A stretch of DNA of 64,000 nt. It comes from Stegostoma tigrinum (Eukaryota). This document shows, piece by piece, positions 1 through 64,000 of this stretch. The stretch's first letter is position 1. Each line of letters begins with the position of its first letter. Both the position numbers and the translations under genes were made by a program. Under the pieces are notes generated by a model. That model made no database searches and was not told the origin of the DNA. It saw only the letters and a program-made list of their open reading frames with translations. The stretch is taken from positions 3,906,001 to 3,970,000 of the forward strand of contig NC_081396.1 of the NCBI RefSeq assembly GCF_030684315.1, given 5' to 3'.

Positions 1-1960
1 GGCCTCTGATAGAAACACAACAAAATGATCATTTTTCTCTCATTTTAAAATTGAACCAAATGACTTTATTGGCCGGTTTCACAGCAATATCTCCACTTTG
101 TATAGCTGTAAAGGTCTCCCAAATTAAAAGCGCCACTCCCGCTTCTGTCTTGCTTCCCGTTTTGTCCTTACGAGAGACATACCTCTGGAACATCAACTGC
201 CAGTCCTATCCTTCTCTGAGGCATTTTGTTCTAATTGAGATCTCCCCATTCATACCTTCAGCCCATCTGAATTCTCTGTCAGTCCTGCTGCTTTCAAATA
301 ACTCTGGTTAAATTTATCAGTCTTACTTCGTCTCTGTCAATCTCTTGTTGTTTTTGACTCTTAAATTGCTCATATCACCTCCTGCACTGGTCTCAGCCTT
401 ACTTTAGTCTTAGTATTGCCATGGCTCCCACCAATGCCATACATTCCCGTGACTAACTTAAAGCCTCACAAGTAGCGAAAACACATTCCCCCTCAAGTTT
501 ATTGGTCCTCTTCCAATTCAGCTTAACCCTTCCCTCTCACACAGGTCACTTGTACCACTGAAGAGATCCCAATGGTCCAAAATGGCGAATCTTTTCCCCT
601 GCAAGACACGGTCAATCACACAATCATGTGCCCTGTCCTTCTATTTCTGCTGTCAAAGTTACAGTCGATACGAAATAAAGGCCAACACGAATTTCGCCAT
701 CCTTATGAATGGCTGTTAATTTAAAAAGTTAGATTTTCTTGTGATTTAAGGACCAGCACACGCAAATGTGTCGTGTTGATTTCTGAATTCATTTCATATT
801 TCAATAATATTTTGCCACTCTGTTTTAGCTCTCAAACTGCATAATCTCACTTTTTCCATCTATTCTCAGTTATTTCATCTGTTTGGCATGAATATGCCAA
901 GTTTTTATTTTCAGATTTTGCTGACTCTCAGGTACAGCCAATATCCCTCAACAATTTTTCTTGTGTCATATTCACCATTTCCCTTTTCTGATATTCTTGT
1001 TTCATTTGCAAACTTACCGACAACACATTGATTTTTCTCATGTAAGTCATTATCGTATCTTTCAATTATTTGTGCACCAAACACTGATTCCTGTGATGCT
1101 ACCTTCGTCAGAAGTTGACATCCTGTGAAGTCCAATTCTTCATCTAAATATATTTCTACTTTGAATTTGGCAATCCTCTGTCCACATTAATGTACTGCCT
1201 CCAAAGTCACGGGCTCCGAGCTGGTTAAGTTATCATACGTGTGGCACCGTATCTAATGTCTTCAGAGAATCTCAGCATCTTGCAAGTCCTGAACCCTCCT
1301 TCTTTTGGATTCTACGTTATCAAATATTTCTACGTTATTTATCAGGCAAAATTTCACTTTCATAAAACTATTTTCTGTCCTCTTGATTATGCTATGTAAT
1401 ATTGAAATGCACTGTTGTTACTTTTTTCAGTAAATGAAGTTAAACAAAATGGCCTTCCTCACCCTTCATGTTATCTTCTCCTTTTTAAATAAAGGTGTTA
1501 TCCAATCATCAGAGTCTTTTCTGAAATTTTATTACTGCTGTAAAATTAAACCCAGCATAACAAACGCTTCTGTCATTTTTTAAATCCTTGATTCGATCTC
1601 ATTATTTGCAATGCACTCATTCATATTTAGTTCAATGATTTAAGTGCTTCTTTTCCCCCAGTGAAACTTTCTTTGTTGTATTCCTCACCCTTATTTGGCC
1701 CTTCCATATTCAGTCATTTTGGAATTCTACTGTGAAGGCAGATGCACAGTATTTTTTCAAAATGTCTATTTCATTATTGTTCCTAAATATGCATTCTGCA
1801 GCTCCAATCATGAGGGCGGTATGTTCACTTTGGCCCTTCTTTTCCTTTCTATATATTTTTGGAAGCGTTTGCTGTCTGTTTTAATATTATCTGCAATTTT
1901 AATTTCAATATTTTCCTGCTCACGCCTCATTAATTTTTTGTTTGCCTTTTGATATTTCTT
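1..1960 (+). repeat. Copy 1 of a long direct repeat (paralogue at about 62047-64000); largely decayed CR1-type LINE sequence
   Basis: Collinear similarity by eye, e.g. CCGGTTTCACAGCAATA, GTACCACTGAAGAGATCCCAA and TGTGATTTAAGGAC(C/G)AGCACACGCAAAT in both copies. Confidence 0.9.
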
Positions 1961-2489
1961 CAAACAATCTGAATACTCTCCTGACCTATCATAATGATGA
2001 CGTTTAATGTAATGCCTCTTTATTCTTTTTTTGATCTCTTTAACTTCCCGCCTTAACCATAATAACTTGTTTCCTTCTGATAATCATTTCTTCTCACTGG
2101 GATATATCTTTGCTCTCAACCAGGAAATATTAAAATCTTAAAAGTATGCCATTGTTCTTCATACGACTTTGCTGCTAAACTCATTTGAAGTCCATTCCAG
2201 CAAGCGTGGCCCTCATTTCTTTGTAATTACACTTCTGTAAGCTTGTTTCCAACACAAGTTACTGTCTCCCCAACTGAAATGAAATTTTATTGTTCCAATC
2301 TAATCTTAGAGTCTGTCATTATTTACCAAATTTGCCTCTTTCTGCATTACTGGATCCAACGTGTCAAGTTATCAGGTTGGATGCACTACATATTGTTTGA
2401 GGAATCTGTCCCACATATGGCCACAGTGGACAGGTCTCTGGCAGTGAGCCTGGACCTGCAAGACAGAAGTGAATGGGGTAGAATCGGAT

Positions 2490-3010
2490 AGCAATTGTTG
2501 TGCGGAATTCAATAGTAAGAGGCACAGAGAGGCAGCTCTGTGAACGCGAACGAGATGAATAGAAAGAATGTTGCCTCTTAGGTGCCAGGGCCTGTGACAT
2601 CTTGGATTGCGTCACTCAAGTTTCTTAAGTGGGAAGGTGAGCAACCAGCAGTCATGGTGCACATCGTTGCAAATGACTAAGGTAGAAAAAAGGACTGAGA
2701 ATGTGAAAAATGAGTGCTGGGAGTAAGGTTGGAAGTTGAAGTCCGCAAAAAATTCGTGGACCTATCTCTGGATTACTACCAGTGCCACGTGATAACGAGG
2801 TAAGGAATAGGAAGAGTATGCATCTAAATAAGTGGTTACAGGGTTCATGTAGGAAGGAGGATTTCTATTATCTGAATAAGTGGATCATATTCTGGGGAAG
2901 GTGGGGCCTGTACAGAAACGACGGGCTGGACCTGAACTGGAAGGGCACAAATATCCTGGGAGGGAGATTTGCTCAAGTTGTACGGGATGGTTTAACCTAG
3001 ATTGGCGGGG
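2490..3010 (+). mobile_element. CR1-type LINE ORF1 (SGNH esterase) decayed fragment
   Basis: Remnant peptides NSIVRGTERQLC and DGLDLNWKGTNILGGRFAQVVRDGL, typical of the CR1 ORF1 C-terminus; frameshifted. Confidence 0.8.
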
Positions 3011-3400
3011 ATGGGGAATGGGATATGTAATTCAGTGGACATGGTATTCAGCTTTCCAACAGACACAACAGGGAGTGAGTTTGTTAATAAAGATATACAC
3101 TGGATGGAGCAAAAGTGCGGACACAGGTATGGTTTATGGTGTGCATACTTCAATGTTTGAAGTTTCAGAAATAAGGCGGATGAACTTAGAGCATGAGTCA
3201 GTACTCGAAAGTACGATGTTTTGGCCAATAGAGAAAGTTGGGTCACTCGGGGGCAGGAATAATTTTTTGAAATTCTGGGATTCAGATGCGAAAAAAGAAA
3301 TAGGGAGGCTGGTAAGAGAGGCAGAGGAATGGCATTGTTAGTTTGGGCTGATATAGTAGCTGCTGAATGGCACTTGGAGAATGATACGTCTACAGAAAGA

Positions 3401-3502
3401 GAGATAACGGGAATTGCAGATGCTGAAAAGTCCGAGATAACAAAATGTGGAGCTGGACGAACACAGCAGGCCAAGCAGCATCTTAGGAGCACAAAAGCTG
3501 AC
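3401..3502 (-). mobile_element. Half copy of a short palindromic Penelope-terminal-repeat-like element
   Basis: Matches one arm plus tail of the elements at 22793-23015 and 57432-57641. Confidence 0.75.
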
Positions 3503-3731
3503 TTTTTGCGCACTCATCATTCAGCCTGTGGATTAAGCCTTCAGACATATTGAGTGAAAGGTGGGCTTACATTAATGGGTGGCAAGTTATTGAAGCATTA
3601 ACCTAAATGACTGCATGAAACAAAATCAGATATCAGTATAAAGCTGTACAAACTTGGGAAGATATATCATTACTGATGACCCTTGAAGAAAGAATGAAGC
3701 AAATTCAAGGTTTGTGCATATTCATTGAAGG

Positions 3732-3737
3732 TTTATT
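3732..3737 (-). terminator. Probable membrane-form polyadenylation signal
   Basis: AATAAA about 450 nt downstream of the TM2 stop. Confidence 0.55.
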
Positions 3738-4186
3738 TACCGTTTCAGACAGCTTTTGTACCGAAAAGTTCATGTCAAAATCACCAAAAATGAACATAAC
3801 GACTCGATGCCACATGGAGATGATAATGCATGAGCTCTGAGCTCTGAATTTTACGCTCATCGGTAACAGTAACCAGAGGGGGAAAAAAAAGAAATGGGTT
3901 CAACGAAAAGGACAGGGAACAATTCTGAATTAGGAATAACAAGAACAAGAGCACAAATTGTCTTCAAACAATTGGGAAGCAACAAAATTTTGCAACAATA
4001 ATTATCTTGACGATATCAAACAAGGTAATTTGGAAAACTCATTGAATAGTTTCTGAGTTACACACTCTCAAACTGAATTGATCTCACTGCTAGTGTCAAC
4101 AAAAGGACAGATGGTATATTTGGATCTCAGTGGCCTCGACACACATAAAATTTCTTCCACGAAGTTCTATGACGTGGAAAATTCAT

Positions 4187-4195
4187 TCACTTGAC
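4187..4195 (-). CDS. IGHM: IgM TM2 exon coding part (VK*), giving a KVK cytoplasmic tail
   Basis: TTTTTCAG|GTC AAG TGA. Confidence 0.93.
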   Translation of the reverse strand, partial: VK

Positions 4196-4334
4196 CTGAA
4201 AAAGAGTGATTGGGGAATGATTTAGATATCGATTGTCAGGGCGTTCAGGTGTTAATTTTAATTCAATGACACACTTAGAGATTTCACAAGCCACAATGGT
4301 CTGTTTGATGGGTGAATGATTTCATTATTCTCAC

Positions 4335-4462
4335 CTTCACCAGCGTGACAGCAGCACTATAGAAAATGCTCAGGAAGAACAAGGTGATGAATGCAGAAGC
4401 TGTTGCCCAGATGTTGCCGTTATCATCCTCAAAATCTTCAATCCAATTATGATCTATCGAAT
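4335..4462 (-). CDS. IGHM: IgM transmembrane exon TM1 (DSIDHNWIEDFEDDNGNIWATASAFITLFFLSIFYSAAVTLVK)
   Basis: Acceptor TTCATAG at 4463, acidic spacer plus CART-type TM motif, donor AAG|GTGAGA at 4334. Not in the ORF track; translated by hand. Confidence 0.96.
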
Positions 4463-6168
4463 CTATGAATATAAAGCCGAGACAATGGATTTAGATTGTC
4501 CATTGGTCCAAATGACAAATCTTTATCTAAATAATGTCATCAGGTACCATTACAATTTTTAAAAGCTGACAGGTTGTTCTCAAATTTGTTTCTTGATTTT
4601 TGTCTCTTATTGAGTTAATTACTCTCAGGAATAACTTGCTGATACTAATTTCACATGTTCTTCCTTTGTTATCCATGTCTGAACATTCCGAAGCAGTTCA
4701 TCATTTAAAATGTTCTTGGAGAGTAGGATCATTGTTATCATTCCAGGTGTATTGATTGGGAATGACTGTAGTAATTCGCTCATTATATTTTCCAAACAGG
4801 CTGTGGCAGCTGGTAAAGTTGAATATTGTGGTCATCATTGGAGAAGAGTGCAAATGTGATTACTCATCTTCTTTATTTATATGCATTCAATTGCTTGAAA
4901 AATCATGACCAAAATTTGGATTCAGAGTAAGATCTGTTGTTTTTTTTATTTTTGTGAACCTTTCCTATGTTTTTGCTTTATTGTTTGGGTATGTGGTTAT
5001 GAGTGTCTCTTCCTTCACAGTTTTTCACGTTGAAGCTTATGCATAACTGAACATGTTCATGTCGCCTTGGTGCTGATGTGTTCATTCACATCTTTGTGCA
5101 TGTGTAGGTAAATTGTGTTCAGTCCAGAAGTGTAAGCCACAATATCTTAAGATGCCACTTCATTCTTTGATACCGATCTTTACTTTTTATTGACTTTGTG
5201 ATTTTTATGTTGTGTCGTGCTAATGAAAATGTGTGTTAAAATATCGATATCAGAATCTACCAGACTTAGATTATTTTCATGATTGTACTCCATAAATGTG
5301 TTCTGTTAGTAGGAACCGTCATGTTTTGATTGATGTGTATATTTATGTGATAACGTGATTTCTTTGGCAATGCATCCTCAAACATCTCCCTGATGCGATT
5401 TCTTGTGCGAATGCATGTGAATGTTCACTGGTGTTGTGCCATTCCCGTTTTGTTGCCAATATCCCACTGTGTGTTGATCTTTGCACTTCTAAGTCGACAT
5501 TTGAGTCTCGTAAATTGTGTGTACGCGTGGCCGTGTTTATGTGCTGATCAAATAGTTTAAAATTACGTAACTGAGCTGCATCTTTCTTCATATGACTATT
5601 CTTTCCGCAAGTGAGGTAATAATGAGTTTAAAATTTATGTTGCTCTCATATATGACTATTTGAGTGCACCTGTGGAAGGATACATCTGGGATATTGTATG
5701 TGTGTTTATAAATGCATGTCCGTACGTATTATGGTGTGTGAATGGACATGCATTCATGAGCATTTGTGTGCTGAGGTGTGTCTCCGTTTTTCATGATTAT
5801 GTGCAGTTACCACTGTTTATTTGGGTGTGTTCCTTCTATGCACTGGCCTTTGGTCTTTTTTTGTGAGAAAATACACGACAGCTCATATATCATATGCAAG
5901 TGTGCCTGCCTGCGTGTATCCATCCGTGACAGCTTATCTGTATGTGCATTTCTGTTCGCACATATGTTTGTCCCTGCAAGTGAGAGCTTGTATATGTGTG
6001 TATTTAGACCGCTTGTGAATGTTTGTCTGTATATGTGTTTGTTTAAGGTCTGAAAAAAGACTGTTATTTTTTCATTGTTGAGCTATTTTAATCGATTACC
6101 ATTGATTACATCTGATCCAGATGGTGTGGGGAATATTTCTTGCCGTTATGGGGAGATAAGCACTTTGT

Positions 6169-6489
6169 TAGGGACTTTTGAGATGATTTATAGCTCAGGT
6201 TTTGGGTGGACGTTTGCTCGCTGAGCTGGAAGTTTCGTTTTCACATGTTTCGTCACCATTCTAGGTAACATCATCAGTGAGCCTTCGCTGAAGCGCAGGG
6301 GTTATGCCCTGCTATCTGTGTATGTGTTATGTTTCCTTGGACATCACCAACCCAAGGAAACCCAGACACATAAATAGAAAGCGGGACATAACACCAGCGC
6401 TTCACTGGAGGCTCACGGTTGATGCTACCTAGAATGGTGACGAAACGTCTGAAAACGAACCGTCTAGCTCAGCGAGGAAACTTGATTCC
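6169..6489. mobile_element. Foldback insertion (Penelope pLTR-like, hammerhead motif) with 13-bp target-site duplication
   Basis: Inverted arms about 6212-6340 and 6352-6483; direct repeat ATAAGCACTTTGT at 6156-6168 and 6490-6502. Confidence 0.85.
6241..6280 (-). ncRNA. Minimal type-I hammerhead ribozyme-like motif (probably degenerate)
   Basis: CTGATGA-T-GTTACC-TAGAAT-GGTGAC-GAAAC: conserved core and 6-bp helix II. The triplet after GAAAC is ATG here but GTC in the other arm. Confidence 0.6.
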
Positions 6490-7452
6490 ATAAGCACTTT
6501 GTGATTGATGCAGGTATGTTGGATATAAAATATGTACAAGGCATGTGAAAGAAAGTGACATTCGGTGTTTGTATCCCAGAACTGAGTCCACGGGTTACAG
6601 GATTTTGATTCAAAAGTCTGGCAAATATTTGGAATAATGCCAGTTTGGCTTTGAATGATGCAGAACTAATTTTAACAAATGATTAATGGTTCAAGCGTGT
6701 CCAACAGGCTTCAAAGGAAGTATGTTGCGTGGAAAATTTAAATCATTGGTTGTAAGGAAGAAGCTGATTGTTCCTGTAAGCTGCAAAATCACATTGCAGA
6801 GGGCGTACAACGTGAAAACTCGGCAAGGGGATTGAGCAGATAGTCCGTTAATTGTTGTACTCTCTCTTGTCGCTTGACAAGAAAAAAAAAATTCTTCCTG
6901 TCATATTTTACGTGAAAGTGAAGATACATTGTGTCGACTGATGCACTGTTGCGAGATCCCTGACAGTCCCCAGATAAAAATAGGATAAATTCAAATCATT
7001 CTGAACACGACATGCTTTTTGCCCAAAGCAGTACTATCTTGTTGGCTTGTTCCAATAGAGAATACGTTTAAATGTCTCTAACGTTTATTTTCTCAGGTAG
7101 TGCAACGGAGCAGTTTAAAGCTGGAATGAAATTTATCGACATGGGCCATTGAGGAATATGGGAAACAAAAATCATAATTCGTGATGTTCATTTGCGATGA
7201 ATTGGGCATTGCCAAATTTTGTCAAAGTGTGATTTAGGTTGGAATAGGTACTTTGCAGAATCCTGCGATTAGTGAACTTCATTCTGTCACTGAACAGGGC
7301 CGATCTGAGCAAGGACCATTAACTGTGCAAGCAAAGGTTATGGACGTGCTAACTGCCGACATCGACTGGCAGGACAAAATACTTTTAAAAGTGGGAAACA
7401 CAATCAATTAAACTGTTGTCAATTTACATCACAATTGGAGGAAAGAAAATGG

Positions 7453-7467
7453 TTTATTAATTTTATT
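7453..7467 (-). terminator. Secretory-form polyadenylation signals (two AATAAA)
   Basis: AATAAA at 7467-7462 and 7458-7453, about 30-40 nt after the stop codon. Confidence 0.8.
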
Positions 7468-7494
7468 GAATTCGTAAGTGTAATCTTGAGATTT

Positions 7495-7886
7495 TCATTG
7501 GCATGAATTAATGGTGTCCATGAGTGCAAGCGAAATATTCACAAAACTCGGTTTACCGCTGGATTTATCAACTGTTCTGTTGATGATCTTCAATGGAATC
7601 GCTTCATGTCCCACCACACAGGAGTAAGAAGCACCGCTGGCCCACTCCTCCGCAGCAATGGATAATAGGCTGTACAAGAAGAAGGAGGTGTTATCGCTCT
7701 CTGCCGTCACCTCGGTGTTCTTATAGTTAGTGGGATTAACTGGCTTGTCGTTGGTTGTCCACTTGACAAAGATCTCTCGGGGCCTGAAACCTCTCACTAA
7801 ACAGGTGAGCGAAACAAACTTCTGTGCGGAGACGTCTTCTGTCGTTGGCAGGAGGACAGAAACCGATGGCTCCAACGGATTTATCA
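7495..7886 (-). CDS. IGHM: IgM constant exon Cmu4 plus secretory tailpiece ([20 protein letters not shown]); internal donor for the membrane form after 7557
   Basis: Acceptor TTCTGCAG at 7887, C1-set domain, tailpiece with N-I-S sequon and penultimate Cys, stop 7497-7495, cryptic donor AGCG|GTAAAC at 7556. Confidence 0.97.
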
Positions 7887-8338
7887 CTGCAGAATATTTG
7901 AAACAAATATAAATTACTTTTAAAAGTTCAAGAAGCAATATTGGAATTTCACCGAATATTCAAATATTCCATGTTTACGTTGGGATTTATTCTTTTTAAT
8001 TTTTTAAAGAAACAGAATGGTATTCATTCTATTCATTAAAAAAAACGTTTAGTTCAATAGTGGCCTCCATGTTATCAGCCCAGAAATCGGACATTTCGTC
8101 CATTTGTCGTCACTGGTGTTTACATAACCAAACTCGAGGTCTCCTAACAATTTGTTTGACTTGTCACAACAGAACATCCTTGAGTTCAATTTGTTTTTAT
8201 CAGTTACTTAGCTTTCTTAGCAGGAAATGATCTTTAATCCTCCCAGTGGTGTTACTTCATCAAAAATCAAAGCATTGTAATAATTAAAGGGGCCTAAACT
8301 ACAGATGGCATATTTTGTGCATTCATTTCTTCACTCAC

Positions 8339-8638
8339 ATTTCTCCTTGTGGATAGAGTGCCTCAGTGGAGTTGGTAGATACTGATTGTTCACCACGCAT
8401 TCAAATGTATCCCCACTCAGCCAGGCTTCAGTCGAAATATCTAACTTGCTGATCACTCCTTCCGACTGCTCTCCGGACTGGTCAACAATCTCTGATTTCA
8501 GAGTCTTCTTGTCGTGCCTCCAGGTGAAGTTGGCTTCAAAATGAAGGTTGTACACAATGCAGGTTAACGTCACCGTCGCCTCCAGTAAGACCTGTTCGAC
8601 TGGTGGCGGTAGTATTTTAGCTGTGTAATCATGGCACT
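8339..8638 (-). CDS. IGHM: IgM constant exon Cmu3 (ECHDYTAKILPPPVEQVLLEATVTLTC...AWLSGDTFECVVNNQYLPTPLRHSIHKEK)
   Basis: Acceptor TTTCAG at 8639, donor T|GTGAGT at 8338, 300 nt, phase 1-1. Confidence 0.96.
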
Positions 8639-9869
8639 CTGAAACTACATTGGAACAGAAGTCAGAATCAATGAAAAAATGCCGCTTGAGAAAGAAAATA
8701 CCAGTATTCAGTCCATTGACTCACAGTTTGAAGAAACCACCTTCGAGAGGGAAACTTCGAACTATTCCTGCAGTGATACTTACTTTTGTTCATATATTTT
8801 GACTTGTGAAAACATTGTTGATTACCTATGAAATGCCCTGTGTAATTACTACCAAAGAAAACTAGCTTTGCAACAAATGAATCCTGTGCAAATAAATAAA
8901 ATCATCACTTGTACCACGATTTAACCCATGGACGAATTTCCTTTCAGATTTCTTGTCTCACTTCAGGGCAACTTTTGATACTTTTGGGAAAACTAATCTC
9001 CAATCAAAATAATGAATTCATTTTTTCTTTCATGAGGCATGTGTGGAAATGCTGCTGGTCATGGTGAGTGCCAAATCAATTACCAATTTTCGCAAACCTG
9101 TAATCTAACGAGTTAGTTTCTTATTCCTCGTGTAATTATGGACATTTTCCGATGTTACAGGAGTATTGAGCTTTCACGGAAATTCTATTCAATGTAATTT
9201 AACGTAATGGAAATTAAGTTGCATTATTGGTGTGAGATCGTTCTCAAAATTAGCTCGTGAAATATTATTCCTCGTGTGCCGAATTTGCAGTCGACGTTAA
9301 AAAGAGACAAAGAATACAGCCTTCGAAATAGAGTAGGACACTCGTCCACTCAAGACCTCCCTCCACTACGCCCTCTTCAGCGAGGCATTGATTGGGCCTA
9401 CTTTCACTTTATTAAGGGAACAACAATCTTAAATTTCTTCACAGAAAAAAAAATCAAGTCGGGAGAGTTTAACATTGATGTGTAAACTCACCTGATATTT
9501 GCAGTGAAAAATTTCAACCTTCCACTACTCATTGCCTCAACATATCCATCCTGAAACAAGGCTGAAATATATTGGTTCTCATGCTGAGTCCATTCATTCC
9601 ATTTGCGGCATTCCCAACAGTACTAATTGTACTGTCATTTCCACTAATTACAGGAAACGCCTAAAACATGCTTGATAAGATCAAGTTTATAACTGCTAAT
9701 CAAATTGTATTCTCAATTGGTCACTGTTTTAGTGCCATGATGAATGTTAATGAACCCTGTAACATGTTAAAAAAATCAAGCAAATGCTCCAGGTCAACAG
9801 GCAATTCCTAATCTTGGAACGAAATATTGAACACAATTTGTTTTATTTTCAAATAATAGCCACTTCACG

Positions 9870-10230
9870 CCTTACCATGTCATCTTCTGACTACAAACCA
9901 AAAGATATCCGACCATAACCAGAAGATTCAGTCAGTCCAGTCTCCTCTGCCATTCGATCATGACTAATATGTTTCTCAAATGCATTCTCCCGCCTTCTCC
10001 CAGTACTAAGCACCAGCCAATGGAACTCTATGTTAAATATTCTCAATGACGTGACCTCCACAGCCCTCTGGCGCAGTGAGATCCACTGAATAGTCACTCT
10101 GTGGCTAAAGATATTCTTCTTTGGTCCAGTTCTATATGGTCATCCCTTTGACTTTTAGGCTGTGTCATCAGGCCCTTGTCAAACTTTTAGTGAAAACATT
10201 TTCTCCACACCAAACCTATCTCAGTTTCTC
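9870..10230 (-). mobile_element. Decayed CR1 LINE 3' end in the Cmu2-Cmu3 intron
   Basis: Motifs typical of a CR1 3' region (CCTCCACAGCCCTCTG-GCAGTGA-ATCCAC). Confidence 0.55.
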
Positions 10231-10586
10231 AGTGCTTTCTAAATTTCACCGAGGTCTCTTCTCGAGGGCTCCTCTCCCCACAATTCCTTTATCCTTGAAC
10301 CCATAACCAGCAGTGGATTCTGTATTCACACTCCCTCTCCAAGTATTGTCAAACGACAAATGAATCCAACTGACGATCATGTGTCATCAAAATAGTGGAA
10401 AGCATGATTCTCTGATTTGAATTATGAGCAATGGTGATGGAAAACTCACAATGAAATGAGACACACCCTGCATGATCTCAGATTAGAACCGGTCCCATGC
10501 TGTTTACTCAGCTTGATATAGTAAGTGTATTGGATTTGCATCAGTGATCAGAATTAGGATTCTTTCTGTAGTAATGCATCTCTTAC

Positions 10587-10895
10587 CCTGTGGTCCAGTG
10601 ATGTTTAGACGTTGAATAAGCCCTTCATGATCGACCTGACATGTATAGACTGCTCTGTTGAACCATTCACTATAAGGGACTCTCAGCTGACTGGTCGTTG
10701 AGAAGTTTCCATTTGTTTCACACACGGCAGAAGTGAAGATACCAGATTTTACCTCCCCTCCATTCTTCAACCAAGTCACGGAGATTTTCTTTGGATTGAA
10801 GTCAAAGACTGAACAGACGATGGTTGCAACTTTTCTGTGCTCGATTTCTTCACTGGAACTCACAGTTACGAGAATAGTTGGATGGGCATTACCAC
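10587..10895 (-). CDS. IGHM: IgM constant exon Cmu2 (CGNAHPTILVTV...ATIVCSVFDFNPKKISVTWLKNG...YTCQVDH...NITGPQ)
   Basis: Acceptor TTCTCAAG at 10896, donor G|GTAAGA at 10586, 309 nt, phase 1-1. Confidence 0.96.
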
Positions 10896-12299
10896 CTTGA
10901 GAAAACAGATCGTGTAAATTATCTGATTTGAGAACAAATAATGCCAGTTCTTCTCTTTCAATGCTCATTGCCGTTAGTAGATACTTGAGGAAACATTACA
11001 AGGATACTATTTATGCAGAATACTGCAAAAGGTGTCATTCAGGCAGAAAGATCAGCAGGTTGCTATCAAGGCCTAAAATTGGAAGAAACAACAAGTGCTA
11101 AATGTGGTGCAGAAATTATACATCAATCAAATCAATGAAAGAATTCCAACGAGTTGAAGAGATAAATGAGGAAATTAAGCAGTTGACATCACAGAGATAT
11201 GTTGACAGAGGGGAACGGCACATTATTACTGGAGATACAGCCTTCAGGTGAGTCACGCAAAGTTATGAAACACAGGTGGGAGGTGGAGGAGGTGATGGTT
11301 TCTGTCGTAATATCGAGCAGCATGCATTCCGTAGTAATGAGGAACGAAATCGTAGACACCTCCTCAAATGAAGGCATATGAAAATGACTTAAAAACCAAA
11401 ATAAAGCAAGAAGCCTGCGAGGAGAGCAAGAAAGGCTCCTTGACAGGCCCGAGAGATATGAATGCAGATAGATCAGCAAATTGTCAGACAAGTATACATA
11501 AATAGGCCAATGATTGTAAAGATATCAACTTCCCCAATGTAGGCTGGTCTTTCATCGTTTCAAGTGTCCAGAAGGAACAGATTTGTGAAATTGAGCTTTT
11601 GAAAATAGTGCGTTGGAGGCTTTGCAAGCGAGGCTGAACCTGGACTTAACTGAAGGTAATGAGGCTGAAAAAGTGCTGAATATACCAAGGGAGAAGCATT
11701 TTGCAGAGATTGATCACAAATTCATTGGATCAAATATTGTTCTGCAAAGTGAGAGTAATAGGCCCGAATCCAAATTATGAAACATGTGATGGTCAAACTT
11801 GTAATGATCACCTACGATTTGACCAGAGTGAACTGAGAACGGACATTTAATAGTAAATGTGAGTTGGAGCAGGAGGGTGCATTCAAGTAGGAAGTGCAAA
11901 GACTAAAAGGCTAACATGTATCAACAAAGAAAGGACATGTGATGAAAAATGAAGTGAGTCCTGGACATCCAAAGCCATACTGGGTTATCTCAAGACATTC
12001 ATTAAAAGCTTATAGCATGCGTCGAATGTTCAAAACAGTGGAAGCTCTCAAGACGTACAGAATATACAAGGCCAAGTTTGAGAAGAGAAATTCAGACAGA
12101 AACACAAAACATAAAATTCTATTGGCACAATATTGGAAAAGATGTTTAATAAAAAAAGAGCTGAGGTACAAGTTGATTAATGACAGAAGGATAACAATGG
12201 AATCAATAGGGCTCATTAAATGCAAGAGAAGTATTATTTGCCTGGATTAACAGCGCGTCGGTTCTATTATAAATGAATACATTGTGTCGCAGCTCACGA

Positions 12300-13630
12300 T
12301 TAAAGTGAAGTTACGGGTGTCGAAATCATGGAGAATAATTGTGATATGTTTTAGGAAATCTGCATTAGATGAGTGGATGTTCTGTGTTGTCTTACGGTTC
12401 GGATGAAATGTACCCAGGGCTGTTGACAGAAGAAAAGGAGGAAATGGTTGAGGTGATGGCAATAATTTTAAAGTCATTTTTGGCCTCAGGGGATCTCCCA
12501 AATGGCTGCGGGTCAGTCAAAGTGTTATCACGGAGCAAAAGGGGGCAAAATATAAACCACAGAGTTGGGGGCAGTCAAACGCGGCACAGGCGCTGGAAAA
12601 ATGTTGGAAGCAATTCCAATAAACACAAATAATCTTCATTTGGAACAGTTTAATTAAAAGAAAAACTTGGCAAATTTTATTGAGTTGTAGCCATATCGAA
12701 CAAACATGTGGGAATTTTTCAAAGACTGACAATGTCGGGGGATGATAGCAAAACTAAGAGGCAATGGGATCTGAGGAAATTTGATTGCACCCAGAACTGG
12801 CTGAGTGTCAGGAATTGGAAGGTGATGGTCGTGAAGTGTTTTTGTGACTGGAGGTCGATGCCTCGTGGTGGCCCGTGGGTTTCAGCATAAATTTTGTTGC
12901 TGCTTGTGATGTCTACCAACAATTTGGGCTTTAATTTTGAAGATTTGACCAGACGTTTCGCAGATGGAATGAAAAGTTTTGAGTGGTAAGTATTGACCTC
13001 AAAAATTGCGCAGCATAGGAGATTTGAAAAAGAAAAGGGTAACTCGATGGGCTGATCATGACAAATAGACATCCTTCTGGGAAAGTGTGAGGTGATGCAT
13101 GCATGCTGAAAAAAAAAGTAAGGTTTGACATTGCAAGTAGTGGAATCCTGAGATACGCGAGATTTCTGCATGCCTACCTCTTGCTTATCACTCAGGGACT
13201 TGACAAAAAGTCACAGAGTCGTAGATGTATACAGTTTGGGAACAGACACTTCGTTTAAACACGTCCATTGTGAACAGATATCCAAAAGAATCTGACAACT
13301 TTTGCCAGCATTTGCTACATTTCCCTCTCAAGCCTTCCAGTTCTTGTACACATCCAGATAACTTTTTAATGTTGTAATTTTACTCCACCAGTTCCTCTGG
13401 CACCTCACGTGGTTCACATGTCTTCCTTTGCATGTCCCCTGCTCAATCTTGGCCTTCTCAACTTAAACCTTTGTCCTCTAAGCTTTGGACTCCCATATCC
13501 CAACGAAAACACATTGGCTGTTCACTATGTCCATATTCCTCACAATTTTCTAAACTTCTGTCAGGACTCTAGTCGTCGACTCTCCAGGGAAATTAATCTG
13601 ATCATATTCAGCCTTTCTCTGTAATTTAAA
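12300..13630. mobile_element. Decayed CR1 LINE ORF2 fragment (+) followed by a CR1 3' end (-) in the Cmu1-Cmu2 intron
   Basis: Remnants MYPGLLTEEKEEM and NWLSVRNWKVMV...FCDWRSMPRG; the 3' UTR-like tract starts near 13215. Confidence 0.7.
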
Positions 13631-13952
13631 TCATCCTCTCGTTTGGAGTGGAATGAATCATTCAGACAAGGGAGGAATTGGAGCTTAGTGCTTGAGGGTC
13701 ATGTCGAAGCTGCAACCCGAACAATATCAGAAGCTTTGAGGTAAATACTTGCATTGTCAAATCAACAAGGCAATCGATCCTGTGTTAGTAAATTGTATCA
13801 GAATAGTTGTGTAGTTTTCTTAGATTGGCATTTAATAGATGAGATGTAGGTCATCTCTCTTGTGCATTTGTGATTCTGTGAAAAGTGCAAAGAATCATGC
13901 CCTATTCACATAAAGCACACACATCTGTTTACCTGGTTTCCACAACACTTAC

Positions 13953-14249
13953 ATGGCATTCCAGTGCTTGTGTCGGATCCGCTGTGTCGAACCTCACAGA
14001 TAATTTTTTCGCATTCTGCCTCTGTTTCAGTGAGCACTAACTGACTGCTCAGGGTGTAAGTTCCCTTCTTGTTTCTCACCGATGGATATGTCATAACTCC
14101 AGTCGGAACTGGCTCCCCACCTTTCTTCCAGGTCACTTTGGTGGTGTCAGGAGAATAGTCCATCGCCAAACACCCAAAAATAACAGAACCGTCAGTGCTG
14201 TGGTGCTCACAGGAGGCTAGACCATAAAGTATCGGGGAAGACGGTGTCA
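13953..14249 (-). CDS. IGHM: IgM constant exon Cmu1 ([14 protein letters not shown]...[11 protein letters not shown]...W...[15 protein letters not shown])
   Basis: Acceptor TTCCCAG at 14250, donor T|GTAAGT at 13952, 297 nt, phase 1-1, C1-set Cys/Trp/Cys pattern. Confidence 0.96.
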
Positions 14250-14289
14250 CTGGGAAAGAATGCCAGATTAAGCAAATTAGACTCTGTTA

Positions 14290-14600
14290 ATTCATAGAAT
14301 CCTCACAGTGTGCGAACAGACCATTCAATCCAACACGTCTACACTGCCAGTCGGCAGGGCATCCTATCCAGAACCATTTCCATCCCCGAAAATCCGGAAG
14401 TTCACATGCCTAATCCACCAACTGTGCATCCCTCTGGGCATTGTGGGCAATTTTGAATGGTCATTCTAGCTCACCTGGACATCTTTGGACTGTGGGAGGG
14501 AATGGGAAAACCCTTTAGAAACATACGCAGATACGCTCAGAATGTGCAAATCCTGCACTGACAATTATCCGAGGTTGAAAGCGATCCCGGTTCTGATAGT
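14290..14600 (-). mobile_element. Shark HE1/V-SINE-like element, decayed
   Basis: Core-like CATCTTTGGACTGTGGGAGG...AGAATGTGCAAA and a CR1-derived tail. Confidence 0.65.
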
Positions 14601-14811
14601 GACGTAAAATCAGCTTATTTTTATTTCATGTTATTTGTTGATCTGTTATTTCGATCTCCAGAAACACGCCTTATACCTTGACCATTATGTTATCCATAAG
14701 GAATAAGAACACTCCAATCTCATCACAATTCAGTTTTGCAAGATTTTGCCAATTAGAAGATTGAAATTCATTTGGATTACAAGTGAATAGAGGAGACGTT
14801 AAACGAATTAA

Positions 14812-14977
14812 NNNNNNNNNNNNNNNNNNNNNNNNNNNNNNNNNNNNNNNNNNNNNNNNNNNNNNNNNNNNNNNNNNNNNNNNNNNNNNNNNNNNNNNNN
14901 NNNNNNNNNNNNNNNNNNNNNNNNNNNNNNNNNNNNNNNNNNNNNNNNNNNNNNNNNNNNNNNNNNNNNNNNNNNNN
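14812..14977. other. Assembly gap (166 N) inside the JH-Cmu1 intron
   Basis: Run of n in the sequence. Confidence 0.99.
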
Positions 14978-17469
14978 AGTGAGAGGGTCACAGAGACAGA
15001 TAGATTTTCATGGTTCATTTACCAGGTCTACATTTCTCAATCAAGAAACTTGTGTGAATGATCAATTGCCTTGTCCTTTCTATGATTGCTCTTGTGGAAG
15101 GAAGTTCACTGGAATTGATCACCTCATACTACCTCAGATTCGCCATGCGCCCCAAGAATTTTAAAGTGACTGTGCTTCAGAAGTAACTGTGTAAGTCGTA
15201 CTTACAGTATTATAATAAAACAGTCATAAAAAAAGATGATGGAGGAATATGAAGCGTCTTTTATGACTTGCTGGGTTGCGAGACTTGGAGTGAACCCTTT
15301 CCGACTGATCCCTGCCTGACATGATATAAATTTGATGTGTCTGAAAGGATATTTGTTCTTTGCCAGCCAATAAATTTCAATTTTTTCAACTTTAAAGTTA
15401 AGTTCCCAGGGCGGTTGCCAACATTAGAGCAACGTTTCCAGGACAGTGGTCAACACTGACTTGTGAGTCCATGAATTGCCTTGAATTCAGAAACGAAATG
15501 GGTTAGGCAGGGCCCTTCTTATTGTTTGATGCTGCCATTACACAGAATCTTGACTGATAATTCAATGTTCTTCCTATTTGAAAACCAGTTGGAAGACATA
15601 GATAATATAATGTTTGCAGTGGCTGCCCTCATGGGAGAGACTTTAATGTGCATCACAATACAAGTAATGAAAGGCAAATTGCTGCCCAGTGTGAAACAAA
15701 ATGTGGTCCACACATTCGTTGTTAATATTTGTACCTGTGATTCGAAACTGCTGTCAACAGAAGCTATCTTTGCCCTTTGCTAATTATCGATGGGGATGTG
15801 TGTGCCGTTGCATTCTTCCAACTTTATTGACCTTACAAAGCACATATTTACAGTTATGCTTGGACGGGAGTGGTAGGCCCAGAAATAACGTGAAAAAGCG
15901 GTAATATCGTTCAGCATAGAGATCAACTGCAATTGGTTGCGTTGTCTTTAATTTGCTGCCCCGTTCTTCTTAGTGGGAGAGGTCCTGGGCTCGAAATTTG
16001 CATGGGGATGGATTCTGGCCGTGTTTCGAGAGTGGAACCAGCAGAGAACCAACAACGGTCCCACTGCAATTGAAGTCAAGGAGTGAATATTGCATTTGAT
16101 AAATGGGATGCCAAACAAGTGCATTCATTCGTGCTGAATGGTGCAAAGCTTCTTCAGCGCGACTGAAGTTTCACTCATCCAGAAAAGTGGATACTGTCCC
16201 ATCACACTTCTGTCTCGTGCCTTCTTGGTGAGTAGGCGTTTGGGGATAGCAGATAAATTCCTTGCCGAAAATGTCTGGCCTCAGACCTATTCTTGGTACC
16301 ATATCATTTGCATCATAAATCATATTCATTTTTATTTCAAATGACAGCCCACAGCATGTTGATGATGTGGGATTCATCAATGATAATAACATTACCAAGA
16401 TAAATATTTGAAGTCAGTCTTCTGAGAGATGGAATATATTGGGCACAAATGCGTTTTGAAACTTATTTTCCATTGTGAAGGCAAGTCAGAATATTTTTTC
16501 TCAGACTAAGTTCATTGCAGCAGTGCCAAAAGAATCAGAGGACACGAGCTGTGAGTATCTATGTCACATTTGACCTCATGCCAATTATCTGCAAGCTTCA
16601 ACTGATAACGGGCAATTATCTGAATGCTGGAGGCTTCTGCAAATAAGCGCTCCTCCATTGAGAATCAGAGACTTTGGTGAACTATGGTCAGCTGCAAATT
16701 CTGCAGGAACGATTCAAAAAATTAACATATGCGCTTTAACTAACAAATTGACACCAAATTCACTGCAAAACTCTAATTTCTCAGTCTGACCTCCACTCCC
16801 TCTCATTCTGTCCTGAACCAACACTGACGTTGATAACCCCCACACTGTCACACAGCCATTCACTCTGAAGTGCTTGAGCGCATTCACACAATACTACACA
16901 TTCCAAGATAATCATTTACTCAGCTGGAGATGTACTCTCGATTCCTTACAATCCATTCCCGTTCTGCCAATCTGCAGATGGCCCATTTATATCTGTCCCT
17001 GACAGTACCTGTCACTATCATGGTATCCAACTCCCCAACACATGAGTTTAAGGCCTTGATCATTGAACACTCATCTTACCGAATCAAGCTGCGAACATTG
17101 CATCCCACCTCTCTTCTCATCCGTTGTTTACTGCCTGCCACTTTGCTAAACTGTGAGCTTTACATTGTGCATGATGCCCTCCTGCCAATTCATTGCTGTG
17201 ATCACCTACCACCCAAAACAGTCCCGCATACTGCTGACCTGTCAACTAGCCAGTCTGGCACTTGAGGCACCGACAATATTTCCACTAAAACGACCCCTCA
17301 CTTTACAAGTACCACTCAGCCAAGCTGGTTCCTCGGAATCATAGTCATCTGCCTGGATTCTAAACTGCCCAGCTACATGCATGCCAGCTCATGCACCAGC
17401 CACCCAACACATCAAAGCCGACCAGCTCACACGTTTTTCCCTCACTGTCTCACCACCTGAGAACATCGA

Positions 17470-18500
17470 GATGCTCCACATACCTATCACCCTCTGTTTG
17501 AAAAAGTTCCCCACGGGTCCCGTTTAAAGCTATCTCTGTTAACTTAAAACTATGGCATTTCGTTTTGATCTTCTCTGCAATGGAAAGAAAGGGTAACCTT
17601 TGCTATTCCCCTTATCTATTTCCCTCATGATTATAAAACCCTTTATAAAGCCACATATACCCCCTTTATAAATCTTCTAAAGTCACGAAATTAAAAGAAA
17701 CATCCAGAGCAAACAAGCACTTTCCATCTCTCAAAACCTGTAGTCTCATTTACATCCGGCAAATATTTTCTTGGTCTTTCTTCATTCCCAGGATTATTCA
17801 TGCAGCAGGGCAACAAAACCTTAACACTGTACTCCAAAAGTGGCCTCATTAATGTCGGGTACAGCCAATTGACTGTTGACTCTTGTACTCAACGCTCGAA
17901 CCAATGAACAAAAGCATGCCAAAAGCCTTCGTCACCACTCTATCGGTGATACCTCTTTCAAGGAACGATGTACCTGATCCCGAAGGTCCCTCTGTTTGAC
18001 AACAATCCCCAGTGCCCGACAAGAAACTGTGTAATTCATGCTCTGGTTTATCTCATCAAAATACAACAGCACTCATTCATCTCAGTTGGACTCTATCTGT
18101 CACTCCTCAGCCAATTGATCCTGCTAATCAAGATCCCTTTGATCATTTAGAAAATGCTGTTCATAGACCACTTTAAGACCCATTTTGTTGACACCACAAA
18201 CTTGTTAAACATTCATTGTTTTCAAGTTTCAACACCGAATATTGTGCCTTGTTCATATTTTCCCTCATAACCACGCTTTCCTTTAACAATTAATAAACTC
18301 TTTGAAAAAAAATCATGTTTTAGCCTCAATCACTTCCTTTGGCAGAATTTTCAAGAGGTTCCCCACGCTCCAGTTGATCAGTAAACAAATGAGTAAAATT
18401 TTATGAGGTGTTAGGAAGACTGTTGCACTCAAGAAATATCATGATCTCATGAATGGACAAACATTCTTAATGTGCCAAGAGACCTTCATCGGCCTCTAAT
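17470..18500 (-). mobile_element. Decayed CR1 LINE 3' fragments in the J-C intron
   Basis: Recurrent CR1 motifs (ACACTGTACTCCAAAAGTGGCCTC, CCAAAAGCCTTCGTCACCAC). Confidence 0.6.
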
Positions 18501-21500
18501 TAGTATCCTCACATTTTGTCTCGGCAGCACGTCCCAAAACTGTTGACGTTGAGGACACCGGACGGACAGGACAGCAAGTGCTTCACTTGAAACTTCACCT
18601 CCAAATCACACTTGGTTTCACTTGCAAATATTTCTCTGTCCCTTTCCTATTTCAGGACCACAATTTTTGAACTCACTTTCTAACAGAACTGTAGACCTAC
18701 AAATGCCACATGAAGCGTAACAATTCAAGTCGGCTGGTGCTTACAAAGTTCGCAAGGAGATGTAAGAGTTCTGACACTCCCAGGTAAGTCTAGAGACACA
18801 AATAACTATTCGACGGATTGAAATATATTTGAGGGACTTGTTGAGTGCCCATTCAGGGACCACGTGCCAAACGGCATCCTTCTGTGTGGTTTGGCTATGT
18901 TTTCACTGAATTAACAGAACTGTCTCTACATTATTTAATAGAAATGTAGGTTTCCTCATTTTAAACATTGTAACCATATGTTAATATTGCCTGGAATAAC
19001 GAAATATAGTGTTCCATTAAAATGGTCTGACGAACTTGATTGTGCTGTTAGAACTGGAAATTGTCAGAGGTTTAAAGTTGATTCTCATGATACTATTCGT
19101 CCTGAAACCACGGCTGCAGATTGGGTTACTCGCTTTCAATGATTATCTGATACTAAATATCACTGAACATTCTTAATTTACTATAACACATTTTCTCGAT
19201 GAACATCTGAAGTTGTTCCACTGACCATCGAGCATGTTTTCAACGAAAAATCAAAACAAACTGAATGTGAGAAGCCTGAAATAAAACCACAAATTACTGA
19301 AGAATCTCAGCCGGTCTGACAAATTCTGAGGAGAGAAAACGCAAAGATGATTTTTCGAGCACTCTTTAGCAAATTTTTTTCATGTTTTCTAGCATGGGAA
19401 CACACATCAATTCAGTTCGGCTTTGAGTAAGTTTGTTTGGCTTCTGCTGGAAAACGGATTTTTCCGAGAGGTAATGGGCAAACTGAGGTCTCAACGAAAG
19501 GTTGGCTGCAAATCTGCCACCATTTGCTCTCAGTGTTGGATTCAGCGGAAAATTCATCCTCCTGAACAGTCGAACTATTCTGATTAGGTCCTTTGTTGGT
19601 TTGATAAAAAATAAAACAGGCTGAACATTGTCACCTCAAGTATTCTTTGGAGTCTATTAATACGAGGATTTTTAAATTAATATTATTGATATAAGAGCAA
19701 GTCAAAAACTGGAATTTCTGTGGGGAGTAACTGAATTAACCCCACTAGCATCACCCAAATCCCAAGAGCAACGACTGCTTTTATTTAAATTAAATCGAAC
19801 ACCCCCAACGCCCCACACAATCCCAGCTACTGTGTAAGACAGGGACTGAATCAGGACTCTATTTCTGAAATTATGAAAACACCGACAGAAATTACAGTGT
19901 TTTTTATTCTCTGATTTAACCCATTTAGCGGTGGCATTATGTACCTCAGTAACAGATTGGAATTGAACACGGGCCACATATCTCAAATTCAGGGTCACCA
20001 CCACTGCACTGCAAGAGACCAGGATATAAAAGCTCGACACTATCTCGCACAACAGAGCCCACTTGTTTGACAGTACATAAACAATGTTATCTATGAACTG
20101 CTTTCAGCAACCAGGCATAGTTATAGAGTCTTTTCACGAATTTCAAAATTTATTCAAACGCTCTTTGATAGTCCTTCTGAAGTAGACAATTTCGACAAGA
20201 ACTACTGGAATAAAACTGAATAAAACTGGAATTGCATTGCGATAAATACATCGTCACGAGATTTTAACCTTGGGGAAGTCCCTTTCCAACAGAATCATGG
20301 GTGTTACTGCACCAGACTATCCGCTATAACTTAATAAAGAAAAATATTTTGAAGTGCACTTTTATCGTTAACAGTCGCACGAACAGCCCACGAAAGCTAC
20401 TCCTAGAAGAAGATGCAAAATAAATTCTGATTCTACGCTGTGCCACCTAGCTTGTCACGGAAAGCTGAGCGAGGAATAAAATTTACAACACGCTATTTCC
20501 ACTGCCTCACTCAATCAATCAGTTCACTCAATCAAAAAACTCCCAAGGCACACACATTATTGCTAAAATCGATTTCAAAAATCCTGCAGTAATATCTGAA
20601 TTATTAGCTCTGATTTTAGCGATTTGGTCATGGTTTTCATTTCTGAGGCGCCAATCAAATGTTATTTTATCGACAGATCAAAGCATTTTTGAAGCAATAG
20701 ATGAAATTCAACTGCTTCAAATACAGCAGACTGAACCAGACAACTTACAACGTTCAAGACCACAGATGCACTCTAATTTAACTTTCATAAAATAAATTAG
20801 TCAGAGCTAAGCAAAAATGTGAATGGGAATACATTCAAATAGATCAGAGATTACATTCTCCTTAAATAAACTTCATAAATCATCATGATAAACCAAATTT
20901 TGAGGTGAGAAATTTCACCAATTTAAGCAAAGCTCAAGAGGAAATAGATAATGTTCGAAATTAATTTTACGTATTTTTAAAAGAGTTCTTTATATTTGGA
21001 GATTTTGCACGCACTGTACAAAATCAATTTGCAATATATTGTGGAAAACAATTTCTGTCGAATAACTTAAGGTAAATATTTCCTGTCAGGGTTGCTTTGC
21101 AACGGATAGTTAGTTTTCTTGTGAACTGCTTTGCATGAATGATAAGTCTTCAACATGTATGAATTTAGAATATGTTTCTGCCGGGAGTTGCCTACTTTAC
21201 CTGATGTATAAATAAATGATCATCACACTGAACTAATGTGAACATTATTCTTCAGATAGCTAGTTGCATCAGTTGGTCAAGTATATGAATTAAAGTAAAT
21301 ATTACTCAATTTTATTGCTTGAAATATGCAATGTGTTCTAATCCACTGCAGTTAATTCTTCTGCAAAATGGTAAACTCTGCAGATGCCCCAACGCAATGG
21401 TATATAACACATTCTCTGCATTTGCAGCAAGTGTTCACACGATGAGTTCAAGCTTGGACAATTTTAATTCATACGAACTCTAACCTCGGCCACATAATCC

Positions 21501-22792
21501 CTGACATCAGTTGTGTCCAAATGAGTGACTTTTGAGTTGATGTGACGTTGTAAAACGAAACTCTATATATTTACACAACCTGAATTGGGAAAACATAGGA
21601 CACCATGCCAATTATTTCGCTCAGTAAAAATTTGTTTTTATTCCCACAAACATAGCTTAATCAGGGATATAACAATTAATTAAAACAAGTTGTTTGTGAA
21701 AATGATCAAAATAGTGAATTAGATCTGTTCTTCATCCAAGGGTTTGGAAGACTTAATGATTTGCCTTTGCCAATTATCTTTCCCAGCCATAAATCTTGTT
21801 TGTAATATATGACGGAATTGAAAGGTGATTGTTGATCAACGTTCTGGCATTTTTGCTCAATATCAATAATGAATAGAACAGTATATTATTGAAATTCTGT
21901 TCGTCTTTCTGTGTGACTTCTAAACTATGCAAGGAAAGATCTTACGATTGAAACAGCTGATTGCAAAGCATGGAATAGGTTATACTGCAACTATTACATA
22001 TCAGTAAAAAGTGCTCCACAGGTTATCTGTTTTTCCTCAATTTGCAAACCTTTGCCATCTGCCTTTCACCTAATATTTGGATTTCGGAAATTTCAACTCG
22101 AATGCGGGTTGCATTAGATTGGGAAACTGGAGAGTTCCATTTCGACAACCATGTAAACAATGCGAATTAGATGTAGAAATCAGAAATCGCTTCACAAATA
22201 TTACGACTTTGATGCCCCCAAGCATTTTCTCTTTTCAATAGAAGAAAAATTGCCAAATCACAACATTAAGGGAGAGGCGTGTGTTTGCAGCAGAAAAAGC
22301 TCCGCAGGCATTTTCAGCAGAACTGTAACATCACAGAAGAAATCTCAAATTGGGATCCATAAAAGCTGCTCACCATGAACCAGCTAATCATTAATTGAAA
22401 TACAAATAAGAAGCCAGAGCAGCAGCCTTGATTGCAAGGTGTCTTATGTAACAATATATAAAGCAAAACACATTTTTAAAATAAATTTTGAGCTGCATTT
22501 CAATTTATTTAAACCTGTTTATCAATTCTGTCATGTAAATTGTGAGCACTGAGCAGCACAGCAGCTAGATTCATCTATCGATTCATGACTTTAATGTCAA
22601 AACAAGATTAGTTTAATGAACGCATATTAGCACATTTTCATTGTGCATTATATTAACGTTATTCTCAGTTGTGAAAGTTGATCAATTCGACATTTTAAGA
22701 TGTAAGTTCCAGATTGCATTTATCTGAGGCTAGTAAGAACAGATTTTAATTATTTTACATTTAGACTGATTAAAAATAATCAATACACTAAA

Positions 22793-23015
22793 ATATCGAG
22801 GTGTGGAGCAGGATGAACACAGCAGGCGAAGAAGCATCATAGGAGCAGGACAGCTGATGTTACGGGCCAAGACCCTTCTTCAGAAATTTGAAGAAGGTTC
22901 CAGGCCAGAAACATCCGCTTTCCTGCTCCTATGATGCTGCTTGGCCTGCTGTGTTTATCCAGCTCTGCACCTTGCTATCTCAGATTGCCCGGTATATGCA
23001 GTTCCTACTATGTCT
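22793..23015 (+). mobile_element. Short palindromic Penelope-terminal-repeat-like element in the J-C intron
   Basis: Inverted arms around a centre near 22885, with degenerate hammerhead cores (CTGAAGA...GTAAC on the minus strand; TTGAAGA...GAAAC on the plus strand). Confidence 0.8.
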
Positions 23016-23313
23016 GACTGCACGAAAATGTTGTTTAGTTATGCCTTGAACCTTCCGTTTGTCTATGTTAAGTCTGTTTTCAGACAGTTGCAAATGGATA
23101 TAATGATTTCAGTCAACCAATGGCGCCAAATGAGTTCAACAAAAGCAGAAAAGATGCAGGAAAAGCAAAGAACTTCGCAAATTTTACTAATTAAATGTAA
23201 TCCAATTGGACAACATTATCAACAGGGAAATAAAGAAAGCACCAATTACAGAAAATCATGAAACCCATTTAAAACCCAGCTCTATTCCACAAAGTTAATG
23301 AAAATCCCAACTA

Positions 23314-23570
23314 CTCAATTCAACAGAGTCAAGTAAAACAGAATCAGAATTCAACATACTCAAAACAACAAATTCAACTGAAGGAGAAACAGAATGCAAT
23401 CAACTTAATTCAACAAAACCAAATAAAACAAATTCAGAATCCGAACAGCTCAATTCAACAGAATAAAGTAAAACAAACACAGAATACAATCAGCTGAAAT
23501 CAACTGACTGAAATTATTGACAATCATTTTAGTTGTTCAAACCTATCAACTCAAATCAACAGAATGAAAC
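23314..23570. repeat. Degenerate tandem array with 45-bp period, built from pentamer-like subunits
   Basis: Units beginning CTCAATTCAACA or variants at 23314, 23359, 23404, 23449 and 23494; partial unit at 23550. Confidence 0.85.
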
Positions 23571-24048
23571 GTCAAGAGAGAATCTAACGTGTTTATCATC
23601 AAGAAAATTAAAATTCTAAACCACAAAGTACAAGCACAACACAAATACAACATGTAGGAGAAATATATTGAAGAAATTGACAATAATGTTTTAGCATATT
23701 TTGTCAATGTTTGTTTTTCAACATTTTTAAATTCGTAAAGTTTGTTCTCACTGGCATTAATCATTGTTTAAACGTTGTATTGTTTAAGGAACTTTTTTTT
23801 TCAATTACCCCAGCTAAACACTATTGTCATCTGATAAAAATGAGACAACCGCCAAATAACTGAATCACTCACCAGCACTTTGTTTATTTCCTGGGACTTA
23901 AATGAATCTTATAATTACTTTGCAGAAAATACAATTGGAACAAAACTAAACTCAGGACAGAATCCGTGTATCATTTGAATCATGAATTAATCAAATGAAT
24001 AGACAGTTAACAAACATAACGGTTGATAAGAACGTTCAGGTTTCTTAC

Positions 24049-24095
24049 CTGAAGTCACAGTCACCATGGTTCCTTGTCCCCAGTATCCAAGTCGT
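24049..24095 (-). CDS. IGHJ: JH segment (RLGYWGQGTMVTVTS)
   Basis: WGQG motif, phase-1 donor CAG|GTAAGA at 24048, RSS immediately upstream. Confidence 0.97.
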
Positions 24096-24134
24096 CACAA
24101 TGTTACATTCCATGGACTGGGTCACACAGTAACT
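24096..24134 (+). other. JH 5' RSS (23-spacer)
   Basis: CACAATG 24096-24102, 23 nt, ACAGTAACT 24126-24134. Confidence 0.88.
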
Positions 24135-24461
24135 GCCTCTGCACAAAACAAACAAAAACTGTCATTATTTTAAGTCATCATAACTAGAGGCAAAACAAAA
24201 TCACAACAAATCTTCATTACGTTATAATTGTGCAAATGGAGTCTGCTCATTCTTGATAACAGATTCTAATATTTTACACTCCTTAGAATAACACATGAAG
24301 TGATTGTCAGTATCACCAACTAATTATCAATAATTATCGCCGTTTTCACAAATTAAACCGTGGTATTCAGTCATACCCCACAGAACTGATACTGCACCGA
24401 ACATTCAGATAGTTTGCAAAAAGTAATTACTGACCCAGTTCCTTACAATGAGAGATGAACG

Positions 24462-24489
24462 TGTTTATGTATTGATCATATTGGCTGTG
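24462..24489 (-). other. D2 3' RSS (12-spacer)
   Basis: CACAGCC 24489-24483, 12 nt, ACATAAACA 24470-24462. Confidence 0.85.
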
Positions 24490-24503
24490 CTACCCCAGTA
24501 GGT
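24490..24503 (-). CDS. IGHD: DH2 segment ACCTACTGGGGTAG (frames TYWG / PTGV / LLG*)
   Basis: 14 nt flanked on both sides by 12-spacer RSS, at the expected position between D1 and J. Confidence 0.9.
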
Positions 24504-24531
24504 CACTGTGAGATGCATGATATCAAATACT
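24504..24531 (+). other. D2 5' RSS (12-spacer)
   Basis: CACTGTG 24504-24510, 12 nt, TCAAATACT 24523-24531. Confidence 0.82.
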
Positions 24532-24844
24532 ATGGTGGGCTGTATACCGTAAAATGCAGATACCCATGTTCACTGAATCCTAAAAAAAAGAACTGGTTCA
24601 GCCTCCTCTAAAAATGATGCAGTGCAAAAGTGTAGATTTTACTTCCCATTGTATTTTTAAAGGAGCTTGCAATATAATTTCATGTTTGGTGTACATTTAA
24701 CGTGTCGGTCTATCGGAATAAAGCAGAGGAATTCTGTTCATTCCTACAAATGAGCTTTACTGGTCTGCATTTTAATTAAGTCTGATATTATTTGTCCCTC
24801 CTGCTATGGCCGTCGTCGCCAATTTGAACGAAACACTTGTAAGT

Positions 24845-24882
24845 GGTTTCTGAACGACGATGACATTGTTCACATCACTGTG
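24845..24882 (-). other. D1 3' RSS (22-spacer)
   Basis: CACAGTG 24882-24876, 22 nt, TCAGAAACC 24853-24845. Confidence 0.92.
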
Positions 24883-24896
24883 ACCCACTGTAGTAT
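24883..24896 (-). CDS. IGHD: DH1 segment ATACTACAGTGGGT (frames ILQW / YYSG / TTVG)
   Basis: 14 nt between two perfect CACAGTG heptamers in opposite orientation. Confidence 0.95.
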
Positions 24897-24924
24897 CACA
24901 GTGATGTAAACCTGCACAGAAGCT
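24897..24924 (+). other. D1 5' RSS (12-spacer)
   Basis: CACAGTG 24897-24903, 12 nt, ACAGAAGCT 24916-24924. Confidence 0.92.
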
Positions 24925-25295
24925 GCCCTCATTGTTTGTTCCATATTCTGCCTCAATTTTGATGTGGAATAGAGATTTAGTACTGATCATTGTGGAATGA
25001 ATGCCATAACTTGCATAATGCAATTAGCAGAGATTTCATGAGGATACAGGTGAAATCAAATTTGCATAATGTTCAAGTCTTTCATTTGTGGAACTATTAG
25101 CAGTACGTACGCCATGCCTAATACTTCATACTTTATTTTATTGCTTGTTTGGTAAGTTTTAATTGTTCATTTCCTCTGTCATAGTTTTGTCAGAAGCATT
25201 TTGAGGTCTACTTCGCATTATAGTTGTGAATGTCACATTGACGACAAGTACTCACGATTAGTTTACAGTTGTATCTACAAAGTGTCTCCTCGTGC

Positions 25296-25334
25296 TGTTT
25301 GTGTACATGTCCAACCGTTGTTCCTCACTCTGTG
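25296..25334 (-). other. VH 3' recombination signal sequence (23-RSS)
   Basis: Heptamer CACAGAG (25334-25328), 23-nt spacer, nonamer ACACAAACA (25304-25296). Confidence 0.92.
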
Positions 25335-25639
25335 GTCTCTTGCACAGTAGTAGATGGCGGTGTCTTCGAACTTCAGGCTCTTCATCTCCAACGCGAAGAT
25401 GTTGTTTGACGTGTCTTTGGACGCACTAAATCGATCTTTAATCGCTGGCGCATAGTCATTGCTTGATGAAGTATAGTAGCTAACCAACCACTCCAGACCC
25501 TGTCCAGGAACCTGCCGGACCCAATACATTGTGTAGCTGCCAAGGTCGAACCCGCTGGTTTTACAGGTCAGTCTCAGGGAGCCTCCAGGTTGGCTGTTCC
25601 CTGCCTCTGGCTGAGTCAAAGTAACCTCCGACTGGACAA
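25335..25639 (-). CDS. IGHV: VH gene segment exon ([52 protein letters not shown]...[11 protein letters not shown])
   Basis: Acceptor TTTTGAAG at 25640. Canonical V-domain Cys, WVRQ and YYCAR motifs, open frame (ORF 25275..25763), followed directly by an RSS. Confidence 0.98.
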
Positions 25640-25763
25640 CTTCAAAAAGAAAATAAAATATGACCAGTTTTACTGATGAAATGATTCCTACATCTTTTAC
25701 ATTCCAGGAGTACGTGAACACGTAAATGATAACAAACAGAAACTTGCAGAAAAAAATACTCAC

Positions 25764-25812
25764 AGGATAAGAAAGTCAGAAACAAACTGAGAAAAATCGT
25801 CGACGTTGTCAT
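25764..25812 (-). CDS. IGHV: VH leader exon ([16 protein letters not shown] + 1 nt)
   Basis: ATG at 25812-25810, hydrophobic signal peptide, phase-1 donor T|GTGAGT at 25763. Confidence 0.93.
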
Positions 25813-25900
25813 TCTGGTAACTTGGGAGAAAAGATTCTGCCAAGAACTTTTTAAACACACCCCAAATCAAGGAGTGTTGAATGAAGGTGCAGTGACCAGA

Positions 25901-25907
25901 ATTTATA
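25901..25907 (-). promoter_or_regulatory. TATA-like box of the VH promoter
   Basis: TATAAAT about 90 nt upstream of the leader ATG. Confidence 0.6.
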
Positions 25908-27559
25908 TGCTCATCAGAGGGGGCAGGTTTTGAGGCTCTGCCTGTTGGCTGGAGGCTGTGACCAGATCTTCGTACCACCTCCCACAGCCCTCACAGATGG
26001 GCTGATGTACTTATATGAGGTTATTTTTAAGCATGGGTATCTTTCCGTCTTGGGATATTTGTTTTGCTGGACATCTTGTTTGGACATAACTTTTCTTATT
26101 TTATTTCAGGCAGTAAAATTTCCAATTGGAAATTAAATCCCTTCATATCTTGAAATTCGTTGACAAGCAGATAATTCTGTTATAAATATTAAAAACATTA
26201 CCAGCTAATAAAATTGCTGACTCTTTTCGTATACACTCCAGATCACTGTCACACAACAAAACAGCATATAATTCAGAAGAGGTGTTTCTAAATTCAAGTT
26301 TGACAACTTAATGTGAATCATGTCCACAAAGATTATGTTTAGAATATTTTGTATGTGATGAAAAAGTTTACACTCAGAGATGAGATAAAGTTCCTTTTCT
26401 TGCAGAACATCTCTCCTTTAATCTTCTCCAAATTGGTCCAGTCGAACATAATCATTTGAAAATGCACAGCCAAGGAAAACTGCATTACTGATAAATAAAC
26501 AGTGAGTTTTCAGTCAAACATGACACTCAGATTGACTTTTGAAAGGTAATCCAATGAATCAAAACAGACCAGTCGATAAATTAAGAAAAAATCGCTGCAG
26601 CATCCAAATAACTGCTGGCAACCGTGTGTGCACATCTGGACCGTATAGTCAGTTAGAGAGTATACAATCATTGAAACTGATGCAGGCCACAAACAGGCCA
26701 TTGGAAGCTATGAGGGGTCCTGTTAAATAATAGTCATCAGTAAAAAGTAAGTATTACATTACACCAGCTTCAGACAATTGTAAAGGGCCCACTCAACTGA
26801 AAAGTTCAGAGAATGGTACAACAATGCATCCGAGCTCGAACCAACTAAATTTTCAAAATGTACTTTGAGATGATAACGAATATCACTGCAAAGCAAGTTT
26901 AGATCCATTGACTTCACATTAGAGAGCTTTCAAATAGTTAATAAACAGCTGAACAACCTCGAACGACCTTTGTTTGGATGGAATAAAAAAAATTACTGGC
27001 ATACAGTATATTTCCAGTTTTCTCATAGCCACCCAGTGAATGTTGTATTCAATGACTTTTTTTCAATGAAGACATGCTGAGTGACATAGATCGTTTTGTG
27101 CAAATGGCAATTTTTAATGTGTTTAGTGATGTTTTATCTGAGTTAATTCATATGGCTTTAATTTGCAAAGCACAATATCTGGCAGATATTGGACCGACTG
27201 CAGAAAAAAGATCCTGGATTTCAAAGCGTCATTTAATAGAAGAATCTGCAGTTTCTGGAGAAAATCTGAGAGTTTTCTTTTCGTTACTGTTGACTGCTTG
27301 TTTAAAAACCAGTTTCAAAACACGCCCAGCAACTCGGCATAAACAAACAAACCAAGCACCAGCGCAGGAGAAAAGTTTATTTTTCAATTGTGTCACTTTC
27401 TTGTGTCAAGAAATATTTGCACATTTTCAGACACTGTGGCAAGATGCACTATCCCGTGGAGGATCGCTTCAGTACATCATGATTTTAAGATAGGCTCCTG
27501 GATCGGAAGAATTTTGAAAAAAAACCTTTTCCTCCAACATTTAAAATAATCCCAAACCA

Positions 27560-28170
27560 TGTAATTTGCCTATCCCAGGGAAAGGACACCTGTCATTAAT
27601 CTTATCTCTACCCCTCACGATTTTATGAACATTTATAAAGACACCATTTCACCTCCTAAGCTCTCACAGAAGAAGTCTCAGTTCATCCAGACTCTCTTTA
27701 CAAGTAAAGCCCCCCAATCCAAGCAAATTCCTGGAAAATATTTTCTCAACACTCTCCACTAAATAATATATTTTCCTAAATAAGGAGACTATAACTGGAG
27801 ACATTAGCCCAGAAGAGGCCTCGAGAATGTCCTGTACAACCTCTACATGACTTCCCAGCTCCTATGCTCAAAACGACTGAACAATGAAGGCAAGCCTGCT
27901 ACACGGCTTATTAATCATTCTCTGATGCAAACGTCAATGAATTATGATCCTGAACCACTATTCTCTCTGTTCGATTGAACTCCATCTGCACTCTTCAGCT
28001 CATTGGTCTTATTGATCAAGGTCTCTTTGAAATCTTAAATAACGTACTTCATGGTCCATGAAATCAGCAATTTTGACCAGTCCAAAAGGAACCCTCCATC
28101 ATCACTCTCTGTCACTTGCCGTTTAGCCAATTGTGCATCCAAATGGTAAGTTCACCATGAATACCATGTG
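27560..28170 (-). mobile_element. Decayed CR1 LINE 3' fragment
   Basis: Similar to other CR1 3' copies in the window (e.g. 59460-59800). Confidence 0.6.
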
Positions 28171-31100
28171 ATCTAGATGGAAGAATAGAAAAGAGACAGA
28201 CAAAAAAAAATGAATGGATGCATGAACGACAAGATGGAATGACTTATGAATGCCTTGTTTTATCTGATAATGACACGGCCTTCGAAATTCTAAACTTTGT
28301 TTGCCTGCTTCTTTACTCGAGGCAGGACAATTACATTTAAAATGTGTCAGCCTATTACCTTCTGTTCTTCCCCAGTCCCATTAAAATTAAAATACTACAA
28401 GTGTCCTGAAATGACAAAATGAATTTCAGCAATAGCAGCTTGAATATCCACCTACAGTGCTCTTGATTGTTCTCTGCTGATTGTAAATCTACATCTCAAA
28501 GATACAAAACCGGCACTCGCCGAGATTCAGAGGAATCCTATCACTATTTCAAATATGTGGCTCTGTTACAGTACAATCAACATATCTTCACCAAATTTAC
28601 TTCAATCACATCAAAAGTAGATGCTTATTACACTTGTGTTTTGTTACTGTGATATGCGAGCAATTCAATTGCCCCTTTTCACACAGTTGCCCCTCTGTTT
28701 TGAGATTTGATGAACATTTTGAGACTGATATGTTGATGGGGAAAGCCTCCAACAATGTATCAACATGAGAATATTGGCGAATAACCTGCTAGGCAGGTTT
28801 CTGTTTTGTTTTAATTGAAAACAGAAGATCTTGTTAAAGTGTTTCGTAGTAAAGAAAAATAAACAATTTTTATTGATCAGCAATTTCTGAAGTGATTTTT
28901 GAAATAGCTGAAAAATTGATCAATACGAAGCGGTCCTCCTCACTTTCAGAGGCTTTCTCCCATAAACTGAGATTGTCAAATCAATTTGTGTGCAGTTTCA
29001 ATTTGCCTTCAAAAAGCAACGAATAACAAGAACTGTTTCAGCTTCAACGAACAGAAGGAGGGAAATATGAGTAAAATCACAATTCCAGCCCATGATTATT
29101 TCACAGACCACCATATTAGAAAGCAATTGACGTTCCTTAAAATTTTCACAATTCTGAAGTATCAATACGAAATTAGTTTTTCCTTCATCATGCACGATTT
29201 CAGTACATTCAGAGTTTCCTAATTTCTATTTTCTAAAACCATTGGTTCCTGGTAACTGATTGATGTCTCCCGTTTTATTAATGATTACGAACATTGCAAT
29301 CACTTTAAATTAATTGTTGTATCGCAATGTATATTTGATCTCCAATCAGCAGACTGATAAAATGCATTTTTGTGTCAAAGAAGATAAGCCAGGTTGTGCA
29401 CAATTCCGTTGAATTACTTTATAGTTCGACGTAAGGCCTATGATATGTTTTGCTACTTATAGTGTAATTCCCAGAATAATAGAGCTAATGTGGATTTGGC
29501 TTCAAGGCCACAATCACAGTCAGTGCCTGGAGAAACAGAGTAAAACAGAAGAATGGAGCAAGAGAAAACCATTCTACTATTTGAGCCTGCCTTTTTATTC
29601 ATTACAATCATGGTTTGTCGTCCAACCATGCTTTCGCCAATTACCTTTGATCCCAGTCCCCCCAACTGCTATATGTAACCACCTCTTGAATGCATCCAAT
29701 GTTTTGCAATCAAATCTTTCGTGTTGTAATGAATTCTAAGGGCTCACCACTCTTCGAGAGCACAAATGTCTTCTAATCTCAGTCCTCGATGTTCCACCCG
29801 AATTATTAGTTTGTGACCCCTGGTTCTTGAAACATCGAACATCGGGAACTCCTCCCTGTAGTATCAGGAAGGTTGCACAAGGGTGGTCATTGGGAGGTGC
29901 GGAGTCAGTCTGAGTTACAAATGCATCCACAAGTTGCTGTTCAGCCATTGAATGTGTGGGTTTCATTTTATTAATGTCTTCTGCACTGGCAGTAATTATC
30001 TGAAATGCCAATTGTGGGTCCATTCCCTGAAGTTCCCTGACAGTGTGAAAACTAAGATTCTTCTGCCATCCCAGTTTCACACACAGGATTGCGCAGTGCT
30101 ATTTCAAAGAACTGAAAGGGAATTGTCCCTGTGTTATTGGCCAATTTTATATTGTTTCAGCCACAGTCACAAAAATAGATGGCTACATCATGACATCATT
30201 GTTTTTTTGGTAGTCCTTGTGAACACATTGCCTGCTGAAATGTCTACAATACCATCCTGAGTATAATTTGCAGATGCATCTCTTGCTCATAAGCGCAAGG
30301 GTCTCGAGGGAATAGTGAACCAATCCTCAAATAACCAATTTGCTTTGGTCTTCGTGAAAACTAAGTTGCGTAAATCATTGAAAGGCATGTGTCTTTACTT
30401 TCGCTAATTTATGTTGCTGTTCTTGTCTGATTACAGACAAGTTGATTGTGAAATGTACATGGAATATGTGAGCTTTAATTGCCATGTCAGCTCACTTTGA
30501 TCAGTAAGCCTAGAATAGTTCCAATGACTGTAGAAATAAAAAGATAGAACCGGGGCATTCAGCTTCTCAGATCTGAGCCAACTGTTTACAACAACTGTTG
30601 AGATCATCACAAGCAAAGACTGCACTCACATTTCGTCCAGAAGCTAGTATTTACAGCATGGGAGATCATATCTGTCTTCAAAACTGGAGTATACCTTACG
30701 CGCGTTTTTTGACTGCAATGTTTGCTCATTATCTGTTCCCTGTTTTAATCAAATTTTGTTGCAAATTCTCGAGAACAACGAATGATTTCCACAGTTCCTG
30801 ATGAAGCATTCGTCAATGAGCTATCAATCAGTGTTCACCAGAACAAGGAAAACCATGGCAATTGAAACAAATTAACACACCAACACAGACATACTTGTGA
30901 ACACGCGCGCACACGGACACACAAACACATTGAATACAAAAAAAAACACATGCATACACACTCAAACACACACACAACTCATTACAGACAGAACGTAAAC
31001 ATGTTATAGTATGTTTAGTCGGATCAGTTAAGATTGGGAAACAAAATCACCAGCCAGGAAATTTTAGTTTGGGTGGATTTATTCATGTTGGAACAGTGGA

Positions 31101-32389
31101 ATTTGAGAGGACTTTTTTTTCTTGAGATTTACACAAATATCATGCTGTGCAAAAGACGAGAGAAAAACCTCTTGAACGTAGGGGCATGCTCTGTAAATAA
31201 AATGCTGAGATATAAGTGATCGGCTGGAAGGTTCAGGATGCTCAGTTCAGAAAAAAGATGGTGAAGGTCGGAACAGTCATAACATTTAAAATGAGTTTGG
31301 TGATATACTTCAAGTGCTATAACCTTCAGTCTTACAGTTAATACGCCGGACAGTAGGCATAGGCTGGAAGGTTCTGTTTTCTTTTGGCACAGTTCCAATA
31401 GGAGAATTCATTGTTTCTGTGGTGAAAATCTTCAATAGCTCGAAATCCATGCTTGTGCAATTCAGAGGCTCTAATTCACCTGCTTTATAAAAGGAATGTC
31501 CCAAACTTCCATTTCGATCATATCAAATTTTAATAAACTTAAACTCTGCCTGTTTCGGGAATTAACGATCTAATGTTCCCCAGACGATGCCCAGGGCTAC
31601 GTCCCTTGATTCAGCTAGGGTCAGCAAAATGAATGAACAAAGTTAAAGATATTAAACTTACTTTGATATAAATAAGCCACGTCCATCTGCAGTAGACATA
31701 ACTTAAGTTTCAAAACATTGCACCGCAGATAGATGAGCCGTCATGGCATTAGGAATGGTTTTGTTCGAATCATTGTAGGTGGATTCCTTACAGCAACAAG
31801 TGTGAACAAATTTGTTTTGTCCTCGTTTTGGTTTAACACACTGAATGTTGCTCCAATCCGATTAATTGGACACGTCCTTCATAACAGACAGCAGAGCAAA
31901 TTCAAGAAATCATGGACCAAAATCAACAGTTGTTCTTTAGACTCAAGGGAAGTCCACAGCGTTATTCTGTAGGTGTTACTGCTTCGACTTCTGATTGTTT
32001 GCTTTTATGATTTTGACAAAGACATTGAAGTATTTCACAATTTGCTACAACAAGAGACAGGTAACTATTCTGAACCAGAGGAACGTGGTTCAGAATTTCA
32101 TTAGGATCTAGTGAGGTTTGTGGATTGGGTCTCGGAGAGATCCATGAAATTTAGCACAGAAGCTTTTGACATGATTTACTAAGGGCAGAAAAGTGTGGAG
32201 CGAGAACACAGAAGATTGAGTACAACATGTAATAATGCATAAAAAACAAGAAGGGTATTTGAAAACAACAGGTTAGACCTCAGTTGAGTGCATCTTCACC
32301 TTTGGGTAGCAATTCAAGGCCTGACATAAAACTTGTCTTCAAGATTCAAGAATGTGCATCCAATCAAGGGGCTTTCATTAAATGGCATG

Positions 32390-34450
32390 TTGTAGAACAA
32401 AAACAAAGTTGCTGGAAAAGTTCAGCAGGCCTGGCATCATCTGTGGAGGAGAAAACAGAGTTAACATCTGGGGCCCTTCCTCAGAACTGATGCCGGCTGG
32501 GCAAAACATCAGTTTACATGCAAAAATTGTGATGTGGGTGGGGTCGGGACTTATGGATATGATAGAGCCCAAAGAGAGAGAAAGACAGTTGGACAGAAAA
32601 ACGATTTGCTAATGATCAGCCTGGGAGGGTGAAGAGTTGTGAATGGGAACTGTTCGTGACTGACAAACGTGGGGTCTGGAGTGGCAGGCAATTTGTTAGC
32701 AAGTCCTGGTGTGTGGGCTCGGGGGCTGGGACATGGGAGAGTTTCAGCCCTCAAATGATTGAACTCAATATTGAGTCCAGAGGGCTGGAGGGTCCCCAAG
32801 TGGAAAATGAATTTTTTTTTCAGCCAGCTTGCGCTGGGCTTCACTGGTACTCTGCAGAAAGACGGAGACAGAGATGTTGGCCAGGGAGCAAGGTGGTGCT
32901 TTGAAGTGGAAGGGAACAGATAGTTCAGGGTCTATTTTGCGAGCAGAATGTAGATGTTCTGCAAAGCAGTCACCAAGTCTATGCTTCGCTTCCCCAATGT
33001 AAAAGTGACCACAGTGTGAGCAGGGAATGCAGTAGACTAGATTCTTGGAAGTGCACGTGATGTGTTGCTTCACCTGGAAGGTATGTTTGAGCCCTTGGAC
33101 ACCGGGGAGGGAGGAGGTAAATATGCAAGTGTTGCACCTTTGCCAGTTACAGGGGCATGTCCCATAGGGCTGTGGAGGGGTGCTGCCGGTGAAGGAAGTA
33201 TGGACCAAGTTTTCCCAGAGGGAACAGGCCCTGCGGAATTCAGCCAAGGGAGTGGAAACGAATATGCCCCTGGCGGTGGCATCCTGCTGGAGGTGCTAGA
33301 AATGGCGTCCGATGATTTTCTGGATGTGGATGCAGGTGGGATGGTAGGTGAGGAGAAGGGGAACGCTATTGCTGTTGTGGGAGGGAAGAGAAGGCATGAG
33401 GGCGATAAAGTTAGGGTTAGGGTTAGGGTTGTGTTAGGTGCATGAGGTAGCTTGGACCTGATTGGGTTCAGAGGTGGGGAATCCTCAGTTGAGGAAGAAT
33501 GTGGACATTTCAGAGGCTCCTTTGTCAAAGTTGGCTTCAGCCTAACATATGCTATGGAGGCAGAGAAACTGAGAGAATAGGATGGAGTCTTTACTGGAAG
33601 TGGGGTGTGAGGATGTGTAGTCCAGGTAGCTGTGGGAGTCGGTGGGTTTACGGAGGATATTAGTGGCCAGTCTATCCCCAGAAATGGAAAGAGAAATGTC
33701 GAGGAAGGGAAGGGAGGAGTCAGAGATAGGCCAGGTGACAGTCAGGGCAGGGTGGAAATTGCGGTTGAAAGTAAGGAAGTTTTCCAATTCTTGACGAGAA
33801 AGGGAAGCAGCACTGATGATATCATCGATATGTCTGAGAAAGATCCGTGGGTGGCGGCTGGAATCGAACTGGTACAAAGAATGTACCAGGTACCCGACAA
33901 AGAGACAGGCTTACCTCATGCCCATGTGGGTGCCCAGAGCAATCCCTCTTATCTGAAAAAAAAAATGAGAGGAGTTGTTAGAGAAATGTTTGAATCCATC
34001 ATAAGACATCAGATGAATCATGGATGTATGTGGGTAGGGAAGGAATGGGTGGAGAAGCTTGAGTCAAGGCAGGAATAGATGAGATCTGTGGGGCATGAAC
34101 AGGCTGAAACAATGGGCCTGCCCGGACAGCCCCGTTTTTGGATTTTTTGAAGGAGGTAGAAACGAGTTGTGCGGGTTGAGGGACTATTAACTTGGAAGCG
34201 GATGAGGGGAGATCACCGGATGAAATGAGATCAATATGCAACGTGGATACAATGGCTGGATTTGCCATGGTGGAGTCATGGTCAAGGGGAAGGTAGGAGG
34301 ATGTATCTGCGAGCCTGGGGTCATCCTCTGTAACAGAGAGGTCAGTATGCTAGACAACAATAGCACGCCCCTTATTGGCAGGGTTGATGACAAAGTTAGG
34401 GTTAGATTTGAGTGCACAGAATGCAGTCAGTTTGGAGGCATGTTGTAGAA
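32390..34450 (-). mobile_element. Penelope-like retroelement, decayed (RT + GIY-YIG endonuclease + terminal repeat)
   Basis: RT remnant FLRHIDDI...LPFLDISLSISGDRL...KPTDSHSYLDYTSSHP (33542-33877). GIY-YIG remnant NLVYCIPCSHCGHFYIGEAKHRLGDCFAEHL (32765-33247). Terminal-repeat-like tract at 32390-32520. Confidence 0.92.
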
Positions 34451-35168
34451 GTTGGGCAGCTTTTTTGTTACAGAAATGTATGAGAGGTGATTGATAGATA
34501 TGTTAAAAATAATAAGGGGCTTGACCGGATAAACAAGTGGACCAACGATGACTTGAAGAAACCAAATTTCATGACACAATACGTCGCTAGGTCGTGGAAA
34601 GCACTTCTTCAGAATATAGCGCAGGCAGCAGGAACTGCATACTTCCAGAAGGCATTCGCTCATTATCTAAAATAGAAACAATCAAAGTGATTGACTTTTC
34701 AGAGGTTTAAAGCAGACAGGAATCGCAGAAACTCCATAATTCTCTTCATCCAGAGCAAATGCCAAAAGGCACAACTGGAATAGTTGTTTTTTTGTTCCAC
34801 AGCGTTGACACAACAATGCATTTCACTTAATCTTGTCGTTGACCATGTCAAAGCAAATCATTTCTTAGTTGTTTCTGTGATAAGGCATGATTAGTACATA
34901 CATCATTGAACCAAAATCCTCTTTAAATTTGATTTGGTATTCTTATGTAAGACTATGCTCAATCATGTCATGGATAATATTACACTATGACTTTCTGAGA
35001 TGTAAATCAAAATCGCACTGTGCTTTTTCTATGCAACATCCATCACGTACTGTTACGAGAGCCTTCGCTTCTGTTGTTGTTCTTAAAGCCCGTTATCAGC
35101 AACTTTTATTTTATACGATTTATACTATTATAATCTAAGCATTCGGAATGTCAACTAAACTTATGGAA

Positions 35169-35266
35169 CTTTTGTGCTCCTGAGATGCTGCTGGGCCTTG
35201 CGGTGTTCATCCATCTTCACACTTTGTTATCTTGGATTCTCCAGCATCTGCAGTTCACATTATCTC
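35169..35266 (+). mobile_element. Half copy of the short palindromic element family
   Basis: Near-identical to 57546-57641. Confidence 0.75.
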
Positions 35267-36099
35267 TAAACTTATTCCACGTTTTGTTTTAACGTTGACT
35301 CAACTGCCATTGACTGTTCTGTGTGGCCCTTGGTTAATCAGGTCTGGCTTTGGTGTAATATTTGCAAAAAAGTTTGCCATTACGCTAATAACAACAATAG
35401 AATTCGGTGGGGCATAAGGGAAGAGCAAGACGAATGCTGTACTCAAAGGGAATGGCTCTTGGGTAAGATAAAAGAAGACGCTAATCTCTATGATACAGAC
35501 CACGGCAGGATCTAGTGTAGATTAGCAACAGACGCTTACTTGTTCAGCAATGTTATGAAATTATTGTTGCAGGAAAGAAAGTAAAAGACACAGCCCTCCA
35601 TTGAGTGCAAGCTTCATTACTAGTGTGTTTGAACTGACAACATTTGAGTCTGAATTGTTTGTTTTCTTTTATTTTCCCAACTGGAGGATAGACACAGTGG
35701 CCTCTTGGATTTAGCACAATTGAAGGTGTCATCCAGCCCCGGCATATGTTGGAAATTGAATTCACATTCAAACAAACTGGAATTAAGAGTGTACTGATAT
35801 CTGTGGAAGCCTTGCTGGTCGTCAGAAAAAAAAACTGATTCACTTCTGTCCTTCAAGGAAGGAAATCTGCAATCCTCAACTGGTCTCGCCTCCATGCGAA
35901 AACATTTTGGCAATCGAAATGAAGACTTGTGCTCCAAAACTTGCTGCTTTCCGAGCCAAGTCGTTTCAGTGCAGTTACAAGACTGAAATCTATCCAACAA
36001 TGAGGAAAATTGCCAATGACGTGCACATAAAAAAGGGAGCTATATCCAATTTGGCAATTACTGCCCAATCAGTCTGAAGTCGATCATCAGTACATTTGT

Positions 36100-37380
36100 G
36101 TGAGGTGACGTCAACAATGCTATCAAGCAGAACCTGCTCGGCAATAAACTGATTAGTGCTGCCCAGTTTGGAGTCCGCCAGGCCACTCAGCTTCTGATAT
36201 CATGGCAGCCTTGGTCCAAACATGGGCAAAAGAACTGAATTCCAAAAGTGAGGTTTTAATGGCCGCTCTTATCATCCAGGCTGCATTCGAATGAATGTGG
36301 CATCAAAGACCCCGCATAAAATTGGAGTCAATGCATATGAATAGGCTAAATTTCTGGTGTTTGGATTCTCACATGACATACGGAAGATAGTCCTGGTTGT
36401 TGGAGGTCTGTCATCTCAACTCCATGACATCTCTGCAGGAATTCACCAGGCTACTATCCTAAGCCCAAACATCTGCAACTGTTTCATCAATGACCTTCCC
36501 TCCATCATAAGGTCAGAAGTGGGGATGTTTAACGATGAATGCACAATGTTCAGCACTATTCACGACTCTTCAGTGACTGAAGCACACCATATTCAAATGC
36601 AACAAGATTTGGGCGACATCCAGTTGTGTGTTGACAAGCAGCAGGTAACATTTGCGCCACATGAATATCAAGTTGTAACTAACATGCATAAAGAAGCAAT
36701 ATAACCAGCACCCCCGGCAGTCAACAGTGTTATCATCATTGCAAACCTTAATATCAACATCCTGGGGCTTATCATTGGCAAGAAGTTCCAACTGAACTTA
36801 CAACAGAAACACAGAGGCTACAGAAGCAAGTGAGAAGCTAGGAATACTGCGGCGAATAACTGACTTCCTTACTCCTCAAAGTTTGTCCAACATCTGCAAG
36901 GCACAAGTGCGATGTGTGATGGATTACTCCATATTGCATGGATGAGTGCAGCCTCAACAACACTCAAAGAGCTCGACACCATCCAGGACAATGCAGCCCA
37001 CTTGATTGGCATTACATTCACAAACAAACAGTCCTTTCACCACTAATGCTCAGTAGCAGCAGTCTGTTCTAACTACAAGGTAATCTGCAGAAATTCATCA
37101 AAGATCCTCAGACACTATCTCCCAAATGCTCGACCAATTCCATCAAGCAGGACAAGGGCAACAAACATATAGGAATGCCATCATGGTCAATTTCCTCTCC
37201 AACCCACTCACAATCTTGAGTTGGAAATATATCACCGTTCCTTTGCGACAACTGGGTCAAAATCCTGGAATACCCCCGTTAATGGTATATTGGACTGCAG
37301 TGGATCAAAAAGAGGCATCGCACTATCAGTTACTCAAGTGAAACTCAGGATTGGCAGTAATGCCGGCTAGACAGAGAAGC
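36100..37380 (+). mobile_element. L2/Jockey-group LINE RT fragment with 3' tail, decayed
   Basis: ISAGIHQATILSPNICNCFINDLPSIIRSEVGMFNDECTMF...MQQDL (RT motifs derived from GVPQG and FADD). Confidence 0.85.
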
Positions 37381-37739
37381 CTGTACATAATATATATATA
37401 ATGTATTTTTTAAAAATGAACATATGTTACAGGATCCAAAAACATTCTATGTTTTCTGATTCTTATCAACAGCTTGCCAATTTTTCTCAACAAGCAAGAG
37501 CCACAGTAGGAAGTTCGGGAAAATCAGTGTTTGGATATTCTGCTAGAAGCAAATTACAAGTAAAAACATTAAACACGAGACGCTGACAGAAGGAATGTCA
37601 GTATCATAATTGTAATAACATTTGAAACTTTGGCCAAAGTGGACTTTTTATGTAGTCATGGTTTCTGACAGATATCAGACTGTAATCAACCTTTACAACA
37701 AGCTCTTTCAAAGAGAGACAATCTCCCACCGAGTCCTCA

Positions 37740-37990
37740 GCGACTCTCCAAAGGGCGCCCCATCCGAACCCTTCCCGGAGCTCAGGCAGAAAACCTACAC
37801 ATCCCGAGGCACTCTGGGTAATTTTGAATTGCTGATCGACCCAACTTGCATAGTTCTGGGTTGTGGATGAAACTGAAGCAGCTGGCAGAAATACAAAAAG
37901 GTGTAGACTCCACACAGTCAGTGGCCTGAAGATGGAATCAAATGCAGGGCCTTGACGCGACTGGCTGTGCTAATCACTGAGCCACTGTTC
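37740..37990 (-). mobile_element. HE1/V-SINE-like element, decayed
   Basis: tRNA-like head (CAGTGGCTCAGTGATTAGCAC on the minus strand near 37988) plus a core similar to 14290-14600. Confidence 0.6.
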
Positions 37991-39599
37991 CTCACCTGTG
38001 GCTTCAGATGAAGCTGATAATCATCAGAGTCACGGCAGAAAAGGGGTTCCCTCTATATATTATTTCTGTTGTCTTCTGCAACGACACAACTGTCTGTGCA
38101 AAATATTATTATTTTTTGCCCTTGTCTAGTGTAATAAAATAATAATTAGATCAACTAGAAGTATCGGGATGGGGACATGATGGATACAGAATTTAAAACT
38201 GATCAAAGAGACATTAAATCGAAAGAAAAGTAAGTTACAAAATATAAAAAGGAACAAAACATTAAAGGTGCAATCTAATTGTTCCAGAATTGAGAGAAAC
38301 GTATAAGTTTATTACAATGTCCAGAGACTTGCCCAACAACGTCCTGGCACCAGCCTTTAATCAGACCACAATAAGTGACTAATACATGTCAGTTCAATGT
38401 GATCGATCACTGCCCACGTACTCTCTGTCCAAATATAGTTCACATTGACAGATGTTTCCTCCAGATTGTTCAAGAGATTTATTTTCTGATGAAAAGCGAC
38501 ACGTGTGGCTTGCCAGCAGCACAGAGAAACAGGAAGCTGTGTATCAGATGAGAATGATACAACAGGAGTCCCTTTCCTGTTATCAGCACAAACAAACTTC
38601 CTGCGTGTGCGGGTGAAATAACACCGTCAGCCTCAGGAACAAGTTTGCAGATTGCTTTTGGTCTTAACACTGTGTTCAACTCCATTCTCTTTTTGTTTTT
38701 AGAATACAACATATAACACAGAAGAGTATTTTAACTACTCTATGTTAACTGTGAAAGAAAAAAAATGCTGAGTGTAATCACTGCAAAAGGGGGCTAAAAG
38801 ACAATAAATAGATTCGCTCTCAACCTTCTGATTAAAAAATAGAACATTTTAGGGAAGTTCAGCGCTATCTCAGGGACAAAAAGAAAGGCGAGTTTGCAAC
38901 AGTGAACAGGTGTTTCTGCCGTTGAAATTTCGTCTGGTAATATTTTGGCGTTCGCCTCTTTTAATTCATTTAAGTTTTCACGATGAAGCAAGGCACTTTT
39001 TTTCTTTTGGGTTGTCAGCCATAGACCCTGTTTATTTGAACAAGAGAATTAGCAAATGATTGAGACAAGAATGAAGCTTTTCCTGGATCTGGTTCCATGC
39101 TACTAAATTATAATCAGTTGCGACCTAAGCATCTAATTGCCACCTAAGTTAGCAGCAAAGACCTCAAGAAATCTGCATTTGTTCTCAGGTCGAAAAATAT
39201 GAACTTATGTCGAGTGTTATCAAATGAAATAAAGACAACTGTGAACACACGAAAGCAAAACGAATGACATTGAGCCTGCAAAACATTTAAGGGAATTATG
39301 AACATTTGTACAAAAACAGAAATATAACGAGATATTTCAGAATATAACGCACAGATAAATTCTGTAAACTGACAAAACAAAAAAAAATCAAGAGAAAGTG
39401 TCACAATCGATGATTAGAAATAATGCAACAACAACGAACTCACTATTGTCGCGGTGACAGGACAGAATACGGAAAATGTATAGATTAAAAGTTAAACAAT
39501 GAAGAACATATCAGAGCCAAAAAGAAACTTAACTGAGAAGATTAAACAGACAGAGATAATATTCATTTACTTCAAAGCTATAGTGATTGAAACTGGCAA

Positions 39600-42500
39600 C
39601 AATGAGAAAATGGGCAATTCATTGAAGGCACTTTACGACAACTCTTTCAAATGAAGATATCAGTCAGTCACCAGAAGTAACTGGTAAATCAAGAAAACGA
39701 AAATATGGTTAAGATCCATTAAAATTACAACCGATAGTGACGTGTTACTGACAAAATAGCTGGAGCTCTTTGTTGTGTGATGTCTATGCTGAGATATTAA
39801 TAGAAATGAGTCGAGAAATATTTCATGTACTTGTTTTTACTATCTAGATTTCCCGAGATTCTCGAAATGTTCCAATGGATTGTACAGTTGTGAATTGAAG
39901 TCATTTATGACAAGGGGACGATACAGAAAGCAGAAAACTGCTTGCCAGTTAACTTGACTTCTGGCATAAGGAATATGCCAGGACCTATTATGAAGGAACT
40001 ACTAACAGAGAACATCAAAACTATCAGGTGGAATCCATAGTACTAACTAAAGGGAAAAGCATGCCTAGAGTTCATTGCAGAATTTTGACAAGTAAACTTA
40101 TACAGTTGATAAAGCAGCATCAGCACTCAGACATCCAGAAATTATGGAAAACTAGGAAAAGAGAGAAAAGCAGATGATTATTCATAATACTGAGCTTGTT
40201 GTGTGATTCAATATCATCATAGCAGATCATAATCTGGAAACCTTTTGAGGTAATCCCTCAGCTGGTAGGAATGGCTTTACTGAGATAATGTGACCGTGAC
40301 TGCAATCCGTATGTCAGTTACATTATCAGCAAGACCTTATACAATTTATTTTTTCAGAAGGCTCACACCGCCTGTCTTAAAAACACCGTGCAAACATGGC
40401 TAATGTTCCATCGGTATTCCAAAAGTCCATGAATAAAGTGTCCCATGAAATTTTGTTGCAGAACATAAAAGGTCAGAGTCAATGGTGCTACATTGGAACG
40501 GATTGACTATGGCTAGCTTACCCCCTCTAAAGAACAAACATAACTTGGTGCTTTTCTGATTGGCAAGATTTCAATCAGCCAGATGGGAAGTGATCAGTCA
40601 TGCAGCCTCAAGGCTGTACAGTTTTAAATGACTTGGCTGAATTGGCGAAAAGAGTGGTTGATAATATGCAGAAAACACATTGATAAACAGGATTGTTCAC
40701 TGTGAACAGGACATGAGGAAGTTACAAACAGATAGATACCGATTAAGTGAATGGAAAAGTTGAACCAATTGCAGAATCATGTCTAAATTCACAGTTTGTC
40801 TATGATTTCAGGAATTGCAAAGTAGAAACTGTGATGCAGGGGCAGCAGAATTTCATTGTGCATGAATCATTAAAGGTGAGAATACAGGAACTGCAATTCC
40901 CTCCGAAAACTAACAGACTGTGACGGTTAATTCCATTGAATGAGGCCACATGAAAGTATCATGGGAGAAGTTCAGTGAAAAATTATGTGACTATTAATGA
41001 GCAACGTTTGGGCGAGATAGGCTGAGACAAACTTAAGTTTGAACAAGTGCCGAGTGCTTCATTCAAACCTTCGAAAACATAAATCATCTGGATATGGTAA
41101 ATGGGGAAAACCACGTTTCCTCCATCGCAACTGCTGGTAAAAGTTGATAAATCAGGATTTTTCCATTGAACACTAAAATACGTTCAAAATATCTGCTCGA
41201 TTGTAGTCTTTGAAGCTCTCCTGATGAAAAACTGTTGAAGCATAATATGTTTATACCTTTTTGTAAGGCAGTAGCAGATGCATTCTTGCTTAACAGGGGA
41301 ATAAACGATTATTAGATGTAGACGGGTAGGCAATCTAAATGGCTGAACGGGGTCGACGCTTTGGGCTTTCTTGTATTTATGCGGAATTGATTGCATTATT
41401 ACTCAGTTATACATCTCACACTTTCGTTATCTATATCTGTCTATGTATTTTACATTGCAGTGAATTGTATTAATGTTAATTCCATTAATAACTGAAAAAG
41501 AATTTGGAAGTTAAATAATGGTTTCAGGTCAGATACTAATCAGTTAACTCATGAATGAGTCTGAAGTAACGCAGCAAATCCTTAGATGAAGCCACATGTA
41601 ATACTCGGAGAGATCTTCTGCAGCAAATCAGCAAAACAAAAATTCCCACTTCTCCAATTCCCAGTGGAATAGCCTGTGTATTTGAATTTCCTCCCATATG
41701 AATATCGCTGACACAGCTAGAATTTGTGAGCCATCTCGAACTCTCAATCAGTTGAGTGGCCAGTTGTGTAATTCCAGAAGGTAACTGAGAGTAAATAATG
41801 TTACATAATATTTCTGGGAGTGTTCACTCGTCTATCAAACATTGATGGAGAGATGGAAGGGAGGCTATCTGGCACATTTCAGGAAGTGGACACACTACAA
41901 TCCAACATGAATAATGGGTTTGAACATCCCAAATATTAAATGGGATAACACCAATGTGAATCGCGCAGACTGGTCTGAATTCTTAAAACGTGTCCATGAG
42001 AGGCTTTATTAAAAAAAAGAAATAAGACTTGAAACAACAAATTGCCACAAAGTCCTGCCATGCAGTGCCTCATTTTATGGGAAGAGGCTCAGCAAGATGT
42101 TGGACAGTCATTTGGAGAGAATTTTGGTGATAGTGAGTGCAACTCTGTTGGATATTACCTATCGGTGGAAAGTGACAATGATCAGCGAGAAGTAAAGGTT
42201 TTGAATTGGTTCAAGGTCGATTTTGTTCTCATCAAACTCAATCACGCCAATGTGGTCATGAGCGCAATGACCTACAGAAAAACTTACACCAGAGCAGTGG
42301 GGGGTTTTGCAGTGAAAAATAACGAATTTGCAGGCCAAAAATATCCCTGAAAGGGGAAGACTGGAAGTAAGAATTGAAAACATTACGATAGGTGGCGAAA
42401 CGTAAAGGAGTAGGCAAAAGAAGGCCCCAGCAAAGCTCAGCATATCAGAAGCTTGAGAAGACTGTAGAAGCTGTAGGAAGGTTTTTTTTCGATTTTTTTT

Positions 42501-43620
42501 TAAATTTGAAAGATAGGTAATTTTAATTTAAAAAGATGAATACCAAAAGGCATTTTAGGAATACACAGAGGAAGAGAATAATGCGAAAGAGATTAGAACC
42601 GATGCAGGAACTAACTGGAGAAATCTTGTAGCGGTGGATGACTTTGATACATTTTGCTATTATATTTTACATCTCCATTTCTGACGAAGGACGATATCGA
42701 GTTATGAATTAGGTCAGAAAGCTGTGGAATTTTCAGAAATTTCTATTGAACTGGAATAAGTATTTGGGTTTTTAGCGGGCATACAATTGCCTCAGGTATG
42801 AGTCCCAGTATCCTGGGCAAGGGATTGCATTGTAAGGACCAGTTAGTCATATTAAAATCGTCTTTGCACAACCAGAAAATGGCAGATCACGAATGCTCAT
42901 AGAGTATGATGAATCAATAAATATTCAGGTTTCTTTTTACCGGCGATCGAGTCTAGTATCAGTGCCAGGGAAAGAATTTGGAAAAGAAATCGGAGACATA
43001 ACCTTGATTCAAAGTTATAAATGTAAAATTTAAGCAGGAAAATTCGGCCTGGCTTTGATGGAAGTGATATCACACCTTGCGCAGTTGATACTACCTTCTA
43101 AGGAGGCAATCAGATGCATGATTAAGGGGGAAAAAAAGAAATCTGCTTTGACATTAACAAGGTTTTTGACAAGATCTTGCATCCTAAATTATTGAAGAAA
43201 TACCAGAACCAAATGCAATTTGGGAAGTCGTTTCCAAAATTTACTTTGTGGCATCAGTCAAAAGCAGAAGGTAATGGCCGAAGGTAGTCTTTGAGACTAA
43301 ACCCTGTGTTCAGTGGTGCACTGTAAGTTTTTTGGTGGCACATCCTGTGCTGTTTGTAGTGTTCATGAATGATCGATTCATGAATGTAGGAATTTTGATG
43401 ACAAAGTTTACAGATGAGGTGAAAAACGTGCGGTATTGCAATTAGCCAGACGGAAAACCTAAGGCCAAATTATGCTCTAGATTGCAGAACAAAGAACGAA
43501 AAAATATTGCCCCGAAACGTGTGAATGAATGCATGTTCCAGGACTATCAATTGAAGAGAAAGAATGATGCGTGGTTGTTCCCGACAAAATACAAATCTTA
43601 AGCGGTCACTTGCTGTACAT
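39600..43620 (+). mobile_element. Mosaic of highly decayed CR1 LINE ORF2 fragments
   Basis: Scattered RT-region remnants (ENC..PVNLTS, TKFTDEVK) and a 3' UTR-like end near 41390; boundaries approximate. Confidence 0.55.
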
Positions 43621-44249
43621 ATCCATTTTGCCGTGAAGGAGATGATTTAGAGCTATTGTTGTTCTTTATATTGTTATTAATACAGCAATATCAACTAACA
43701 TTCGTGGGTCAATTTTTGAATATCATTAAATGCTGGAATTTAAATTTAAGAACATATTTGGAGGTAAGATTCCAGTGAAGGTCATGAAATCATGACTAAT
43801 TGTCAGAAAAAAAAATCAGTAATGCCAATCAGGAAAGTAAAATTGTCATACTCACGTGGTCTGGTGTGCATGCAACTCCAGCCACAAAGCAAAGTGGTTC
43901 GCTGTCAGATGGTTTAGCAAGCCACTCAATTTTACCAGTTGCTGCAGAATTGCAACAATGGAATGAAAGTAAATGGGCGACCCGACATTGACCTAGGCAT
44001 TGGAAGAGACATTGGCACCAATGGCCTTGTGTGTCAAACATCTGGTGACTCTTGCCAAACTATAGGAGTACACAGGGAGGAAGATAATAATGAGAAAGAG
44101 ATTAGGACTGATGCAGAAACTAACTGCAGAACTCTTGTAGTGCTGGATGACTCTGATATATTTGAAATTGTATTTTATATATCTATTTCCAACGAAGAGA
44201 GACATAGAATTATGAATTCGGTCAGAAATCTATGGAAGGCTGGTAAAGC

Positions 44250-46860
44250 AACAGCCTGATTATGCATTCATAGTTTAACTGCAATAATCCAAACATCACT
44301 ACCCCTGTATATTCCATGGTCCTTCAGCAGGGCATCACCATCACAGGTGGCAACACAGTGATATACAGACGGAAAGGAGTTTCTTTCATAGCAGTCAACG
44401 TTCCTTCTGGACCCAGTAATTCTCATGGATTCAGGTTTAACATGGGCAAAGCAAAAAAAAACCTTCTGATTACTCTGTGCTGTCTTCTCTCAGCTGACAA
44501 AAATGCATTCCTCAATGTTAACAACATCTGGGGAAAGCACGAAAGGTGGTAAGTATACAGAATATATTCTGTGAGGGGACACTGCAAAACTACTGACCGA
44601 GTTTCTCGAGCCTTGAAGGACTTAGTGTTAGTGTGGGTCTGCAGCAGCTGAGGAGGAATCCGACAAGGGGGAAAATGTGTAGTTGAACTCATTCTTCTCA
44701 AAAGTCTGGCTGCAGATGCATCTGTCCATGACAATATTAATAAGGCCAATCACCAGACCGCCGTTGGGGGAATGAAGTATCGAGTTCACATTTAGAATAC
44801 CTTTCGTTCTGTTGTTTGCCCCTCTCAACACCTGGCATTAATGAGGTGATTTGGCCATTTGCATAACTACACTAGAATATGTAAATTTATGGTTCTGCAT
44901 ATTCCCCACTCGCACATTATGACGAAGCGAGGTAATCAGCCCTGGTTTTATGGAAAGTGCAGGATGCCAACCCAGGAATAGTACCAGAGGAGAGATTTCA
45001 ACCTTGTGAAGCGACAGCACAGGGACTACTATCATTTGAAACAGTATAAACAGCACGTGATGGACAGAGCTAAGTGAACTTGCAATTAACGGATCATATA
45101 TAAACAATTCTGTGCTTTCACATCAAGTCATGAATTGAGGTGAACAATTCAACAACTCATTCAAAAAGGAAACTCCATAGATATTGCCATCTTCAAAGAC
45201 GGTGCCGAAAGATCAGCACAAACGTTAAGGTTGAAGAATTAACAGCAATCATCAACCAGAGGTGCCAAGTCGATGATCCATCTTGGCCTCCTCCAAGTGT
45301 CGCTAGTTTTACAGATACCAGTCTTCAACAAATTCGGTTCTCTCCAAGGATATTAACATTTGGTTGGGGGTGGTGGATGTGCAAATTTTATTGGACCTGA
45401 CAAGATTCTATCAACAGGACTGACGAAATGTGCTCTGACATGCCACTCCATGAGCCAAGCACTTCCAAAACACCTACAACACTGGCTCAAACCAGATAAT
45501 TTTGAAAATTGTTCAGGCACTAAAATAATCCAGTCCAGCGAATTACTGCCTCAGTATATTTCCCTCACTGATAAGTAAGGTTAGCAAAGCTGTCATTAAC
45601 AGTGTGACCAAGCAGTACTAGCTCAGTAATCGCCTGTTCAGAGACGTATTGTGATTTTTATGCAAGGGTCACTTAGCTCCCGGATGAATGTCAGTCTTGG
45701 TTCAAAGATGAACAAAAACTGAGTTCCACAGGTGAGGGGAGAGTGATAAAACTTGACATCAAGGGCTCATTCGACTGAGTGTGGCATCGAGTGAGCTTTT
45801 CCAACACTGCAATCAATGCACATCAGATGATAAACTCTTCACTGCCTGGAGACATCGTTTGTAAACATGAAGGCAGTTATGGCTTTTTGAGTTCATTCGG
45901 CTCAGCTCCAGGACGTCTCTGTCAGAGTTCGTGGCTCGTGCCCTTGGCCCAATTATGGAGAGAATCTTCACTGATCCTATTATCTTCAGTTATTTCATTG
46001 GTGATCTCCAGTCTATCACAAGATCAGATTTGAAATCGGCACTGATTATGTCACAATATTCAGCATCTTCTGTAACTCCTCAGATATAGGGGCAATATAT
46101 TTTGAAATTCAAGTGCTGTCTCATATCCAGATGTGCGCAGACAACAGGCAAGTAGCATTCACACCACAGAACTGCGAGATAATAAATATAATTAGAGACA
46201 TTCTAACCACAGCTACCTGACGTTCACTGATGTTGCCATCACTGAATCCTCCAATCTCAAAAGTCTGTAATTTCTTCTTGAATTGAAACAGAAATGGAAG
46301 CAACATATCCACACAACAGTGATAAGAGCAGGTCAATAGCCAGAAATACTGCGACAAGTAGCCCATCCTGCTGAGTCGCCATAGTCACCCATTATCTAAG
46401 AATGTGTAATGGCATGCCTCCCCGTCTGCCTGCATGGGTGTCGCGTCATTTTCACTCAAGAAGCTTGACATAATCAGAAACAAAGCAGCCCATTTGAATT
46501 GTAGCACATCCACGTGCAACCAGTGTCTCCAAATCTGACAATGAGCTGCTTGAGTATGTAGTATATACAGGATATACTGCTGAAATATAACAATATCCTC
46601 AGACAGCATCTTCCTAACCCATGGCCACTTTTATCTCAAAGGATAAGAGGATCAGATGCACAGGAACTGCAGCAGCAGCAAGCTCCCCTCCTCGATACTT
46701 ATCCTTATGACTTAGAAGTACATCAGCCATTCATCAGAGTAACTGACTCAAAATCCTGGAATTGCATTCCTGAAGTGATTTTGGACCCGACATTTCAGAA
46801 AGGCAGCTCAACACCATCTAATTCAGAGAACGAATGACAGGAAATAAAGTCCGCCTGTAT
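44250..46860 (+). mobile_element. L2/Jockey-group LINE (endonuclease through RT and 3' tail), decayed
   Basis: Collinear with 36100-37380 over 45600-46850; the upstream part has endonuclease-like remnants. Confidence 0.7.
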
Positions 46861-48734
46861 TCCACCAATCAACCGAACAAAAGATTCTTGAAGCAATCTC
46901 AACAGTTTGATAAGGCGGTTAAGGAGGCATTGTGAGTATTTGAGAAACATTTAAAAGCTTGCAGTCACTTCGCAGGGGGAGGATTTCAATTTCTGTTATG
47001 GTAGCTTCAATTCATGAAAGGAATTGAAACGAAAAGGCCAGCTGAATCAGCGATAATCACGCACTTCCTATTTTTTTGAGAAGACCACACGGTTCCTTGG
47101 AGGAAGCGGTCTGTTCTTTCTGCCTGGTCTGTCCAACTTGTTCCACGACAAGGCGCCTGTTCCTTTACAGTCCCATTCTGAATATGAAGCCAGCAATGCG
47201 TTTTCAAGCTACTTCTGAAAAAAAAGCCAAATTAATCCAGTAAGACAGCAGCATTACAAAATGGTCAGTGATGATCGCATTCTTGGGATACATAACTAAT
47301 TTGTTTAAATTTCAACCAAGTGTTTCGAAAGTGCAAAGTGTGCTGGAGAATAGAAGTCTGAAACAACTTCAGATGATGAATACTGGTAACAGGCAGTAGG
47401 TGATTCAGGTTCAGCATGGGGACAATCTGTTCCAGTTTTGAGATCGATTATTTGATGCAAAGTCTCCTATGAACTTGTTACAAATGCGAAATAATTCTCA
47501 CCATATTCCACTCCAATATTTATTTCTGACGTGAAATGTGAGATTTATTGCTCTTCTGTTTGTTACAGCTTTCTGTACATACCGACTACATTTCGAGAAT
47601 CAAGATTGCTGTGGTAATATCACTGGCCCAGGATTTCTGAACTCCAGTTGGATGTTTAGCTGACAGGATGTGAAATCGCACGTTTTTCTGTTTTTGAAAT
47701 TTGAATTCAAAGAAAACCTGGAATGAAAATAAAAAGTCCAATGGCAAAAGTATAACCAGAAAAAATCTAAAATACAAAAGCAATTGTCCATGCATGCCTA
47801 TTTGATAGAAATCTTCAGGTTTGACTTGGCCTGGGCTTGATGTGACTCCAGACACACAGAAATATGATTGAGTGCCTCATGGAGTGGCAGTGGCAACCGA
47901 CTGAATGTCCGATTTGGGATAATGACTCATTGCTGGCTGAAGCAGCAACATCGGCATTCAATGAATGAATAAAATAAAAGTGTGACTAAAACTCACTAAA
48001 CTTTATCAGTTAATTTCTTTTTTGTGGCACTTCCTGATGTCTCTTTCAAGTAATTTACTTTGTTTTTGAAAATTCTAAAACGCGACTTGAGCTATATTGA
48101 GCTCTTCGATATGTTCCCATCAAAATGGATTAATGTAACAAACAATTGAACGTTTAGACTTAATCTCGTCATAGAGAAATTTGTCATTTAAAGTGCATGT
48201 AAAGTTTCCAAGACTTAATTGATGACAGAAATTAAATTTTAAATTTGTGCTTATCATTTGGAAATAAGTAAAATCTGTTACAATTGATTTTCAGAACAAT
48301 TGTATTCATTTCTGCCTACTGCGAACAAGCTTAAAATAGATTTGTTTTGATTTTAAGCATGTCAATAAATAACGCTGATCATCTGGTTTGTCACCATTAA
48401 CTCTTCTTTGAAATCAATGAAGCATGTACGTAAATAAGCAGAAATAGAACTGTCAGAATAGATCATAGATCAACAAAAGTCCTTTATCTTTCCCCATAAA
48501 CACAGCACACAATTGTTGGCTAAAATCCAAATAATTCAACAAATTCCAATAGTAATTGATGTGAGGACTTGGTAAACTTTAATTTAAAAGTTTATAGAAT
48601 CAGCGTGATGCAAACTCTGACGTACAGCCAACAAATGCATCTTTAATTGTGAGATACATTGATACAGCCAATACTTCTTTTTCTGTCTCTTTCTCTCGTC
48701 CTCTCCTCCCCTCCGAGTTCCTCGCTTTCATGTA

Positions 48735-48769
48735 CGTGCGCGCGTGTGTGTGTGTGTTTGTGTGTGTGC

Positions 48770-48803
<34 letters not shown>

Positions 48804-48860
48804 GTGTTGTGTATGTTTGTGTTTCTGTCTGTGTTGTGTATGTTTGTGTTTCTGTCTGTC
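48735..48860. repeat. (TG)n microsatellite, imperfect
   Basis: Directly visible. Confidence 0.95.
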
Positions 48861-51739
48861 TCTTGTTCTCTCATCTCCTCCGGGATTTTTTTAAAATATG
48901 TGACACCATGTTTTCACTCTACACCATCAGAAAACATTTTCCTCCGTAACTTGAAGTCAATGCCGAAATAACACATACTTTTGTGCACCTAATGCGTTTC
49001 TTTCCTGAGACATTTGAGACCGTAGAACAAGGGTTTCTGGAAAATGTATCTGAATATTTAGTGGCCTGGAAGTGCTTGACTGGAACCGACAGAGGGGTAT
49101 TTGAACCGAATCAAAATTGTCTTGTAGCGTGGCTGTGAGACATTACTGTGATTGTCTTTAAAGGGCTTTTCATTGTGTCTCACCAGTAATGCTCATGTCT
49201 AAAAAATGTTTGATCGCACTATGTAATTCACTTTCTGTCCAGAAGACTCTGCTTCGATGCTGTGTTGTGCAGAGCCTAAGAGTCTGTCATTTTTAAGGAA
49301 TATTCGATGCAGATCTACCCAGCATCCAAAACGTACTGTATTTGACACGACAGGGATTCTATTCTTATGTAATTATTTGGTTGCCTGGAGCAATGTAGTG
49401 GGAGATTTATTCTGAACGCAATGTGAGCTGTGCAATCACTGAAAATACCTGGTGTAAAAGTGTAAAGGAGCCTTTAACTCCTCCTTTTGTCTTCGTGATT
49501 TTGGAATGATTAATACCAGAATAAAATGGGAACAAATTCCTGCATCGAACTTTTGCAAACCAAATTTCTGTTCTGCGTGTGTGGAAATAGAAAATGTATT
49601 CTTTATGTAATGTGCATAACTTCCACAATCCACATACCAATGGTATGTTTGATATGGCAGTTTAAATGTAGTTTTGATCTGCCTTTACCTTTTCTGTAGC
49701 AATCTTGGTTGTGTTTGATAAATCTTCAACAAACTTGAAGATATGAATAATTAGTCACTATCTTAGAGAAAGGATGCAATCACGACAAAGAGGGCCAGAG
49801 GAGATCTATGGATGATGGTCTGAAGGCTTGTCTCTTTTTTAACGAGGAGAAGAAATTGAAGCGCCTTTGTGGCTCTCAGAAAACATGCAATTGAGGAGGA
49901 ATATCGGTGGGGACAATAATAATTCTGCAGTCAGTAATTTAAAGCAAACATCAATTGTATTGTGAAAACATTCAAATCAGAATTTGCTATTCTTCCAATG
50001 GAATTTGTTCTTCCAGTCAATGACATTATGGCGTGTTTGATATCCCTCACCTCCACTTTTCAATCCTGTTCTCTTTAGCATTAATTCCATCACTATTTCA
50101 AAATATGCCCCTTTCACCTTTGGAAATACTTAAGAACCAACCTCGAAAATCTTCCATGGTAAGGAATTCCACAGATTCACGACATTCAATTTGAGGAAAT
50201 TATCTTCTGCCTTAAATTCGTGCCTTGAATTCAGTGATGATTTCCTTATCTACTGAAATCTCACCAATGTGGAAACATTTTTGCATTTCAACTGACAAGT
50301 TCCGGGAAATTAAAACCTGCTTCAATATGTCACTACTAAATCTTCTATATTCCAATTACGACAGGCCAAAAACATGCAATCTCCACTCCCAAGACAGACC
50401 ATCCATCCCCAGGATAAGTGAAGTGAACCTTGTATAGATTGCTTTGTATTTCCGTGTATCTTCCCTTCGATACGAGGCCCAGAAGATCTCACAGCATTCC
50501 AGCTATTGTGTGCCTAGTGCTTTCATAGTTCCACCAAACAGAAATGCCAATCTGGCCGAGCTCCATTTGGAAGCACTTGTCTCATTCCTCCAAACATTTC
50601 CCATTCGCATAACGGTACAGATGTGTTTTATATGTTGTAATTGTCAATGCCTCCACCACTTCCTCTATCAGCGCCACCACGTTCCCCCCCCCCCACCCCA
50701 CCCCGGCCATGACCCCTGCCATGGTGAAAGATTTACACTCTCAGGTCATTTTTAGACGGTTTTCCTGTCACCCGAATACTATATCCTGTAGTTTTGGACT
50801 CGACCGTCAATGTATAATACTCTTGGTTCTTCAATCTATAAATCGTCCTCATGATGTTGTAAATCTCAATAGTGTCACATCAGCCTCCGATGTTGTAGTG
50901 CAGGGTGGGGTGGGGATGGAAACCAGCCTATTCAGCACCTGCCTGCAGCTACAAAACTCCAAGCCTGACATCATCCTTGAAAATCTTTGCTTCACGTTCT
51001 TAAGTGAAACAAATCCTGCCAATCAAATATCGAAAAGGATTGTGCCCAGCATTCCAAAAATGACGTCACGAATGTCCTATACAAAAGCAACATGACATCC
51101 AAACACCGATATTAAAAGTTATGTCCAAAGATGTTTTGCGTGCCAAAACCCTACTTCACCACCCTGCCCACCTGCGACTCCAATTTCAAGGAAATATACA
51201 TCTGCACCCCAGTCCTCTTTGTTCCGCAACACTCATCAGGACCTTTCCATTAACTGAGTAAGTCCTGACATGCTATGCCTTACCAAATGCAACACCTCAC
51301 ATTTTCTAAATTAATCCACAACTGACACTCACAGAATTGCATTGTCATACAACAAGCAAACAAACTCGACGATATAAGCAATCCATGCCGGCCATATCCC
51401 CAATTTTAATTAGTCCCACATGCCTGCGCTTGGGCCTTGTCCCGACAAAAAATTCTTACTCACTTTCTCCGACAAGTGTTTCTAAATGCTGTAATTTTAT
51501 CTGTATCAATCAGTGACTCTACAAACGAACCAATTTCCGTGCAAAATAACTGTCATCCTGTCTTTATCCTCTCACATTAAAAATATGCCACTCGTCATGC
51601 AACACCCACACTGCAGGGGGAAAAAAATACCTGCTGTTCACCTGATCGAGATCTTTCATGATTTTACTAAACCTCTATAAGATCACCCCACAAAAGTTTA
51701 CGTTTGAGGTATAAAAGCTTCAGCATGTCCCAGTAATTC

Positions 51740-53580
51740 TCTACTCCCAGAAGATGAGATAGCTTTGGGAAATGCGATTATGGACAACCACCAAAAGAAT
51801 AACAAGCTAGAGAACATAACCCCTCAAAGATCACTGAGGCCACTGTGCATGGAACTGCAGGTGGTGGATGAGATACTCAACGAGGATTTTGCATCAATGT
51901 CACTGTGGAGAAGGTTATATAAGCTGAGGATGTTGGGAAAACCAGGCGCAATAGCATGAACAATATCCACAAGACAGAGGAGGATGTGTTGTACCTCTTG
52001 AAAAAGAATTAACGTTGATAAACCTCCGGGACCCCGTCAGATGTGGCCCAGAAAATTTTTGGAAAGCTTGGGAAGTGATTGTTGGGCACCTTGTTGAGAT
52101 AGCGGCATCATCAATAACGATATCTGAGATGGCGTCAGATGGAGTTGAGCCACCATGTTGACATTATGAAAGAAACGTGGTGAGGAAAAGTCATGGATCT
52201 GTAGACAGGATCTGTGACTGACATCAGTGGTGACCAAGGTGTTGGAGGAGATTCTGAGGGAAACGCTTTACATGCATTTGGAAAGGCAGAAATTGGTTAG
52301 AGTATAAAGGATGGCTGAGTCAATGGAGATTCGTTTCTCACTAAATTGATTGATATTCTTGAAGGCACGCAGAAGAGAATGGAAGAACTCAAGGCATAGG
52401 ATATGGACTCAAATAAGATTTTCGAAAAGGTTCTGCATGGTAGATGGGTTAACAGGTTTAAGCTCACGGATTTCAGGGGAAACTAATCTTTGGGAAACAT
52501 AAGTTTCTGGAAGATAGGAGACAGTGGATGGTCGTGGGCAGAAATTTTTCGGACTGGAGGACTATAACAAGCGGTGTGCAGCTAAGATTGGTGCTAGATA
52601 TTTATTTTTCATCATTCACATAAATGATTTGAAAGTGAATATAGTAGCAATTTTTAGTAAGTTTCCGGAAATCAAAAAAAAATCATCATGAAATGGACAA
52701 CCAAGAAGCTGAACTTCGGGTAAATCAAAATGTCATCGAATGGGACAATGGTCCAAAAAGTTACAGATGGAGCAACGTTCGGTATATTTGTGTTGCTGCA
52801 TTTTGTTAGCGCAAATCAGGTCATAATTCATATACTTAAAGTCCTTGGGAGTGTTGCCAAAGAAACATACCCTGGACTGCAGTTTTGCATTTGCTCAAAA
52901 GTCGAATAACATGTAAGGCAGGGCCGTGCGTCGGGCGTTTATTGTGCTTGCCTTTGCTGGTAAGTGCACCGAGGATGGGAAATGGGACGCCATTTTGTCA
53001 TTGTCTATCTGTACCAGACATTGTTTCAGCCAATTTTGGATTGTACACTTATTTCTGACTGCCTGCCTCAGGAACGATGCAATTGAATTGAAAATTTTCA
53101 GAGAGGAGGTAGAAGGTTTTTTGCTAAGTTTAGAGAATTCTAGCGATCGGGAGAGACCGAATAGCCTGGTATAACTTTACCTGAAGTGTCGAAAGCTGAA
53201 TTGTGATCTATAGAAGTTTATAAAATCATGAGTGTCACGGATAGGGTGACTAGCCAAGATATGTTTTTTTTTCAAGTGGAGACCAACACGAGTGGGCATT
53301 GTTTGAATTTGACAGCAGAAGAATTTTGAAAAGACATAATGGGCAAATGTTCCATGGGAAGGATGGTGAATGCATGGAATGAACTGCCAGACGATGTGGG
53401 AGAGGCAGGTACAATTACAATACTGAAAATCACCTGGATGCAGGCATGAATGTGAAGGCTTTTTACAGGGATATGGGCAAAATGATAGAAACTGAGGCTA
53501 GATTAATTTAGGACATCTCATTGGCATTGACGAATTTGATGGAAGAATTTATTTCTATGGTCTACGTCGTTGTGGCTCTG
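51740..53580 (+). mobile_element. CR1 LINE ORF2 3' half, decayed
   Basis: Remnants EILNEDFAS and ICRQ.SVTDISG, with a CR1 3' UTR-like end near 53570. Confidence 0.75.
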
Positions 53581-53687
53581 TCCAGCCTCTCCCTGTGAGG
53601 CTCACCTTCCATGCTATTGAGTAATTCCTGAGCATGCTCCAACCGAATAGTATCCTTCTAAAAACCTTTTCACATATTTTTCAAGGT

Positions 53688-56600
53688 ACAGCCTGATGAT
53701 ATAGTCATCAGTTAACTGCAACTTGCCCTCAGTTTTGATGCTGGAACCGACAAGTCATACGGTTTTAGGTTAAACATGGACAAAGAAAGGACCTTCTGAT
53801 TACAATGTGTCATCTTCCTTTGGTTGATGAATAAGTTCTCCTCTGCGTTGAACAACATTTGGGTTAAGCATCGAAGGTGTCAAGGAAGCAGAATGTATTT
53901 GGGGAAGGGGAATTCAATGCACACTATTAAGCATGGCCACACTCCTGTGCGAGTTGCTCGGGTCCTAACAGGCATAGATGTTAGACTGGGTCTGACGCAG
54001 CTGGTGATGGAAGCAACAAGATGGAAAATATATGTTTGAACTTACCCTTACTTCTATTTGGCTGCACAAAATATAATAAGAAAAAGGATAACCAGACAAC
54101 CGTTGTGGAGCGCAAGTCTCAAGTTCATATTGAGGAAACTCTCCATTGTGTTGTTCGGCACTCTCGGCGTTCTAAATGGCATAGATAAAGCAACACAGTT
54201 CTTGGCAATAATGAGGTCATTGGGCCATCAAAATAATCAGAATTTTTCTCCAGTACAATGTGCAACCTCATAGTGCTGCATATTGCTCACTCAGAAATTA
54301 TCGCCAAGAGAGGGCATCAGTCCCGGTTTAATGGAAAGTACAGGATGCCATCCCTGGAACAGCAATAGGGAAGAGTTTTCAACATGGTACAGCTACCACA
54401 GAGGGACTATGATGATGTCAAACAGCATAAACAGCACTTGATGAACCGGGCTAAGTGAACATGCAACTAACAGATCAGGTCTAAACTCTGTCATGACGCC
54501 ACGTCAAGTCATGATGTGAGATGGATAATTAAATAACACAGTGGAGAATCAAGCTCCACAGATATTGCCATCTTCAAAGATGGAAGAGCCAACACATCAA
54601 TGCAAATGTTAAGGCTGAAGAATTAACAGCAATCATCAGCCAGAAGTGTCAAGTTAATGATGCATCATGACATCCTGTTGTGCTCAACACCTGTGCAAGG
54701 GTCACTGGTCCAGAAACGCTATAACAGCCTTTCTTTTTTCACAGATGCTGTCAGACCTATGGGCTTTTCCAAAAACTTTGTTTTTCTTCCTGATTTACAG
54801 CTTTCACAGTTCTTTCGGGTTTTTTTTTCAAAGTAGGAAGTCCACTGATCCGTGAAATTTGAATTAAAGGAAAGCCAGGAATGAAAAAATGAAGTCTAAT
54901 GGCAACAATATAACCAGAGTCAATCGAAAATAATAGAATATCCTGTTTTACCATGTCAACTAACAAGTAAATCTGTCAGCATTACTTGGTCTGACCTTCA
55001 TGTGGCTCGAGATGCACAGTAATGTAATTGCCTGCCTTCTGGAGTGGCAGTGGCAAACTAATCAATGGGCGATTTTGGATAAGAACACATTCTTGCTGAA
55101 CCAGTAATGTCGACATTCCACAAATTAATAAAATAAAATATGAACGTCACTAAAACTCACTAAACAATATCAATTAATTTAAATTGCTGTAGCAGGTCCT
55201 AATGTCCTTTCAAGCATTTTTAATGAAAATTCTAACACCAGCTTTGAGCTTTGTTGAGTTCTTGAATATGTTCTGGTCAAAACGGATTGAAGTGTAATGA
55301 ACAGAATGTTCCAGATAAATAAAGTTGCACAGAAGCGTTTCCTTGACTGTGGCTTCAGAACACCCATGATTGAATTTTTAACCTAAATTAAACTTATAAA
55401 ATTCGTGCTTATCGTTTGGAAAGAAATATCATCTACTGCAATTAATGTGCAAGAAATTTGTATTCATTTCTGCTAACTGTCAATATTCTTAAAATAAACT
55501 TGTTTTGATTTGAAACTTTCTGATAAAAAAGTTTCAATCATTTGCATTTGTCTCCATCAGCACTTGTTTGAAACCATTGAACCGTTTATGTAAATATATA
55601 CAGAAATAGAACTCTCAGAATAGATTATAGAGCAAGAAAAACACAATTTATCCTTTCCCACAATCACAGCACATTCGTCAAACGCCAATTGACGTGAATG
55701 CTTTTTAAAACATATTGTTTTATGAGTGGACAATCAAATGATACCAATATTCACGGTTAGCGAAAATATGCATCTTGAATTGCAAGATAGATTGGCACAG
55801 CCAATGTTTCTGTGTCTGTCTATGTCTGTCTTTTTTTCTCTCTTCCTATCCGGTTTTCTCCTCTTCATTTTTTTGCCAGTTGACGACGTGTTCTGCTGCT
55901 CCACCATGGAAAATGTTTTCCTCCATAACATGAAGTCAACACACAACTAACACATACTCTCAGTCCAACTAATGCGTCAGCATTTGAGTCTCTTGAGGAA
56001 GGTTTTCTCGAAAACCTGTCTCTGTGAATCCAGCAATCTGGAATTGCTCAACGATAACGGATGGAGTGGTCTTTAAACAAGATCTGGTATATGATGTATC
56101 GAGATTGTGAGGCTTTACTGTGATCGTGTTGAAATGGCTTTTCGTTGTGTCTCACCAGTATTTCTCAGGGGTGAGGAATGTTAGAATGCAATACACGTTG
56201 AATCTATTATTAATCTTTATTGCACATCTCAAGGAATGTTGAAAATTAAAGTGAAGTGGGTATTTACTCCCCAACGAGAGTGTGGCATACATGCACAAGG
56301 AGTGTCAGTGTTGAAAGGAATGTTGAATGGAGTTCGACACTGCGCCGAAATCAGACTATAGTTGACTTGATAATGTTAATTTGAATAAAATAGAGGAATA
56401 TTTCTTCTGAACATACTGAGTCTGTGCAATCACTGCCAACATCTGATGCAACAATACAAAGAATTCTTTAACTCACAACATTATTTTCCTGATTTCGCAT
56501 TGTTTGATATCAGAGACAACAGGGACAAATTCCCGCATCAATCTTTTGCATTACAGATTTGTGTCTTATATTTGTAGAGCTACATAATATATGATATGTG

Positions 56601-59480
56601 TAACATGTGTACATCCCATGCCTCAAGGCCAATCGTGTGTGTCATAGGGTAGTTTATATCATTTTAATCTGCCTTTAAACTTATTTCTTTGTTTTGCTTT
56701 GTTCGACAAATATTCAACAACAGTAAAGATGTATAGGTTTAGTTGTTACGTTTGAGATAGGATGCAATCACACCAAAGTGGAGAGTGAAGATCTATGGAC
56801 GATATTATGGAGAGATTTTTTTCACGAGGAAATGAGCGTGAAGTGCGTTGGCTGTTCTTGTAAAACATGAATCTCAGGGTAAACATGAAAGAGGTGTATA
56901 CTAATTCTCACCGACCAACTTAGAGCAAATGTCACTTGTAATGCCAGAAGAATTGCAACCAGAAGTAAGCACTCTACCGATGGAGAATGTTCTTCCATTC
57001 AATGACATCATGTTTGAATATTCAATCCTCACCTCCATATTTCAGCCTTGTCGTCGCGTGAGTTGATTCCATCACCAATTAAAAATCTGTTCTTTTCGCC
57101 TTTGAAAATACATTACAAACCAGCCACAACATTCTTCTCTGATGAAGAATTCCACAGATTCAAGGCATTTGTGGAGAAGAAATTCTCGCCTGCCTTAAAT
57201 TTGTGACCTCTAATTCAGAAACCATATCCTTTGCTCCTAAACTCTCTCAAAAAGGAAATAACATTTCTAAAACGATACAGTTCCTGCCAAATAATACATC
57301 TTTCATTGTGTCACCATGCAGTATTCTACAGTGCGTTGAGAACCGGCCCTGAAATACTCAACCTTCACTCACAAGACAGTCCCTACCTCCTTTGGATCAT
57401 TCGACTGAATCAAATGCCGATTATCTCGCATAATAACAAAGTGTGAAGCTGGATGACCACAGCAGGCCAAGCAGCATCTCAGGCGCACAAAAGCTGATGT
57501 TTTGGTCCGAGACCCATCATCAGAGCTCGAGGCCCGAAACGTCAGCTTTTGTGCTCCTGAGATGCTGCTTGGCCTGCTGTGTTCACCCAGCTTCACACTT
57601 TGTTATCTTGGATTCTCCAGCATTTGCAGTTCCCATTATCTCCGATTATCTCACATTCGACTGCATCTTCTCTTCGACACAAAGCCCAAAGCAGGTCCCA
57701 GCATTCCATCTGTTTTGTGACGGGTGCTTGCGTAGCTTTAATAAGGTGTATAATTTCATAGAATTGTACTGCCCGAGAAAACCTTTCAGTCTAACTTATT
57801 TGCACCGAGTAGAGATCCCAAGCTAACTTAGTATGACTTGGAAGCATTTGTTCCACATTCCTCGAAATTCTTCGCATTCACAGACTCATCCAGGTTCATT
57901 GTAAATGTTGTTATTCTATGTATCTACATCATTTCCTCTGACAGCCCGTTCCACAGATGCTGCATCCTCTCCGTGAAAAAAACCCTGTAGATCCTTTTTC
58001 CACATTCCCCTCCCACCTTAATCAAATAATCTCGAGTTTCGGGCTCACGCACACCAAAAGGAGTCCTTGGAGATTCAACCAATCAAAGCCCCTTGAGATT
58101 TATAAATTTCAATAAGGTCATCTCTCAGCCTCCGATGCTGCAGGGAAAATGTCTATTCAGCCCTTGCCGACAGAAAAAATACTCCAGTTCCAGCACCATC
58201 CATGCGAATCATCGCTTCATTGTCTCAAATACCTCTATTTTAACAAAACCCTCCCGATATAATTCCCACTACAATTGTGCGAAGTATTCCAAAAGTGCCC
58301 ACATGAATGTCCTATGAAGTTGCAACATGACATCACAACTCCTGCACTAAAGTTCTGACCAATGAAGCCAAATGTGCCAAATGTCTTCTTCTCCTTACAG
58401 CACAGAAACAAATTTGCCAGACCGATCATTCCTGAAGACCATAACTCAATGTAAAGACGTGCAGACACTTGGCCAATATCCGTCCAAACCTTTCTTATTC
58501 ACGTTCTCGTCCAAATGTTTCCAAATCTTTTAACTGTGCTTGTATCAACCACTTCCTCTGGAAATTCTTTCCACAAATGAACCAATCTCTGTGTAAAAGA
58601 AAATGCCCTCGTGTCGTTTCTAAATCTTTATTCTCAAACCTTAAAAATATGCAAATTGGTCTTGAAACACACCAAAAAAAGGAAAATAAACCTATTGTTC
58701 ACCTTATCTACACAGGTCATGATTTATATTTTAAAATAACAACCTGTAAGATCACCCCGCAAACATCTACAGTCGAGAGATAAAAGCCACAATCTATTCA
58801 ACTCCTCCTTATATCAAAATCTGCAGTTCCAGAACATGAGATAGCTTTGGCAAAAAGTTTTTCAGGAGAATACAGGGTGATTTTACAAATACATTCAGGA
58901 CACCAGATTAACTGATGAGACATTAGGACCTCAAAGCTCAGCAAGGCCAACTATGTGTACAGCCGCAGATGAGAGTCAGAAGAAGGTTGCCAAATTTGCA
59001 GGGTTTCAACCACAAGGAGAGTCTGAATAGGCTGGGAATATCTTCCGTGGAACTTCGGAGGCTGAGGGGTGACCTTACAAATGTTTACCAAAGCATGACG
59101 CAGATGTGTATCATGAATAGCCAACGTCGTTTCCCCGCTGTAAGAGTGTAAAAAAAACAAATGGTGTAAGTTAAGTTTCAGTTGGGAGCACACAGATTTG
59201 GAAGCGACTAAAGGAGCAACTCTTACCCGCAGAAGTGCTGCATGGACAGAATGAACTGCTGGAGGAAGTGATTGAAGCTGGTGTCATTGAAACAGATAAA
59301 ATGTATCAGAATTGAGAGATAATAAGACTGTTTCAAATGGATGGAGGCGAAATGCTGGCAAAGAGACTCGATTAATTTAGAATATTTAATCAGTACAGAC
59401 GAACTGGACTGAAGTGTCTGCTTCTGTGTTGTCCATTTTTATCAATCTATGACTTTATACAGTCTCTCCCTATAATTCAA
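53688..59480 (+). repeat. Old internal tandem duplication, copy B (with deletions relative to A)
   Basis: Same anchors as copy A. Copy B lacks about 45.3-47.5 kb and about 51.9-53.1 kb of copy A. Confidence 0.8.
57432..57641 (+). mobile_element. Short palindromic Penelope-terminal-repeat-like element with 15-bp target-site duplication
   Basis: Inverted arms about 57433-57507 and 57533-57606; TSD CCGATTATCTC(G/A)CAT at 57417-57431 and 57642-57656. Confidence 0.88.
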
Positions 59481-59829
59481 ATCTTCAGTTCCCACAATAT
59501 CCTGATAAATCATTTCTGCATCCTCTCCAGCTTGATAACATACTTCCTATAATAGGGCGACTAGAGCTGGATACAGTCCGGCAGAAGGGTCCTCATCAAT
59601 CTCCCGCAGAAACTCAAGATCGATTTGTGACTCTGATATTCAACAGTCTAAGAAATGAAGGTATGCATGCTTAACGACGTCTGAACCATTCCGACTACAT
59701 GTGAAGCAAACTTCAAAGAATAATTCTCTTGGTATTAAAATACTACATAAAGCACCAGTGTCACTTTAAAAAATGTCATGACTCAGTTGTTTTACCAAAG
59801 CACAACACATCACATTGAAATAAAACGAA

Positions 59830-62800
59830 CACGGAACATAGAACAGCACAGCATATTACAGGCTCTTTAGCCCGTGATGTGGTGGTACCTGTTATACCAC
59901 TAAGATCAATCTACTCTGCATACCCTCCATTTTATTCTCCTGTATGCTCCTATCCACGAGTGGCTCAGAAGTTTCCAGAGTGTCTGACTCCACTACCACT
60001 GTTGGAAGCAAATTCTACATGCTCACCACTCTCCATGTGAGAAATTACTTCTGATGTCTTTCTTACCTCCCTCCAATCGCCTTAAAATTATGTCCCCTCA
60101 TAATAATAATTTTCACCATTTGAAAAATAAAATGTCTCTGACTATCCACTCTATCCGTGCATCCCATCATCTTGTATAGCTCTATTAAGTCATCTCTCGT
60201 ACTTCTTCACTTCAATGGCAAAAAAGCCCTAGCACCTTCAACCTTTCATCATAAGATCTGGCCACCAATCCTGGCAGCATCCTGGTAAACCTCCTCTGCA
60301 CCCTCTCTAAAGCTTCCACTTTTCACTAGTGATGAGGTGGACCTGAAATGAACACAATACTCCAAATGTTGTACAAACAGAATTTTACACAGTTGCAGCA
60401 TAACCTAACAGTTCTTGAACACTAGCCCACTGTCAATGAACACGAATCCATCACACAACCTCTTTTCAACCCGATCAATTTAATAGCAACTTTGAGAGAT
60501 CAATGGACGTTGTTCCCAATATCCCTCTGTTAATCCACACTGCTGAGTATCCGGTCATTATGCTTGTAATCTGCATTTAAATCCTATCTTCCAAAATGAA
60601 TTACTTCACACTTTACTGGTTTGAATTCCATCTACCATTTCCTTGCCCAGCTCAGCATTCTGTCAATGTCTCGTTCCAACGACAACAGCACTCCATGCAT
60701 TCCACAATCCACCAACCTTCGTGTCATCGCCAAATTTATTAAGCCACCCTTTCACTTCCTCATCCAAGCCGTTTGTAATGATCATAAAGAGCAGATCTCC
60801 CACATCAGACCCCTGGGGAACACCACTGGTCACCGTGCTCCAGGCTGAATACTTTCCATCTCCGAAAATATTCTGACTTTGTCTCATCAGTTTTGGCTAT
60901 TCCGGATGCATGCAAATCCCATCCCACAGAATCCAACAACTCACCCATTACTGCCTTCAGGCTCACCAGTCTGTAGTTCCTTAGATTCTTCATCTTGTCT
61001 TTCCTATTTAAATAGCAGCACCACAGGAGCCACACTCCAGTCTTCCTGAACCTCACCTGTGGCTGTCGATGGTATGAATATCTCAGTCAAGGGCCTCAAA
61101 ATCTCTTCCCCAGATTCACATTAAGCTCTAGGGAGCACGTTATCATTTCCCTCGTTTCCCAGCTCCCAAGTTTTCACTCCTCTCTCCACAGTAAATTCCG
61201 ACGCAAAATATTCGTGTAGAACCTCACCCATCTCCCTTGCTTCCACGCATAGACGGCCACGTTGATCTTAAAGGGTCTCTATTTTTTCCCGAGTCACTGA
61301 ATTGCCCGTAATGCAATCAAAGAAATACTGAGATTCTCGTTATCTCCATTTACCAGTCTGTCTCATGTCCACCTTTGCCCTACCAAGATGCCTCTCAGGT
61401 ATACTATTTCTGCAATTACACTCTTCTCAATATACACTCGATCCAAGCTATCCATATCTCATGATTGCCTTCCTTTAGTATGCTAGAGACACAAATCCTC
61501 TACTCATCCAGCATTCCCTACTCCAACAGCGTTACCCTTTGCACAAATAGGTATGTCCTGGAGCTGAACTGCCGTTATCTCATCCTTAAAGTTCTCCGAC
61601 TTCCCAATCATTCCTTTAAATTTGAATATTTTCTCTCAATCAATTTCGCACAGCTCCTGCCTTAAGCTATCAAAATTGTCCTCACTCTAATTCAGAATAT
61701 TATTTTTTGCGCAGTTCTCTCGTTTCCCCTAATTCTTTTCAAACCGATATAATTATAGTCACTAGCCACAAAGTTACCCTCCACATAGACAATAGTCAAT
61801 TGCCCTGCATTACTTCGAAACAGAACGTCAAGGAAAAAAAAAATCTCCAGTTGGTACAACCACGTATTGAATAAGGACGTTTTCTTGTGAACAGTGCCAA
61901 TTTCCTCCACGTCCAAGCTCTCAACTGTGTGACAGTCTCATTCTGTGTTTGGAAAGTTAAAACCCTCTCCCATTATGCTATTTTTCTTCCAGATATCCGA
62001 GATCAGCTCGCATATTTGCTTCTGATTTTCCCACACACTTTTGGGAGGCCTCTAACACAAACCAAATAAGATGATCATCCTTCTCTCATTTTAAAATTGA
62101 CCCACATGGTTTCACTAGCCGGTTTCACAGCAATACCTCCACTTTGTATAACTGTAAAGTTCTCACAAAATAAAAGCGCCACTCCCCCTTCTGACTTGCT
62201 TCCCATTGTCTCCTTACTATAGCCGTACCCCTGGAACATCAACTGCCAGTCCTGTCCATCTCTGACGCAGTTTTTCTAATTGCAATCTTCCCGAACATAC
62301 CTGAAGCCTATCTGTATTCTCTGTCAGTCCTGTTGCTTTCAAATAACAATGTTTAATTAATTCGTCTTACTTTGTCTTTGTCAATGTCCTGTCGTTATTG
62401 CCTATTTAATTGATCATATTATCTCCTGTATTGGTTTCAGACTTACTCTTTTCTTCCTATTGCTTTGGTTCCCACCACTGCCATACCATTCCCCCAACTA
62501 ACTTAAAGCCTCACAAACAGTGTAAGCGCATACCCCATCATGGATATTGGTTGTCTTCCATTTCGGCTGGAAACCTTCCCTCTTACACAGATCATTTGTA
62601 CCACTGAAGAGATCCCAACGGTCCAAAAAAGGCAAAACTTGTCCCCTGCAAGACATCATCAGCCACACAATCATATGCCCTATTCTTCTACTCCTACTCT
62701 CAAAGTTACAATAGATAGGAAATAAAGCCCAACACTAATTTCGCTTTCCTTATAAGTGATTGTTAAATTTAAAAAAAGTTCGATTTTGTTGTGATTTAAG
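59830..62800 (-). mobile_element. CR1 LINE, long decayed copy (ORF2 endonuclease-RT to 3' UTR)
   Basis: YSAWSTVTSGVPQGSDVGDLLFMIITNGLDEEVKGWLNKFGDDTKVGG (60663-60887) and NYRLVSL (60805-61056). Confidence 0.9.
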
Positions 62801-64000
62801 GACGAGCACACGCAAATCTGTTGTGTTGATTTCTCAATTTATTTTTATTTAAATAAGATTGAACCGTTACATTTTTGCTCTCAAACTGCATAACCTCAAC
62901 TTTTCCATTTATTCTCATTCTTTTCATCTCTTCTTCATTAATATGCCAAGTTTTTTTTTGAACTTTGTGCTGACTGTCACGTCCTGTCTATATCCCTCAG
63001 CATTTTTTGCGCCATCTTCACCATTTACCTTTTCTGATTTTTTTGTTTTATTTGCAAACTTGCTGAAAACATACTGACTTTCCTCAACTCAGTCATTATT
63101 GTACCCTTCAAATATTTGTGCACCTCACACTGATTCCAGTGATGCTACATTAGTTAGACGTTGACATCCTATAAAATAAAATTCTTCATCTAAGTGTCTT
63201 TCTGCTTTGATTTTGGCAATCCTCTGTCCAGGCTACTGCACTACCTCCAAAGCCACTAGCTCTTATCTGGTTGTTATCATACAGGTGGGACCAGATCTCA
63301 TGTCTTCGGAAAATCTCCACATATTGCAAGTGCTGAACCCTCCTTATTTTTTATTCTACGTTATCACATCTTCTTATGTTACTTACCAGGCGAAATTTCA
63401 CTTGCATGAAACTATTTTCTGTCCTCTTGATTATGCTATGTAATTTTTAAACGCACTGTTGTTACATTTTCCCCAGTAATGATATTCAACAAAGTGACTT
63501 TACTCACCCTTTCTGTTGTCTTTTTTTCAATAAAGGTGTTATCCAATCATCAGGGTCTTTTCCAAAATTAAATGATTGCTGGAAAGTTGAATCCAGTATG
63601 TTGAACGCTTCTGCCCTTATTTATTCTTTTTTTAAATCCTCAATCGGATCTCATTAGTTGCAATGTAATTAGTTATATTTAGTCCTATTGATTTATCTGC
63701 TCTTTTACCCAGTGAAAGTTACTGCGTTGTATTCCTCACCTTTTATTTTTGCCCTTTCGTATTTACCCATTTTGGAATGCTAGTGTGAAGGTAGATGCAC
63801 GGGATTTTTTCAACTCGCCTGTCGCATTATGGTTCCTAAATATTCATCCCCAGCTCCATTAATTTTGGCCTATCTTTTCCTTTCAATATATTTAAGGAAG
63901 TTTCTGCTGTCCGTTTCAATATTACCTGTAATTTTTCATTCAATGTTTACCTTCTCACGCATCATTAATTTTTTGCTTTCCCTTTGATAGTTTTTTTAAA
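62047..64000 (+). repeat. Copy 2 of the long direct repeat (paralogue of 1-1960), running off the window end
   Basis: Same collinear blocks as positions 1-1960. Confidence 0.9.

What the first reader, a model, noticed from the sequence alone, without database searches (positions are those of the whole stretch)
6156..6502. Hammerhead-bearing foldback insertion in the intron that decides secreted versus membrane IgM
Seen: a 321-bp insertion with a perfect 13-bp TSD and about 130-bp inverted arms sits between the secretory polyA site and TM1. On the IgM sense strand it reads CUGAUGA-U-GUUACC-loop-GGUGAC-GAAAC, an intact hammerhead core with helix II, but with AUG at the cleavage triplet. The opposite arm keeps GAAAC-GUC but has CGGUUGA in the core. 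Known: Penelope-like element terminal repeats carry minimal type-I hammerheads. Inference: an active copy would cut only the membrane-form pre-mRNA, so loss of the triplet may have been selected. The long hairpin could still affect splicing/polyA competition or be edited by ADAR.
Basis: partly seen in the sequence, partly recalled or inferred. Interest (0 to 1): 0.7.

Follow-up and report, generated by a model that had tools for sequence, protein, structure and literature searches.

The report
Decayed Penelope transposon in shark IgM
A short broken piece of a very common Penelope retrotransposon sits as a hairpin in an antibody-gene intron of a cartilaginous fish; its ribozyme motifs are damaged in the way most copies in the genome decay, and it likely plays no part in choosing secreted versus membrane antibody.

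Summary
In detail: a 321-bp insert (6169-6489), 13-bp TSD, inverted arms and two damaged minimal hammerheads, inside the CH4-TM1 intron of an intact-looking IgM cluster. It is an ordinary 5'-truncated Penelope/Poseidon-type insertion: an inverted terminal repeat joined head-to-head to a terminal repeat with its tail. Longer copies carry the RT and GIY-YIG ORF. The genome holds 10,347 exact intact hammerhead 3' halves, 38 of the first 100 listed in such head-to-head pairs. One insertion was copied by tandem duplication into 6 of 21 IgM loci; 15 lack it. The regulatory reading is not supported. The hammerhead has a loopless 2-bp stem III (dimer-dependent), has one sense copy in the gene, and is predicted to be locked in the hairpin (33-52 kcal/mol to open, even in intact copies). 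The only core lesion shared by all six on the mRNA strand is a CpG transition found in 1,599 matches genome-wide; AUG is in 4 of 6. A hit by chance has p about 0.73. The insert evolves no slower than the intron. Unexplained: the arms aged unequally (12 versus 2 shared substitutions).

The parts
6156..6168 (.). Target-site duplication, left copy (13 bp)
   Evidence: single copy at empty paralogous sites
6169..6203 (-). PLE 3' tail (about 41 nt in the family, 6-nt deletion here), on this arm only
6204..6340 (-). Penelope terminal repeat (pLTR), sense on the IgM mRNA strand; 3' arm of the hairpin
6241..6280 (-). Minimal type-I hammerhead, damaged: G16.2>A (6 of 6 paralogs) and C17>G (4 of 6)
6340..6489 (+). 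Inverted, tail-less pLTR, including the last codons of the GIY-YIG ORF; 5' arm of the hairpin in the pre-mRNA
6413..6452 (+). Second minimal hammerhead, antisense to IgM, damaged at U4 and A6 (6 of 6)
6490..6502 (.). Target-site duplication, right copy
7557..7886 (-). IgM CH4 exon up to the internal donor used for the membrane form
   Evidence: Pfam C1-set E 6e-21; joint 7557-4462
7495..7556 (-). Secretory tailpiece and stop codon
7453..7467 (-). Two AATAAA signals of the secretory form
   Evidence: function inferred from position
4335..4462 (-). TM1 exon
4187..4195 (-). TM2 coding part (VK-stop)

Best explanation
This is a severely 5'-truncated Penelope/Poseidon-type retrotransposon insertion (tail-bearing terminal repeat plus inverted tail-less terminal repeat, 13-bp TSD) in the CH4-TM1 intron of 6 of 21 IgM loci, and it is likely a neutral passenger whose hammerheads likely never cut the IgM RNA. 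Shown: family identity, copy number, empty sites, one origin followed by tandem duplication, damage to both hammerheads, no slowing of substitution. Inferred: the element's GIY-YIG endonuclease nicked both target strands 13 bp apart and reverse transcription started at the tail end on one side and at the tail start on the other, both stopping after about 150-170 nt, which gives the head-to-head foldback. Predicted: in the membrane-form pre-mRNA the antisense arm is made first and zips onto the hammerhead, so the intron carries an inert hairpin that is spliced out; both hammerheads then decayed by CpG and ordinary substitutions.
For: Family: 80 matches from 40 scored of 3,932 candidates; 10,347 exact intact 27-nt hammerhead 3' halves; 19 head-to-head pairs and no other close arrangement among the first 100 listed, spacing 69-2,855 nt. 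The 20 non-IgM copies aligned have their own inversion junctions, and most have 8-14 bp direct repeats at the ends. Six of six longer copies show the same inverted layout; their ORF pieces include RT (RVT_1 E 8.8e-9) and GIY-YIG (E 0.015, below the Pfam cut-off) running into the same terminal repeat. Layout matches PMC3846280 and PMC8557442; tail between two RT starts and both strands extended in PMC11167929; dual min-HHRs on opposite strands 100-700 bp apart and inactive monomers in PMC4209133. Paralogs: 6 filled, 15 empty. Variable-site rate among the six: insert 42/321, intron 250/2,668, CH4 9/325. G16.2>A in 1,599 matches against 10,347 intact; any C17 change in 142. P(core hit | 12 changes) = 0.73. 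Opening the core costs 41 kcal/mol here and 46-52 in six intact family copies. No second family copy in the window.
Against: No RNA of this species was examined, so isoform ratio and editing are untested. The filled loci are 6 of the 11 with intact CH4, donor and TM1, so the insert sits in likely functional genes and lengthens the intron from about 2,850 to 3,094 nt; intron size affects intronic polyA use in IgM as cited in PMC3708835. 42 of 48 substitutions in the arms break pairing on the mRNA strand, against 75% expected from the flanks (p = 0.064; transitions only 14 versus 6, p = 0.12). The insert varies slightly faster than the intron (p = 0.046). Arm ageing is unequal (12 versus 2 shared substitutions, p = 0.015), which simple neutral decay does not explain. 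A preprint (10.64898/2026.07.22.740005) reports depletion of retrozymes in Xenopus introns, though 42-44% still overlap introns.
Confidence: 0.86

Rival explanations
1. Passive modifier: the added length and the long hairpin slow or alter CH4-TM1 splicing (or attract ADAR or dsRNA sensors), slightly shifting these six genes toward the secreted form, and selection has been weakening the hairpin.
For: Hairpin z = -17.6; in 6 of 11 loci with intact 3' ends; pair-breaking changes 42 of 48 (p = 0.064) and 14 versus 6 transitions (p = 0.12), with no such lean in the family control, 45 versus 48; intron-size effects in PMC3708835.
Against: About 1 kb from donor and polyA signal and 1.7 kb from the acceptor; the hairpin encloses no exon or known signal; both tests are post hoc and not significant; still -176 to -198 kcal/mol after decay; another paralog carries a 4.0-kb intron with intact signals; related organisms' contigs show the empty site as well as secretory-tail and TM joints.
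Confidence: 0.09
2. One reading: the sense-strand hammerhead was active, cut only membrane-form pre-mRNA, and was inactivated by selection.
For: The motif is in sense orientation, lies downstream of the secretory polyA signals, and is damaged in 6 of 6 copies. PLE hammerheads can be protein-assisted (PMC11167929).
Against: Loopless 2-bp stem III needs a dimer and only one sense copy exists; sequestered by the antisense arm; the shared lesion is the family's common CpG change; AUG only in 4 of 6; the antisense-strand motif is dead too; chance of a hit is 0.73.
Confidence: 0.03
3. The foldback is itself a mobile unit (a MITE-, SINE- or retrozyme-like element with hammerheads in both polarities) amplified from a master copy.
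For: Many copies of similar length came up in the first search.
Against: That search selects for length. Junctions differ from copy to copy, pair spacing runs from 69 to 2,855 nt, longer copies run into the ORF, and the IgM arm's private changes occur only in the six paralogs.
Confidence: 0.02

Closest known systems
Penelope/Poseidon-clade PLE insertions with inverted pLTR, tail and TSD (PMC3846280, PMC8557442, PMC11167929)
   Same: Head-to-head inverted terminal repeats, tail on one end only, TSD, 5' truncation, parent ORF with RT then C-terminal GIY-YIG, hammerhead in the pLTR.
   Different: Truncated almost to the terminal repeats alone; tail about 41 nt against the 30-40 nt described; lies in an IgM intron and was multiplied by gene duplication.
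Minimal type-I hammerheads of metazoan PLEs (PMC4209133)
   Same: Extra nucleotide between A9 and G10.1, G10.1-C11.1 pair, long helix II, palindromic 15.2-16.2 with no loop III, opposite-strand pairs 100-700 bp apart.
   Different: Helix II is 6 bp and helix I 3 bp at its core; both motifs here carry inactivating changes.
Non-LTR retrozymes (10.64898/2026.07.22.740005)
   Same: Short non-coding, pLTR-derived, hammerhead-bearing sequence.
   Different: Retrozymes are head-to-tail tandem repeats that can form dimers; this is a single head-to-head inversion that cannot.
Inverted Alu pairs in primate introns (PMC2533698 and others, search listing only)
   Same: Retroelement-derived dsRNA in a pre-mRNA, a possible substrate for editing or splice effects.
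   Different: The arms are adjacent and enclose no exon; no effect shown here.

Membership tests
Penelope-like elements (EN+) | Parent ORF with RT followed by C-terminal GIY-YIG endonuclease | tested here: met
   Longer copies: RVT_1 E 8.8e-9 with YVDD; GIY-YIG E 0.015 (below cut-off) with VIYKIPC-x2-C...YIGQT motif, ORF ending inside the repeat. Seen in pieces from different copies; no full-length ORF recovered.
Penelope-like elements (EN+) | Inverted 5'-truncated pLTR next to a pLTR, head-to-head | tested here: met
   19 of 19 close pairs head-to-head
Penelope-like elements (EN+) | 30-40 nt tail on one end only | tested here: met
   41-nt family tail; here at 6169-6203 only; one copy (L008) shows part of the tail on its second arm too
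Penelope-like elements (EN+) | Target-site duplication with empty site | tested here: met
Penelope/Poseidon clade | CCHH motif in the endonuclease and no Cys zinc-finger linker between RT and EN | tested here: met
   By eye on the 282-aa frame of L053, criterion from PMC8557442
Penelope/Poseidon clade | RT phylogeny groups with named Poseidon elements | not tested
   No named reference sequences were on hand
Minimal type-I hammerhead ribozyme | CUGANGA, helix II and GAAA core | tested here: met
   Minus-strand motif 6277-6248; broken in the plus-strand motif
Minimal type-I hammerhead ribozyme | Stem III pairing (15.2-16.2 palindrome) and NUH triplet | tested here: not met
   G16.2>A and C17>G in the window copy; met in 27 of 40 non-IgM arms
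Minimal type-I hammerhead ribozyme | Second sense copy for the dimer fold | tested here: not met
   No other family copy in the 64-kb window
Minimal type-I hammerhead ribozyme | Rfam hammerhead model hit | tested here: inconclusive
   No hit at E <= 10, but none either on an intact copy
Minimal type-I hammerhead ribozyme | Self-cleavage | not testable with these tools
   Needs in vitro assay
Non-LTR retrozymes | Head-to-tail tandem units | tested here: not met
   Single inversion; no same-strand close pairs among 100 listed

The most novel reading that the evidence does not exclude
A Penelope-made hairpin fixed in the ancestor of the six duplicated, intact IgM clusters measurably tilts their secreted/membrane output, and selection has since been breaking its pairing; its two unequally aged arms would also record priming of the two target strands on two different element RNAs, or later gene conversion of one arm.
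Probability: 0.08. Interest if true: 0.55.

Novelty: new member of a known kind. Interest (0 to 1): 0.15.

Why it matters
As found, it is one of probably thousands of Penelope foldback insertions in this genome; its value is as a clade marker for six IgM clusters and as a natural filled-versus-empty comparison within one gene family. If the hairpin did shift the secreted/membrane ratio, it would be a case of a transposon tuning the oldest known antibody isoform switch cluster by cluster. The foldback family also offers a genome-wide way to test how Penelope elements make inverted ends and whether their hammerheads are purged from introns.

Tried and rejected
Rfam scan: no hammerhead hit, but the control on an intact copy was also blank, so uninformative. 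Expression and editing: no RNA holder listed for this stretch; only contigs could be laid, and A-to-I editing cannot be read from them. Contigs of organisms A and B show the empty site; lack of a filled junction there is no proof of absence. A diverged subfamily as source of the left arm: exact and 2-mismatch patterns found only the six IgM copies. ADAR origin of the arm's shared changes: 1 of 12 is A>G on the sense strand. Foldback as a mobile unit: rejected. Conservation of the hairpin: rejected. A generic min-hammerhead descriptor found no intact motif in the window. Literature: searches listed nothing on Penelope insertions in shark IgM introns; they cover only the open library, so this is no proof that it is unreported. 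PMC5785218 (dimer cleavage) is not held and is known here only through PMC6765202. Earlier scan notes: none by place or by sequence. No family covariance model was built, since it would match by homology alone.

Full report
Observation. The insert is as described: 321 bp between identical 13-bp repeats at 6156-6168 and 6490-6502, with inverted arms of 116 nt at 84% ungapped or 136 aligned positions with 27 differences. The mRNA strand folds at -176 kcal/mol, z = -17.6. The host gene is on the minus strand: V, two D, J, CH1-CH4, secretory tail, TM1 and TM2 with open frames and plausible splice sites (Pfam V-set and C1-set). The label 'cartilaginous-fish IgM cluster' rests on this V-D-D-J-C cluster layout and on my recall of shark IgM sequences. 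The membrane splice 7557 to 4462 is seen in a contig of a related organism, a run only guessed to be RNA. The insert is mid-intron, about 1 kb below donor and polyA signals and 1.7 kb above the acceptor.

Identity. A search of the own genome gave 3,932 first-look candidates, of which 40 were scored. An exact 27-nt pattern for the intact hammerhead 3' half has 10,347 matches and the reversed control none; among the first 100 listed, 19 pairs lie head-to-head within 3.5 kb and no pair lies otherwise. Of 30 loci fetched, 4 were duplicates and were dropped; the 20 non-IgM copies have different inversion junctions, a tail on one side, and mostly 8-14 bp direct repeats at the ends. Six longer pairs were fetched; all six are inverted repeats, and their frames include an RT (RVT_1 E 8.8e-9) and a GIY-YIG region with the CCHH pattern (E 0.015, under the Pfam cut-off) that ends inside the same terminal repeat. 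No full-length ORF was recovered. This is the layout described for Penelope/Poseidon elements: inverted pLTR, tail at one end, TSD (PMC3846280, passages; PMC8557442, passages). PMC11167929 (parts 1-2 of 4) shows both target strands cut and extended and two RT start sites bounding the tail; applying that to this insert is my inference.

History. Twenty-one IgM CH4-TM loci lie on the contig. Six, spaced about 117 kb apart, carry the insert at the same site; 15 lack it, and the 14 of those aligned at the site hold the target once. The six form one clade on a stem of about 0.09 substitutions per site and also share an 85-bp deletion just right of the TSD. All six have intact CH4, donor and TM1; 5 of the 15 empty loci do. 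Upstream exons of the paralogs were not checked. DNA contigs of organism C show both filled junctions and the empty site; contigs of organisms A and B show the empty site.

The hammerhead. The family motif is a minimal type-I hammerhead as defined in PMC4209133 (parts 1-2 of 4): an extra base after A9, long helix II, and a palindromic 2-bp stem III without a loop. That paper found no cleavage by a single motif, low cleavage by dimers, and already notes opposite-strand pairs 100-700 bp apart; PMC6765202 (passages) reviews the dimer requirement. Core and triplet are intact in 27 of 40 non-IgM arms and 0 of 12 IgM arms. The window has no second copy of the family. In the hairpin the whole core and helix II are paired with the other arm; forcing the hammerhead's helix II and open core costs 33-41 kcal/mol in four IgM copies and 46-52 in six intact family copies. 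So even the ancestral insert is predicted to have been inactive in this RNA. Rfam finds no hammerhead here, nor in an intact control.

Selection. On the mRNA strand the only core change shared by all six is G16.2>A at a CpG; C17>G came later or was lost, being in 4 of 6. Genome-wide the same G16.2>A occurs in 1,599 matches, 13% of intact plus changed, while all three C17 changes total 142. With 12 shared substitutions on that arm, simulation gives 0.73 for at least one core hit. The motif on the non-transcribed strand is also broken. Among the six paralogs the insert varies at 0.131 per site, the flanking intron at 0.094 (p = 0.046) and CH4 at 0.028: no constraint on the hairpin.

Results against this reading. 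Pair-breaking substitutions are somewhat more common than the flank spectrum predicts: 42 of 48 over the whole arms (p = 0.064) and 14 versus 6 transitions in the well-aligned zone (p = 0.12); the family control is 45 versus 48. These tests were post hoc. The arms aged unequally before duplication: 12 substitutions and 2 deletions on the tail-bearing arm, 2 substitutions on the other, both in its CUGAUGA core and 2 nt apart (p = 0.015 for the asymmetry). No other place in the genome shares the private changes. Two templates, gene conversion or a mutation cluster could each explain it; none is shown. Intron size is cited as affecting IgM intronic polyA use (PMC3708835, passages), and the filled introns are about 240 nt longer. 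A preprint (10.64898/2026.07.22.740005, abstract and part 1 of 2 of Results) reports retrozymes depleted in Xenopus introns, yet 42-44% overlap them. No RNA of this species was examined.

Verdict. A real but ordinary Penelope foldback insertion with decayed minimal hammerheads (confidence 0.86). A passive effect on isoform ratio remains possible (about 0.09); selected loss of an active ribozyme is unlikely (about 0.03). Interest 0.15.

Noticed in passing
window 6169-6340 versus 6340-6489, six paralogs L001-L006: Unequal ageing of the two arms: 12 substitutions and 2 deletions shared by all six on the tail-bearing arm, only 2 on the other, both in the hammerhead core. Unexplained.
   Followed up: partly
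G000:C55:3.25-4.87 Mb: 21 IgM CH4-TM loci; five of the roughly 117-kb tandem units pair an intact insert-bearing cluster with a degenerate one about 16 kb away (GG at the CH4 donor, TM1 frameshift).
   Followed up: partly
window 6503-6514: 85-bp deletion just right of the TSD, shared by the six filled paralogs and absent from empty ones.
   Followed up: partly
L076 (G000:C55:4866700-4873700): CH4-TM1 intron of about 4.0 kb, some 1.15 kb longer than in other empty paralogs, with intact-looking signals; the extra DNA was not identified.
   Followed up: no
window 32550-34350, minus strand: Broken second Penelope-like element of another family, with RT-like and GIY-YIG-like frames and a Cys-rich linker suggestive of the Neptune type (by eye only).
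   Followed up: no
window 24060-25815, minus strand: Unrearranged V-D-D-J with recognisable recombination signals; the frame after the J-side heptamer candidates includes a stop upstream of WGQG, so J boundaries need checking.
   Followed up: no
window 7084-7089 and 6187-6192, minus strand: A third AATAAA in the intron at 7089 and a TATAAA inside the element's tail at 6192; no evidence of use.
   Followed up: no
L017, L018, L025: Both arms share 3 private changes in each of these copies, as expected if both were copied from one template; L020 is lopsided (11 versus 3) like the IgM copy.
   Followed up: partly
window 1-2300 and 60400-62700: Decayed LINE (CR1/L2-like, label recalled) fragments by translation.
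   Followed up: no
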